From Octopus vulgaris (taxonomy: Eukaryota): a stretch of DNA of 64,000 nucleotides. Positions 1-64,000 of the stretch are shown piece by piece. Position 1 is the first letter of the stretch. Every line of letters starts with the position of its first letter. Location of the stretch: NCBI GenBank assembly GCA_951406725.2, contig OX597816.1, forward strand, positions 67,890,001 through 67,954,000. The letters are read 5' to 3'. The position numbers and the translations under genes were made by a program. The notes beneath the pieces are model-generated. The model did not search any database, was not told the origin of the DNA, and saw only the letters and a list, made by a program, of their open reading frames with translations.

Positions 1-1510
1 TTATTCTATCGGTCTCTTTAGCCGAACCGCTAAGTTATGGACACGTAAACACACCAGCATCGGTTGTCAAGCGATGTTGGGGGGACAAACACAGACACAC
101 AAACATATATATATACATATATATACGACGAGCTTCTTTCAGTTTCCGTCTTCTAAATCCACTCACAAAGCTTTGGTCGGCCCGAGGCTATAGTAGAAGA
201 CACTTGCCCAAGGTGCCATGCAGTGGGACTGAACCCGGAACCATGTGGTTCATAAGCAAGATTCTTACCAGACAGCCACTCCTACGCCTATGAATTCTTA
301 TGATGTAAACAATTCTGTGGATTATCTACTCCTTCCTACTTTTCTTCTTCTCAGCACCTTCTCTATCTGATGAAGAGCCATGCCCAAAATGGGCTTGTTG
401 TAACCATTCTGACCAGAACCCATTTCCCCTCTTGTCCATCCACCTTTTTCTAAGATTATTCACCCTGTAGCCACATCAATCTGGGGGGGGGGAGGCAACA
501 AGCATCATGAGTACAGCCCCTCAGTCAAGCTGACTAACTTAACATTTTTGCTATCATAATTATGTAGAAATAATCTGCTCTTGTTTCAATTAATTTTAAA
601 AAATAAAGAATCTAATAAAATAACTTTGTCATTATAAAATAGGTATTTAAAACAAACTACCATGAATTTTTGATGGATGTTTTTAATTTAAATTACTTTA
701 AACAGGCAGTTGGAATCACAGAACCAGAGGGAGTCTCCAGCAGGGTGATATCAAAAGGATTCAAACATTTAAAATAATCCTTCTTATAGCCACATCACAA
801 AACCCATCACCTAATGGTTAATAATCTAACAACTCATGGTGGTGAATTCATGGAAACTACCGTTGGGTATATAGTTTCATTCCTCTACATTTTTGTTCAA
901 TTCCTGCCAGAGTTAATAAGGTACATGAGACTCTATGGTCCAAGCAGATAGTCTCTCTAGTGCCAGTGATATGATCATATAAACTCCATTTATAGTTTAA
1001 AGTGGTTGGCAATGCAAAGAATGCCTCGTCATTAAAACCATGCTATATACAATGAAGATTGAAGATTTTCTCTTCTGAGTGTCAGATGATAAAATACTGA
1101 GAGAGATTTCACGTCATGCCAGTATAGAAAACAACAACAAAAAACAAAACAAAATATTTTTATGTACATAAGCAATTTTAAATTACCATTTATGAAACTA
1201 AGACAAAAAGACATGTTCTTGGCTGTGAGCGGTACAAAGAGAAAAATATTAAGTAGTGTACTAAATCTGTTGTCTGGTTTAAGACTGGCCCTTGAGTGCA
1301 CTTTAATAAGGTCCATTCTTATGGAAGTATTTATACCAGGTTTTTGATCTCAGGATAACTCATTCTCTTCCTCCCACCAGTCTTAGATGCCCAACCAAAA
1401 AGTCAAGGATATAACTTTCCACTCACTTTACCATTTTCACTGAAGTCTTCTGAAACACCAGAAACTAATAAAACCATCAGTAAATTCAAGGAAATCCAAA
1501 CTTTACTCAC

Positions 1511-1650
1511 CCATTTCCATTTGTCATCATAGGAGAATCGGTTCGAGGAGAGCAAATTCCATATTCTGATGTAAACTGAGCGATTCTTTTGGCACAAAAG
1601 TGAGACAGTTTTCGTGATAAGTAAACTGACATAGACACTTCATCTAGATA
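1511..1650 (-). CDS. MED12: MED12 coding exon 9 (YLDEVSMSVYLSRKLSHFCAKRIAQ...MMTNGN); gene continues beyond window start
   Basis: TTCAG acceptor, GG|GTGAGT donor, 140 nt ending phase 2; YLSRxLxxFCxxR motif. Confidence 0.93.
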
Positions 1651-3706
1651 CTGAACAAAAATGTCTTCCATTAGAAGGAAATCTTGATTTTTATTTTTTT
1701 TAAACATAGGGTATAAATATTGTGGGAAGGAAGGGATAACAACTTTATCAATCACAGTACTTAACTGGTCCTATATTTTATAGAGTCAACAAGGCTGAAA
1801 TACAAAAGTAAAAGCAACAGATATTGACATTGGGCACAAGCATAGCTGTATGGCTAAACAGCTTGCTTCCCAACCATGTGATTCGAGGTTCAGTCCCACT
1901 TGAAGGCACCTTGGACAAGTGTCTTCTGCTACAGCCCCAGGATGAGCAATACTGTGTGTGTGTGTGTGTGTGTGTGCACACGCATGTGCATGCCCTTGTC
2001 TTGATGTCATGTGGTGGTTGTAAATGAGCACCATCTTCACACAAATAATATTGTTTGTTTCAAGTCTTTCACAAAAAACATGTCTTGCCATGGGAAATAT
2101 TACCTTGCTTGGAAACAGATGAGGGTTGCCAACTAAAAGGGCATCCAGCCACAGAAAATCTGTCTGAATAAATTCCAGCTAACTCGTGCAATCATGGAAA
2201 ATGAGACAGTAAATGATAATGAATGAATAAGACCAAAACTAAATGCAGCAGTAAATATTGCCTTTCCATCACGCAGAATAGAGGCTTAAATGATTCAATA
2301 TGGCCTACCATAAAACTGAGATCTTACTGACATTTCCTTATGTTGCAATGGTTCTTATTTCTTTACTACCCACAAGGGGCTAAACACAGAGGGGGACAAA
2401 CAAGGACAGACAAACGGATTAAGTCGATTATATCAACCCCAGTGCGTAACTGGTACTTATTTCATCGACCTCGAAAGGACGAAAGGCAAAGTCGACCTCA
2501 GCAGAATTTGAACTCAGAACGTAGCGGCAGATGAAATACCGCTAAGCATTTCGCCTGGCATGCTAACGTTTCTGCCAGCTCACCACCCTCAGAACAATGG
2601 TTCTTTACTGGCAGAACAATGGTTCTGCCAGTTAAGTGGAGGAGTCTTTACAATATAAGACGATATGCTAAAACATGATTATTTATTGGCAGTGTATTCA
2701 AGGAGTAGGTTGCATGAACAAGACCTTAAATGTTGAAGATGTTTCAATTTTAAGGTACTTTTTTGTTACCAACCAACCTGAAACCGCCTCTGGCTCTGTA
2801 GTACAAATGCCTTGCTTTCAAAAGTTCTCAATTAAAATCTTCCACCAAACCTTAGTTACAATTTATGTTCCTAAGACTAGCTGAATGATAACCGAGTTAT
2901 TTTACTAAATTCTTTGTTATATCTTAAATTAATTGGAAGAAATACAGAGCATCTCAGAGCTGGTATGAACATAAAAAAGGTAGAATATTCAGGTCTGATG
3001 CAGCCAGTCAAGATGCTAAAGGGTTTGACTGAAAACCTGACCCAAACTCTTGCAGCAGAATAAATTCCGCTTGTTAAACTAAGTGATGGATTAAATCTTA
3101 TTGCACAAAAATTCAGAATTCAAAGACCTAGAACAAATACCACAAACTGTCTTGTCTGGCACTCTAACAATTCTGCCAGCTCACTGCCATGGATTGGTAT
3201 TCTATTTTATTGAATCTGAAATGATGAAAGGCTAAGCTTACCATATCAGGATTTACAAAGAGCCTGAGCAAATATTGCAAAGAGGGAATGATGAACCCAG
3301 GTTGAAAGGTGGTGCCAGAAATTTTTCTTAAGTAGTGCTAGTCCTTAGTCAATCCTGAAATTTTCAGCTCCTAACTATTTATAATTCTGATTTTATGGGC
3401 ATTCAAAGTTGAGGCCTGATCTGAATTTGAGGACTTTGCAAAATTTGGAGCCATATTTAACCTTTAACATCTTTAGAATGACCCTACAATGTCATTCTAG
3501 AAATAAACAATCACATCACTCAAATGTTGAAGCTATTAAGTAATGCAGGATTAATTCAAAACAATGTAAATGAATAAGTATTACATTTGATAGAATAATC
3601 CGAATGCTAAAAGGTTAAAGATAATTTCCTCCCTTCTTCCCACCAGTCTCAGAGGCCATGAAAAGAGATAAAGGGTTATGGGCATGGCCCTTTCCTCCTA
3701 GACTAA

Positions 3707-3928
3707 CCCTTTTGTTACTGTATTTATTTTGAGATGCTCTGTGTTTCTTTCAATTACTTTAAAATTAACAAAGAATTTAGTAAAAATAACTTAGTTATCA
3801 TTCAGCTAGTGTTTGGAACATAAATTGTGACTAAGGTTTGGTGGAAGATTTTAATTCAAGACTTATGAAAACAAGACATTTGTAGTACAAAACCAGAGGC
3901 GGTTTCAGCCAGGTTGGTAACAAAAGGG
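3707..3928. mobile_element. piggyBac-type MITE copy
   Basis: CCCTTTTGTTAC...GTAACAAAAGGG followed by TTAA; interior matches 24000-24208. Confidence 0.8.
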
Positions 3929-4748
3929 TTAAATGGTTAAAAAAAATTGAAGAAAAAAAACAATTTGAAATCCCATAGGCACATCAATTATAATGATGAG
4001 AAATTTGGAAAGAAGAAAGGGTCTAGTTAGTTAAATCAACTCCAGTACTTCACTGGTACTTGTCAAAATAAGTACTAGTGGGTAATACTTATTTGCCTTA
4101 CATCCGGAAGGATGAAAACAAACTCAACCTTGATGAAATTTGAACAGGGACTTTATTTTACTGACCCAGGAAGGATGAAAGGCAAAGTTGCCTTCAGCAG
4201 GATTTGAACAAATATTGCAAGGTAATTTTTTTTTTTTCCAACACTCTGGTGCCATGTGAAAAGCATCCAGTCTAACAGTAAAAGCAATGCCAAATCTGAT
4301 CTCACCTATGCTGGTACCACATAAAAAGCACTCAGTCTACTTTGTGGGGTGATTGGTATTAGGAAGGGCATCCAGCTGTAAAAACCATGCCAAAACAGAC
4401 ACAGAAGTCTGGTGTATTCTTCTGCCTGGCCAGCTCCTGTCAAAACGTCCAACCCATGCCAGCATGGAATGCTGGCATTAAACAATGATGATGATGACTC
4501 TAAAAATCCATTGCTTTAATGGCACAAGCCAGAAATTTTGAGGGGAGGGGGACAGTCAGTTACATCAACACAGGTGCTCAATTAGTACTTACTTTATTAA
4601 CCCCAAAAGGTAAAAATGTCAGAGTTGACCTTGGTGGCATTTGAACTCTGAAATGTAAAGCTGGAAAAAATACCACATAAAATTTTGTCAAGCATGCTAG
4701 CAATTGTGCTAGCTTGCTGCACTACAGATAATAATATTAATAACTTAC

Positions 4749-4859
4749 ATAAACAATTTGTCCAAGTAATAATTTCAACACAGAATCGTCATTTGGTCGT
4801 ATCTTTTCCATGTGTTCAAGTAACCAAGTGAGAAACTCGTGCCGGTCTAGCAAACCCTC
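4749..4859 (-). CDS. MED12: MED12 coding exon 8 ([37 protein letters not shown])
   Basis: TACAG acceptor, GTAAGT donor, 111 nt; LDRHEFLTW motif. Confidence 0.95.
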
Positions 4860-4942
4860 CTGTAGTTATAATAAAAGAAAGAAAAAGAAAGAAATCAATT
4901 TAGAATTTATGAACTATTGTCACTAAAAGAAACATATATTCA

Positions 4943-5292
4943 ACGTTGTCAGCGTCGCCTTACTGGCACTTGTGCCAGTGGCATGTGAACAAAACATTCG
5001 AGCGAGGTCCTTGCCAGTGCTGCTGGACTGACTCCTGTGCAGGTGGCACGTAAAAAACACCATTTTCGAGCGTGGCCATTGCCAGTACCGCCTGACTGGC
5101 CCTTGTGCCGGTGACACTTTAAAAGCACCCACTACACTCTCGGAGTGGTTGGCGTTAGGAAGGGCATCCAGCTGTAGAAACTCTGCCAGATCAGATTGGA
5201 GCCTGGCGCAGCCATCTGGTTCACCAGTCCTCAGTCAAATCGTCCAACCCATGCTAGCATGGAAAGCAGACGTTAAACAATGATGATGATGA
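4943..5292 (+). repeat. Abundant (GAT)n-tailed repeat (RTE 3'-UTR-like); representative copy
   Basis: Shared core GGAGTGGTTGGCGTTAGGAAGGGCATCCAGCTGTAGAAA...CCCATGCTAGCATGGAAA; other copies near 4250-4497, 7437-7625, 7838-8130, 9766-10165, 11063-11308, 14645-15167, 17890-18280, 25535-25820, 27010-27365, 62543-62813. Confidence 0.85.
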
Positions 5293-5725
5293 TTGTATAT
5301 TATGATTCATAAGGCATACACGCTTCCAAGATGCACTCCGATTTTGGAAGGCCTGTTCTTGAATCATTAATTGTCAATTATCTAAATACTAACTTTGTGC
5401 TTTATAAAGACACAGATTGATTTTCTGGAACATTTTTTGATACAAAATAGGCTACCTTATAAAAAAATCAAATAATATAAATATATTTTTTATTATTTAA
5501 AATTCTATAAAAGGCTGACAGAAAGCGGTGCTGCTTCCTAGGGCTAAATAGCAGTAGCATTATTCTCTTGATGGGACTGTTACATTAAGTTGACAGCATA
5601 GAACTACTTTATCATATCACTACTGCTTAAATCTCTCTGGGAGATTTAGAAATGTATTATTTCTATTTATATCAATATTATATGCAGAAAAATACAATTA
5701 TTAATTAGAGGTGTAACTCGCCTAC

Positions 5726-5919
5726 CTCATATAGATGTCTGGCAAGACGACAGCAGAAGTGCCAATATTTAACAGCTATTTCAAAATCAGCAACTGAATG
5801 GGCCGGGTTTGAGGGCCCTAAAAAGTTGGACTGTATACCTTGGTTGTTTAGACTATGATAATATTCCTGAATTTTCTGAAGTTGTTCTTTCATGTATTTT
5901 GTTAGGGCTTGACACCAGT
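5726..5919 (-). CDS. MED12: MED12 coding exon 7 (DWCQALTKYMKEQLQKIQEYY...LARHLYE)
   Basis: TTTTCAG acceptor, phase 1 start consistent with exon 6, GAG|GTAGGC donor, 194 nt; TKYxxEQLQKxxEYY motif. Confidence 0.94.
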
Positions 5920-7248
5920 CTGAAAATATTGAAATCAAATATACTAATAGTTAAAAGATATATATATTTTTTTTACATTAGCACAAGGCCACAAATCTTT
6001 TCTGTTTTTTAGCAGGGGTGCAATTTTGAACTAATGCACATTACCATTATAATCATTTTACATCCACACCATCTCACTACCCATCATATATCTTATTCAT
6101 CCAACACACACAAGAGATATGACCAACTAACTTTGTTGTTGTATATATTTCAATCCAATTGTTTTGCAAGCTTTTTTTTTTACCTTTTTGCATGGGGATA
6201 TATAAACTTTATAATGTGGAATGGGTACATTTTGTGGCACTAGAAAGATATCACCTGCAACACAGTTAAAAAGTCCCATCTGTTCTTAACAGCTTGGAGT
6301 TACTATCCTCTTCCATAAGTTGCTAGTGCTACAGCTCATCGTGTCCATATGTCTTTATATTCTCTTTATTTGTTTCAGTCATTTGACTGTGGCCATGCTG
6401 GAGCACCGCCTTTAGTCGAGCAAATCGACCCCAAGACTTATTCTTTGTAAGCCTAGTACTTATTCTATTGGTCTCTTTTGCCGAACCGCTAAGTTACGGG
6501 GTTGTCGAGCGATGTTGGGGGGCACAAACACACATATATATATACACATAATACATATATACAATGGGCTTCTTTCAGTTTCTGTCTACCAAATCCACTC
6601 ATAAGGCTTTGGTCAGCCCGAGGCTATAGTAGAAGACACTTGCCCAAGGTGCCACGCAGTGGGACTGAACCTGGAACCATGTGATTGGTAAGCAAGCTAC
6701 TTACCACACAGCCACACCTGCACCTATAATATATATATATATATATATGCTAGCTTAAAAGCTGCACTCCATGTAGACTTTAACACTAGCTCTTGTGGAG
6801 GGCTAATTAAGCCTGCAGCCCAGCCCAAAACTAAAGATAGCTAAATAGCATGACCTTATGACCCAGTAGTGTTTGATCAGAGGTTAAGGATAGAGGAGAT
6901 TTTATTCTGTAATGCCATTATTCTATTGCTCCCGTTCCAATTTAAATTCCAACGGTTGGCCAATTTGTCCCAAAGTTCTTATCTCGATGTAAAATTAATG
7001 AAGCGAATGTCACTTATCTCCTCCTCAATCTCTGATACCATCTAACAAACACCAACCAAGATGGCATGGATCAGCCAAGCTTTACCAGCTAGAAATAGCA
7101 ACCCAATTGCTTTTAAATCAGATCCCAATGCTGGATGTTCAAGAACGAAATGAAGGGCTGATTTTCAATCCTCGGATCATCCTGATTCCAAAAAGGTGCA
7201 ATAAGTCTATGTAGAGCAAATTTAGACTGAGATAGACAGAATTTCACT

Positions 7249-7300
<52 letters not shown>

Positions 7301-7801
7301 TTCAGCAAAATTTAGATTCAGATGAATATGGTACTTAAGTTAAAGGCACCAGAATTTTGTATGGTATTATCCATATAAATCAAATGGGGTTGCTTATTTT
7401 GAGTATATATATATATATATATATACACATATATATCATCATCACCTTTTAACGTCCATTTTCCATGCTAGCATGGGTTGGACAGTTCGACCGGAATCTG
7501 GGAAGCCAGGAGGCTATGCCAGGCACCAGTCTGATCTGGCAGTATTTCTATATCTGGATGCCCTTCCTAATGCCAACCACTCCGTGAGTGTAGTGGGTGC
7601 TTTTTATGTGCCATTAGCACAGGTATCACAACTACAATTTCCATTTGATTTTTATTTTGATGTGTTGATGTACTTGACTCAATCGGTATCCTCAAGCACA
7701 GCAGGTCACCTTACAATCTAAGGTTAGCACAGCAGGCTGTCCTGCAAGCCATGAACTCACTTCACAGAGGTTTCGGTCTTTCATCATTGCTCCTGTGAGG
7801 C

Positions 7802-7841
<40 letters not shown>

Positions 7842-8357
7842 TCATCATCATCGTTTAACGTCCATTTTCCATGCTAGCATGGGTTGGACGGTTCAACTGG
7901 GGTCTGGGTAGCCAGAAGGCTGCACCAGGCCCAGTCTGATCTGGCAGTGTTTCTACAGCTGGATGCCCTTCCTAATGCCAACCACTCCATGAGTGTAGTG
8001 GGTGCTTTTTACGTGCCACCTGCACAGGTGCCAGATGAGGCTGGCAAATGGCCACAATCGGATGGTGCCTTTTACGTGCCACCGGCACGGGGGCCAGATG
8101 AGGCTGGCAACGGCCACAATCGGATGTCTGATGGCCCAGAGGCTTCCCTTGTCTTCATATCCTTAATTGCTTTATTTGTTGTGCTATATATATATATATA
8201 TATATATATATCTGTATATGTACACATATATATATATATATATATATATGTAGGCATAGGAGTGACTGTGTGGTAAGTAGCTTGCATACGAACCACACAG
8301 TTCCAGGTTCAGTCCCACTGCGTGGCACCTTGGGCAAGTGTCTTCTATAGCCTCAGG

Positions 8358-8393
<36 letters not shown>

Positions 8394-9106
8394 TATCTTT
8401 TATTTGTTTTTGTCATTGAACTGCAGTTATGCATTGCCAAAAAGTCTTTTTAGTGGAACAAACTGACCCCAGTACTTACTCTTTTAAGTGTGGCCTCTTT
8501 TGTTATACTGCTAAACTACAGGAATGTAAACAAACCAAAATCAGTTGTCAGGTGGTGTAGTGGGGACAAACACAAACAAATACATACATTTTTTTTCTTG
8601 ATAATCAGCAGAAGTTAGAGTGACTCAAAAGCTGAGAGTTTTGAGTGTTGTCATTGTATGAAACACTCAGCTTTTGAGTTACTCATAGCTTCCCAACCAT
8701 ATGGTTCTGAGTTCAGTCCCACCGCATGGCACCTTGAGTAAGTGTTTTCTACTATAGTCTTGGGCCGATCAAAGCCTGGTAAGTGGATCTGGTACACGGA
8801 AACTGAAAGAAGCCTCTCATATGTATGTGTGTGTGTCTTAGTGTCTGTGTTAATTTCCAATCTCCACTTGATAACTGGTATTGGTATATTTACATCCCCA
8901 TAACTTAACAGCCTGGCAAAAGAGAGACTGATAAAATAAGTACCATGTTTAACAAAAAGAATGACCGCTGAGATCAATTCATTCAGGTTGCAGACTGAAA
9001 CAAGTAAAAAATAGAAGATATATATACTTATGTTTTAAGTACTATTTTCCTCAGTGCATGACCAAACAAACACACACACACACATGCACAACTAATTCAG
9101 AAGAGC

Positions 9107-9413
9107 GTGGAGGCGCAATGGCTCAGTGGTTAGGGCAGCGGACTCGTGGTCAGAGGATTGCAGTTTCGATTCCCAGACTGGGCGTTGTGTGTGTTTATTG
9201 AGTGAAAACACCTAAAAGCTCCACGAGGCTCCGGCAGGGGGGGGGGGGCGACCCCTGTTGTACTCTTTCGCCCCAACTTTCTTCCTGTTTCTTGGGTAAC
9301 GCTGCAATGGGCTGGCGTCCCGTCCAGCTGGGGGAACACATATGCCACAGAAACCGGGAAACCGGGCCCATGAGCCTGGCTAGGCTTGAAAAAGGCGCAT
9401 GAATAAAAAATAA
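9107..9413 (+). mobile_element. tRNA-derived SINE (family C, tail type 1) with 13-bp TSD
   Basis: GGAGGCGCAATGGCTCAGTGGTTAGGGCAGCGGACTCG head; TSD AATTCAGAAGAGC at 9094-9106 and 9414-9426. Confidence 0.87.
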
Positions 9414-9442
9414 AATTCAGAAGAGCAACAAGAATATCTCAC

Positions 9443-9602
9443 CAAGGCACTGATCCACAGTTTGTCTCTTCTTTGTCTTGTTCTCTTGTAATGCAACATT
9501 ATGAGCTGCTGTCATCTTTACAAACCAAGCTGCCTTTATCATAGGGATGCTAAAATCACAGAGTGTTGAAAAAATTTCTTCTTTCTTATTAAAAATAGGT
9601 AC
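9443..9602 (-). CDS. MED12: MED12 coding exon 6 (VPIFNKKEEIFSTLCDFSIPMIKAAWFVKMTAAH...VDQCL)
   Basis: TTTTACAG acceptor, G|GTGAGA donor, 160 nt ending phase 1; VPIF.KKEE and AAWxxKMT motifs. Confidence 0.95.
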
Positions 9603-10649
9603 CTGTAAAAAACAATATAAGAAAGAACCGAGAATTAGTGGATACCAAGACTTACTGGGTACACAAAGTTCTCATATTGCAATAACATTTTCATCTGAAT
9701 GAGATATCTACAGCAAAAAAAAAAAATCCATAAGCTGTCTACACATCAATAGTAAACTCACAAACATCATCATCATCATCGTTTAACGTCTGCTTTCCAT
9801 GCTAGCATGGGTTGGACGATTTTGACTGAGGGCTGGCGAACCAGATGGCTGCACCAGACTCCAATCTTGATCTGGCAGAGTTTCTACAGCTGGATGCCCT
9901 TCCTAACACCAACCACTCTGAGAGTGTAGTGGGTGCTTTTTACGTTCCACCGGCATGGGGGCCAGTCAGGCGGTACTGGCAATGACCTCACTCGAATCTT
10001 TTTACACGTGCCAGTGAAGCGACGTTGGGCACGATCACGCTCAAATGGTGCCCTTTTACGTGCCACGGGTACGGAAGCCAGTTGGCTGCTCTGGCAACGA
10101 TCACGCTCGGATGGTGCTCTTGGCACCCTACTAGCACGGGCTCAAGTGCCAGTATGGCGACGCTGGTAAAGAAGCACATGCTTTGTGGTATGGTTAAGAA
10201 GTTCACTTCAAGACTATGTAGGTGTAGGTTTGTTTACATCCCGCCACATAATGAAGGCATGTGGCTTAGTGGTTTATGTATTTCGCTCATGATTGTAAGA
10301 TTTGAGTTCGATTCCCGGTGGCATGTTGTGCTCTGGAGCATGACACTTACATTTCACAAACAGTTACTCAGAGTTTCACATCGCTGATCAGACAGTTGTG
10401 GTGATAGGTTACATGAAACTCAGTAACAGTCCGTGAAGTCTTCTGAGCTCCATTAAATAAGAGTGAGTGTGTGTGTATGCACTTATGTATGTAAATGTAT
10501 GTTTATGTATGTGTGTGTGTGTGTGTCATCATCATTTAATGTCTGTTGTCCATGCTGGCATGGGTTGGAGGATTTGACCAGGGCTCGTAAACTGAGGAGC
10601 TGCATCAGACTTCAGCCTGATTCGGCATGCTTTCTACAGCTGTATATAC

Positions 10650-10700
<51 letters not shown>

Positions 10701-11975
10701 TATATATATACATACACATGCGTATGTAAGCACACAAATGCGAAACAAGATGGGAAAAAATAGTACTCAAATACCAGAGGTAGGGTAACATGTTTTTTTC
10801 TATTATAAAAGCTGCAAAAACATAACAGAAAACTGCTACTCAGAGTTTCACATTTCCATGTGTTGAGCAATATATAATAATTTATATTAAGATTTTTATA
10901 ATTGTATTCTTATCTGATATGTATTGAATTATAATGTATATATGTATGTTATTATGGTTCTCGTTTTTGTTAAATAAATAAATAAGTCAACATTCTAATA
11001 TCCGAAAGCTGATGAACCAACTAAATTGTTTCTCCATTTTCTTATTTGTATTATTTGTATTATTGACTGGCTTCCGTGCCAGTGGCAGATAAAAAGCACC
11101 AACAGATCGTGGCCGCTGCCAGCCTCCCCTGGCACGTAAAAAGCACCCAATACACTCACGGAGTGGTTGGCGTTAGGAAGGGTATCCAGCTGTAGAAACA
11201 CTGCCAGATCAGACTGGAGCCTGGTGCAGCCTCCTGGATTCCCAGTCCCCGGTCGAACTTTTCCAACCCGTTCTAACACGGAAAACGGACATTAAATGAT
11301 GATGATGATATATATATATATATATATATATGCATTAATCTTTCACCAGTGGTAAGAAAAATCAACAATCACCTCCTTGTCATTTTCATGCCATCATAAA
11401 ATCAATGAACTAGCACCAGCATCATCCCACTGGAAACATGCAACCAACAACTTTATTATTCACAAAGCACAACAAAAAAACATTTCACCGAATGTCCTCA
11501 AATATCCGGTCACATTATGAAGCCCATTGCTTTTTAATCTCCCAAGTTCACAGAGTACAATCACTGGACCATAGTTCAATCATTCTTTTACAGTTGCTGC
11601 AATACTCTGCTGACCATTTTTAGCTGCAATACTCCACATCACACAGACATACAAATGTACAAAGGGATTACAAAGCAGACTTCAAGTAGAGAGGACATGT
11701 CATTAATAAGTTCAGAAATGGTGATGAAAGGACTCTGACAAGCCTAGCCGATAGATTGACTGATTGAGTGATTCAGCAACTGGTCAAGCAATTGACCAGT
11801 TAAGTTGTTAAATGGTCAACTAGTTGGCTAATAATAATAATAAAAGAAACAGAATCAGTACAAGTGTTTATTATTTACATAATGACCCTCTCAAGATATC
11901 AGACCTGCTTCAACACATGAGTTTACAACAAGGATCTTGCAAACCATATACAAAATAAAAGAAAAAGATTTTCAC

Positions 11976-12059
11976 CTTTTTCACAAGTAACGAGAGTGGT
12001 TTACTTCCTGCTAAATCTTTAAACCAAGCCTCCATCGCGTTTCTAGTTCGTGCGGTCAC
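11976..12059 (-). CDS. MED12: MED12 coding exon 5 ([28 protein letters not shown])
   Basis: TTCCAG acceptor, AAG|GTGAAA donor, 84 nt; WFxDLAGxKPL motif of the Med12 domain. Confidence 0.95.
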
Positions 12060-12579
12060 CTGGAAGAGGACAATTCAAATGGTATATTCTGGAAATTTTA
12101 CAGTAGATTGATCACTGGCAGTGAAACTGTCTTTATTCAGAATTTGATTTCTTATGTAGGAACAAGGCCAAAAAAATAAACGAGAAGGAAAAACATCTAT
12201 TACAGCAACTCAGTACTTGACCAGTAGTCTATTTTATCATCCTAGGAAGGATGAAAAAATAAAACTGATCTTAGTGTGATTTGAACTCTGAACATAAAGA
12301 GCTGGAATATCTACAACAAAACGTTTTCTCGTATGCTCTGATTGTTCTATCAATTCATTGCATTTGTATAAGAGTTTCTAATATGGGTACATGGGCATAA
12401 TTAAAAGGAATTAGTTGATTAAATCAACCCTAGGGCTTCACTGTTACTTGTTTTACTGGCCCCAGAAGGATCAATGGTAAAATTAACCCCAACACAAGAT
12501 TTTAAAAAATTGCTGGGGAAGATATAGTTGATTAAATCAGCTCCATTACTGTCCTTAAAAAGAAAGAAAGAAAAAAAGA

Positions 12580-12613
<34 letters not shown>

Positions 12614-12818
12614 GTTTCAAATTTTTGCACAAGGCCAGCATTTAAGGGAATAGCTTAGTCAGTTACATCAACCAAAGTTTCTAGATGGTACTTATATTAT
12701 GAATCTCTAAAGGATGAAAGACAAAGTCGAAAATGTAAAGTGCCATAAGAAATGTCACTAACCATTCTGCCTGGTGCACTAATGATTCTGCCAGCTCATC
12801 GGCTTCAACAAGAACAAC

Positions 12819-12852
<34 letters not shown>

Positions 12853-12868
12853 GAAAAGAAGAACTTAC

Positions 12869-12976
12869 AGGTCTGAAATTATCTTTGATATTAAGCTGTT
12901 GTTTCTTCTTTCCTGTGTCTTGGAATGTGTTCAGCTCAGTTTTCTTTGTCATCATGGAACTAAAGCATGTCCCCAC
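12869..12976 (-). CDS. MED12: MED12 coding exon 4 (VGTCFSSMMTKKTELNTFQDTGKKKQQLNIKDNFRP)
   Basis: TTCAG acceptor, GTAAGT donor, 108 nt; NTxxDTG...KDNF motif. Confidence 0.94.
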
Positions 12977-13349
12977 CTGAAGGGATGAGAAACACAGGCC
13001 CAAACATATAAATGAACAAGCAATGGTTCCACAGCTACACAGTATGGTTACTGTGGAAGATTATAGACATAGGTCAAGGAATAGAGTTTAAACAGCAATT
13101 TTATGGACACATGGAGATAAAATCATTAACTCCTGATTAAATGATTAAAGAAACTAAAACAAATTTGGAATATGTATAACCACAGATGGTATGGTCTGCT
13201 ACAATAAATAGCAATAGCAGAGAAAAATTTGAAGCAGTAATTACCACAAGAGTGGAATGGTTTACAACAGTAAACAGCAGTAACTGCATCCATCATTCAC
13301 AACTGGTAGAATGTAGCAGGATTTCATAAATTATTTTATGTGTCGCTTA

Positions 13350-14270
13350 AAGTGGATGAACACATGGAAGCAAGAGACCCAGAAGACATGGGATGAGGTA
13401 CTGAAGAACAACCTCAGGACGCTGAACCTTTCATGTGAGATGACACAGGAATGAGATACCTATTTCTTTACTACCCACATGGGGCTAAACACATTAAGTT
13501 GATTATATGGACCCCAGTGCATAACTGGTACTTAATTTATCGACCCCGAAAAGATGAAAGGCAAAGTCAACCTCGGCGGAATTTGAACTCAGAACGTAAC
13601 GGCAGACGAAATACAGCTACGCATTTTGCCCAGTGTGCTAATGTTTCTACCAGCTCGCCGCCTTAGGAATGGAATACCTGGCACCTTGCTAAGAAGACCT
13701 GTCCTCTACAGCAGAAGTGCTAAGACCAATCCTTCAGATGGTATAACACACTCGCGATGGAGCCACATAAAAGTGCTCGTGCAGTGCAGCATAAAGTACC
13801 TGTGTGGCGTCACAAAAAAGCACCCGTGCGGTGCCATGTAAAAGTGCCCATGCAGCTTCACGTAAAAGCACCCAGCACACTGTAAAGTGGCTGGCATTAG
13901 GAAGGGCATCCAGCCATAGGAAACCATGCCAAATCAGACCTGGAGTCTGGTGCAGCTCCCCAGCTTGTCACCTCTGGTCAAACCCTCCAACCCATGCCAG
14001 CATAGACACTGGACGTTAACTCTTTCGATACTAACCCAGCTGAAACCGACTCTGGCTCTGCAGTACCAATGTCTTGTTTTCATAAGTATCGAATTAAAAT
14101 CTTCCACCAAACCTCAGTCACAATTTATGTTCCTAACACTAGTTTAATGATGACTAAATTATAATACTAAATTCTTTGTTATATTTAAAATTAAATGAAA
14201 GAAACAGAGCATCTCAAAATAAATACGGTAACGAAAGGGTTAAATGACAATGATGATGATGATGACGATA
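13350..14270 (+). mobile_element. RTE-type LINE 3' end (ORF C-terminus + repeat-containing 3' UTR + (GAT)n tail) with nested SINE and MITE
   Basis: KTWDEVLKNNLRTLNLSCEMTQ remnant, then CACGTAAAAGCACC units, GGCATTAGGAAGGGCATCCAG and GGACGTTAA...(GAT)n. Confidence 0.68.
14020..14239. mobile_element. piggyBac-type MITE inserted at the TTAA of an RTE tail
   Basis: GGACG-TTAA [element] TTAA-ATGACAATGATGATG restores the host tail. Confidence 0.8.
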
Positions 14271-15627
14271 ATAATGTCCCTGTAGCTGCAAGGAGGCAGT
14301 ACACCTTCTTAGCCTATCCACAGATGACCAAGCTGTGACAACTAAAGGGAGAGAAATCTGTACCAACACTCAGTTGATATTCATTTCAGCTGGGTTGGCT
14401 GAAGCCATATGAAATGAAGTGTTAGCTCCAAGTCACAATGTTGTTGACCAGTCCAGGAAAAGAGTTCATGATCGCATGGTCTTGAGCTCAATATTCTAAA
14501 CACTAGGTCACATGTCCTCACAACAACAACAATTAAAATATAAAAATAGAAGTAGATAATACCCCAAAAATGGTATGGTTTTACAACGGTAGACAATAGT
14601 GCTTTTATAAAATTGACATATAGCACTGAGTTTTGACACCCTTATCATCATCATCATCATCATCGTTTAACGTCAGCTTTCCATGCTAGCATGGGTTGGA
14701 CGAATGACTGAGGACTGGCGAACCAGATGGCTGCACCAGGTTCCAATCTGATCTGGCAGAGTTTCTACAGTTGGATGCCCTTCCTAATGCCAACCACTCT
14801 GAGAGTGTAGTGGGTGCTTTTACGTGCCACCAGCATGGGGCCAATCAGGCAGTACTGGCAACGACCTTGCTCGAATCTTTTTACACATGCCACTGGCACA
14901 GGTGCCAGTAAGGCGACGTTGGTAACGATCAAGCTTGAATGGTGTCTTTTACGTGCCACCGGCATGGAGGCCAGATAGCCGCTCTGGCAACGATCACACT
15001 CGGATGGTAATCTTAATACCCTACTAGCACTCGGCTCGAGTGCCAGTAAGGTAATGCTGGCAACGATCATGCTCGAATGGTGCCTTTTAAATGCCACTGG
15101 CACTGAAGCCGGTTAGCCGCTCTGTCAATGATCACACTCGTATGGTGCTCTTTGCACCCTGCTAGCAATTGATACTATGATAATATAGTGTAAAAGACAA
15201 CTATTTTTAATCCTTAAAAATTTAATAAATACTTTACTCAACAGAGACTGAAAAGAGTAAGTTTACTCAAATAAATTCATGGCTGTACTTCATTCCATCC
15301 ATGAATTAAAACTTTATTGCTACAGTTATTTTGTTACTGTGCTATAATATGTCAGCTGACTGGGAACATCAGTGTTGTACTGTAAAGCATACAGCACTGA
15401 TGCTTTCAGTCAACTTGGCTGACAACAGGTTCTATACATACTTTATAGTTGAGAAGTTGGTGAAAAAGAGCAACATCTAACTGTAAAAACAACATAAATA
15501 TATATTTTTTAACTACCCACAAGGGGCTAAATTTAACAGGCATGGTAACAATATCAACACTGAACCCTAAACACCTCACACTCTTCTACAAGTGATCTTT
15601 CACAATAAAAAAAAAAATTCTCCTTAC

Positions 15628-15681
15628 CTTAGAGAACAAAGCAACTTTATCTTGGTTGATGGAACGACAGGCAGATCCATA
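15628..15681 (-). CDS. MED12: MED12 coding exon 3 (YGSACRSINQDKVALFSK)
   Basis: Poly-T tract plus CCAG acceptor, AAG|GTAAGG donor, 54 nt, phase 0/0; YGSA corresponds to HGSA in human. Confidence 0.88.
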
Positions 15682-16743
15682 CTGGAAAAAAAAAAAAGAA
15701 GATATTTATTAGGTATTAACAAATCCATCACACAACTAAAACCGTTATAAAAATTTTTACAAATGTGAGTTCTCACAATCAACTATCTCTCATAATCTCT
15801 GTGGGTAACCACATATCTAAAACATAGCCAAAACTAGGTTTCTCTTCAGGGCCAGAAATTACTTTGGAGTTCAATACTGCTTGCCTATCTCAGACCTCAT
15901 CCAAAAACTGCCACCTGATTGACTGGAAAGCCGTCAACTACAAACACTACAACTACTATTTCCATAGATGTCTTGTGGTCTCTCCTCCTCCTGATGAAAG
16001 TTAATGCAGATGAAAATCGATATGAATGATGGAGACTGGAAGAAATGACTATGATTTATGTAGGTGATAAAGATTGATACTGTTGATGATTGGTACCAAT
16101 GATTACGATTAATACAGATGATGGAGGTTAAAACAAATTACTACCACTACTGCTACTACTACTACTACTACTGCTGCTGTTGGTGCTGCTGCAAGTACTG
16201 CTACACACACTGCAGCTGTTTTTGTTACTATTGTTGTTGTTGTTGATGGTGGTGGTGATGATGATGATGATGATGAGGAGGACAATGATACTTCAACCAT
16301 TACCATGACAACCACCACCACAACAGTACAGCAATAACTACCACTACTTCTGCAACTAATGTAGCTACTACTACTACTACTACTGTTGTTGTTGTTGTTC
16401 CAGTTCTTGTGAACTTTAAAAACTGTATCCCCAACTATACTACGTCAGACCAAATTTCACCCAGTCCTTTCCTATTATAATCAAGTTGTCTGGAACTACA
16501 TTCCTGCCCAACATGACTGCAACATTTATTAACCTGCAGAAAGTCAAGATTTTTTTTTGTAGAGAAGGCCTACACTAAAATACTGGAGCCCCTCACCTCA
16601 TGTGTCTGTGTAGTTTTATTATCAATAATTAGCAGAAGATACAGTGACTCAAGGGCCAAGAGTTCTGTGCATGGATAAGCGTTAATCCATGAAACTCTTA
16701 GCCCTTGAGACACTCTGTAACTTCTACTGATCATTAATAATTA

Positions 16744-16777
<34 letters not shown>

Positions 16778-17516
16778 GAAAAAGGAAACAATTTTTTACA
16801 AATTACATTGAAAGCTATACACGAGTATTATTATAGTAGATAGATATCAAAATTTTCATCACACTGGAACAATGTCAGTGACCAAGTCTCAGAGTGCAAT
16901 GAAAATTATGACACCAAGTAATATCTGATTAAGTTGAAGCTAACAGTTTGTGTGCTTTTGAATAACTACAAGGAGTCTTCCATTGTAATTGCTTAAATTT
17001 CAACACACAGTTTCAGATCCAATCAACTGCCAGGCAAACCAAAAACTAAGCAATGTATTACATAAAGAATATCTTTTACTCTTTTACTTGTTTCAGTCAT
17101 TTGACTGTGGCCATGCTAGAGCACCGCCTTTAGTTGAGCAAATCGACCCCAGGACTTATTCTTTGTAAGCCTAGTACTTATTCTATCGGTCTCTTTTGCT
17201 GAACCGCTAAGTTATGGGGACGTAAACACACCAGCATCGGTTGTCAAGCACAGACACACAAACATATACACATACACATGCATACATACATACATATACA
17301 TATATACGACGGGCTTCTTGCAGTTTCCATCTACCAAATCCACTCACAAGGCTTTGGCTGGCCCGAGACTATAGTAGAAGACACTTGTCCAAGGTGCCAC
17401 CCAGTGGGACTGAACCTGGAATCATGTGGTTAGTAAGCAAGCTACTTACCACACAGCCACTCCTATGCCTATATGGTGAAGACTGGATTAAATTGAGAAT
17501 TACAGATCATTTAAAG

Positions 17517-17755
17517 CAGTGGTGCTCAACTAGGGTCCATATCAGATTTTGTTGTTAAAATTTATATGCAATACATTGGTTATAATTCTACAATACACAA
17601 ATCATTTCAACAATATTTTTTTTATACAATTTCTAATAATATATAATTATAAAAATATAATTGGATTTTTTCAAACATTGAATGGCTAGGAGGGTCCATC
17701 TGAATAAAATGGGAATGAAAGGGGTCCATAGATAAAAAATGGTTGGGAAACACTG
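17517..17755. mobile_element. hAT (Charlie-like) MITE
   Basis: CAGTGGTGCTCAAC...GTTGGGAAACACTG; near-TSD ATTTAAAG / ATTGAAAG. Confidence 0.7.
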
Positions 17756-17777
17756 ATTGAAAGCAAACAAATGTTAC

Positions 17778-17840
17778 CTCATCTGTGATCGTACAGTTAT
17801 TGTTGAAACCATGTTTGACATTGAGTGTTGACAATTCATC
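17778..17840 (-). CDS. MED12: MED12 coding exon 2 (DELSTLNVKHGFNNNCTITDE)
   Basis: TTTTTCAG acceptor, GAG|GTAACA donor, 63 nt; matches DELTALNVKQGFNN of vertebrate MED12. Confidence 0.95.
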
Positions 17841-18311
17841 CTGAAAAATAAAGAAATTATTATAATTAACAATAAATCAGAATAAAATTATTGGCACATA
17901 AAAACACCATCCGAGCGTGGCCGTCTGCCAGCCTCGTCTGGCACCTGCCAGCCTCATCTGGCACCTGTGTCGGTGGCACATAAAAACACCATCCGAGCGT
18001 GGCCGTCTGCCAGCCTCGTCTGGCACCTGTGTCGGTGGCACATAAAAACACCATCCGAGCGTGGCCGTTCGCCAGCCTCGTCTGGCACCTGTGTCGGTGG
18101 CACATAAAATCACCCACTACACTCTCGGAGTGGTTGGCGTTAGGAAGGGCATCCAGCTGTAGAAACACTGCCAGATCTGACTGGCCTGGTGCAGCCTTCG
18201 GGCTCCCCAGACCCCAGTTGAACCGTCCAACCCATGCTAGCATGGAAAACGGACGCTAAATGATGATGATGATGATGATGACAGACATTTGTCCTCATCT
18301 TGTTTGTTGTT

Positions 18312-18354
18312 AACACATTTCGGCCGATATACCCTCCAGCCTTCGTCAGGTGTC
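18312..18354 (-). ncRNA. Degenerate minimal hammerhead-like motif
   Basis: Minus strand GACAC-CTGACGA-A-GGCTG-loop-CGGCC-GAAA-T-GTGTT; stem III and the cleavage triplet appear deleted. Confidence 0.45.
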
Positions 18355-19669
18355 TTGGGGAAATTTCGAACCTGGGTTCTCATTCCTAAGGTATTTTTTT
18401 CAATGTTGTTGTTGTTGTTATTATTATCATTCAGGTCACTGTCTGGAATTGAACTTGGAATCTTGGGGTTAGTATACCACAGTAGAATTATCATTGATCT
18501 GTAATAACTTTGCTTTTTAGAAAATAAAAGTAGTGTTAGATAAATTTGGGGGTACTGATTCCAAATATAACATCAACTTCTGTCTGACATGTTAATTTTA
18601 ATTGCTAAGCACCAAATGCCAGAAAAGTGAAATCACTCATTTCTAGCATTTTAGAAAAATCACCAATAACAGTAATTCTTTCTTTCAAACCATTCTACTA
18701 TTTTAAAATTGAAATAGTATCTACAACTCATTTTTAAGATGACAGACAAGTTAATTTCTTATGAAGATTAGAGGCCAAACTGGTCTAATAATTAAGACAG
18801 GTACCTAAACCAGTGTAAGAAAATATTTTCTAGATTAACTCCATGGCCAGATGTGTTTCTTATGGAAGGTTGGTAATGAACAGCCTCACTTGTATGACAA
18901 TGGTGCTCATTTACAACCATCACATGATGACAAGACAGAGTATCTTGTATAACTGACAATTACTATTAGCTGAGAAAGGCTGTAAAGCAAATGCACTTCT
19001 TATGAAGACTTGGAAATGAGATGGTCCAGTTGGTACATTTAAAAGAAAGTTATGAAGCCACTGTATGGAAAAAAGCACAGATACTACTAATACAATTAAA
19101 TGTGGAGATTTGAAAGTGAATGGCATTCTGCTTGGCCAACAAAATAGTTACATGAAATTTATCTTTTTGCGTTTTAAGGGACAATTAAGCTAAAAGAAAT
19201 CATTGAAAAACAAATGAGTATGGAGATGAGATTTTGGTGATGCAAAGCAAAATATTAAGAACATCTCCCTATCCCACAACTAAAACCAAGTAATGTCTTG
19301 TTCCAAGAGTCTCATATATCAAACTAGATCTAATGAAGCAACTGATTGAAAGTATTAGATAAAGTAGATGACTCTTTCGAATATTTGTGTGGAAAACATC
19401 TGGCACTAAGTCAAGAGAAATATTGAAGTTTATCTTTGATAGGTTAAAGCTCAAAAACATTAAAAAAAGATGAGCTATTTATGAGTTTATTTAAACCTGT
19501 TGGGAAAATGTCTTGGTAGCTTCACTGATACTGTGAAAAACTTTTTGCTCTGACCAACAATAAATCTGAAAACTACAGAGTTCAGGAATGTAATATGAAG
19601 ATTAAAATAGTCTTTTTCCTTTCCCAACAGCCATTTAGATTTCTTCTTTACCAATTTAGGGGTTGTTAA

Positions 19670-19881
19670 CCCTTTTGACACCAACCTCCCTCAGACCACC
19701 TCTGGCTCTGTAGTACAAGCATCTTGTTTTCAAAAGTCCTAAATTAAAATCTTCCATGTTAATTATATCATCCAAACACCAATTAATAATGACAAAAGTT
19801 ATTTTACTAAATTCTTCATTATTTTCACAATAAATTGAATTCAAGAGAGAGCATTTCAACAAAAATATGGTAACAAAATGG
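19670..19881. mobile_element. piggyBac-type MITE copy
   Basis: TTAA flanks; interior similar to 14020-14239. Confidence 0.72.
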
Positions 19882-20789
19882 TTAATAAAGAGCAAACAAA
19901 GTGTTCCACCAAGACACAAAAATTATGGTGAAAAAAAAATTTTAAATGGTGGAATACAAATATAATGGCAACGTATTGTAATCATGTGAGATAATTCAAG
20001 AAGAACGAGTTACTTCCAATACTTGCCAAATCTTGTTTTCATGTTTATTCTATATCTTCAGAAATTGAATTAACAGAAAATTAATGGAATTTGTATATGG
20101 GTGATACATTTCTTCCTTCAATCTAGTTCCTTTTAGTATTATGTATGTCATCTTAGTGATATTTGATGTGGCTGGTTAATGCTAAAGTAACTACATGTGC
20201 TATTTTTTAATGCATTTTTACAACATTTGTCCAATTCTCATAAATATAAGCCTAATGTAGCACCTAAGTAAAAGTGAAAAAGATTAGCTCTTGACTACAA
20301 TCTAGCTCACCTACTACATAACTGCTACTTCTGTTTTACTAATATTTGCATATAGGGGCTATTGTGAAGAGCAGAGAATGTTTTACCAAGACACAAAAAG
20401 TGCAGAAAAAGATAAAGGGCCACTCAAATGGTTAGCATAAAGTCAATCATAGACATGCTCTCACATCTGGTCTACAGGCATGCAGTTTCCTCTCTCTGAA
20501 TATCAAATGTTAGCAGAAGTAAAAATAACAAAGTTCTCACCACTGACAATAGAGGCTGGAAAGATGCTCATCATTATTATTTTGATATTCACTTTTCTAA
20601 GCTTATATGAATCAGACAGAATTTGTTCAGAGATTTTCTCATGGCTGGATACCCTTCTTGTTGCTGATCTTCACTTGTTTCCATCCAAGATATTTCTCCA
20701 AGACATTTTGCAGAAGATTGGCAATGAATGATACTGCTTGTATTGCAGTGACATTCATTTACAACCATCATGCAATGCCAAGACAAGGA

Positions 20790-20825
<36 letters not shown>

Positions 20826-21139
20826 CTTTCAACCAAATTCACTCACAAGGAAGGAATTGGTCAGCCTAGAGCTTATAGAAGAAGACACTTGCCCAAGGTT
20901 TCACACAATGGGACAGAAACCAAAACTGTGGAGTTGGGATGAAAACTTCTTAAACTACACAGCTATGCCTACACCTAAAAATGATAAAGATGACAAACCA
21001 ATGCCCAACAAAACCCAACCCTATATTATACGAGAATCCCTTGATACTGTTACTTTCTGCATTGACTTGTGAACAGAAACAGATGTTAAGCAATATTATC
21101 TATATCTTAGAGCCTAAAGGGAGGTTATTATCAAGAATC

Positions 21140-21435
21140 ATCGTCATCATTGTTAGACAATGGAATTTACTGTGTTACGCCAGGCTTCGTGGTCCATCAT
21201 AGCATTACGGAGGTCCTGTTGCTGGATGCTTGTATCCCTGGAGATTACATCAGGGTAGGAGTGTGTGCGCCCTTTGGTATCGCAAGCAGATGGTTTCCAG
21301 AGAAGAGTAGAAATTACCTCGTTTTCAGCTCTACAACAATGTCCAGCAAACTGGACTCTTCTACCTTTCACAAGAGATGATACAGGTGGTAATTCCCCAT
21401 ATATTTGTACTTTGGTTGGATGACGCTTCCACAAG
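21140..21435 (-). mobile_element. RTE-group LINE 3' fragment
   Basis: YGELPPVSSLVKGRRVQFAGHCCRAENE...LLWKP...AMMDHEAWR, a typical RTE/RTE-X C-terminus. Confidence 0.78.
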
Positions 21436-22504
21436 AGATTTTGATCAAGAATGAGCATTAGCAAGTAACTGAAAGTCAACTTCTTCTTCAGGCCAATTCA
21501 TTTCAATCTTGCAGTAGCAGTTAAACTAGTAGATGGTGTCAATGACCCATCAGCTATTGACTCAGTTACTGCTCATCCACCTCAAATTTCTACAAGAGGG
21601 ACTTCACCCTTTGCTATTCAGACTACCCTATCAAATGTAATATTTATTTATTCATATTTTATAAAATTAATTCTGTATAATCTTGCAGCTTTGATATTTC
21701 AAAGATATGTTTATTTTCAGAATGACATTGCCGGGTAGGTGTGAGAGGCCTGACCTGGTCAGTTTTACCATAAAACAGGTAGAATATTTGGGCCAGACAT
21801 GGCTAGTTTAAATGCTAAAAGGTTAAGAACCAGTGAAGTATCATAGCTCTTCTTACTCATAATGATATATATATATATCCATGATGATAATATTAAAACT
21901 AATGTCTAACATAAATACGAGACTGCAAATTTAGGTTCAGATTAGTTAATTAACTCACTCTATCCCATACACCTACTTGATGAGTACCCGAGTACCTTAT
22001 TTTATCAAACCCGGAAGGATGAAAAGCAAAGCTGGCCCTAACAGAATCTCAGCTCAGAAAGGAAAGAGCCAAAACAAATATCACAAAGCATTTTGTTTGT
22101 TATTCTAAACGTTCTACCAAACCATCATTCCAATAATAATTCATTCTTATTTTGGCACAAGGCTAGCAATTTTGAGGGAAGTCAATGAAATCGAACCCAG
22201 TGTTCAACTGGTACGTATTTTATTAACTCCTAAAAGGATGAAAGACAAAACCAACCTCAGCAGGGTTTGAACTCAGACATCAAGAACAGGAAAAATACAG
22301 TTAAGCATTTTATTTAATGATCTAACAATTCTACTTTAATAATCATTTCTACTGGAAGCACAAGGCTTCAAATTTGGTGGGGCGGGGACTAGTCGATTAC
22401 ATTGACCCCAGTGTTTCAGTGTTATTTAATTTATCGACCCCAAAACGATGAAATGCAAAGTCGAGCTTTCATTTGAAGCCCATCACTTTAATAATAATAA
22501 TAAT

Positions 22505-22965
22505 AATAAAGTGTGTTTATTAATTGACATGAGTATTCCTTGCGATCACCATATAGCGGAGAAAGAATTTGACAAGATCAGTAAATATAAAGACTTGCTA
22601 ATAGAAATTGAAAAAATGTGGCATCTCAAGGTGACTACAGTACCAGTGATTGTAGGATCTCTAGGAATGATAGAAAAAGGTACTGAAACCTATTTGAAAA
22701 TGATACCAGGCTTACCATCCCTACAGGAAGTGCAAAAAATTGTGTTAACTGGAACGAATCATGTACTGAGAAGTACATTATCACTGTGAAAACAACATCC
22801 ATTCATGAATTTATTTATTTATTGATTTTTTTTAAATACATATATTTTACCTGTGAATTTGCATGTGTAATCTGGGAATGCATTCAATGAGATTCTCTGC
22901 CCTGGGTGTATGGAAAACACTCGGCGAGAAATGGAAGAAAATTTGAAGAAAGAAGGAAAATAAAA
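22505..22965 (+). mobile_element. R4/Dong-like non-LTR element, restriction-like endonuclease C-terminus, next to (TAA)n
   Basis: CLLIDMSIPCD...KEFDKISKYKDL..EIEKMW...VPVIVGSLG...QKIVL.GT.HVLR; preceded by a (TAA)n run. Confidence 0.8.
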
Positions 22966-23840
22966 TAATACAAATTTTGGTATAAAGCCAGTAACTTTAG
23001 GAGAGAAGGCTAAGTTGATTACATCAACCCAAGTGTTTAACTGATACTTGTTTCATTGGCCCTGAAAGGATGAAAGGCTAAGTTGGCCCCGGTGGTGTTT
23101 AAACTCAGCATATAAAGATGGGTAAAGTGCCATAAGCATTCTGCCAGGCATGATGGATTCTCCTCTCAAAGACAACATATGAGCGTTCAGCGAAAGCTGA
23201 ATGACCTGCACAAATGATTTGTTCAGAGTGATCAAGGGTTTGTGCCATACATTAGCCCACTCTCATCAAATAGATGTTGCCTGAACAGGTGCACTGAGTG
23301 CCACACGTTAGGTGCTGACGTGATTACAGAGTGACGCAAGACGAAGCGTTTTGCTCAAGAACATAATGCACCACTCAGTCTAGGAATTGAAACCACGATC
23401 TCTTGATCATGAGTACAACACCCTAACTACTTGGCCATGTACCTTCGCATAATAATAATAATTTCAAATTTTGACATATGGCCAACAACTTTTAGGGAGA
23501 GTGGGTTAGTTGATCACAACCCCAGTAGTTGACTGGTACTTTATTTTATTGATTCTGAAAGTTAATCTCAGTGGGATTTGAGTTCAGACCGTAAAGCACC
23601 AGAGAAAATGCCACTAATAATTTGTTCAATATGCTAATGATTATATCAGGTCATTGCCTTAATAATAATGATAATAAAGGTGTCAAATTTTGGCACAAGG
23701 CCAGCAATTTTGGGAGGAGGGAGACAGTTGATTATCCCAACCCCAATGCTCAACATAAAGAGCTGGAAGAAATTCCACAAAGCAATTTGCCCAATGCACT
23801 AAGGATTCCACCAGCTTGCCACCTTAATAATAACAAGAAT

Positions 23841-24298
23841 ATTGGGTTGGTGCATAATTATTGCAGCATTTTTTTCAATAAATTTTATACAACAACAACA
23901 ATGACATGTAACAAAAACATCTTTAAATGATTATTCCGGAGCATATTCACCATCTACTTCAATTACTGCTTCCCATTTGCTTGGCAGACGGTCGTTTAAC
24001 CCTTTTGTTACTGTGTTTATTTTGAGATGCTCTGTGTTTCTTTAAATTAATTTTAAATATAACAAAGAATTTAGTAAAATAACTTAGTTATCATTAAGCT
24101 AGTGTTAGGAACATAAATTGTGAGTAAGGTTTTAATGCAAAACTTATGAAAACAAGACATTTGTACTCAGAACCAGAGCCGGTTTCAGCCAGGTTGGTAA
24201 TGAAAGGGTTAAAGATGTTTTTGTTAAATATTGTTATTGTTTTTGTTGGATAAAATTTGTTGAAAAAAAGAGCCACAATAATTATGCACCAACCCTAT
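23841..24298. mobile_element. Mariner-derived MITE hosting a piggyBac-type MITE
   Basis: TIR GGGTTGGTGCATAATTATTG / CAATAATTATGCACCAACCC; interior contains a transposase C-terminal remnant. Confidence 0.75.
24000..24208. mobile_element. piggyBac-type MITE (TTAA TSD, CCCTTT...AAAGGG)
   Basis: TTAA on both sides; related copies at 3707-3928, 14020-14239 and 19670-19881, degraded at about 2760-2960 and 570-770. Confidence 0.82.
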
Positions 24299-27200
24299 AC
24301 TATGAAGCTGCACTTGTTAGCTTTACAAACTCCATAGGAACTTGATGACTTTTTTAGCCTAAGTAATTTCTATTTTTTATACCTCTTCATCACTTGCCAG
24401 TCTTATGCTAGACATGTTTTATATAAGTGCAGCTTTGTTTTTCAATAGATATAGACACATAGATATATACAGACACGCACACACACACATATACCTAGCA
24501 TACAAATACAAGATGTTGAATGAGGAAGCAATGACTATATTTGATGGTATATAAGATGTATTTTTCCCCCCACAAAAATGTCTGAAACAATTTACCCTGG
24601 GTCCTATATTTAAAGTTGGTCAATATTATGTGTTTTACAGCATTAAAAACATTTTTTCCTAAATATGCACTGCTGAAACAGGGGTGCATCTAATGTACCC
24701 TTACATCTTTCATGCCATTAATACAGCAAATAAAAAGAATCAACAAATTTTGGAAAGATTACCAAAATAAAACGCTATGCTTCTTTTATAATTCCACTGA
24801 CATTTAGAATGTTTTATAGATATATATTGAGTGTTAGTGCACAACTTTTATCAGCTACTTAATTTTAACTCCTAAGTCGCCCAGTGGTTTTGTGAAGAAT
24901 TAAATTCAGTTCTAAGTTGAGGGTTCATAAGCTATAGACAGTGTGTTCTAGTGACATGATACAATTAGTTGAATGTTTGCCAAAACTGTGATCGCACCTT
25001 ATACTAATTATTGGTTTGATCTGGAGAAAGGGACAGAGCTTATGGCCTTCATAAACTTGTCACCATCATTTCAATGTGCACTTTTCCATGCTTGCATGGG
25101 TTGGATGGAGCTTATATGGTTAGATACCCTTCCTCTCACTCACCCTTACCAGTTTCCAAGGTAATATTTCCTCATAAACAGAAATTTTTTTGTAGAATAT
25201 TGAAGATGAATTGCCTTCATTTACAACACTCACACAATGTCAAGACAAGGAGAAATAAACATACATACATAAATACACAAAGGGCTTCTTTCAGTTTCCC
25301 TCTACCAAAGGCTTTGGTCAACACAGAGTTATAGAAGAAGACATTTGCCTGAGATACCAAGGAGTGGGACTGAACCCAAAACCCTACTGTTGCAAAGCGA
25401 ACTTCTTAACCACTCAACTGTGCCTGCATCTATGAGACTGGTGATAGCAATAATTGCCAAAAAATGAATATAAAGTTTAGATAGTTACAAGGTGCCAAAC
25501 TGGTTGAATTGTTAAAGTATTGGTATTGTTAAGGTACGTGGTTGATGCCAGCACCACCTTGACTGGCTTCTGTGCTGGTGGCATGTAAAAAGCACCAACC
25601 AATCGTGGCCGTTGCCTGCCCCCACTGGCACCTGTGCCGGTGGCATGTAAAGAGCACCCACTACACTCACGGAGTGGTTGGCGTTAGGAAGGGCATCCAG
25701 CTGTAGAAATACTACCATATCAAACTGGAGACTGATGCAGCCTCCTGGCTTCCCAGACCCCGGTCGAACTGTCCAACCCATGCTAGCATGGAAAACAGAT
25801 GTTAAATGATGATGATGATGATTGGATACACATGTCACAGTATTTGTTCTAACTCTCTGCACCCTGAGTTCAAATCCCACTGAGGCCAAAGTAACCTTTT
25901 CCCCTTTCAGAGCTGCTAAAAATAGTACAAACCCAGAGTGATAAATTTGGCAAAGCTATTAGAGGTCCATGCAAGATGTTTTGTAGTATCTGTTTCTGGC
26001 TCTTTGCATTCTGAATTCTGACAACAATGCCTGCAATGATTACCAAGCTGTATTGGCTTCAGACAACAGCCTGGAGAGGGAAAATCTGCATGCTTGGGCA
26101 ATTCCAAGTAAACCTCAAAAAAAGCTTGCATAGGCTCGTGCATACATGTGCTGATGTATGGTCAACATTGATTGATAGAGGCCCCATTGAGGGATATTTC
26201 TAATTGGGTTATATCAATCAATCGGCAGACTTCATCATCGTTTTAACATCCACTCTTATATACATTCATGGATCAGACAAAGTTTACTGTAGCAAATTTT
26301 CCATAACCAGATGCCCTTCCTGTTGCCAACCCTGAACTGTTTCAAAGCATGGCCAGACATGTCTAGGCAGAATACACTCAAGGAGAGGTTGGCATTAAGA
26401 AGGGCATTCAGCTGTAGAAACTCTGCCAGATCAGATTGGAGCCTGGTGCGGCCATCTGGTTTGCCAGTCCTCAGTCAAATTGTCCAACCCATGCTTGCAT
26501 GGAAAGTGAACGTTAAACGATGAAGATGATTGAAAATGAATAACATTGTGATGTCACAAGGACACGGACACACCTATATATATGGGTTTCTTTCAGTTTC
26601 CAGCAACCAAATCTATTCACAAGGCTTTACTAGAAAACACTTGCCTAAGGTGCCGTACAGTGGTTGAGAAGCAAATTTCTTAACTATAGTCATGCCTGCA
26701 CCATACCTTTTATTTATATTGAAAACCTGACGGCAAAAACGTCAACAAAGAACTGCTGTTAACTATTTACCGAGGAAACTTCTACAGGGTCACTTGACCT
26801 GCTAGAAATAGCTGCAAAATTTCTCTTAAGTCACACATCACCATTTTACAAAGGAAAAGAAATATTGTACATGTACATTGTATTGTACATTGATCATAAG
26901 TCTGACCTAGACTGGACTAAGCAACAGTTGTTTTGTTTAGTTTCAGTGTCAACCCTAAATGCATTGACATGGTCTAAGATAGTCCAAGATAGATATATAA
27001 AAATTCGTTGATTGGCATCTGTGCTAGTGGAGTGCTAAGAGCACCATTCGAGCGTGATCGCTACCAGCGTCGCCTTACTGGCACTTGTGCCGGTGGCAAG
27101 TGTAAAAACATTCGAGCGAGGTCGTTGCAGTGCCGCTGGACTGGCTCCTGTGCAGGTGGCACGTAAAAAACACCATTTGAGCGTGGCCGTTGCCAATACC

Positions 27201-28888
27201 GCCTGACTGGCCCTCGTGCCGGTGGCACGTAAAAGCACCCACTACACTCTCGGAGTGGTTGGCGTTAGGAAGAGCATCCAGCTGTAGAAACTCTGCCAGA
27301 TCAGATTGGAGCCTGGTGCAGCCATCTGGTTCACCAGCCCTCAGTCAAATCGTCCAGCCCATGCTGACATATATATATATATTTCTTTATTGCCCACAAG
27401 GGGCTAAACATAGAGGGGACAAACAAGGACAGACAAAGGGATGAAGTCGATTACATTGACCCCAGTGTGAAACTGGTACTTTATTTATCGACCCCGAAAG
27501 GATGAAAGGCAAAGTCGACCTTGGCGGAATTTGAACTCAGAACGTAACGACAGGCGAAATACCGCTAAGCATTTCGCCCGGCGCGCTAACGATTCTGCCA
27601 GCTCGCCGAGGCGTCAGGAATGGCATCTATCCTCAGAAACCATGCTAAAGTTGACACTGGGGCGCGCCGCAACTCGGTTGATCGCTGGATCCTATCAAGC
27701 AGTCCAACTCCTGCCAACATGGAAAACTGATGATGGTGGTGTTGGTGGTGGGTGTGTGTGTGCGCGCGCGGCAATATGTTTGTTTACATTTGAACTGTGA
27801 AAAGCACTGAGCTATAAGCGGTGACGTATTTATTCCTCCTGTCAATAGGGACTCCACTGGTTTTGCGCCTTCGAAGGCATGTGGTATAGAAGATCCCTTA
27901 TTTGAAAAACAGGAAAGAATTAGCAACATGAAGGGCATTCGGATGCAAAACAATGTTTCAATAATATAATCCTTGAACCCACGCTAGCATGGAAAAACAA
28001 ACATAAAAACGAATGATTCGAGTGAAATTTGGCTGCAATTTCTAGCAGGTCAGACAACCAGATCAAAGGATAACTGTTTTAGTGATAGATATGAAAAATG
28101 TTTTGGGGGCGTGGGGTACCTGCATTTCATTAACATCGTTGTTTGGATACCTCTTACTACTGCTACTACCACTTTCACTTGGAAATCACTAGAATTGTCA
28201 ACACAAAACCAGGCATGTCTTCCCCTAACAATAACAATGTTTTGTGTCCCCTGCTGGAGTCTCTAAACGTTGTTATTGTTTACAATCCCCGCCTACTCTG
28301 TTTAGTTTGGATCAATCGATCAGTCTTATGGTCAAACGTCTTCCAGTTGCGACCATCCCGTTGATACTTTTCAGACAGTATACAATATAACCAATGTGTT
28401 CTGAAGTTTGTGTGCTATTTGTAGCAATTCCAGAGACCATATAAAGGTTGGCTCTGACTGAGCAGACCTAAGATCAAAAGCCGGTCCAGCCACAACCATC
28501 CCGTTTATTTTCAAACAGAGTTTGAAACAACGAGGTTTTAAATATTATCTTGTTTACGATAACAAGGTGTGATTTAAGTGAAGTTTGTTATGCATGTAGA
28601 TTGTCAAACGAAGGAGTTGTTGATAGAACGGCTAAAACGATGACGGTATTTTGTTACTTCCCTTTATAATTTGTGTTCAAATCTTGCAGAGGTCAATTAT
28701 AGCCATTCGCCTTTCCCGGTGGTCAATTAATATTCCTACAAAATCATTTCAGGTGTGAATGGAACTAACTATAAATACAGCACCTAAGACTGAGATCCAA
28801 ATAGAGATGGAGATGTTATAAAAGACCAGATAGAAGTGGGAACGTTTTCGTGAAAGAAGCAAAGTCAGAAACAATCAAAGTACCCTAC

Positions 28889-28981
28889 CTCTTTCTGTTT
28901 CGGATCCTGAGGGTAAACATCAGGTGGACCGAGACGGGGTTTCTTCAGTGGTCGCTGCTCCTGCGACGGATAAGAAGCCAT
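28889..28981 (-). CDS. MED12: Mediator subunit 12, coding exon 1 ([31 protein letters not shown])
   Basis: Matches the conserved MED12 N-terminus ([22 protein letters not shown]); ATG in AAAAATGG context; donor GAG|GTAGGG; 93 nt, phase 0. Confidence 0.96.
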
Positions 28982-29150
28982 TTTTTGTTGTTCTCGTTTG
29001 TAATCTCGTTTGGATGGGATCTCCGTTGAGTTGAGCAACGAGCGAGAGAACACTCTCACTCGTTCGCTACTCAGTCGATCACTCATCGTTGGTTGTTGTA
29101 TTATACTTCCGGTATAGTCCTAACGTCCGGTCCGGTTACGTACACCAGCT
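28975..29150 (-). promoter_or_regulatory. Probable MED12 promoter / 5' UTR with ETS-type site (CCGGAAGT, 29105-29112) and YY1-like AAAATGGC over the start codon
   Basis: Locally CpG-richer non-repetitive stretch directly upstream of exon 1. Motifs read from sequence; function inferred. Confidence 0.5.
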
Positions 29151-30199
29151 GAAGAGTAAAGCATAAAAGCAATGAATCATTATGTTATTTAATAAGAAAA
29201 TTAAAAATAAAATGGTTCCATACATACATTACATTGTATAGTTTACTTATTACTAAATTTGTAAAAAAAAAAATTCTTTTAAATTATTGAAGATGTGTTC
29301 TTCGGATGTAATGACTGGTGATATTTACCTAATAGATTTCGTTTTGTTCACAATATTTCCTTTGATATATTCATATATATTTCTTAATCTTCAAGGTAAT
29401 GGAGAATAAATAATTAAATTCCAAGTTGTTCCCTGATAATTCACTTCCATCATATAAAATTATGTGTGGTGCCTAAGAGAGAGAGAATATATATAATAAC
29501 CTTTTCGCTTTATGGTTTCTTCTTTGGTAGAATCACAATGTCTTTACGAAAGCATTTTAACCATATCTCCCGGTATATCGAAATAATGAAAGCTGTACTG
29601 CAGTACCACATCCATACGTCTTCAATTATATCTCATAAATGTCCCTGCCACCACTTGTCGATTAAGAAGGGGCTAAATAAATTAGGTCAGGATCGGTATA
29701 AAGCCGATCGTGACTTCTGTCGGAAATTCTGCTGTCTCAATACAAGCCATGGAGACTCGTTTGAAAAAAATATCTCACTGCTGCTTATTCACAACTCATT
29801 GTGTGACTGCTGTGATGTTGCTGCTGCTGTTTATACAATAATTTAAACTAAACTATTACTTATAGATATGCAAGTATATGTATATATACACAAAAATAGA
29901 TAAATATATATATATATACATGTAGGAAGTATAAAGACCTCCGTTTATAAACTATCCTACACATGTACACAGGCAGCGCTCACACACAAACACGCCTCTG
30001 CAGATGCTTTCTTCAAATTTTTGAAATAATTGTAAATGCTGTACTTATTATCGTTTAAGTATTTACATTCTTTTTCCTCTCTTATTTAAATTTTCGCGAT
30101 TCTAAATTTTTTTTTTTTTCAGTATCAACCTTTTTAAAATTTTATTTCATGCCGTAATTTTTCAGTCATAAATCAGCAGTAAATTCTAATAGGCATTTC

Positions 30200-31340
30200 T
30201 TTCTTGTCCTCTCTTCCACCTTTATTCTCTCGCTACCTTCTCTTCCTATCTCTTTCAGCCCCTCTTTCTTTCGTCTTTTATGTTCTTTGTCTTGTGACTG
30301 TCCTTCTTTCTTGTTTTCGTTCTTTTTTTCTTCCTCTTTGTCTGTCTTTAGATCTCACTTTCTCGGTATTTTTGTCTGCTCCTTCGTTTCTCTTTGTCTT
30401 TCGCTCTTTTATTTCCTTACTTTCTCTATATCGTATTATTCGAGCCAAATAGGCAGCTATTGAAACCTTTATGTTGTCGCTCGGCCTGCTAGAAATAACA
30501 GTCAAGTCACTCCCAAATAAGGCTTACCATCTTGAAAAAGAACGACACAATGGATACTATATCCTTGAGGGCATTGTGTGTGAGTAAAAGACAATATGGT
30601 TACGATCGGAATATCCTTGACCGTAGATTTACTCGATGAAGCTTGACCGGCAATTAAGCAACCATTATGTCATTGTTCCTTTATCACTTTCTTTGTCATT
30701 AAATTTATTTCCGACCCTTTCTTTTTCGCTCCCTTTCATTCTATTCCTTTGTCTTTTACCATTTCTTTATATTTCCTCATCAAGCCAAAATGGTAGCCGC
30801 TGCACTCGACCTGTTAGCAATATTAATAAAATCACCTCAGAATTACACTGTCACCTCCAATATCTATTGTATGATCTTCTGTTTTCTTCTTTCTTCTCTC
30901 TTATTCGCTTTATTTTTCCCTCCCATTATACGTCTGCTGCTTTTTCACATTCTCCCTCACTCTTTCCTTCACTCATCGCGCTTTATTTCTCTTTCTTAAA
31001 TCTCTCTCTCTCTCTCTTTTATTTCCCTGCCTGTCTCTCTTCTCGCTCTCCCTTCCCTCCTCTCTCCATTCCTTTCTTTCTCTATCCTATTTCCCTTCTC
31101 TCTATCTCTCACACGTTCTCTTTCTCACACACGACTTACATTCTCCTTCTTTCTCTTTTTGATTGCTCTTCCACACATTCCCATTGTTTTCTTTCTAAAT
31201 CGTTTGTCCTTCCTATCCGCCTCTGTCTCTCTATCTCTTTCTCTTTTCCTCACTTTTCCTTCCATATAGCTCTTTGTCTCTTTCTCTCTTCCTCTAACGT
31301 CTAGCCTTTCATCTCTCATCTCTCTTTCAACTTTTCTTCA
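30200..31340. repeat. CT-rich low-complexity region
   Basis: Degenerate (CT)n/(CTT)n; explains the F/L/S-rich spurious ORFs. Confidence 0.8.
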
Positions 31341-32059
31341 CTACTGCTATTTATTGAACCCGCTCAGTTATTTCCATATATTTCATTTATTTTCCCCATC
31401 TTCCAAATCATTTTGACAACTTAATACTCATAACACGTTTATATGTTTGTTTACCTCCATCGCTACAGCACTCGGGAAGAAGTGTGTTCAAGGGCGAGGA
31501 ATTATAAGCCGAATCTATATCGACATCTAAAAACATTAAAATTAGACGTGCCTCGACATGGTCGCCAGATCGGTTAAAAACAACAGCCAAATTTCTCTTT
31601 AAAGCACCGATCCCACCCTAATTAGCTTAAAAAGAGAATGCGTAGAATATAATATAGATTTAGACTAGATTCCAGGAGTCGAAGACTTAAGATCTCATGG
31701 TCATGGTTTACTTGTTTAAAGTTGACTTGCATTATTTAGCACAAGTACCACGGTCGTGCCAACGAAGGACACTGAGCATTCAAATTGCTAGAAAGGACAG
31801 TAAAATCTCAATCAAATTATATGCTATTATCTTCAAAAACAGGGCGTAGATAATGCAGTCCTATAGAAGACTGGATAGTCACCGATAGAATGCTTTTCAT
31901 CATCTGTTCGTTCTTGGAGTCATGTGAACTGAGTGACAGAATACGGTGTCAATGTCCTCGATGAGTTCAAGCGAACAGTGGAGGTGGCAGTGGTGGTGGT
32001 GGTAGTAGTAGTAATTGCTGGAAGAAAATAAGACGGACCAAGGTCAATAATCTTTTCTA

Positions 32060-32810
32060 CTGTAGGCACAAGGCCTGCAATTTTGGGGGGAGGGGCCAGT
32101 CGATTAGATCGATTCAGTGTACGCAACTGGTACTTAATTTATCGACCCCGAAAGTATGAAAGGCAAAGTCAACCTTGGCGGAATTTGAACTCAGAACGTA
32201 AAAATAGACGAAATACCTATTTCTTTACTACCAACAAGGGGCTAAACACAGAGAGGACAGACAAACGGATTAAGTCGATTATATCGACCCCAGTGCGTAA
32301 ATGGTACTTAATCGACCCCGAAAGGATGAAAGGCAAAGTCGATCTCGGCGGAATTTGAACTCAGAACGTAGAAGCAGACGAAATATCGCTTAGCATTTCG
32401 CCCGGCGTGCTATCGTTTCTTATTTCTTTATTGCCCACAAGGGGCTAAACATAGAGGAGACAAACAAGGACAAAGGGATTAAGTCGATTACATCGACCTC
32501 AGTGCATAACTTAATTTATCGACCCCGAAAGAATGAAAGGCAAAGTTGACCTCAGAACGTAAAGGCAGACGAAATACCTATTTCTTTATTACCCACAAGG
32601 GGCTAAACACAGAGCGGACAAACAAGGACAGACATAGGTATTAAGTCGATTACATCGACCCAGTGCGTAACTGGTACTTATTTAATCGACCCCGAATGGA
32701 TGAAAGGCAAAGTCGACCTCGGCGGAATTTGAACTCAGAACGTAACGACAGACGAAATACCGCTAAGCATCTCGCCCGGCGCGCTAACGTTTCTGCCAGC
32801 TCGCCGCCTT
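32060..32810 (-). repeat. Head-to-tail cluster of four family-B SINE units
   Basis: Repeated ATCGACCCCGAAAG...AGGCAAAGT blocks near 32141, 32311, 32518 and 32685. Confidence 0.85.
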
Positions 32811-34599
32811 GGACCAAGGTCAATAATAAACAAAGATTGTTTTTGTTGTCCTTCATGGAGCAGACTTACTATCAAAGGCATTCTTCTTTATGGAAGTATA
32901 CAGGACTATGTTATCTTGCGCCATTACGTTCTGAGTTCAAATTCCACCTGGAGTCGATTCTACCTTTTATCCTTTCGGGGTCGATAAGATAAGTACCAGT
33001 TGAACACTGGAGTAGATGCAGTCACCTTACTCCCTGCCTCGAAATGGCTGGTCTTCTGTCAAAATTTGAAGCCATTATTTAAGATAATATATAAGGCGGC
33101 GAGCTGGCAGAATCGTTAGCACGCCGGGGAAAATGCTTAGCGGCATTTCGTCTGTCTTTACGTTCTGATTTCAAATTCTGCCGAGGTCGACTTTGCCTTT
33201 CATCCTTTCGGGGCTGATGAAATATGTACCACTGGGGTCATTATAATCATCATACTCCATCCCCGAAATTTCTGGCTTTGTGCCAAAATTTGAAACCATT
33301 AAGGTTGTGATTTGATAGAGGTTTTTTAACTGTTGTTTCTAGCAATGAATCGAAAAAGTTGCCCACGGTTGGTCTAAAGGCTCTTGTGTGAAGTTTTGTC
33401 TATCTGGTCGACATTTTGTCCGCAAGGAAAACGGGCACGTTCTAAAGACGAGGGTTCTTAAACGAAGGTACGGGCAGCGCCGCCTTGAGGTATGGGCACA
33501 TGGATAGTTATTTGGAGGGAGGAAGGTTCATGAGTGTAGGGAGATCCATGCTAATCTATGTATTCTTTGGTTATGTATATACCTCTTTGCCAGGGGTTGT
33601 ATAATGCTGTTATGGAAATCAAAGGCTGGAAGTATGTGACTCGATCCCGAGTATCGTAACACTTTTATTAACGACGTTCGATAACACTGTGTAACAAAGT
33701 TTTTATTTTTATTTTACTTTATTTTTTTTTTGTCTTTAGTCAGTAAGTTATATTTCCTGTTTGCTTCTATCTAGAAATCAAAGGAAATTACTACTGTTCT
33801 CTTGAAACTTTGCTTTTGTCCCCTGGACATCAATGTTTTGAAACTGACCTATTTTCCATTACATTTCGCACAGATTCAGCGCGGAGTTGCTGAAGCAGAA
33901 ATATAATTTTAGCAAATATTCTGTTCAGTATCACAGACTTGCTTGTCAGTTACTTGACCTTAACCACTTGAACATAACCCTTAGTGGCTGACAGTATGTA
34001 CACCTCTGATCATGGACAGGAATAGTAGGGGAGCCTAATAGCTACGAGTTGAGAAAGATTCTTTTGGATTTGAATAAATGTAACAAAAGCAAAGTTTGAA
34101 GAAACATTAGCTATTTTCCCATCCTTTCTCGAGATAAGCAAACGGGAAATAACAGTTGCTACCCAAGGAAAAATTCAAGTTATACAGAGAAATTACAACT
34201 TGAAAGACTGACAACAGTTTCCTAGAAGTTTACCAACAGCAAAGTGCGTTGGCGTGATCGGAGACAGAGAGTTCGATGCCTTTCCAATAGCTCCATTTCT
34301 TTTATACATCGAATCAATGTTTCATCATTGCATAAGAGAGATGTGACTGATACCGCGTCTTCAGAAAAAAATGTTTGTTGGATAATATTTTTATCAGGTC
34401 ATTAAGAATGAAATGTCCGATTTTCTTATGCACCAAGTTTGACATTAATTAACTATGTTTTATCCTGATAGTTCTTTGCTTTACAACATTGAAGAATTAC
34501 ATCATAACTTTTCGAAATGCAATTCATGGTGTCTGATTATATTGTGAGCTTTCTCTTGTAAATAATTTTTTGTGAACCTATGGATAGATCAAAAATTCG

Positions 34600-34821
34600 T
34601 GTTGTCTATGAATATGATTTCCGTCGTGGAACAAATGCATCCCAAACAATTCGAAACATCAATGAGGTGTTTGGTGAAGATGTGGCGAATGAGCGCAATG
34701 TACGTTGATGATTTGAGAAGTTCCGGTCTGGTGACTTTACTCCTGAAAATCAGGCCCGCGGTAGTCCTTAGACGAAGGTGGATAATAATGAGGTGGAAAC
34801 TTTAGAGGAAGCGGATACATC
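34600..34821 (+). mobile_element. Mariner transposase N-terminal fragment
   Basis: Translates as YEYDFRRGTNASQTIRNINEVFGEDVANE...FEKFRSGDF (HTH region), with stops. Confidence 0.7.
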
Positions 34822-35258
34822 GGATCTTTTCGGTTTGAACGGCAGTTTTTTCTAGCGGTGTCATATGAAAATGTCACCCATAATTATGACCCTAGTATCG
34901 ATCTATTGCATTTCAATCTGTTTTAGAGTTAGGGTTAGGGGTGGGGGAAAGAGTATCTTTTTTTCTTCACAAATGTAAATAAACCCAATCTGTTTCTTAA
35001 ACGAGGGACATATTCAAACGGCACAGAATGCTGTTTTACCTCAATAGAGGTCATTGATTGGTTGAAATTGCAGAAACTGAAAAAATAAAAACAACAAATA
35101 TTTTACAAACTATAGAATTTTCTCAATAAAGCCAAGAGAAAAAGAGGCGATCTGGCGATAAGATGTTTTATAAACACATTCTACCAGTATACGAAGTTTA
35201 AAATTTTTTAGTTACCTAGAAATTATGTTAAAAACTGCCGTTCAAACCGAAAAGATCC
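34822..35258 (+). mobile_element. MITE with ~28-bp TIR (GGATCTTTTCGGTTTGAACGGCAGTTTT), 8-bp TSD and internal TTAGGG repeats
   Basis: Perfect TIRs; TSD GATACATC at 34814-34821 and 35259-35266. Confidence 0.92.
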
Positions 35259-35504
35259 GATACATCTTAATTCATTTGTTCCAGAATTAAAAAAAAAAAA
35301 AGGGTCAGAAGTTTAAAGTTTGGTCATTTTTACCCAGTCAGAAAAACAGCATTTGGAAGCTGTCATTTTGTGCGTGACTTCAATCATAAGACGACAAAAC
35401 AATTATGTCAACATTGCGACGATAGCACGTGTTTTAAGCATTTAATAAATAATTATTATTGTAAATAATAATCATTTAATCAATCAATCAATAATGTATG
35501 TATG

Positions 35505-35790
35505 TCACCGTGATCACCGTGGCTCTCAGATGTTGCCACACACCGCTGGTCACAATGCACTTCACATTGTTTTAGCCTTCAAATGACGCCACCCCACTGG
35601 CTAAGCGAGTCGGCCAACAGAACGAGTGAGAGAAAGTTGTGGCGAAAGAGTACTGCAGGGATCGCCACCACCTCCTGCCGGAACCTCTTGGAGCTTTAGG
35701 TGTTTTCGCTCAATAAACACTCTGGGAATTGAAACCGCTATCTTACGACCACGAGTCCGCTGCCCTAACCACTGGGCAATTGCGCCTCCA
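35505..35790 (-). mobile_element. SINE family C, tail type 3
   Basis: Reverse complement begins GGAGGCGCAATTGCCCAGTGGTTAGGGCAGCGGACTCG; tail ...GGCGTCATTTGAAGGCTAAAACAATG differs from types 1 and 2. Confidence 0.8.
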
Positions 35791-36477
35791 CATGTATATG
35801 TATGTGTATATGTGTGTGTGTATATATATATATATATATGAATAAGTTTTATCTTTTTAATTCATCTTTTATTTCCTTAAACCATAAGGCGCAGCATGTT
35901 TTTTTAAATTTTTATTGAAGCACATCATATCTGTCTGTCAAACATTAAAAGCAATACCCACTAAGTTCATTTCAATCATTTTTAACAGTAAAGTTTTGAT
36001 TAAATGACTGGATATCAAAAGAATTTTTTGAAATTCCGTTTGTTGACTTACATCGTGGAATTTTCACGGGTCCCGTTAGTCAAGATATGAAAACGAGAAA
36101 AAAACCCCCAAAAAACTTGAAACATTTGAATAGCAGTCTAAGGGACATAACTCAGTATGAACCATTTTATTTAACCTGATACTAACGGTCGCTTCTGAGC
36201 GTAATATTGTAATATTGGTTTCAAATTTTATCACAAGGCCAGCAATTTCGGTGCGGGGTTGGGGTGGGGAAATTGATTATTCTACTGGTACTTTTATCGA
36301 CTCCAAAAGGATGAAAAACGAAGTCGATCTCGTCGTAAAGACGGATGAAATGTTGCTACGCATTTCGTCCGGCGTGCCAACGATTCTGCCAGCTTGCTGG
36401 TTTAATGAATCAGAAAAAACATATTTGCTTGCTATTTCTAGCACAGCTTGCTATCAGGTGAGCGTGTGCTTTGCTTG

Positions 36478-36512
<35 letters not shown>

Positions 36513-36517
<5 letters not shown>

Positions 36518-36995
36518 CTTTACTCACCATAAGGTTGAGAAAAAGAGGGGACGATACGAGGACAGACAAAACAAACATTGGGGTCAGGGTATCGAATGAG
36601 ACGAAACGTATGAATAAACAAACAGTTAAAATATATACAATTAAATGAGAATGAGTGATTAACAAAAATGAAGCGGAGGACGCGGTTGACCCCACAAACC
36701 ACATACTCACACTGAAGACTTTGCTTTCTCCTTTTATATATTCTCGTTTAAACAGGTTCTTTCACCCGCAACATACTTGCTATAGACTTCCACCTTTTAC
36801 GAAACACACTTTGCGACAGGCATTTCTTCTCCAACTTTATTTTCCGTTTCATGTGGGAAACGAAAAAGTCGATTAGCTCGAGACTGGAGATGAACATGCC
36901 TGTTGCAATTCCTTTCACTCCCGTCTTCCATACTACCTCTTTCGCCACAGCAACTACCGAGAGAAAACAGGCTCGCTCCTCCCTATTCAGGGAGG
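36513..36995 (-). mobile_element. 5'-truncated copy of the same Tx1 LINE (ORF2 C-terminus + 3' UTR) ending in (TC)n
   Basis: Near-identical to 48628-49092 (LNREERACFLSVVA...RVKEPV); GA run at 36482-36512. Confidence 0.93.
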
Positions 36996-37038
36996 TCAGT
37001 GACTGACAGATGTGTACTGTATGCAATACTACCTATAG

Positions 37039-37420
37039 GGAGGCGCAATGGCCCAGTGGTTAGGGCAGCGGACTCGCGGTCATAGGATCGCGGTTTCAAT
37101 TCCCAGACCGGGCGTTGTGAGTGTTTATTGAGCGAAAACACCTAAAGCTCCACGAGGCTCCGGCAGGGGATGATGGTGATCCCTGCTGTACTCTTTCACC
37201 ACAACTTTCTCTCACTCTTACTTCCTGTTTCTCTTGTACCTGTATTTCAAAGGGCCGGCCTTGTCACTCTCTGTGTCACGCTGAATATCCCCGAGAACTA
37301 CGTTAAGGGTACACGTGTCTGTGGGGTGCTCAGCCACTTACACGTTAATTTCACGAGCAGGCTGTTCCGTTGATTCGGATCAACCGGAACCCTCGTCGTC
37401 GTAACCGACGGAGTGCTTCC
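37039..37420 (+). mobile_element. SINE family C, tail type 2
   Basis: Same head as 9107; tail ...CGTCGTAACCGACGGAGTGCTTCC; near-identical to 42280-42658. Confidence 0.87.
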
Positions 37421-38058
37421 AATCCAAAACTACATATAGACGCAAATATGCACAGTTGTAAACCAAGGCTGTATTTCAATTGGTGTTTGTAACTATTGCA
37501 ATTTCTGAAGTGTATCATACAACTAATGGAAGAAAAGCCGGAGAAAATAATTTCCAACATTTTAATAGACACAAAAGTATGTTTTATTTAAACATCCACC
37601 GTATTTATAGTCATATTCATTCGTTATACGTATGAACAACCGTTAAGGCGCAAAATGCTTCATTGCATTTCTTCCGACTCTTTACGTTCTGAGTTCAAAT
37701 TCCGCCGAGGTTGACTTCGCCTTTCATCCTTTCGAGGTCAATGAAATAATTACCGGTTGAATGCTGGTGTCGTTGTAATCGACTTCTCTTCCTTTCAATA
37801 TTGCTGGCCCTTTTAAAGAGTTAGGATGATTTCGTGTTCATCACATTTTATTGTTATTTAACGTCACATTCTCTTTCCAGTCACAAAGTTTACAATAAAG
37901 TATTCTGTGTGAATGCATCGAGAGAGAAGTATATGCTTCTGGTCGGAACCCTCCAGGTTCGTTGTACGGTAATTGCACGGTTAGAAGTTCATAACGTTAC
38001 AGTAACACTATCGTACATCTTGTAACTACGTTATGCTACCAACCAACATGTCACAGTA

Positions 38059-38570
38059 CCGTAAATCCTCGAGTATAGTCCGCCCTTGAGTATAATACGC
38101 AGGGAATTTTTAGGAGGCTGTACCTCTGAAAAACCTAAACTTTGTGTATAATACGCACCCCTTCTCTAACTTGAGTCAAGGAGGTCTATATAACGTCCCT
38201 GGTTTGTAAACATGTATACGGTAACGTCCTTTATTATTATTGTATATATAACATAATGCAAACGTGTTGCTTTTTTGTGCATTTTATTTGCAGAAAATAA
38301 AGAAATAACAGTAATAACGTTTGATAAATGTTGCTTATTGCAAGTTATGGATGATTCTTTTATGACTTCATTGTTTTCAGGGTTAGCTTAAGGTATTTTC
38401 GCACCCGACATCACAAAATGCGTTTGAATAAACATTGCCGGACAGCAAATAGAGTCTCGGATATTGCTTAGAAAATAATTTTCATTTTTAACCTCGTATA
38501 TAGTACGCACTAGGGACTTTGACCTTTAAATTTTGGGGGAAAAGTGCGGATTATACTCGAGGATTTATGG
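38059..38570. mobile_element. Tc1/mariner-superfamily (pogo/Tc2-like) MITE
   Basis: TIR CCGTAAATCCTCGAGTATAGTCCGC / GCGGATTATACTCGAGGATTTATGG with TA on both sides. Confidence 0.85.
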
Positions 38571-38754
38571 TATTTAAGAACTCAAAGGTGCATAAAACAA
38601 CCCCACAATCACCAATAACAAGGTGAAGATGGCTCTCATTTCACACTAGTCTTCTGATGTTTAGGTGAGCGGCCCCTGGTATACACATTCCACGACTTGT
38701 AATCGCTGCGGGAAATGTTTGAAAAACCAAGGCTCCAAAGAAACGTTATTGGTA

Positions 38755-38828
38755 TTCATCTCATTCGATTTCTCGACCCCTTGTCTGTCCTCTCCTTGTT
38801 TCTACCTTTATGGTAAATAAAAAAATCA
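38755..38828 (+). mobile_element. Very short Tx1-type 3' tail insertion with 10-bp TSD
   Basis: TCTCATTCGAT...GACCCC..TTGTCTGTCCTC...CCTTTATGGTAAATAAA resembles the LINE tail; GTTATTGGTA at 38745-38754 and 38829-38838. Confidence 0.65.
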
Positions 38829-39165
38829 GTTATTGGTACTGTGACGTCATAATCAAAAGAAAGAAACATTCATGTTTCTTTGGACAAGATAAATAATTAT
38901 AAATTTTTTTGTAAGCGCGCGTACACACACACACACGCACGAATATATACATTTACGCTTTTACTCTTTTAACTGTTTCAGTCATTTGACTGAGACCATG
39001 CTGGAGCATCGCCTTTAGTCGAGCAAATCGACCCCAGGACTTATTCTTTGTAAGCCTAGTACTTATTCTATCGGTCCCCTTTGCCGAACCGCTGAGTTAT
39101 GGGGACGTAAACATACCAGCATCGGTTGTCAAGCGATGTTGGGGGGGACAAACACAGACACACAA

Positions 39166-39213
<48 letters not shown>

Positions 39214-40957
39214 GTATATATGCATATATACGACGGGCTTCTTTCAGTTTCCGTCTACCAAATCCACTCACAAGGCTTTGGTTGGCCCGAGGCTATAGTA
39301 GAAGACACTTGCCCAAAGTGCCATGCAGTGGGACTGAACCCGGAAACATGTGGTTGGTAAGCAAGCTACTTTATATCATAAAAATTTGCTATAAAGGCAT
39401 TAGAAAGGAAGGCAGATGGTGCCCGCCGACCCTCTGCTTCTCTAAAACATTATTTTTTAAAAAATACATACACCGAGGTAATGACCCTCTTACAATTCAA
39501 AAACACAATTTCTTTGGACCAAGAAGTCCATACAACCAAAATTACAGTTTATACACAAATTAGAGGCAATAAACCTCTACAATTCCTCCCCTAGCAAATC
39601 TCGTGCAACTTGCAGGCACTGTTGCAACCAAAATCTGGGGCTCCAACAGAAAATTCTGAAATTCTCGCCTTTACACGAATCAATTATACTGTTACACAGC
39701 CTTCTCTCCAGCACCAGAGCAGCCACCTGCGATGGCCATACAGCCATATATCCCTAGGTATTTATATGTGTATTAGTTTCGAATTTTGACACAAGGCCAA
39801 CCATTTAAGGGGAAAGGATATATTCCATCTCAGTCACAGATTTTTTTAATCGATTATATCGACTCCAGTACACAACTGTTACTCATTTTATCGACCCCAA
39901 ACAGATGAAAGTCAAAATCGACCTCGGCGGTATTTGAACTCAGAACATAAAGATGTGCCAAGTGTGCTAACAATTCTGCTAGCTCGCCGCCTTATTTATA
40001 TGCATATTAATCTGTGTATGATATACAAATATTCATATATACGCGTTTGGTTGTCTCGCCCTATCGCGGTTTATAATTTAAACACCAACCTCCGTGGTGT
40101 TGTTTTGCATTTATAATAAAATAAATATATACAAGTTATAAAAATAATAAAAAAATATACTGTATAGTAGTTTCTACTTCGCAGATTTTCATCTGTCGCG
40201 GAGGTTTTTGGAACGTAACGCCCGCGAGAGTCGAGGGATTATTGTATATATTAAATGTATGTGAGAGAAAGATATGGAGAAAGAGAGTGTATGTATATGT
40301 AAAAATAAAAGATGGAGATTGCATGCAAAAGTGAGTGTGTGTATGTGCTGCACGTAAGAGAAAAGAATGTGGAAGAAGAAAAGACAAAAATATTGAGTGA
40401 GATTGTGTGATGGAGAAACAATGTGTGTGTGTGTGTGTGTGCTTGTTCACGCGTGATGTGTTGAACATTTTTTGAAATGATGTTTGATCTCGAGGTCAAC
40501 TGCGTTCGGGTCGATTTAATTATGAAAGACGTTTCAACCGTGTCCATCCTATCGTTTCATATATTTCCGACATATCATAACGAGGATACATCATCTGTGA
40601 ATGCCGTATTATTATTTTTTTTAAATATCAGGTTGGTGCGAAAGTAAAATCCGATTTAAAGATCTAAGGTAAAAATGAATAAACCAATACCTATGGAAAT
40701 ATTTATTCATTAACATACTCTCCTTGCTTTCAATGACCTCATTCCATCTTTCAACAACCTTATAAATGGCTCGCTTTTAAAATTCTGTAGGTTTAAAACC
40801 AAAATATGAATCCAACTCACTTTCAATCTCTTCTCTTGTTGGTAACCTAAGTCCATTGAAATGGTTCTGTAGTCCTTTGAACAAATGGTAATCAGAAGGA
40901 GCAAGGTCAGGAGAATATGGAGGATGAGGCAGTATTTCCCAACCAAGTTCTTCCAAG

Positions 40958-41311
40958 AGAGAGAAAGAGGGGAGTGATTAGTACAACTATTTTGAAAAAA
41001 AAACAAACAAGAGTTGAAGTATCACCACTGCAATTTAGATACGACAAACTGCCGCCTGTTACAATTTTTGATGATATTCTAAAGTATTCGTTCAGTTAAA
41101 AATAGATTTTAAAAAACTGTAAAGGAAAACTGTATTTTAAAAACAGTAAAATGGAACTGTTTGCTTTGGTGGGCGAGTAAGCCATTTCATCCTGATTTTA
41201 AATCATTCATAATTCACCCGACAGATATTTATATGTGCCCCACTGTATTGTTTTGTCTGCCCTTGAGGTGTCCCCTCTTTATAAAGGCCATGTGCCTAAA
41301 TAAAAGAAATC
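40958..41311 (+). mobile_element. 5'-truncated second copy of the ORF1-only element
   Basis: Colinear with the reverse complement of 41980-42279 plus 42669-42716 (AGAGAAAGAGGGGAGTG..., AGATACGAC.AACTGCCG..., GTCCCCTCTTTATAAAGGCCATG.GCCTAAATAAAAGAAATC). Confidence 0.8.
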
Positions 41312-41979
41312 GAGCTGTGTGAGGACGAGCATTATCGTGATGGAAGATGACACCCTTTCTGTTAACCGAGGATGCTGGCTTTTGGCTCAGAACTGTTTTC
41401 AAACGACGAAGTTGCTCACTGTAAAGATCAGCATTAATTGTTTGGTTGTTGTCCAGCAGTTCATAATGGATTACTCCTTTAATATCCCACCATACACTCA
41501 ACATGATCTTCTTTGGATGAAGTCCTGCTCTCGATTATTGAACTGGCCGTCCTCCTCGACTGATCCAAGAACGGTGTCGTTTAACATTATGGTAAAGAAT
41601 CCACTTCTCATCACCTGTAACAAACCTGTCTAAAAATATTGCTTGAAAGTGTCGCGAAAGCAATGATTGACAACAAGCAACACGCTGTTGTCGATTCTCT
41701 TGAGACAACTCGTGAGGGACCCATTTTCCGCCATTGAAACCTTTCCAATGTGATTTAGCTGGCGTACCACGGTTGTATGGGCCACGTTTAACTGTTCTGC
41801 AAGTTCCCTAGTGGTAACGGTAGGCTTCTCTGAAACAAGAACTTCCAACATTTCGGAATCAGGTTTTTTTGGACGACCCTCTTTTGGCTCATCTTTCAAA
41901 GTGAAATCATCACTTCGGAAACGGGAAAACCACCTCCTGCAACTTCTTTCATTCACTACAGCATCCCCTTAAGTGCTCT

Positions 41980-43475
41980 GATTTCTTTTATTTAGGCGCA
42001 TGGCCTTTATAAAGAGGGGACACCACAAGGACAAACAAAACAAGGCAATGGGGTACATATAAATATACTCGGATGATACATGAATATGATGAAAATGAGG
42101 ATGGAATGGCTCACTTGTCCCCTCCCCACAAAGCAAGTAGTTTCATTTTACTGCTTTTTAAATTACAGTTTTGCTTTACAGTCTTGTATCTTTTCCTTAA
42201 CACAAAATTACAACAAATGCTGCATTATATCGTCAAAAATTACAACAGCCGGCAGTTCGTCGTATCTATAGTGAAATGGTGTGTGGAGGCGCAATGGCCC
42301 AGTGGTTAGGGCAGCGGACTCGCGGTCGTAGGATCGCGGTTTCGATTCCCAGACCGGGCGTTGTGAGTGTTTATTGAGCGAAAACACCTAAAGCTCTATG
42401 AGGCTCCGGCAGGGATGGTGGTGATCCCTGCTGTACTCTTTCACCACAACTTTCTCTCACTCGTACTTCCTGTTGTACCTGTATTTCAAAGGGCCGGCCT
42501 TGTCACTCTCTGTGTCACGCTGAATATCCCCGAGAACTACGTTAAAGGTACACATGTCTGTGGAATGCTCAGCCACTTACACGTTAATTTCACGAGCAGG
42601 CTGTTCCGTTGATCGGATCAACCGGAACCCTCGTCGTCGTAACCGACGGAGTGCTTCCAGTGAAATGGAACTCTTTTCCCCCCAAATATTTCTACTAACC
42701 ACTCCCCTCTTTCTCTATCCAACAGCACGCCCTTCTTACCTTCATGGTTTGCTATTTTCACTCTGATAACATTTTTCATTTTTGTTACTCTCTTCAATCT
42801 TGACGCTTTTTTCATATACTATGAGGCTTCTTAAGTTGCTCCTTGTATTCGTTTCCTTCCTTCCTTCTTTCGTATTCCTTCTTCCTTGCTGGTTGAAGGC
42901 GACGGTTCGTGCGTTCGCGCTTCACCTGATTTTTCATTTGGTTTTCTATTTTTCTCTTTTCTTTCTTGTTCTCCTCTTCGTTTGTCTTTCTTTCTTTTTT
43001 CTCTTTGGGGCTTTTTGGTGGTGATTCTACGTTGTTTTTTCTTTTCACCACCGTAAATTGCTCCTCTATTTTCTCTTCTTCTGCAGCTGAACTCTCTTCT
43101 TGAATTTCTTTTTCTGCTATTTCCTCATCGTGTTTCTGGGGACACTTGGCCTTCATGTGTCCCCTTACTCCACACAAAATCATATTGGAGGTCTGCCCTC
43201 CACAACAATCCTCTATCTCGTCTTATCCGGAAAAACCAGCTCTTCCACAATCTTATGGAGGTCTGGCAGGCTTATATGGACTGTCACCTCTAGCCCATAT
43301 CCCCATTAGTTCATCTCCGTAGTTTTGGACATTTTCAAAATTTCTGCATCTTCCTCTGTATGGTAGAGGATGGCTGCCACCAGCCATTCCTCGTCAATTT
43401 CAGGTGGCACTTTATCTATCCTTACTCTGGCCGAACGTTTGCTCCAGCAAGTGGGCAGTAGTGTCCACTCAGCTG
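41980..43475 (-). mobile_element. Tx1-related element with decayed ORF1 followed directly by a 3' tail (no ORF2); interrupted by a SINE
   Basis: Translations VRIDKVPPEIDEEWLVAAIL, IVVEGRPP and CGVRGHMKAKC parallel ORF1 of the full element (ITVTDIPPEIDVDFITAAIL, VIVEGRKP, CGEKGHIRSSC); Tx1-like tail at 41980-42040. Confidence 0.78.
42280..42658 (+). mobile_element. SINE family C, tail type 2, with 10-bp TSD
   Basis: TSD AGTGAAATGG at 42270-42279 and 42659-42668. Confidence 0.88.
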
Positions 43476-44709
43476 ATAATCTGAAAGAAAATAGTACAAA
43501 ATAGACACAGAGATATCTTAAAACTACAAGAAGAGGTTTAAAAATTGATAAATTCGCTCTGAAACATTTTTTCTAGAAATCGGATATTACTTTTGCAACA
43601 ACCTGATAGTACAATTGCAGCGTGGAAGGTGTTTATAAGCCATTTAAGAAACACACAAAAACCGTTAGATTCACTTCAACATTTAAATTTAATTTGTCAA
43701 AATATTTTCGTCGCTTTGAGACCGCGACCTGTTCACTGACAAAATTCCGTGCTGCATCTCTATAAGTAGGATGTGATTTAATAGAAAGTTCAGTTAATTT
43801 TGTAAATAATCTAGACTTCAGAGAGATTTAGTGAGATAATTCACGTTGTTATTTTTAAGATAGCGTTTGCGACAGAAAGATGAAATGGAATCTTTATTAT
43901 GATCAAAAATGATCTTACATAGAAAGGGGCATTACAAGACAAACAAAAAACAAAAATGTTACATGAGTTCGTATGATATCATTTTAAAAATTTACTAAAA
44001 AATATTTTATATAACGATTAATTTCCTTTAAACTAGAACTTTGTTTTCAAAAAATAAGAAAACAAAGGAAGAAAACGAATAAAAGTTTAAAAGATGAAAT
44101 GATTACTTTTAACTCTTGCTTTGGCGCTACACACACACATCAAGATATGAAACGCAGGAAATACGTTTGAATAAACAGTCTAAGGGAAATAACTCTGTAA
44201 AAAATAAAAAATAAAAACTGACACTAACGTTAGTCTCCTAGTAGCGTTATGGTAATGCGTATTTAAGATATTAATTACACTCTAGTCCAACTAAACTATC
44301 CAGCATTTAATGCATTAATTAATGTGTTAAATGAAAATTTAAATGTATAATGTATGTGTATTTAGGTTGCCTTTTTCACCTACACTGATTCATTTTTTTT
44401 CTATAGTTCGGAAAACTTAGAATTTGGTTTACATTCACGGCGAGGATAATCAATGTTTTAAGCTGGATGCGAACCAATGTAATCATTAAATCTTTCACGC
44501 CCCACCCCCGCCACCACTCACCAAACACGACGAATCTCACAGTCTTGGAGGTTGCTCAGTTGATCTTTCACTGGACTTCAGTTGGTTGACTACAGTCTTG
44601 GAAAGGAATGCACGGTCACACGTTTCGCACATTTTATGTTCTCATTTAAGTTCTGAAGACCGTCACCCCGAACCCAACGCTTTAGGCTTTCGTAATCAAG
44701 GCGACCCTC

Positions 44710-45135
44710 GGATCTTTTCGGTTTGAACGGCAGTTTTTAACATAATTTCTAGGTAACTAAAAAATTTAAAACTTCGTGTGCTGGTAGAATGTGTTTATAA
44801 AACATCTTTTTCTCTTGGCTTTATTGAGAAAATTCTATAGTTTGTAAGATATTTGTTGTTTTTTTCTTCAGTTTCTGCAATTTCAACCAATCACTGACGT
44901 CCATTGAGGTAAACAACATTCTGTGTCGTATGAATATGTACCCTCATTTAAGAAACAGATTGGGTTTATTTACATTTGTGAAGAAAAAAAGATACTCTTC
45001 CCCCCACCCTAACCCTAACTAACCCTAACCCTAAAATAGATTGAAATGCAATAGATCGATACTAGGGTCATAATTATGGGTGACAATTTCATATGACACC
45101 GCTAGAAAAAACTGCCGTTCAAACCGAAAAGATCC
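44710..45135 (-). mobile_element. Second copy of the GGATCTTTTC MITE, opposite orientation
   Basis: Same TIRs; TSD CGACCCTC at 44702-44709 and 45136-45143; CCCTAA repeats at about 45007-45034. Confidence 0.92.
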
Positions 45136-45407
45136 CGACCCTCTTCAAAAGTTTTACCACCGTTTCCCTCTATGCGCTTCCTCCAGTCAGCTCTTTCCAA
45201 AGCTGGTTCTTCTTGGTGATTCACATTCGTCTACAGTTACTTGAGGTTACCTTTTATGAAGACTATATACATAGATAAGAATATACACAACCTAAGTAAC
45301 TCATTCATAGGCGTAGGAGTGGCTCCGTGGTATCGCCTCATCAATGTCTTGTCTAACTCGCAAAGCTACTCATCTTTTTACTGCCTTTATGGCAAATGAA
45401 ATGAATA

Positions 45408-45803
45408 AAAGTAGCTTGCTTACGAACCACATGGTTCCGGGTTCAGTCCCACTGCGTGACACCTTGGGAAAGTGTCTTCTACTATAACCTCGGGCCCACC
45501 AAAGCCTTGTGAGTGGATTTGGTAGACGGAAACTGAAAGAAGCCCGTCGTATATGTGTATATACATATATGTATATATGTATGTATGTGTGTATGTATAT
45601 GTTTGTGTGTCTGTGTTTGTCCCCCCCCCCACATCGTTTGACAACCGATGCTGGTGTGTTTACGTCCCCGTAACTTAGCGGTTCGGCAAAGAGACCGATA
45701 GAATAAGTACTAGGCTTACAAAGAATAAGTCCTTGGGTCGATTTGCTCGAATAAATGCGGTGCTCCAGCATGGCCACAGTCAAATGACTGAAACAAGTAA
45801 AAG
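45408..45803 (+). mobile_element. tRNA-derived CORE-like SINE (family A); representative copy
   Basis: Head with GGTTCAGTCCC B-box, CACCTTGGG(C)AAGTGTCTT core, internal (TA/TG)n, tail GCGGTGCTCCAGCATGGCCACAG; minus-strand copies at 1-290, 6362-6727, 17073-17470, 38960-39370 and 61515-61892. Confidence 0.88.
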
Positions 45804-47509
45804 AGATACATACGTGCGCGCGCGCACCCCCCACAAACATACGTGCACAATAAATAATACTAGCTTAATATTAGTTTCAAATTTTGACACGAGGCCAGCA
45901 ATTTCAGGCGAAAGGGTGAGTCACATCGACTCCGCCCCCATAGATCAATTAATACTTATCTTATCGACCCCATAAGGATGAAAGGAAAAGTCTGTCCTGG
46001 TATTATTTGAACTGAGAAGTAAAGTCAGAAGAAATGCCTCTAAGTCTTTTCTCAGGCACGGTAACAATTCTGCTAGCTCGCCACCCAATACAGTAGTAAT
46101 ACTGACATCTATAAAGGTCAAACGAAACCCTCAAAGCATACACGAACGTACTGGAACCCTTCCAGAAAAGCGACCACCCAACCAGATTGATTGACCGTGT
46201 GTCACCCACAGACTCTCTCTCATAGACGAGCTGTCCCTTCACGCTGATATTTATACTGTTAATATAATAGACTGGAGGCACGTGGCTTAGTGGGTAGGGT
46301 GTCAGCATCATGATCTTAAGATTGTGGTTTCGATTCCTGGACCGGGCGACGCGTTGTGTTCTTGAGCAAAACACTTCATTTGATATAAGTCTACCAAAGT
46401 AGTGAAACATTTAGTGAATTAATTGTTGTCTGCTTACTGAGAGCTTATAAAATATGTCCAACAACTGATGTCAAACTAGGAAGAGAAAGGTAAGGTGTTT
46501 TCATAGTTTTTTTTCTTCCAAATAACCGCATTGAGATTTGTTATAAGTCTACTGAAGTAGTGAAACAATAATATAGATAATGTGTTTGACTTTGTTCTTA
46601 ATATAAAATGAAAAGTAACAGATAAATCACAAAGTAGAAGATATGAGAATATAGAATATTTCAGAGATGTTATATCTTGAGATTGCACATTTAATATTAC
46701 TTATATAGAATTTTATATCATTTCACGGTTCTTATGGTTCAGAAAAATATACATTTCCTTCTTACAATTTTCAAAATAGTCGTCGAGTTTTCACAGGGTA
46801 CTAGTGGAGTTTCTACTGCATTTTTGACTTTGAAACAAAATATATTTTTTACAAATGTTCACTACCTTACAAAAAGTATATATCAGCTAATTGAATGACA
46901 TTTGCTATATGCATTAGGAGCATTATAACAGAATCTGACTATTATTTCAGAAATTTCATTCCCAATTTCTTTGGGCCCGTAAAAGACAAATTTGTTTGTA
47001 GTAGAATGAAGAAGATACGATAATGTAAATTTGCCGCAGATATTTTATTAGAAACCTCAATTACAATCGGGTGAAAACTGAGGAAAAATTTCTTGAAGAA
47101 AGTACATGTCAGCTGACTACATATGGGACTCTCTCAACTTTAATAACAAAACGTATGCTGACCAATTTTTATTTCTAAAGATGACCCTTCAATACAAAAT
47201 GATGAAGTAATACTTGCTGTGTAATGGGTTTAAACATGTAGAGAGAAAATATTGAGAAATCAGAAGTTACTAATTTTACCCTGGTTACTAATTTCCCTTT
47301 CCTCATTTTTACGAATGTGTTTAAAATATCAGTTAATGTTATTATGTTGAGCAGTATTGTCATTGGTAATTTATTGCAGCTATGCAAATGATGAATTTCT
47401 TTAACTTAATTTTAATTCAGTATTCTTATTTTAAAACTTTGTAGCTGTCAGTTATTTTCAAATTAAGCGTTATAAAATTTTAATAAGGCTATATTAAAAT
47501 TAGTGTACA

Positions 47510-47985
47510 TCCTTGGAGCGTAGGCGATAAAGATATGCCATAATATACATCTGGAAGATCCTAGAAGGACTTGTCCCAAACTTTGGCATCGAGAGTTACA
47601 CAAATACTAAAACTGGGCGCCACTGCATAGTGCCAATGACTCCAAATTTGCCATCAAGATGTAGGACAAGATACTGCGATAGCCTGGGCTTCAGAGGTCC
47701 ACAGCTCTTCAACATCCTCCCGAAGGACCTGAGAGACCTGCATGGGGTGGATGCGGATGTCTTTAAAATAAAGCTGGACCTCTTCCTGTCAGGTGTCCCA
47801 GATGAACCAACTTCACGGCAGGAGGTGCAGATGAGGGCAGCTGCATCAAACTCTCTCATGCACCAAATGTTAATTGCTAAAAAAGCATTCGTGAAGTAAA
47901 ATCATGTAGCAACACCGAATGGCGGTGTCCTAGCATGGCCACAGCTCGTGAGCTGAAATTAGATGAAAATGGAAAAAAAAAAAAA
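47510..47985 (+). mobile_element. 3' fragment of a second CR1/L2-group LINE
   Basis: IYIWKILEGLVPN...GPQLFNILP...FKIKLDLFLSGVPDEP...RAAASNSL, short 3' UTR, A-rich tail. Confidence 0.8.
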
Positions 47986-48564
47986 ATGAAGATGAACAGA
48001 TCTAACATCGCTTGATAAAAACTTACACTCTAGCATAAGTATACTTTCCTCATTATTCGTTAAACAACTCCAATCGAGATACACACAACAAGCAAGGTCT
48101 TTATTCATAAACAAACTACTGATCATACGCAAGATATGCCACTTTTTAAATTGTAAAATATTTAATAGTAGAACGAAACAAACACGGCGAAGTTTCAGAT
48201 CTGCACGCGACTTAATTTAGATTTTCTCCGACTTGATGGAGATTTTTCGAATTCTTTTTTCGCCACGACTTTCGAAAAGAGAGAGTGGGAGGTGCATCTG
48301 TTTATGAAAAATAATTTCTGCAAATTGAAGATCTTTTTCACCTCCACCCCCATCGCTCACTCCTTCAGGCAGATTTTGGCCAATTCTTTTGGCACAAAAA
48401 TCCATGTGAAAGGCTTTGATCTTCCTTTCTTTTTCTCTGTTGCTCTTAAGATTTGTCTGTTTAATAGAAGGGAGATAACTCGGAAATTTCTTATTAGCTC
48501 CACGTCTTTTGGTTACTATTTTCTTGCAATAAAACGCAAAGTTACTCATTGGTCAAACAAGAGA

Positions 48565-48634
<70 letters not shown>

Positions 48635-48847
48635 TTATTCACCATAAGGTTGAGAAAAAGAGGGGACAAAACAAACGTTGGGGTCAGGGTATCGAATGAG
48701 ACGAAACATATGAATAAACAAACAATTAAAATATATACAATTAAATGAGAATGAGTGATTAACAAAAAATGAAGCGGAGGACGCGGTCGACCCCACAAAC
48801 CACATACTCACACTGAAGACTTGCTCTATCCTTTTTTACATTCTCGA

Positions 48848-51800
48848 TTAAACAGGTTCTTTCACTCGCAACATACTTGCTATAGACTTCCATCTTTTAC
48901 GAAACACACTTTGCGACAGGCATTTCTTCTCCAGCCTTATTTTCCGTTTCATGTGGAAAACGAAAAAGTCGATTAGCTCGAGACTGGAGATAAACATGCC
49001 TGTTGCAATTCCTTTTACTCTCGTCTTCCACACTACTTCTTTCGCCATAGCAACTACCGAAAGAAAACAGGCTCGCTCCTCCCTATTCAGGAAGGTCGGC
49101 GGAATTATATTAATTACAGATTCGCTCGACAGTTGTACTCTTCTCGAATGCGACAGCAGGTGTTCGACATAAGTCCAGAGTTCAGTCACCTTGGGGCATT
49201 GCACAATCGCGTGCAGGACAGTTTCACTGTCCCTCTTACATCTTGCACAAACCGGCGAAGGTGCACACCCATATCTAAAGAGCTTATCTCGAACCGGTAA
49301 AGCTCCTCTGTAACATTGCCAGGCCAGGGACTTTTGGTAATTATCCATAGGCCCCGGACCGAATGTTCTTTGGAACAGGCTGGCCAGTTGATTTTCGTCG
49401 AAGCCCAGAGTTTCTCCTAGTACGTCGTCACACTTAAACTCTACTAACCTTCTATAGAAGAAAGCGGTAGTAGCCCCGCCACCGGCGTTGCCAGACTGGG
49501 AGAGAAGCACGAGTGCCTGATAGCACTCTGCATGCCACATGCCCAACCTCGGTCTACATTTGATCCATGGGTTCAGTTCGTTAAACGATGTGAACTGTGG
49601 AAATAACAGCTTGACAAACGGAGACCACACCTGCTCACCGTCCAGGTAAATCCAGAGGTGCCTAAGCCTGAGCGCATGTCTGCGCATTTTTAGCCACGGC
49701 ATCCCTAACCCACCGTTCAGCGGCTTTTGGCAGCAAATAGAGCGCCTTACAAGAGGTCTGCTGCCCCTCCACAAAAAGCGAAAGAGCATGCGTTCCAGTT
49801 TGTTCAGCCACGAATCGGGGCAAGGCACTACGGTTAGGCGGTAAGTGATTACAGAGGCGATAAACACTTCTGCAACCTCCGCCCTCCCTTTCAAGGACAG
49901 TTTCCGCTCAGACCATGTCTGAGTTAGGAGAGCCACCTTTCTCGCCACCTCGCTCCAGTTCTTCTCTATCTGGAGATCTGGACCTAACCAGATCCCAAGC
50001 ATTTTCACCGGTCCTTCCGTCCAACGTCCTACGACGCTGTCGGAAGACATCGACTTGCCCCTCCAGGTGCCGAGTTGCAAGCCGACCGATTTATCCCGGT
50101 TGACTTTCGCTCCTGCCACCGCTTCGTAGTCCCTTAAGGCCTCACCCACCCACTGTAGGTGCTCGACTCGGGAAACGATGACGGTGATGTCGTCCGCATA
50201 CGCCGAAGCTGACTTTCCGCACCCTAGATCTTGCGGGGTGCCTCTCATAGTTTCCAACCTCCTCAGCAACGGCTCGAGGGCCAAAACGTAGAGAAGCGGG
50301 GAGAGAGGACACCCTTGACGTACCGAACGTTCAATGCTGAACGGTTCCGAAAGGAAACCATTTACCCGAACTACCGATTCGATGTTGCTGTATAAAGCGA
50401 TGATCCATCCGCGGAAGGTCGGGCCGAAGCCAGCCGCCGCGAGGACCGCCTCCAGATACTGATGGTCCACCCTATCAAACGCTTTCGATTGGTCCAAGTG
50501 GACCATAGCCCCATCCTTGCCAGGAATCCTATTTACCCTTTCTAAGGCATAGCGTAGAAAGTGGAGATTGTCGTGGATGGTCCTTCCAGGGATGGCGCAA
50601 GTTTGCGCCTCGCCAACAATTTCACCCACGACCCTCGCCAACCTTTTTGCTAAGACCTTGGCCAAGATCTTCAACTCTGCGTTAAGCAGAGTGATAGGCC
50701 GGAAATTATCAATTAAATCCCCCTTGTTTGGGTCCTTTCTTAACAGTGCTACCACCCCTCGGCTCACAGACTTAGGAATTCTCCCGTTCTGCTGCCAGTT
50801 GGTGTACACGCATGCAAGTAGGTGCCCAAACAAGTCTGGCATGCTACTATAGAGTTCGTAAGGCAAACCATCGAGTCCCGGCGATTTGTCCTCGCCGCAG
50901 TCTGCCAACATATCCTCGACTTCTTTGGCTGTGATCGGCGCCTCACAAGATTCCGCGTCCGGCCTCGATAGACGCGGCGAACCGGCTAGGAAGTCTGCGA
51001 GCTTCTCCCCGCGCTCCAGCCCGCCGCTCCTCCCGAATAGCTGGGCGAAATGATCATGAAACACCTTGCACATCTCCTCGGGTTCGTTTACTAATCGACC
51101 ATTTGGGCCCGTCAAGGATCGAATGGTTGAGTTGTTGCCACGTTGGCCCTCTACCACCCGGGCCCATCCGGCTGCGTTGATCCCTTCCTGTCTCATTGCA
51201 CGGATCTTAGCCCTGACAATGCACTCTTCATGTTTAGCTTTGAGATGTTGGTCTAGTGCTAACCTCGCCGCTAACACTTTCGATGCACTGCCTGACCTCA
51301 TTGCCTCCTCTATTGCCTTAACTAGTTCCTTTTCTACTTTGTTTCTAGCACTAGCTAGTTCTTTGCTAAACCTAATTGACTCAAATTTGATGGCTCTTTT
51401 CAGGGCGTACCACCATTTATTGTTGATAATGGATCCGGTTAACGCCCTCATTACTAATTGTTTAATCCGATTCCTGTAGGCTTCACAGTCCAATAGTGAC
51501 TTGTTTAGCTTCCAGTAGCCGGTACCTCGTCTACACATGCTATCTATGTCGAGCGTACATGTCACTAATTTGTGATCGCTGTAGCTGACGATATGGTGTT
51601 GTGGACAGCTAAGTATTTTCTTATCTTTCCTTCTAGTTATGATTCTATCGATATAAGATCTGGACGACCCGTCGTTTCTTGCCCATGTCCACGCTGGAGT
51701 GTCTGGATGGTCCAGTCTGAATCTATCTGCCAATTCGAAACGACTTAGCATATCGTTGAGGTGAGGTAATCCCCTCGTATTCTTTCTTGAGCCAACATAA

Positions 51801-52264
51801 TCTACGCTTGCATCGCAAATTATGTTGAAGTCACCTAGCAATACTAACGTGTTCGACGTGCCAAGAAAATTCTCTAGGCTTTTGAAATACTCTTTCTGCC
51901 CGGCTTTTCCTTCGCAGGGAGCATAGACAGCGACCAGCCTGAACACTTTACCACTGCTGTGCGTCACATCCAAAACGACCAACCTGCCTTCCGGATCTAT
52001 AAAGACAGTTCTAATCTCTAAATCCAGGTTTTTCCTGACCAGCACTGCCACTCCTCCTCCCCCTCCAGGTCGACAGGGAGAAATGTATTTCTCGTAGCCG
52101 TTTAGAAGGGGCGAAAAAGCCTGCAGTCCACTCAGTCTGGATTCGGTAATTACCACTACATCCAAACGATGCGACCTAAGGTCGTTAAGGAGGTAGCCTT
52201 GCTTCCAATACGACCCCAGGCCGCGAGTATTTATACAACCGAGTTTAAACGAGAAAGTGAAAAT
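48848..52264 (-). CDS. LINE ORF2: AP endonuclease + reverse transcriptase + zf-RVT, uninterrupted
   Basis: INTRGL, ITE, GDFN, SYIDR, SDH (APE); KSPGLDG, FRPITLLN, KAFDRV, RQGCPLSP, YADD (RT); CARC...ETVLHAIVQC. Frame is open from 52264, 33 codons upstream of the track start. Confidence 0.95.
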   Translation of the reverse strand: MFTFSFKLGCINTRGLGSYWKQGYLLNDLRSHRLDVVVITESRLSGLQAFSPLLNGYEKYISPCRPGGGGGVAVLVRKNLDLEIRTVFIDPEGRLVVLDVTHSSGKVFRLVAVYAPCEGKAGQKEYFKSLENFLGTSNTLVLLGDFNIICDASVDYVGSRKNTRGLPHLNDMLSRFELADRFRLDHPDTPAWTWARNDGSSRSYIDRIITRRKDKKILSCPQHHIVSYSDHKLVTCTLDIDSMCRRGTGYWKLNKSLLDCEAYRNRIKQLVMRALTGSIINNKWWYALKRAIKFESIRFSKELASARNKVEKELVKAIEEAMRSGSASKVLAARLALDQHLKAKHEECIVRAKIRAMRQEGINAAGWARVVEGQRGNNSTIRSLTGPNGRLVNEPEEMCKVFHDHFAQLFGRSGGLERGEKLADFLAGSPRLSRPDAESCEAPITAKEVEDMLADCGEDKSPGLDGLPYELYSSMPDLFGHLLACVYTNWQQNGRIPKSVSRGVVALLRKDPNKGDLIDNFRPITLLNAELKILAKVLAKRLARVVGEIVGEAQTCAIPGRTIHDNLHFLRYALERVNRIPGKDGAMVHLDQSKAFDRVDHQYLEAVLAAAGFGPTFRGWIIALYSNIESVVRVNGFLSEPFSIERSVRQGCPLSPLLYVLALEPLLRRLETMRGTPQDLGCGKSASAYADDITVIVSRVEHLQWVGEALRDYEAVAGAKVNRDKSVGLQLGTWRGKSMSSDSVVGRWTEGPVKMLGIWLGPDLQIEKNWSEVARKVALLTQTWSERKLSLKGRAEVAEVFIASVITYRLTVVPCPDSWLNKLERMLFRFLWRGSRPLVRRSICCQKPLNGGLGMPWLKMRRHALRLRHLWIYLDGEQVWSPFVKLLFPQFTSFNELNPWIKCRPRLGMWHAECYQALVLLSQSGNAGGGATTAFFYRRLVEFKCDDVLGETLGFDENQLASLFQRTFGPGPMDNYQKSLAWQCYRGALPVRDKLFRYGCAPSPVCARCKRDSETVLHAIVQCPKVTELWTYVEHLLSHSRRVQLSSESVINIIPPTFLNREERACFLSVVAMAKEVVWKTRVKGIATGMFISSLELIDFFVFHMKRKIRLEKKCLSQSVFRKRWKSIASMLRVKEPV

Positions 52265-52608
52265 TTAGTCGAATGTTTAAAACTTACTGTTTTAACAGAA
52301 GAGAGGGTGTAGTTTCACCCTCCTCTTTTCTGTCTGTGAGTGTTGTGTTTTGCGAGGTCAGTTTTTTTGCGAATTGCTTGTACAGATGGCTTGAAAAGTT
52401 CATCTGTAACGCGCCTACGTCCTCCGCAAAAGATTTTTTAATTTCAAAATAATCCGCGTTATCTATCGTATAAAATTCTACATTTTCAGATATAATACTA
52501 TTTATATCTGTTGCGATATATTTTTTCGCCGATTTCAGTAAATTAATTTTTTCCCTTAATAGGTTATTGTTTTTATTTATCGCCGTGAATGTGTTTCTTT
52601 TTTTTTTG

Positions 52609-53891
52609 TTAGGTGATTGTGGAGGGGGGCTGTGTGTGTGTGTTTGTGGGTGTGTGTGTGCTTGTAGAAGCGTGGGTGTTTGTAGGTGTGTGCGTACTTG
52701 TGGTAGGTGTGTGAGTGATTGTGTGTGCTTTTTCCAGTGTGTGTGTTTTTTTGGCTACGTGTGTGTTTGCGACTGTATTTGTGGGTGTGGGTGTGCTTGT
52801 CTGTGTCAGGGTATAGTCCTGTGTATCCGAAGAGGGTGGATTTTTCCGTTTCCGTTTTCTTTTTGAAGCTTCCACGTTGACCCACTCCTGGATGTTGTTG
52901 TTGTTGTTGTCATCGTTGTTGTCGTTGTTTTCTCCCGTTGTCGGCTGAATTTCGGCAATTGGGGTGCGCGACGTGGCTGCTATTTCTAGCGGTGAAGTTG
53001 TTTTCGGCGTCGTGCTTGCCTCTGTAGTATTTTCTTTCGCTGTCTTCTTGCAGCTCGACCTTATGTGGCCTTTCTCGCCACATTTATAGCACCTCGGTTT
53101 TCTTCCCTCGACTATTACCATCAAGGTGGTATTATCTCCAATGGTGAGGGAGCTTGGCAATTTTTCCAAGTTCGAGGGGTTCGCTTGGATCACAAGCTCT
53201 AAGTCCTATCCATACCAGGTTGTGGGGCGATATCTTTTAGACTGAAGAATGGCAATTTCTTCCTCTTTGCCTAAGAGAATCGCTGCTGTTATGAAATCCA
53301 CATCTATTTCGGGCGGAATGTCCGTAACCGTTATTCTGCTGGTTCTCATTCCTAAATAAAATGGTAAAAGAACTACCTCTTCTGACTTCAACGTTCTTGT
53401 TGAATGTTCCCTAGCTATTTCTTCGCTAGGGAAACGCACCTCTACCGTGCCGAAGCGACTACCCCTTGTTATAAATGTAGTTTGTTGCCATATCGGCCTC
53501 AAACATTTTTCAATGGCTTCTCTCTGTACGAAGTCAATTTTCTTATTTTTGACATTATATAGTTTTTCTCTCCGTCGCGTAAATCAATTCCCTGGGAGGG
53601 AACAACTTCACATTATCACCTTCTTTTTTTAGTAGTCCTTGGTATTTCTTTAATTCTTCCTTGTTGATGACTATATTTTTCACAGGGGCGAGTTGCTGCA
53701 CTCGCAAAATTTATTTTTGCCTTTTCTTGTCGTTTACTAGCTTCGCCAGACATATTGTCGTCTGCTTTTGTAACGCTCGCGTGAGACGACTCTTTACTTC
53801 TACCTTCCTCCTCCCGCATTTTCGCCTTCATGCCTTCAAACAAATTTTCAACGTTTTCCTCCGACTCGGAGGAGACTGGTTGCAAATTCAT
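52609..53891 (-). pseudogene. LINE ORF1 (gag-like RNA-binding protein), split into three frames
   Basis: ORF pieces 53616-53891, 53206-53502 and 52609-53193; zinc knuckle CYKCGEKGHIRSSC; Thr-rich tail. Confidence 0.8.
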
Positions 53892-54049
53892 GTCTTTTCG
53901 TCACTTCCCCCTTGAAACAAGGGGGAAAGAACAGCAAAACTCTGCTGCAACAGCAGAAAAGAAGTGGCCTCGACGACCAAAACAGCAAATCTTCAAACTT
54001 TTCAGCACAAAAACAACCCTTCACTGCGGAGCAAAGAATAACACGACCG

Positions 54050-54129
<80 letters not shown>

Positions 54130-54343
54130 TTAGAGGACAAACGGAATAGGAGTGGGTGGAAGTCAGACACGCTGAAGGCAGGCTAACAGCATTCAAAGGT
54201 TTTCTTCTGAAGATATGGATATTTTAATCAAAATAAAACTGCAAATTTGTATCGTAAATTATATACAGTCAATCAAATTCACGTACACACACAGACACGC
54301 GCGCGCATACACAAATAGACACCTCATATACATACATACCCAC

Positions 54344-54750
<407 letters not shown>

Positions 54751-55149
54751 GCGCGAGGACCTAGAAATACCTGGTATGGTGCCCAGGCGCGCAGAAAGCC
54801 TACCAGGGTGGATCAGACCCTTTAGTGTTGACTGTCATAACTGATCTAGGAGACGGAACACTCTTACAAGAAAATCCTGCGATCGTTTTATCATCTGACG
54901 TGTGGCACACCGTGCACCTGTACAGACCATGTTAATTCAATGGAGAGAGTGTGCTTTGTTCAGCACAAGCAATGACCACTTTAAACAAGGCAAAGTGCCG
55001 GTTGTTCAGTCAACCATTTTCACTCAATAACACCTGAGGTTTGGCGCATAGATGTGTAATTTTTTGTTTGTTTGCAAGTGTACTATTTGCGAGAAAGTGT
55101 GCAAGACATCTGCTGGATTGAAGGTACACATGCGGTGTCACAAAGCTTA

Positions 55150-56354
55150 GGAATTGTTGAAGGTTATTTACTGAACTCCCATTCATCGTCTTCGATGAGA
55201 GACGAACTCTATAACTGGTTGAAGTCCTTTATTTTCAGCCGAAAAGAGGTTGTCACAGTTCTAGGACAGCACTCTTCGCCCTATGATATGACATCTGGTG
55301 TACCACAGGGATCTGTTCTTGGCCCCCTTTTATTTGTTGCATATGTTAATGACATAGATGCCAACTTAAAGAATGCCACAGTGCTGAAATATGCAGATGA
55401 CATCAAGCTGTACCTCGAAATAAAGAGGTCAAATCCTGTACACTATAGATCTCTATTGTAAGCAGACCTGGACACAATGCAGCAGTGGATCATGGACTGG
55501 CAACTCAAGCTGGCTGTGGACAAATGTACCATGCATTTTGGGAGGAGAAACCCTGCGTCCACCTACTCCCTCCACAACACTAGTCTCAAAAAGTCTTCAT
55601 GTGAACGTGACCTGGGTGTTATCGTCGACAGTGATTTGCGTTGGACAAAACACATCGCTAAAATTGTCAAGAAGGCTGAGGGTGTCTTGGCATCACTCAC
55701 CAAATCCTTTGTGAGCCGCTCTCCGGCTATCTATCTGCGGCTTTATATAGCTATGGTAAGACCTCACCTGGAATTTGCATCACCGGTCTGGAACCCCTAT
55801 CTTGCCCAGGATATCAATCGTCTGGAAGCTGTTCAGCGACGTGCAACCAAAAGAATACCCTCCATCAGGCATTTGCCATATCCTGAACGCCTTACTTCCC
55901 TGGGCATGGACACATTGAAACTCCGACGTCTGGCAGCTGACTTGGCAGACACCCATAAAATTATCAACCATCGTAGAAACAATAACTCTGAGCACCTTTT
56001 CAAACTCCACCCATCTAACACCCGTGGACATATTTACAAAGTAAGAAAACAGCACAGCTCCCATGACTTCAGGAAACATTTTTTCACGCTGAGAGTTGCT
56101 GAAGCATGGAACAAACTGCCGGCATCAGTTGTTAGTTGTCGGAGCACTGCATCCTTCAAAACTTCCATGCTTCCTGAGATTCGCCAACACTACACTTGGT
56201 TTTCTCCCCCTCCATACACACACAAGCATGTACCTGACTCATACATTGTTCGCTTTCCAGACATTTCTACATTACTGCATGTACTTTATATGCACTTTCT
56301 GACAAGTTGTGGTGCATCTGAGCACTGTATACAATAATTTCATTATATCATTAT
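55150..56354 (+). mobile_element. 5'-truncated CR1/L2-group LINE (RT C-terminal half), one in-frame stop
   Basis: SGVPQGSVLGPLLF, KYADDIKL, ERDLGVIVD, VRPHLEFASPVWNP, LEAVQRRATK, FFTLRVAEAWNKLP; TAA at 55459-55461; (CATTAT)-type tail. Confidence 0.9.
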
Positions 56355-56360
56355 AATCCA

Positions 56361-56402
<42 letters not shown>

Positions 56403-56446
56403 TGGATTCTCTCATCGAAGACGATGAATGAGGGTTCAGTAAATAA

Positions 56447-56745
56447 TCTTCCTCCTCCTCTCCCCTCCTCTTCTTCCTTTCCCCCTCTCACCCTCCCCTT
56501 CCCTCTCCTCTCCTTCTTTCTTACCCCCCTTACCCCCTCATCTCATCTCCTCTCTCCCCTCCCCCTCCTCCTCCCCTCTCCCCCTCATCTCCTCTCTCCC
56601 CTTCCCCTCATCTCTCTTCCCTCCTCCACTCCTCCCTCTCTCTTCCCTCCTCCACTCCTCCCTCTCTCTTCTCTCCCCACAACCCCCACTCTACCCCAAC
56701 CCCAGCCGAACCCACACCCCACTTGGCTTTCCCCACCTCCCACCA
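56447..56745. repeat. C/T-rich low-complexity polypyrimidine tract
   Basis: Almost exclusively C and T on the plus strand, with many C runs. Confidence 0.9.
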
Positions 56746-57032
56746 CACTACACTATACGACACTACACTACACCATACGACATTACACATCACATCATAC
56801 ATACATACACACGTCCAGACCTTTCATACGCACATACATACTCTCTCATACACACACGCACCCTTTTGTTGGGGCGAGGTCATTTGACCTTGTTTATTTC
56901 CCCTACTATCCCTCTTGCGTCTAACGTCTGATCTCTGACTTCTGGCCGAAATCAGACCGCCATGTTAAATCGTTAGCTCCTGCACGCATTTTTTCTCTCT
57001 CCTTGTTTCTCTCCGTGTTTCTTTTCTGTGTA

Positions 57033-57070
57033 TCTTTCTGTTGAAGAGCGTAGGCTCGAAACGTAAAAGA
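57033..57070 (+). ncRNA. Minimal type I hammerhead-like motif (Penelope-type), variant core CUGUUGA
   Basis: TCTTT-CTGTTGA-A-GAGC-GTAG-GCTC-GAAAC-GTA-AAAGA: stems I and II pair perfectly, GUA cleavage triplet. Confidence 0.6.
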
Positions 57071-57165
57071 CTTGTTTTATTTCTATTCCTGAGCGCCATA
57101 CTAATACAATTGTTTGTTTGTACTCCACCTGCCTTCGTCTTTTGTTTATTTTCGTAAGCTTCCCG

Positions 57166-57235
<70 letters not shown>

Positions 57236-59423
57236 ATATGAGGGAGAATTCACAAAAAGGAACAAAAGACGAAATACAAGTGAAATTAGAGAAGGCCAGA
57301 TTTAAAAGGAAAAATAAAAAAAAGGGAAGGAAATTGAAAAGGGCAAGTTCAGAAATAGAAATGAATGACTGCTTGGGAATGATTGTAATAAGAAAGAACA
57401 TTATATATAAATGAGCATACATAGGTGCAATGAGCAACCACTTCAAAAAATGATCCAGGAACCAAGGTGCGTCATTTACCAGTAACTGCAAGAGTCAGTA
57501 TATATATATAAAATGTTAGTCTTGTCAAGTGAGCAATATATTTTGCCGCTGAGTTTGTATAAAAACAAAGCTATTAAACCTTTACTTTCACCAGTTAACT
57601 TTTAAAATCTGATCCATACGAGTCTTCATTACCTATATCGGGATAGGCAATCTTTTTCGACAAGTGGGCCGCATTACTAAAAAATAAATAAAATAAAATT
57701 CAAGAACTGATCTATATGGGTAAAAAATTTCTATTAACTGATCTGATTAAAGTTATTTCCCCTTGCTTGTTGCTTAAACAAAAAAAAAAAAAAAAAAGAC
57801 TTTAAAATATCACCGAAGAATGTGTTGACTACCTATTGTATAGATCATCTCAGTTGCCCAAGATTTTCATCGAAAGCTGTTACTTTTATTTGTTTGATAA
57901 GAAATAAGAACAAAGACATGTGTGACAAACACTAATAATTAATTAAATTACAACAATATTACAACAAATATGGAACAAAGAATAATTAAGAGAATTATAA
58001 ATGACTGGATATTATTCTCAGATATTGTTGTTTTATACTATATTCCATTGTTATTTTTAATATCAATGTTTCTTAATGATTTTTAACAGTTTATTCGATT
58101 TGTTGTTTCATTGGTACGATCGGTAGAGCGTCGGAGCGAACTGTTTGGTAGTATTCAGATACTTTCCTTTTAAGTTTTAGGTTCAATTCTCGCTGACGCC
58201 GACTTTGCAGTTCGTCTGTTTGGTTTTGAGCCCTTCATTGAGTAAACCTATGATTAAAGCATGCAATCTTTTTTCTCAGCGAGTGGGGGGACAAGAGATA
58301 TCTAGGATTAGGGTATGCAGTGTATTCTTTATTGTTTAGAGCAGTAGGGTTTGATCTGAGGAAGAATTTGAATGCTATCTTTAAAAGGCTGAGTAATCAC
58401 ATGGATGCTCCCTTATTGTACAGAGGACAGAATAATGGATTGAGTTCAAACTGTTTTTTCTTAAAAAATTATTATTAACTAATATGAATACCCATCCCGC
58501 CGAGGTGGATTCTGCTTTTTACCCTTCTTGAAGTTCATTAACAAAAAGTATTAGTAATAAATATACCCCGTTCGATTCAGTCGACTGTTTTCTTCTTCTC
58601 TTAAAACTTGTGTAGCCTTGTACATGTTCGAAGCCATTATTATAGTATTTTGTGCATTACCTATAAATATTTAGTTAACGATAAACTTTTCACGGTCCTT
58701 TGTCTTTTATGAAACATTTCCACTTATAAAATAATTGCCACCAAAAACATGACAGCTGCCAAAAATAAATTTTGTCTCTTTGGTGGGGTCTGTTAGATAC
58801 ACAGTTCTGGAAGTTCAAATTTATAACGGAAAGAACTGGAAGGAATTTTTGATATTTGTGGCTTTTGGTGGTGTTGAGGGAGACGTGGATAACGTACTTA
58901 AAATCAAATGAAGTAAGTGATGGAGCGTTTTCAGCCGGAGAATGAAAACGATATTCACTCTTAGATTTGGCAAACCATTTTCTTACTGTTTATCTTTGTT
59001 CTCGCATTGCCACCGTCATTATATTTGAAGTAAAGATGGTGATTGTCAGAATCGGAAAAAATGCATTTAGGTGTTTAGTTACAATCCTTTACGTTCTGTG
59101 TTCAAATCCAGTCAAGGTTGAATTTGCTTTTCATTCATTCGGGGCCGATAAAATAAGTAGTCGTAAAATATTGGAGTATATTATTATATCTGGTGCAGCA
59201 TCTTGCATCCCTTAAATGTGTGGCATTTTGTCAATGTCTGACGAAATCATTAATATTAAAAAGGAGCCCCGTGGAGGATGAAGGAAGTTACAAGAAGGCA
59301 CTATTCTCGCCTTGGGTCCATTTAGGACTGTAATACTTTGAAGATAGGTATAAATGCCACCGAATCTCATTTCTCCATTTTTATAAAGCTGCAAGTGTAG
59401 TGTTGAAGGAGAATACTAGATAT

Positions 59424-59770
59424 TTATAAGGAACCACCGGCGTACAGCTTTAACCAAGACGGCATTATCTGTAGATGGTTCCGTTTTGACATATAATCTG
59501 TTGATAGAGATTTCACATAGTCACTGTAAGGGTAATCTGTTGATACCCAGGGTGTGGAGTAGTTGGCTGGGGGTAGATAAGTGGGTCGCTCTATGTAGCT
59601 TGTGAAGTGTGATCCAGTTCTGTGTGATTGTAAAGAGTCGTTGCACGGGACGTGTTTCATTGAAGACAGATGTGAAGGTTCGTTCCATACTGGTGGACTA
59701 CCGTTGGAGATGGAACTGACTGGAGATTGACACCGTTGCTCATTTGGCATTTGCAAATCAGTTTTCTTCT
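59424..59770 (-). CDS. Probable last coding exon of the homeobox gene (KKTDLQMPNEQRCQSPVSS...WLKLYAGGSL*)
   Basis: TATTTCAG acceptor, phase 1; about 114 open codons rich in S/P/Y, typical of a transcription factor tail; TAA at 59424-59426. Confidence 0.7.
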
Positions 59771-60207
59771 CTGAAATACACATGAATAGATAAATAAATA
59801 AATAAATAAATAAATATATATATATACACACACACAGATATATATATATATACACACACACACACATATATTATATATATATGTATACATACACACACAT
59901 ATACATATATATGTACACACACACACGCACACATATAAAATAAAATTTTAAGGAAAGTTTATATCGTTACAAATTGTTTCAGTCATAAATTGATTCGATA
60001 GATAGATAGAAAGATAGATAGATTGTGGAATGTTTGTACTTGTGTGTGTGTGTGTGTATTTGTGCGTGTATGTGTATTCATGCATACATACATACATACA
60101 TACATACATACATACATACATACATACATACATACATACATACATACATACATGTTCACATATACGTACACAATGAGTAGTAATATTGCTTTCAGATTTT
60201 GGCATAC

Positions 60208-60351
60208 TGATATATTGATGTTTGATGTTCTGCCTCAGGTGACGTGATGGAACAGACATAAGGTCAAAAGCCGTACTCATTCCAGCTTTTTCAAGACAGT
60301 GTATCAATGAGGCAGGTTGTGCTATCGAGTGGAGCTCCTGTTTTACAATTC
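60208..60351 (-). CDS. Probable internal exon of the homeobox gene (GIVKQELHSIAQPASLIHCLEKAGMSTAFDLM...)
   Basis: TAG acceptor gives the phase-1 continuation into an open non-repetitive frame. Donor is uncertain: CA|GTATGC at 60208 keeps frame with the last exon; GT|GTACGT at 60170 does not. Confidence 0.55.
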
Positions 60352-60626
60352 CTATATATGTATGAATGAAAATGACAAGAGAAGGATACATTATGTACGG
60401 TGTACTTTCATTTTCACTTTTATTTATTTATTTTTTTTACCGGCAAGTTAGTTCGAGATAAATTTGACTATTCGTTCTGGAATGAAAAAGCTAAAGTTAC
60501 CTCCCCTAACATTTCCAGAAAAACAAAAATCCTGAGTTATATCCCCTGATACCAGGATTCTTCCCTTAGACTTCAGTTAACTGTACGTGCGCAAACGCAG
60601 ACCAGCCCGCGGACACGTAAACGCAG

Positions 60627-60738
<112 letters not shown>

Positions 60739-60755
60739 TGTGTGTATGTGTATAA

Positions 60756-60984
60756 GGCGGCGAGCTGGCAGAAACGTTAGCACGCCGGGCGAAATGCTTA
60801 GCAGTATTTCGTCTGCCGCTACGTTCTGAGTTCAAATTCCGCTGAGGTCGACTTTGCCTTTCATCCTTTCGGGGTCGATAAAGTAAGTACCACTTACGCA
60901 CTGGGGTCGATGTAATCGACTTAATTCGTTTGTCTGTCCTTGTTTGTCCCCTCTATGTTTAGCCCCTTGTGGGTAATAAAGAAA
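60756..60984 (+). mobile_element. tRNA-derived SINE (family B, Meta-like central domain) with 21-bp TSD
   Basis: TGGCAGAAACG A-box, GAGTTCAAATTC B-box, GCCTTTCATCCTTTCGGGGTCGATAAA domain; TSD ACACATATTGTGTGTATGTGT; other copies at 2356-2590, 13461-13662, 27381-27608 and 33094-33300. Confidence 0.88.
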
Positions 60985-61980
60985 CACATATTGTGTGTAT
61001 GTGTGTGTGTATGTAAAGAAAGCAATGATTATATAACTAGCACTATCTGCATGCTAGTGTATGCATATACAGCTGCGTGCGTGCGCACATACACGCGATT
61101 ACTGTCCAAATCTCCGACCAAGCACATACAGCTAGCTGGCATTCAACTGGAGTATCAAATTTCGAGCATTTTGATTGGGTTTTGGATAGAATATTCACAA
61201 AAAAGTCACTTCTATTGATTTTTTAATGGCTTTGCGTGGTGACTGGGGAAATGTAAAGATGTGCACGAACACCCTTGGACGGTTTTGAATGACCATAGAA
61301 ATTGCAAGCCCTCTAACTGAAAAATTGTGGACTTGTATAAAGGACACGTACACACACACACACACACACACACATATTTTGCCGTTTATATATATAGAGA
61401 TAGTACATTACTTTTCAATATCTGATTAATAAGAATACCATAAAATAGCTGTGGTTGATGTTACTATTTAACCGCACAGAAATTAAGAATGAGAATGCAG
61501 GAAAAGCAATTTCTTTCCGTCATGTGACTGCGGCCATGCGGGAGCACCACCTTTAGTCGAAGAAATTGACCTCAGGACTTATTCTCTGCGAGCCTCGTAC
61601 TTATCCTATCGGTCTCTTTTGCCGAACCGCTAAGTTACAGGGACGTAAACACACCAACATTGGTTGTCAAGCGATGAGGGGAACAAACACAGACATATAT
61701 ACAAATACACACACACACACACACACACACGACGGGCTTCTTTCAGTTTCCGTCTACCAAATCCACTCACAAGGCTTTAGTCGGCTTGAGGCTATAGTAG
61801 AAGACACTTGCCCAGGGTGCCACGCAGTGGGACTGAACCCGAAACCATGAGGTTGGTAAGCAAGCTTCTTACCAAACAGCCACGCTGCGCCTGTATGTAT
61901 CTTTTTCTCTTTTTAATATAGAATTCATTTTGATCGGCAAATGGAGAAAAGCATTTTGTTTTGTTCATCATTCTTTAAAT

Positions 61981-62316
61981 CAGTGATTCTCAACCGGGTT
62001 CCATATGGCCCCTGGTTTTTTTGGGTCCACATAACGAAATAGTAAATTGGAGATCCACAATAGTATTTTAAGGACCCCTGAAAATTTTTTGTTTTAGATG
62101 TATGTATTGGTATGTATTGCAAGAAACAGCTACGTTTCTTTCTCTAACATTTTACATAGTTCAGCTTAACAGAAGTTAATGTGGGAATAACAAAATAGGA
62201 ATTTCGAAAGAAGTTTCTATAAAACTAGTTTTTAAACATCGAATGGCTATGAGGATCCACTACAATAAAATAGTAATCAAAAGGGCCGATAGGTAAACAA
62301 TAGTTCAGAACCCCTG
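61981..62316. mobile_element. hAT (Charlie-like) MITE, related to 17517-17755
   Basis: CAGTGATTCTCAACC...GTTCAGAACCCCTG; near-TSD CTTTAAAT / TTTTAAAT. Confidence 0.7.
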
Positions 62317-62866
62317 TTTTAAATCTTAAAATTTTGCAAATTTTTATTGTCTTATCTATCGTTATCATCTGTAGCGTACGAATAAAGGAGTTGTATTCTC
62401 TTCACAAGAAGCCTAGTTCAGTCGACTGTGTGTGTGTGTAAGAGAAAATAATTTTTCGAGCAAAGAATTCTAACTGAAGGCTTCATAAAGCTTTAAAAAA
62501 ATTCATATTTATATTGATAAGATAATAAAATATACTATACCAACGTCGCCTTACAGATACCTGTGCCGGTGGCATGTGTAAAAAGATTCGAGCGAGGTCA
62601 TTGCCAGTACCGCCTGACTGGCCCCCGTGCCGGTGGCATGTAAAAAGTACCCACTACACTCTCGGAGTGGTTGGCGTTAGGAAGGGCATCCAGCTGTAGA
62701 AACTGCCAGATCAAGATTGGAGCCTGGTGCGGCCGTCTGGTTCGCCAGCCCTCAGTCAAAATCGTCCAACCCATGCTAGCATGGAAGGCGGACGTTAAAC
62801 GATGATGATGATGATTAACATCTATACTATAAATACTATTAAATCAAAGTGTCGTTTCATGCTTAC

Positions 62867-62939
62867 CATCTTGGCCTGTTATATAATGATTTGGATTGAT
62901 TCCTTTCCGCCATTTCGCACGTCTGTTCTGGAACCAAAC
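62867..62939 (-). CDS. PRD-class homeobox gene, helix-3 exon (VWFQNRRAKWRKGINPNHYITGQD)
   Basis: TTTCTTTAG acceptor, G|GTAAGC donor, 73 nt; in frame with the previous exon; WFQNRRAKWRK. Confidence 0.93.
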
Positions 62940-63231
62940 CTAAAGAAAAGAAAAGTGACGATTGATCTCAAAATAATGGTTTCAAGTTTTGACACAGGGA
63001 CACTAGTTTTTGCGGTAGGGTTACCTAATCGATTACATCGACCACAGTACTTGACTGGTACTCTCAAGGCTTTGGTCGGCCCGAGGCTATAGTAGAAGAC
63101 ACTTGCTCCAGGTGCCGTGGGACTGAACCCAGTACCGTGTAGTTGGGAAGCAATCTTCTTACCACTCAATATACAAGAGTGTTTTGTACGAATATTGAAG
63201 TAAGGGGAATTATTTAAATATCTTTTCTTAC

Positions 63232-63355
63232 CTGGACTCTTGCTTCATCCAAGGAAAGCTTACGAGCAAGATCTTCTCTTGTGATAACATCTGGATATGG
63301 CGCTTTTCGGAATGTCCTCTCCATCTGCTCTAGTTGATGTGATGTGAAAGTTGTT
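63232..63355 (-). CDS. PRD-class (Q50) homeobox gene, Repo-like; homeodomain residues 5-46 ([42 protein letters not shown])
   Basis: CTCACAG acceptor, CAG|GTAAGA donor at the typical PRD-class 46/47 intron position. Not in the ORF track; translated by hand. Confidence 0.93.
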
Positions 63356-63663
63356 CTGTGAGAAGATGAACACAAAATAAAAAATAAATTCTTGATTTGC
63401 TACGAATTCTTTGATAGAATGTTACATAGATTTTTTTTTCTATCTTTTACTTGTTTCAGTTATTGGGTTGCAGCCATATTGGGTCACTTGCCTTGGGAGC
63501 GTTTAGTCGCTCTCTATTGCTGAACTGCTAAGTTACGGAGACGTAAATAAATCAACACCGGTTGCCAAATGGTGTGTGTGCGTGTGTGTGAAAGCAAATG
63601 TAGACATAAACACACAAACATAAATACATGCACACACACACATATGTGCATATATGTATGTGC

Positions 63664-63702
<39 letters not shown>

Positions 63703-64000
63703 AACATGCATGCATACATGCATACATACACCTTTTATCTCTTTTACCGAACCGCTAAGTTACGGGGAAGAAAACACACTAGCATCGGTTGTCAAGCGAT
63801 GCTGGGGGACAAACACAGATACACAAACATACACACACAGACACACAAACACACACACACATATATATATAATAATGATATAAATAATATATAGATATAT
63901 GCATATATACGTACATATATGTACATACCTACATATATATGTATATATACATGCATATATGGGTACAGGACATCAAAAAAAAATGTGGACACAATGAGAA

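Follow-up and report, generated by a model that had tools for sequence, protein, structure and literature searches.

Separately inserted copies of a probable ORF1-only, Tx1-derived LINE family within one mariner element of Octopus vulgaris

Two copies of a retroelement, here called A and B, were found in a 64,000-nt stretch of the Octopus vulgaris genome (assembly GCA_951406725.2, contig OX597816.1, positions 67,890,001 to 67,954,000 of the forward strand; hereafter the window, in whose own numbering coordinates are given). They are separately inserted, 5'-truncated copies of a multi-copy retroelement in which a Tx1-type ORF1 leads straight into a LINE 3' untranslated region (UTR). Judged by their sequences, A and B probably represent a Tx1-derived ORF1-only ("half-LINE") family, likely of octopus, of the same kind as HAL1, HeT-A and Ag-Sponge, and copying was likely performed in trans by the ORF2p of another Tx1-type LINE. 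Both copies are dead, and both sit within one mariner, a host element that was absent from the original prediction. The features of the locus and a full-length LINE used for comparison are given below.

43475..43608, minus strand: 5' part of the host mariner, with its leader and the inverted repeat at 43577-43608 (record 6 of the contig set)
41310..41981, minus strand: central portion of the host mariner's transposase gene, separating A from B (Pfam HTH_48 E 2e-5, Transposase_1 E 3e-20)
40626..40961, minus strand: 3' part of the host mariner, with the inverted repeat at 40626-40657 and the last part of the transposase gene (translation; contigs)
41980..43476, minus strand: copy A, a 5'-truncated ORF1-only element (1108 nt once the nested SINE and one copy of its target site duplication, TSD, are subtracted)
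42669..43476, minus strand: A, ORF1 remnant with RRM-like domain, CCHC knuckle, E/K-rich linker and most of the C-terminal domain (tblastn of relatives)
42208..42279, minus strand: A, ORF1 end, last 23 codons and stop (50% over 20 aa to the C-terminus of relative P0066)
41980..42209, minus strand: A, 3' UTR, 230 nt (Tx1-type tail over the last 70 nt, in which a 4-bp hairpin precedes the A-rich end)
42280..42658, plus strand: young SINE inside ORF1 of A, antisense to ORF1 (97% to 37039-37421; very high summed depth)
42270..42279: TSD of the nested SINE, first copy (exact, 10 nt)
42659..42668: TSD of the nested SINE, second copy (exact, 10 nt)
about 40957..41311, plus strand: copy B, more strongly 5'-truncated and of another subfamily, with ORF1 end, 213-nt UTR and the same tail
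48627..54050, minus strand: full-length Tx1-type LINE, for comparison (in (TC)n, ORF2 open over 1138 aa, ORF1 broken, tail shared)

Contigs of four public sequencing runs (X1, X4 and X6, which are DNA-type, and X15, guessed to be RNA) were aligned to the window at 80% likeness. The boundaries originally given for the copies were correct to within 1-2 nt, and the reading of A, in which the end of ORF1 runs into the UTR once the SINE and one TSD are removed, was reproduced. A UTR of about 230 nt had been claimed and was measured at 230 nt in A and 213 nt in B; the run of C in the tail is four letters long, not five as first reported. The remnant in A had been called a Tx1-type ORF1, and homology was indeed found to ORF1 of the full Tx1 in the window (first 59 codons from 43476, 36% over 59 aa, E 7e-8), but the frame of A is dead, with 4 stops within the first 105 codons and several frame changes. 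The zf-CCHC match in this remnant (Pfam scan, E 0.055) fell below the cut-off. No poly(A) was found at the tail end of A. Two family contigs match A up to 43477 and then extend 45 and 86 letters further.

The same continuity from ORF1 end to tail had been claimed for B, and it was confirmed there (ORF1 stop at 41096-41098), but the upstream part of B is out of frame with that of A (17-nt net length difference). Identity between A and B is 77% across 312 columns, 86% in the UTR (179/208) and 90% in the last 81 nt (73/81); over 20 codons only, differences fall at 6 first, 2 second and 5 third positions.

That no ORF2 lies between ORF1 and tail, as originally claimed, was borne out: when ORF2 of the Tx1 in the window was compared with 40600-43700, the best match had E 1.8. 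The ORF2 of the full LINE begins approximately 20 nt past the ORF1 stop, whereas in A and B the UTR begins there, with lengths of 230 (A) and 213 (B) against 221 and 236 nt for the full LINE family. A phmmer search with the core of A returned 126 proteins at E up to 0.001. Three relatives (P0013, P0128 and P0066) match A from the core through knuckle and linker into the C-terminal domain, and their last residues fall only a few positions from the stops of A and B. In two others, P0067 and P0018, the final domain is a more diverged version of this one. Since relatives terminate in this same domain, ORF1 is complete to its natural end, and the stop in A and B is the protein family's own C-terminus.

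ORF1 followed by a LINE 3' end with no ORF2 between was found in A, B and a third copy. The third copy, record 17 of X4, aligns to 41010-41265, differing there by 27 letters and 18 gaps, and extends across the stop of B with 88 nt on the ORF1 side and 167 nt on the UTR side; its variant letters at 41079-41090 were found again in X1 and in part in X6. The continuity of ORF1 end, UTR and tail, proposed as a recurrent junction, was therefore seen in at least three copies, of which only one beyond A and B bridges the stop. The copies that have this junction are 77-89% alike.

The host mariner, when empty, is approximately 1250 nt long, and its inverted repeats (40626-40657 and 43577-43608) are alike at 29 of 32 positions; other copies of it are 87-90% alike. 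The translation of 40626..40961 contains what we take to be a mariner transposase motif. Copy A lies at mariner positions 134-232 in the same direction as the mariner, and B lies at 904-914 in the opposite direction. The empty B site (joint from 40961 to 41310, with 10 letters between in X4) was found in at least 2 contigs of X1, 4 of X4, 3 of X6 and 2 of X15, and the empty A site (joint from 41981 to 43475, with 98 letters between) in at least 1 of X1, 2 of X4 and 2 of X6 (0 in X15), these counts being lower bounds because some joints were uncounted in two runs. Contigs from three organisms have a mariner empty at both sites (3/3 DNA-type runs). Relative to the empty forms, 98 nt of target were lost at A and 10 nt at B, with no TSD at either site; the 98-nt loss may alternatively be a later deletion. 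Copy and target share 2-3 nt at the 3' junctions and 3-5 nt at the 5' junctions. Such junctions are expected from target-primed reverse transcription with 5' truncation.

Because the mariner is found empty at each site, A and B are two insertions and not a duplication, in agreement with the two independent events first proposed, and in time the mariner came first, A and B followed, and the SINE was last. Together the empty sites and the family contigs document spread as independent insertions. The contrary case is that ORF2 was lost locally and that an inverted duplication on the spot then made A and B out of one insertion; such a duplication, extending into shared flanks, had been named at the outset as refuting the prediction. 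The two copies do lie 670 nt apart in opposite orientation, and the chance of two copies within 700 nt under random insertion is 0.003-1% (calculated for 50-20,000 copies and a genome assumed to be 2.7 Gb). However, there is no shared flank, the likeness of A and B ending at the tail end; each site has its own empty form; a copy from elsewhere is nearer to B than A is; and B retains 9 nt that are absent from A, agreeing in length with relatives at that place. A local duplication is very unlikely. Both of the window's copies (2/2) fall within the only mariner of its family in the window, which contains no further ORF1 relatives apart from the full LINE. The simplest reading of two hits in one mariner, and by analogy a likely one, is a target preference of the partner enzyme for mariner.

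The SINE nested in A is 97% identical (364/374) to the copy at 37039-37421. None of the joints skipped it among the 15 of 518 joints listed, where matches are dominated by this SINE. The copy at 37039-37421 lies back to back with a 3' fragment of the window's full LINE family (36512-37032, minus strand, ending in (TC)n), at the truncated end of that fragment.

The relative abundance of ORF1 and tail was compared through contigs with a shared variant letter. If the copies stemmed from a 5-kb LINE and were mostly 5'-truncated, tails should greatly outnumber ORF1s. In X1/X4/X6, respectively, 28/22/15 such contigs were counted in the tail (42045), against 39/39/32 at 43415, 20/20/12 at 43214, 15/19/19 at 43090, 5/12/6 at 42799 and 19/18/17 at a fifth place in ORF1. 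Tails not being in excess over ORF1 in any of the three DNA-type runs gives only a hint against a 5'-truncated 5-kb LINE, as summed depth does not measure copy number and stronger conservation of ORF1 relative to the UTR may by itself explain the counts. In X1, summed depth reached 1034-2412 over the ORF1 core, 338-615 over the final third of ORF1 and 411-559 over the UTR of A; the depth of the locus's own B contig in the same run was 14.7. X15 had little depth on the UTR and was uninformative.

These counts bear on the possibility that no separate family exists and that an autonomous Tx1 with this ORF1 and UTR repeatedly yields ORF2-less copies, by splicing or recurrent deletion, which do not multiply. 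A parent with both ORFs must once have existed, and the family contigs are short (listed pieces below 500 nt on the window) and include no full-length copy, all of which is compatible with such by-products. The occurrence of the same junction in subfamilies differing as much as those above argues against them, as does the absence of a tail excess, and we regard this explanation as unlikely.

The ORF1-only family is related by its ORF1 to a LINE that encodes endonuclease, reverse transcriptase (RT) and zinc finger: ORF2 of the full LINE has endonuclease, RT and zf-RVT domains, its ORF1 has a CCHC knuckle, and (TC)n is present at both of its ends. The Tx1 label rests on this architecture and on the (TC)n targeting. 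An autonomous element of unusual gene order, with the RT gene upstream of ORF1 and lost from the copies by 5' truncation, would equally give matching ORF1 and tail counts; A is truncated within ORF1, and nothing upstream was found in the contigs. But the homologous ORF1 of the full LINE comes first, ahead of ORF2, and no Tx1 or L1 element is known to us in which the two genes stand the other way round, so that this arrangement is considered quite improbable and the loss of ORF2 from between ORF1 and UTR is preferred.

A tree of the ORF1 core was built from 58 rows and 112 columns, rows below 85 aligned residues being excluded. In this tree A falls together with P0002 (100/96) and P0003 (99/88), and the full LINE belongs to an 18-row clade (100/97) with A outside. 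The full LINE was tried as the parent of A and B and rejected on account of its other ORF1 clade and (TC)n target; on the same grounds it is a relative and not a demonstrated partner. For O. vulgaris, 80 L1-Tx1 consensus families are listed (PMC13282606, supplement row). ORF1 of the full LINE carries three frame changes and an in-frame stop, the shifts lying in low-complexity runs and possibly being assembly errors; the chance of all four lesions landing in ORF1 is approximately 0.01 by length (computed after the fact). Elsewhere in the window, 47531-47899 and 55060-56337 are presumably remnants of the 3' ends of other LINE reverse transcriptase genes, which they resemble.

The last 70 nt of A were compared with other 3' ends in the window. 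Likeness was found to the full-LINE 3' fragment (score 41, 0/500 shuffles, shuffled means 15-16), to the SINE at 27.4 kb (score 37, 0/500 shuffles as high) and to the full LINE (score 26, 1/500 as high); upstream of the last 70 nt, the UTR had no likeness to the window's Tx1 (score 19, 97/500 as high). In an alignment of 8 tails, a hairpin with a 4-bp stem and 5-nt loop precedes the A-rich end, with 30/32 cells paired and 3/4 pairs changed on both sides, the stem having been chosen by eye from the alignment used for counting and the 8 rows amounting to about 4 lineages. Six controls with slid stems were all lower (19-50% paired), and single-strand folding of the tails yielded no significant z-score (-1.6 to +0.3). 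The covariation of this hairpin is suggestive. Stem-loops at 3' ends have been described for stringent-type LINEs and SINEs (PMC3747384). Metagenome, prokaryote and viral collections were searched for the exact tail pattern, with 0 hits in each, and Rfam gave 0 matches in 40500-43800.

The original prediction joined an autonomous LINE, the ORF1-only element and the nested SINE into three tiers by one tail motif. The full Tx1 and another SINE of the window do share the tail, but the nested SINE does not (score 10 against a shuffled mean of 11.6, 467/500 shuffles as high). On tail likeness, the three-tier community appears real in outline, with a SINE other than the one nested in A. An abundant SINE-like family with a Tx1-type tail and hairpin at its 3' end occurs at 27375-27608, 60758-60991, 2392-2587 and 32096-32810. 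In addition, a tail-only insertion of approximately 73 nt at 38746-38838 is flanked by a 10-nt TSD and has this hairpin with other stem letters; this is a further Tx1-type family, one that makes TSDs.

Open ORF1 relatives exist as annotated proteins. Among 20 whose names were looked up, 18 are Octopus-named (14 Octopus bimaculoides, 3 O. sinensis and 1 O. vulgaris). No RT or endonuclease was found in the relatives by Pfam scan (79/128), a result that is uninformative since ORF1s of autonomous LINEs also lack both. In the structure model of P0067 (mean pLDDT 65), residues 37-125 form a common RRM/ACT-like fold (best Foldseek E 7e-3; Z up to 8.4), and the ORF1p of the family is predicted to have an RRM-like fold and a knuckle. 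Atlas hits for the C-terminal domain were all below 0.9, and a KOW domain considered for the C-terminal piece of A was dropped, being without Pfam support. Linker composition was not clustered on the ORF1 tree (6 changes against a shuffled mean of 6.5; 58 rows). Word-based protein searches gave no matches for P0001 or the C-terminal piece of A and 3 for P0013; for P0013, 230 candidates were obtained in metagenomes and none was confirmed. The Octopus gene models P0066, P0067 and P0016 apparently join pieces of two neighbouring ORF1 elements, and if so, such elements cluster. Many octopus gene models named "CCHC-type" or uncharacterised are likely retroelement ORF1s.

The origin and spread of the ORF1-only family could be accounted for as follows. 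Because the UTR is as long as that of full LINEs (221-236 nt), a single internal deletion, reaching from near the ORF1 stop to near the ORF2 stop, may have removed ORF2 from an ancestral LINE. Intact master copies would make their own ORF1p, which would coat their RNA, and the ORF2p of a partner would recognise the last 70 nt as a stringent-type tail. Reverse transcription would then be primed at the target through microhomology of 2-3 nt, giving target truncations in place of TSDs. A broader scenario, which we consider a long shot, is an old and diverse octopus radiation of ORF1-only Tx1 elements, aimed at mariners through the partner enzyme, with one hairpin tail joining them to LINEs and SINEs and with ORF1p supplied to Tx1 lineages that retain ORF2 while their own ORF1 decays. 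If true, a LINE would have been split into two cooperating halves (compare the full LINE, with ORF2 open over 1138 codons and four lesions in ORF1).

ORF1-containing non-autonomous LINEs are described as having arisen from L1 (HAL1), Jockey (HeT-A) and CR1 (Ag-Sponge), HAL1 several times (PMC5786205, PMC5753468). Elements living in this manner are thus familiar from mammals and insects. Tx1 is named as a source 0 times in the available part of PMC5786205, and the available parts of PMC13282606 and PMC9115989 make no mention of an ORF1-only element. No Tx1-derived or molluscan ORF1-only LINE was found in the literature searched, with Repbase, Dfam and the O. vulgaris Zenodo library outside its scope. 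The present family would be a further independent origin of ORF1-only LINE derivatives, here with a specific tail common to LINE, half-LINE and SINE, and this shared tail allows the benefit of an element's own ORF1p to be tested under stringent tail recognition.

The analogy with HAL1 that was originally drawn holds for the way the element works but not strictly, given its octopus CCHC relatives and its lack of poly(A). Like A and B, mammalian HAL1 is non-autonomous, encodes ORF1p only and keeps a LINE 3' end (PMC5753468, PMC5786205); unlike them, it derives from mammalian L1 and has poly(A) and relaxed recognition (PMC3747384). A and B differ from HAL1 in their Tx1-type ORF1 with RRM-like domain and CCHC, a specific hairpin tail in place of poly(A), and the lack of a TSD. 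HeT-A is telomeric, and both HeT-A and Ag-Sponge differ from A and B in belonging to other LINE clades. They resemble A and B in encoding one protein, ORF1p, which is thought to multimerise with the proteins of a partner (PMC5786205).

The Tx1-Mar LINEs and SINEU elements of crocodilians resemble A and B in using Tx1 machinery and a mariner target, at two sites and in opposite directions, and SINEU-2 is reported to show target truncation as well as TSDs (PMC4494074). Unlike A and B, Tx1-Mar is autonomous and SINEU has no protein, and the mariner preference of Tx1-Mar is documented by hundreds of copies, against two copies in one mariner here (PMC4494074). Kibi, a Tx1 family found in (TC)n, fits the LINE at 48627-54050 and the 3' fragment at 36.5 kb, whereas A and B are not in (TC)n (PMC4494074). 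If the mariner preference suggested for A and B is true, it would be a second case beside that of the crocodilian Tx1-Mar.
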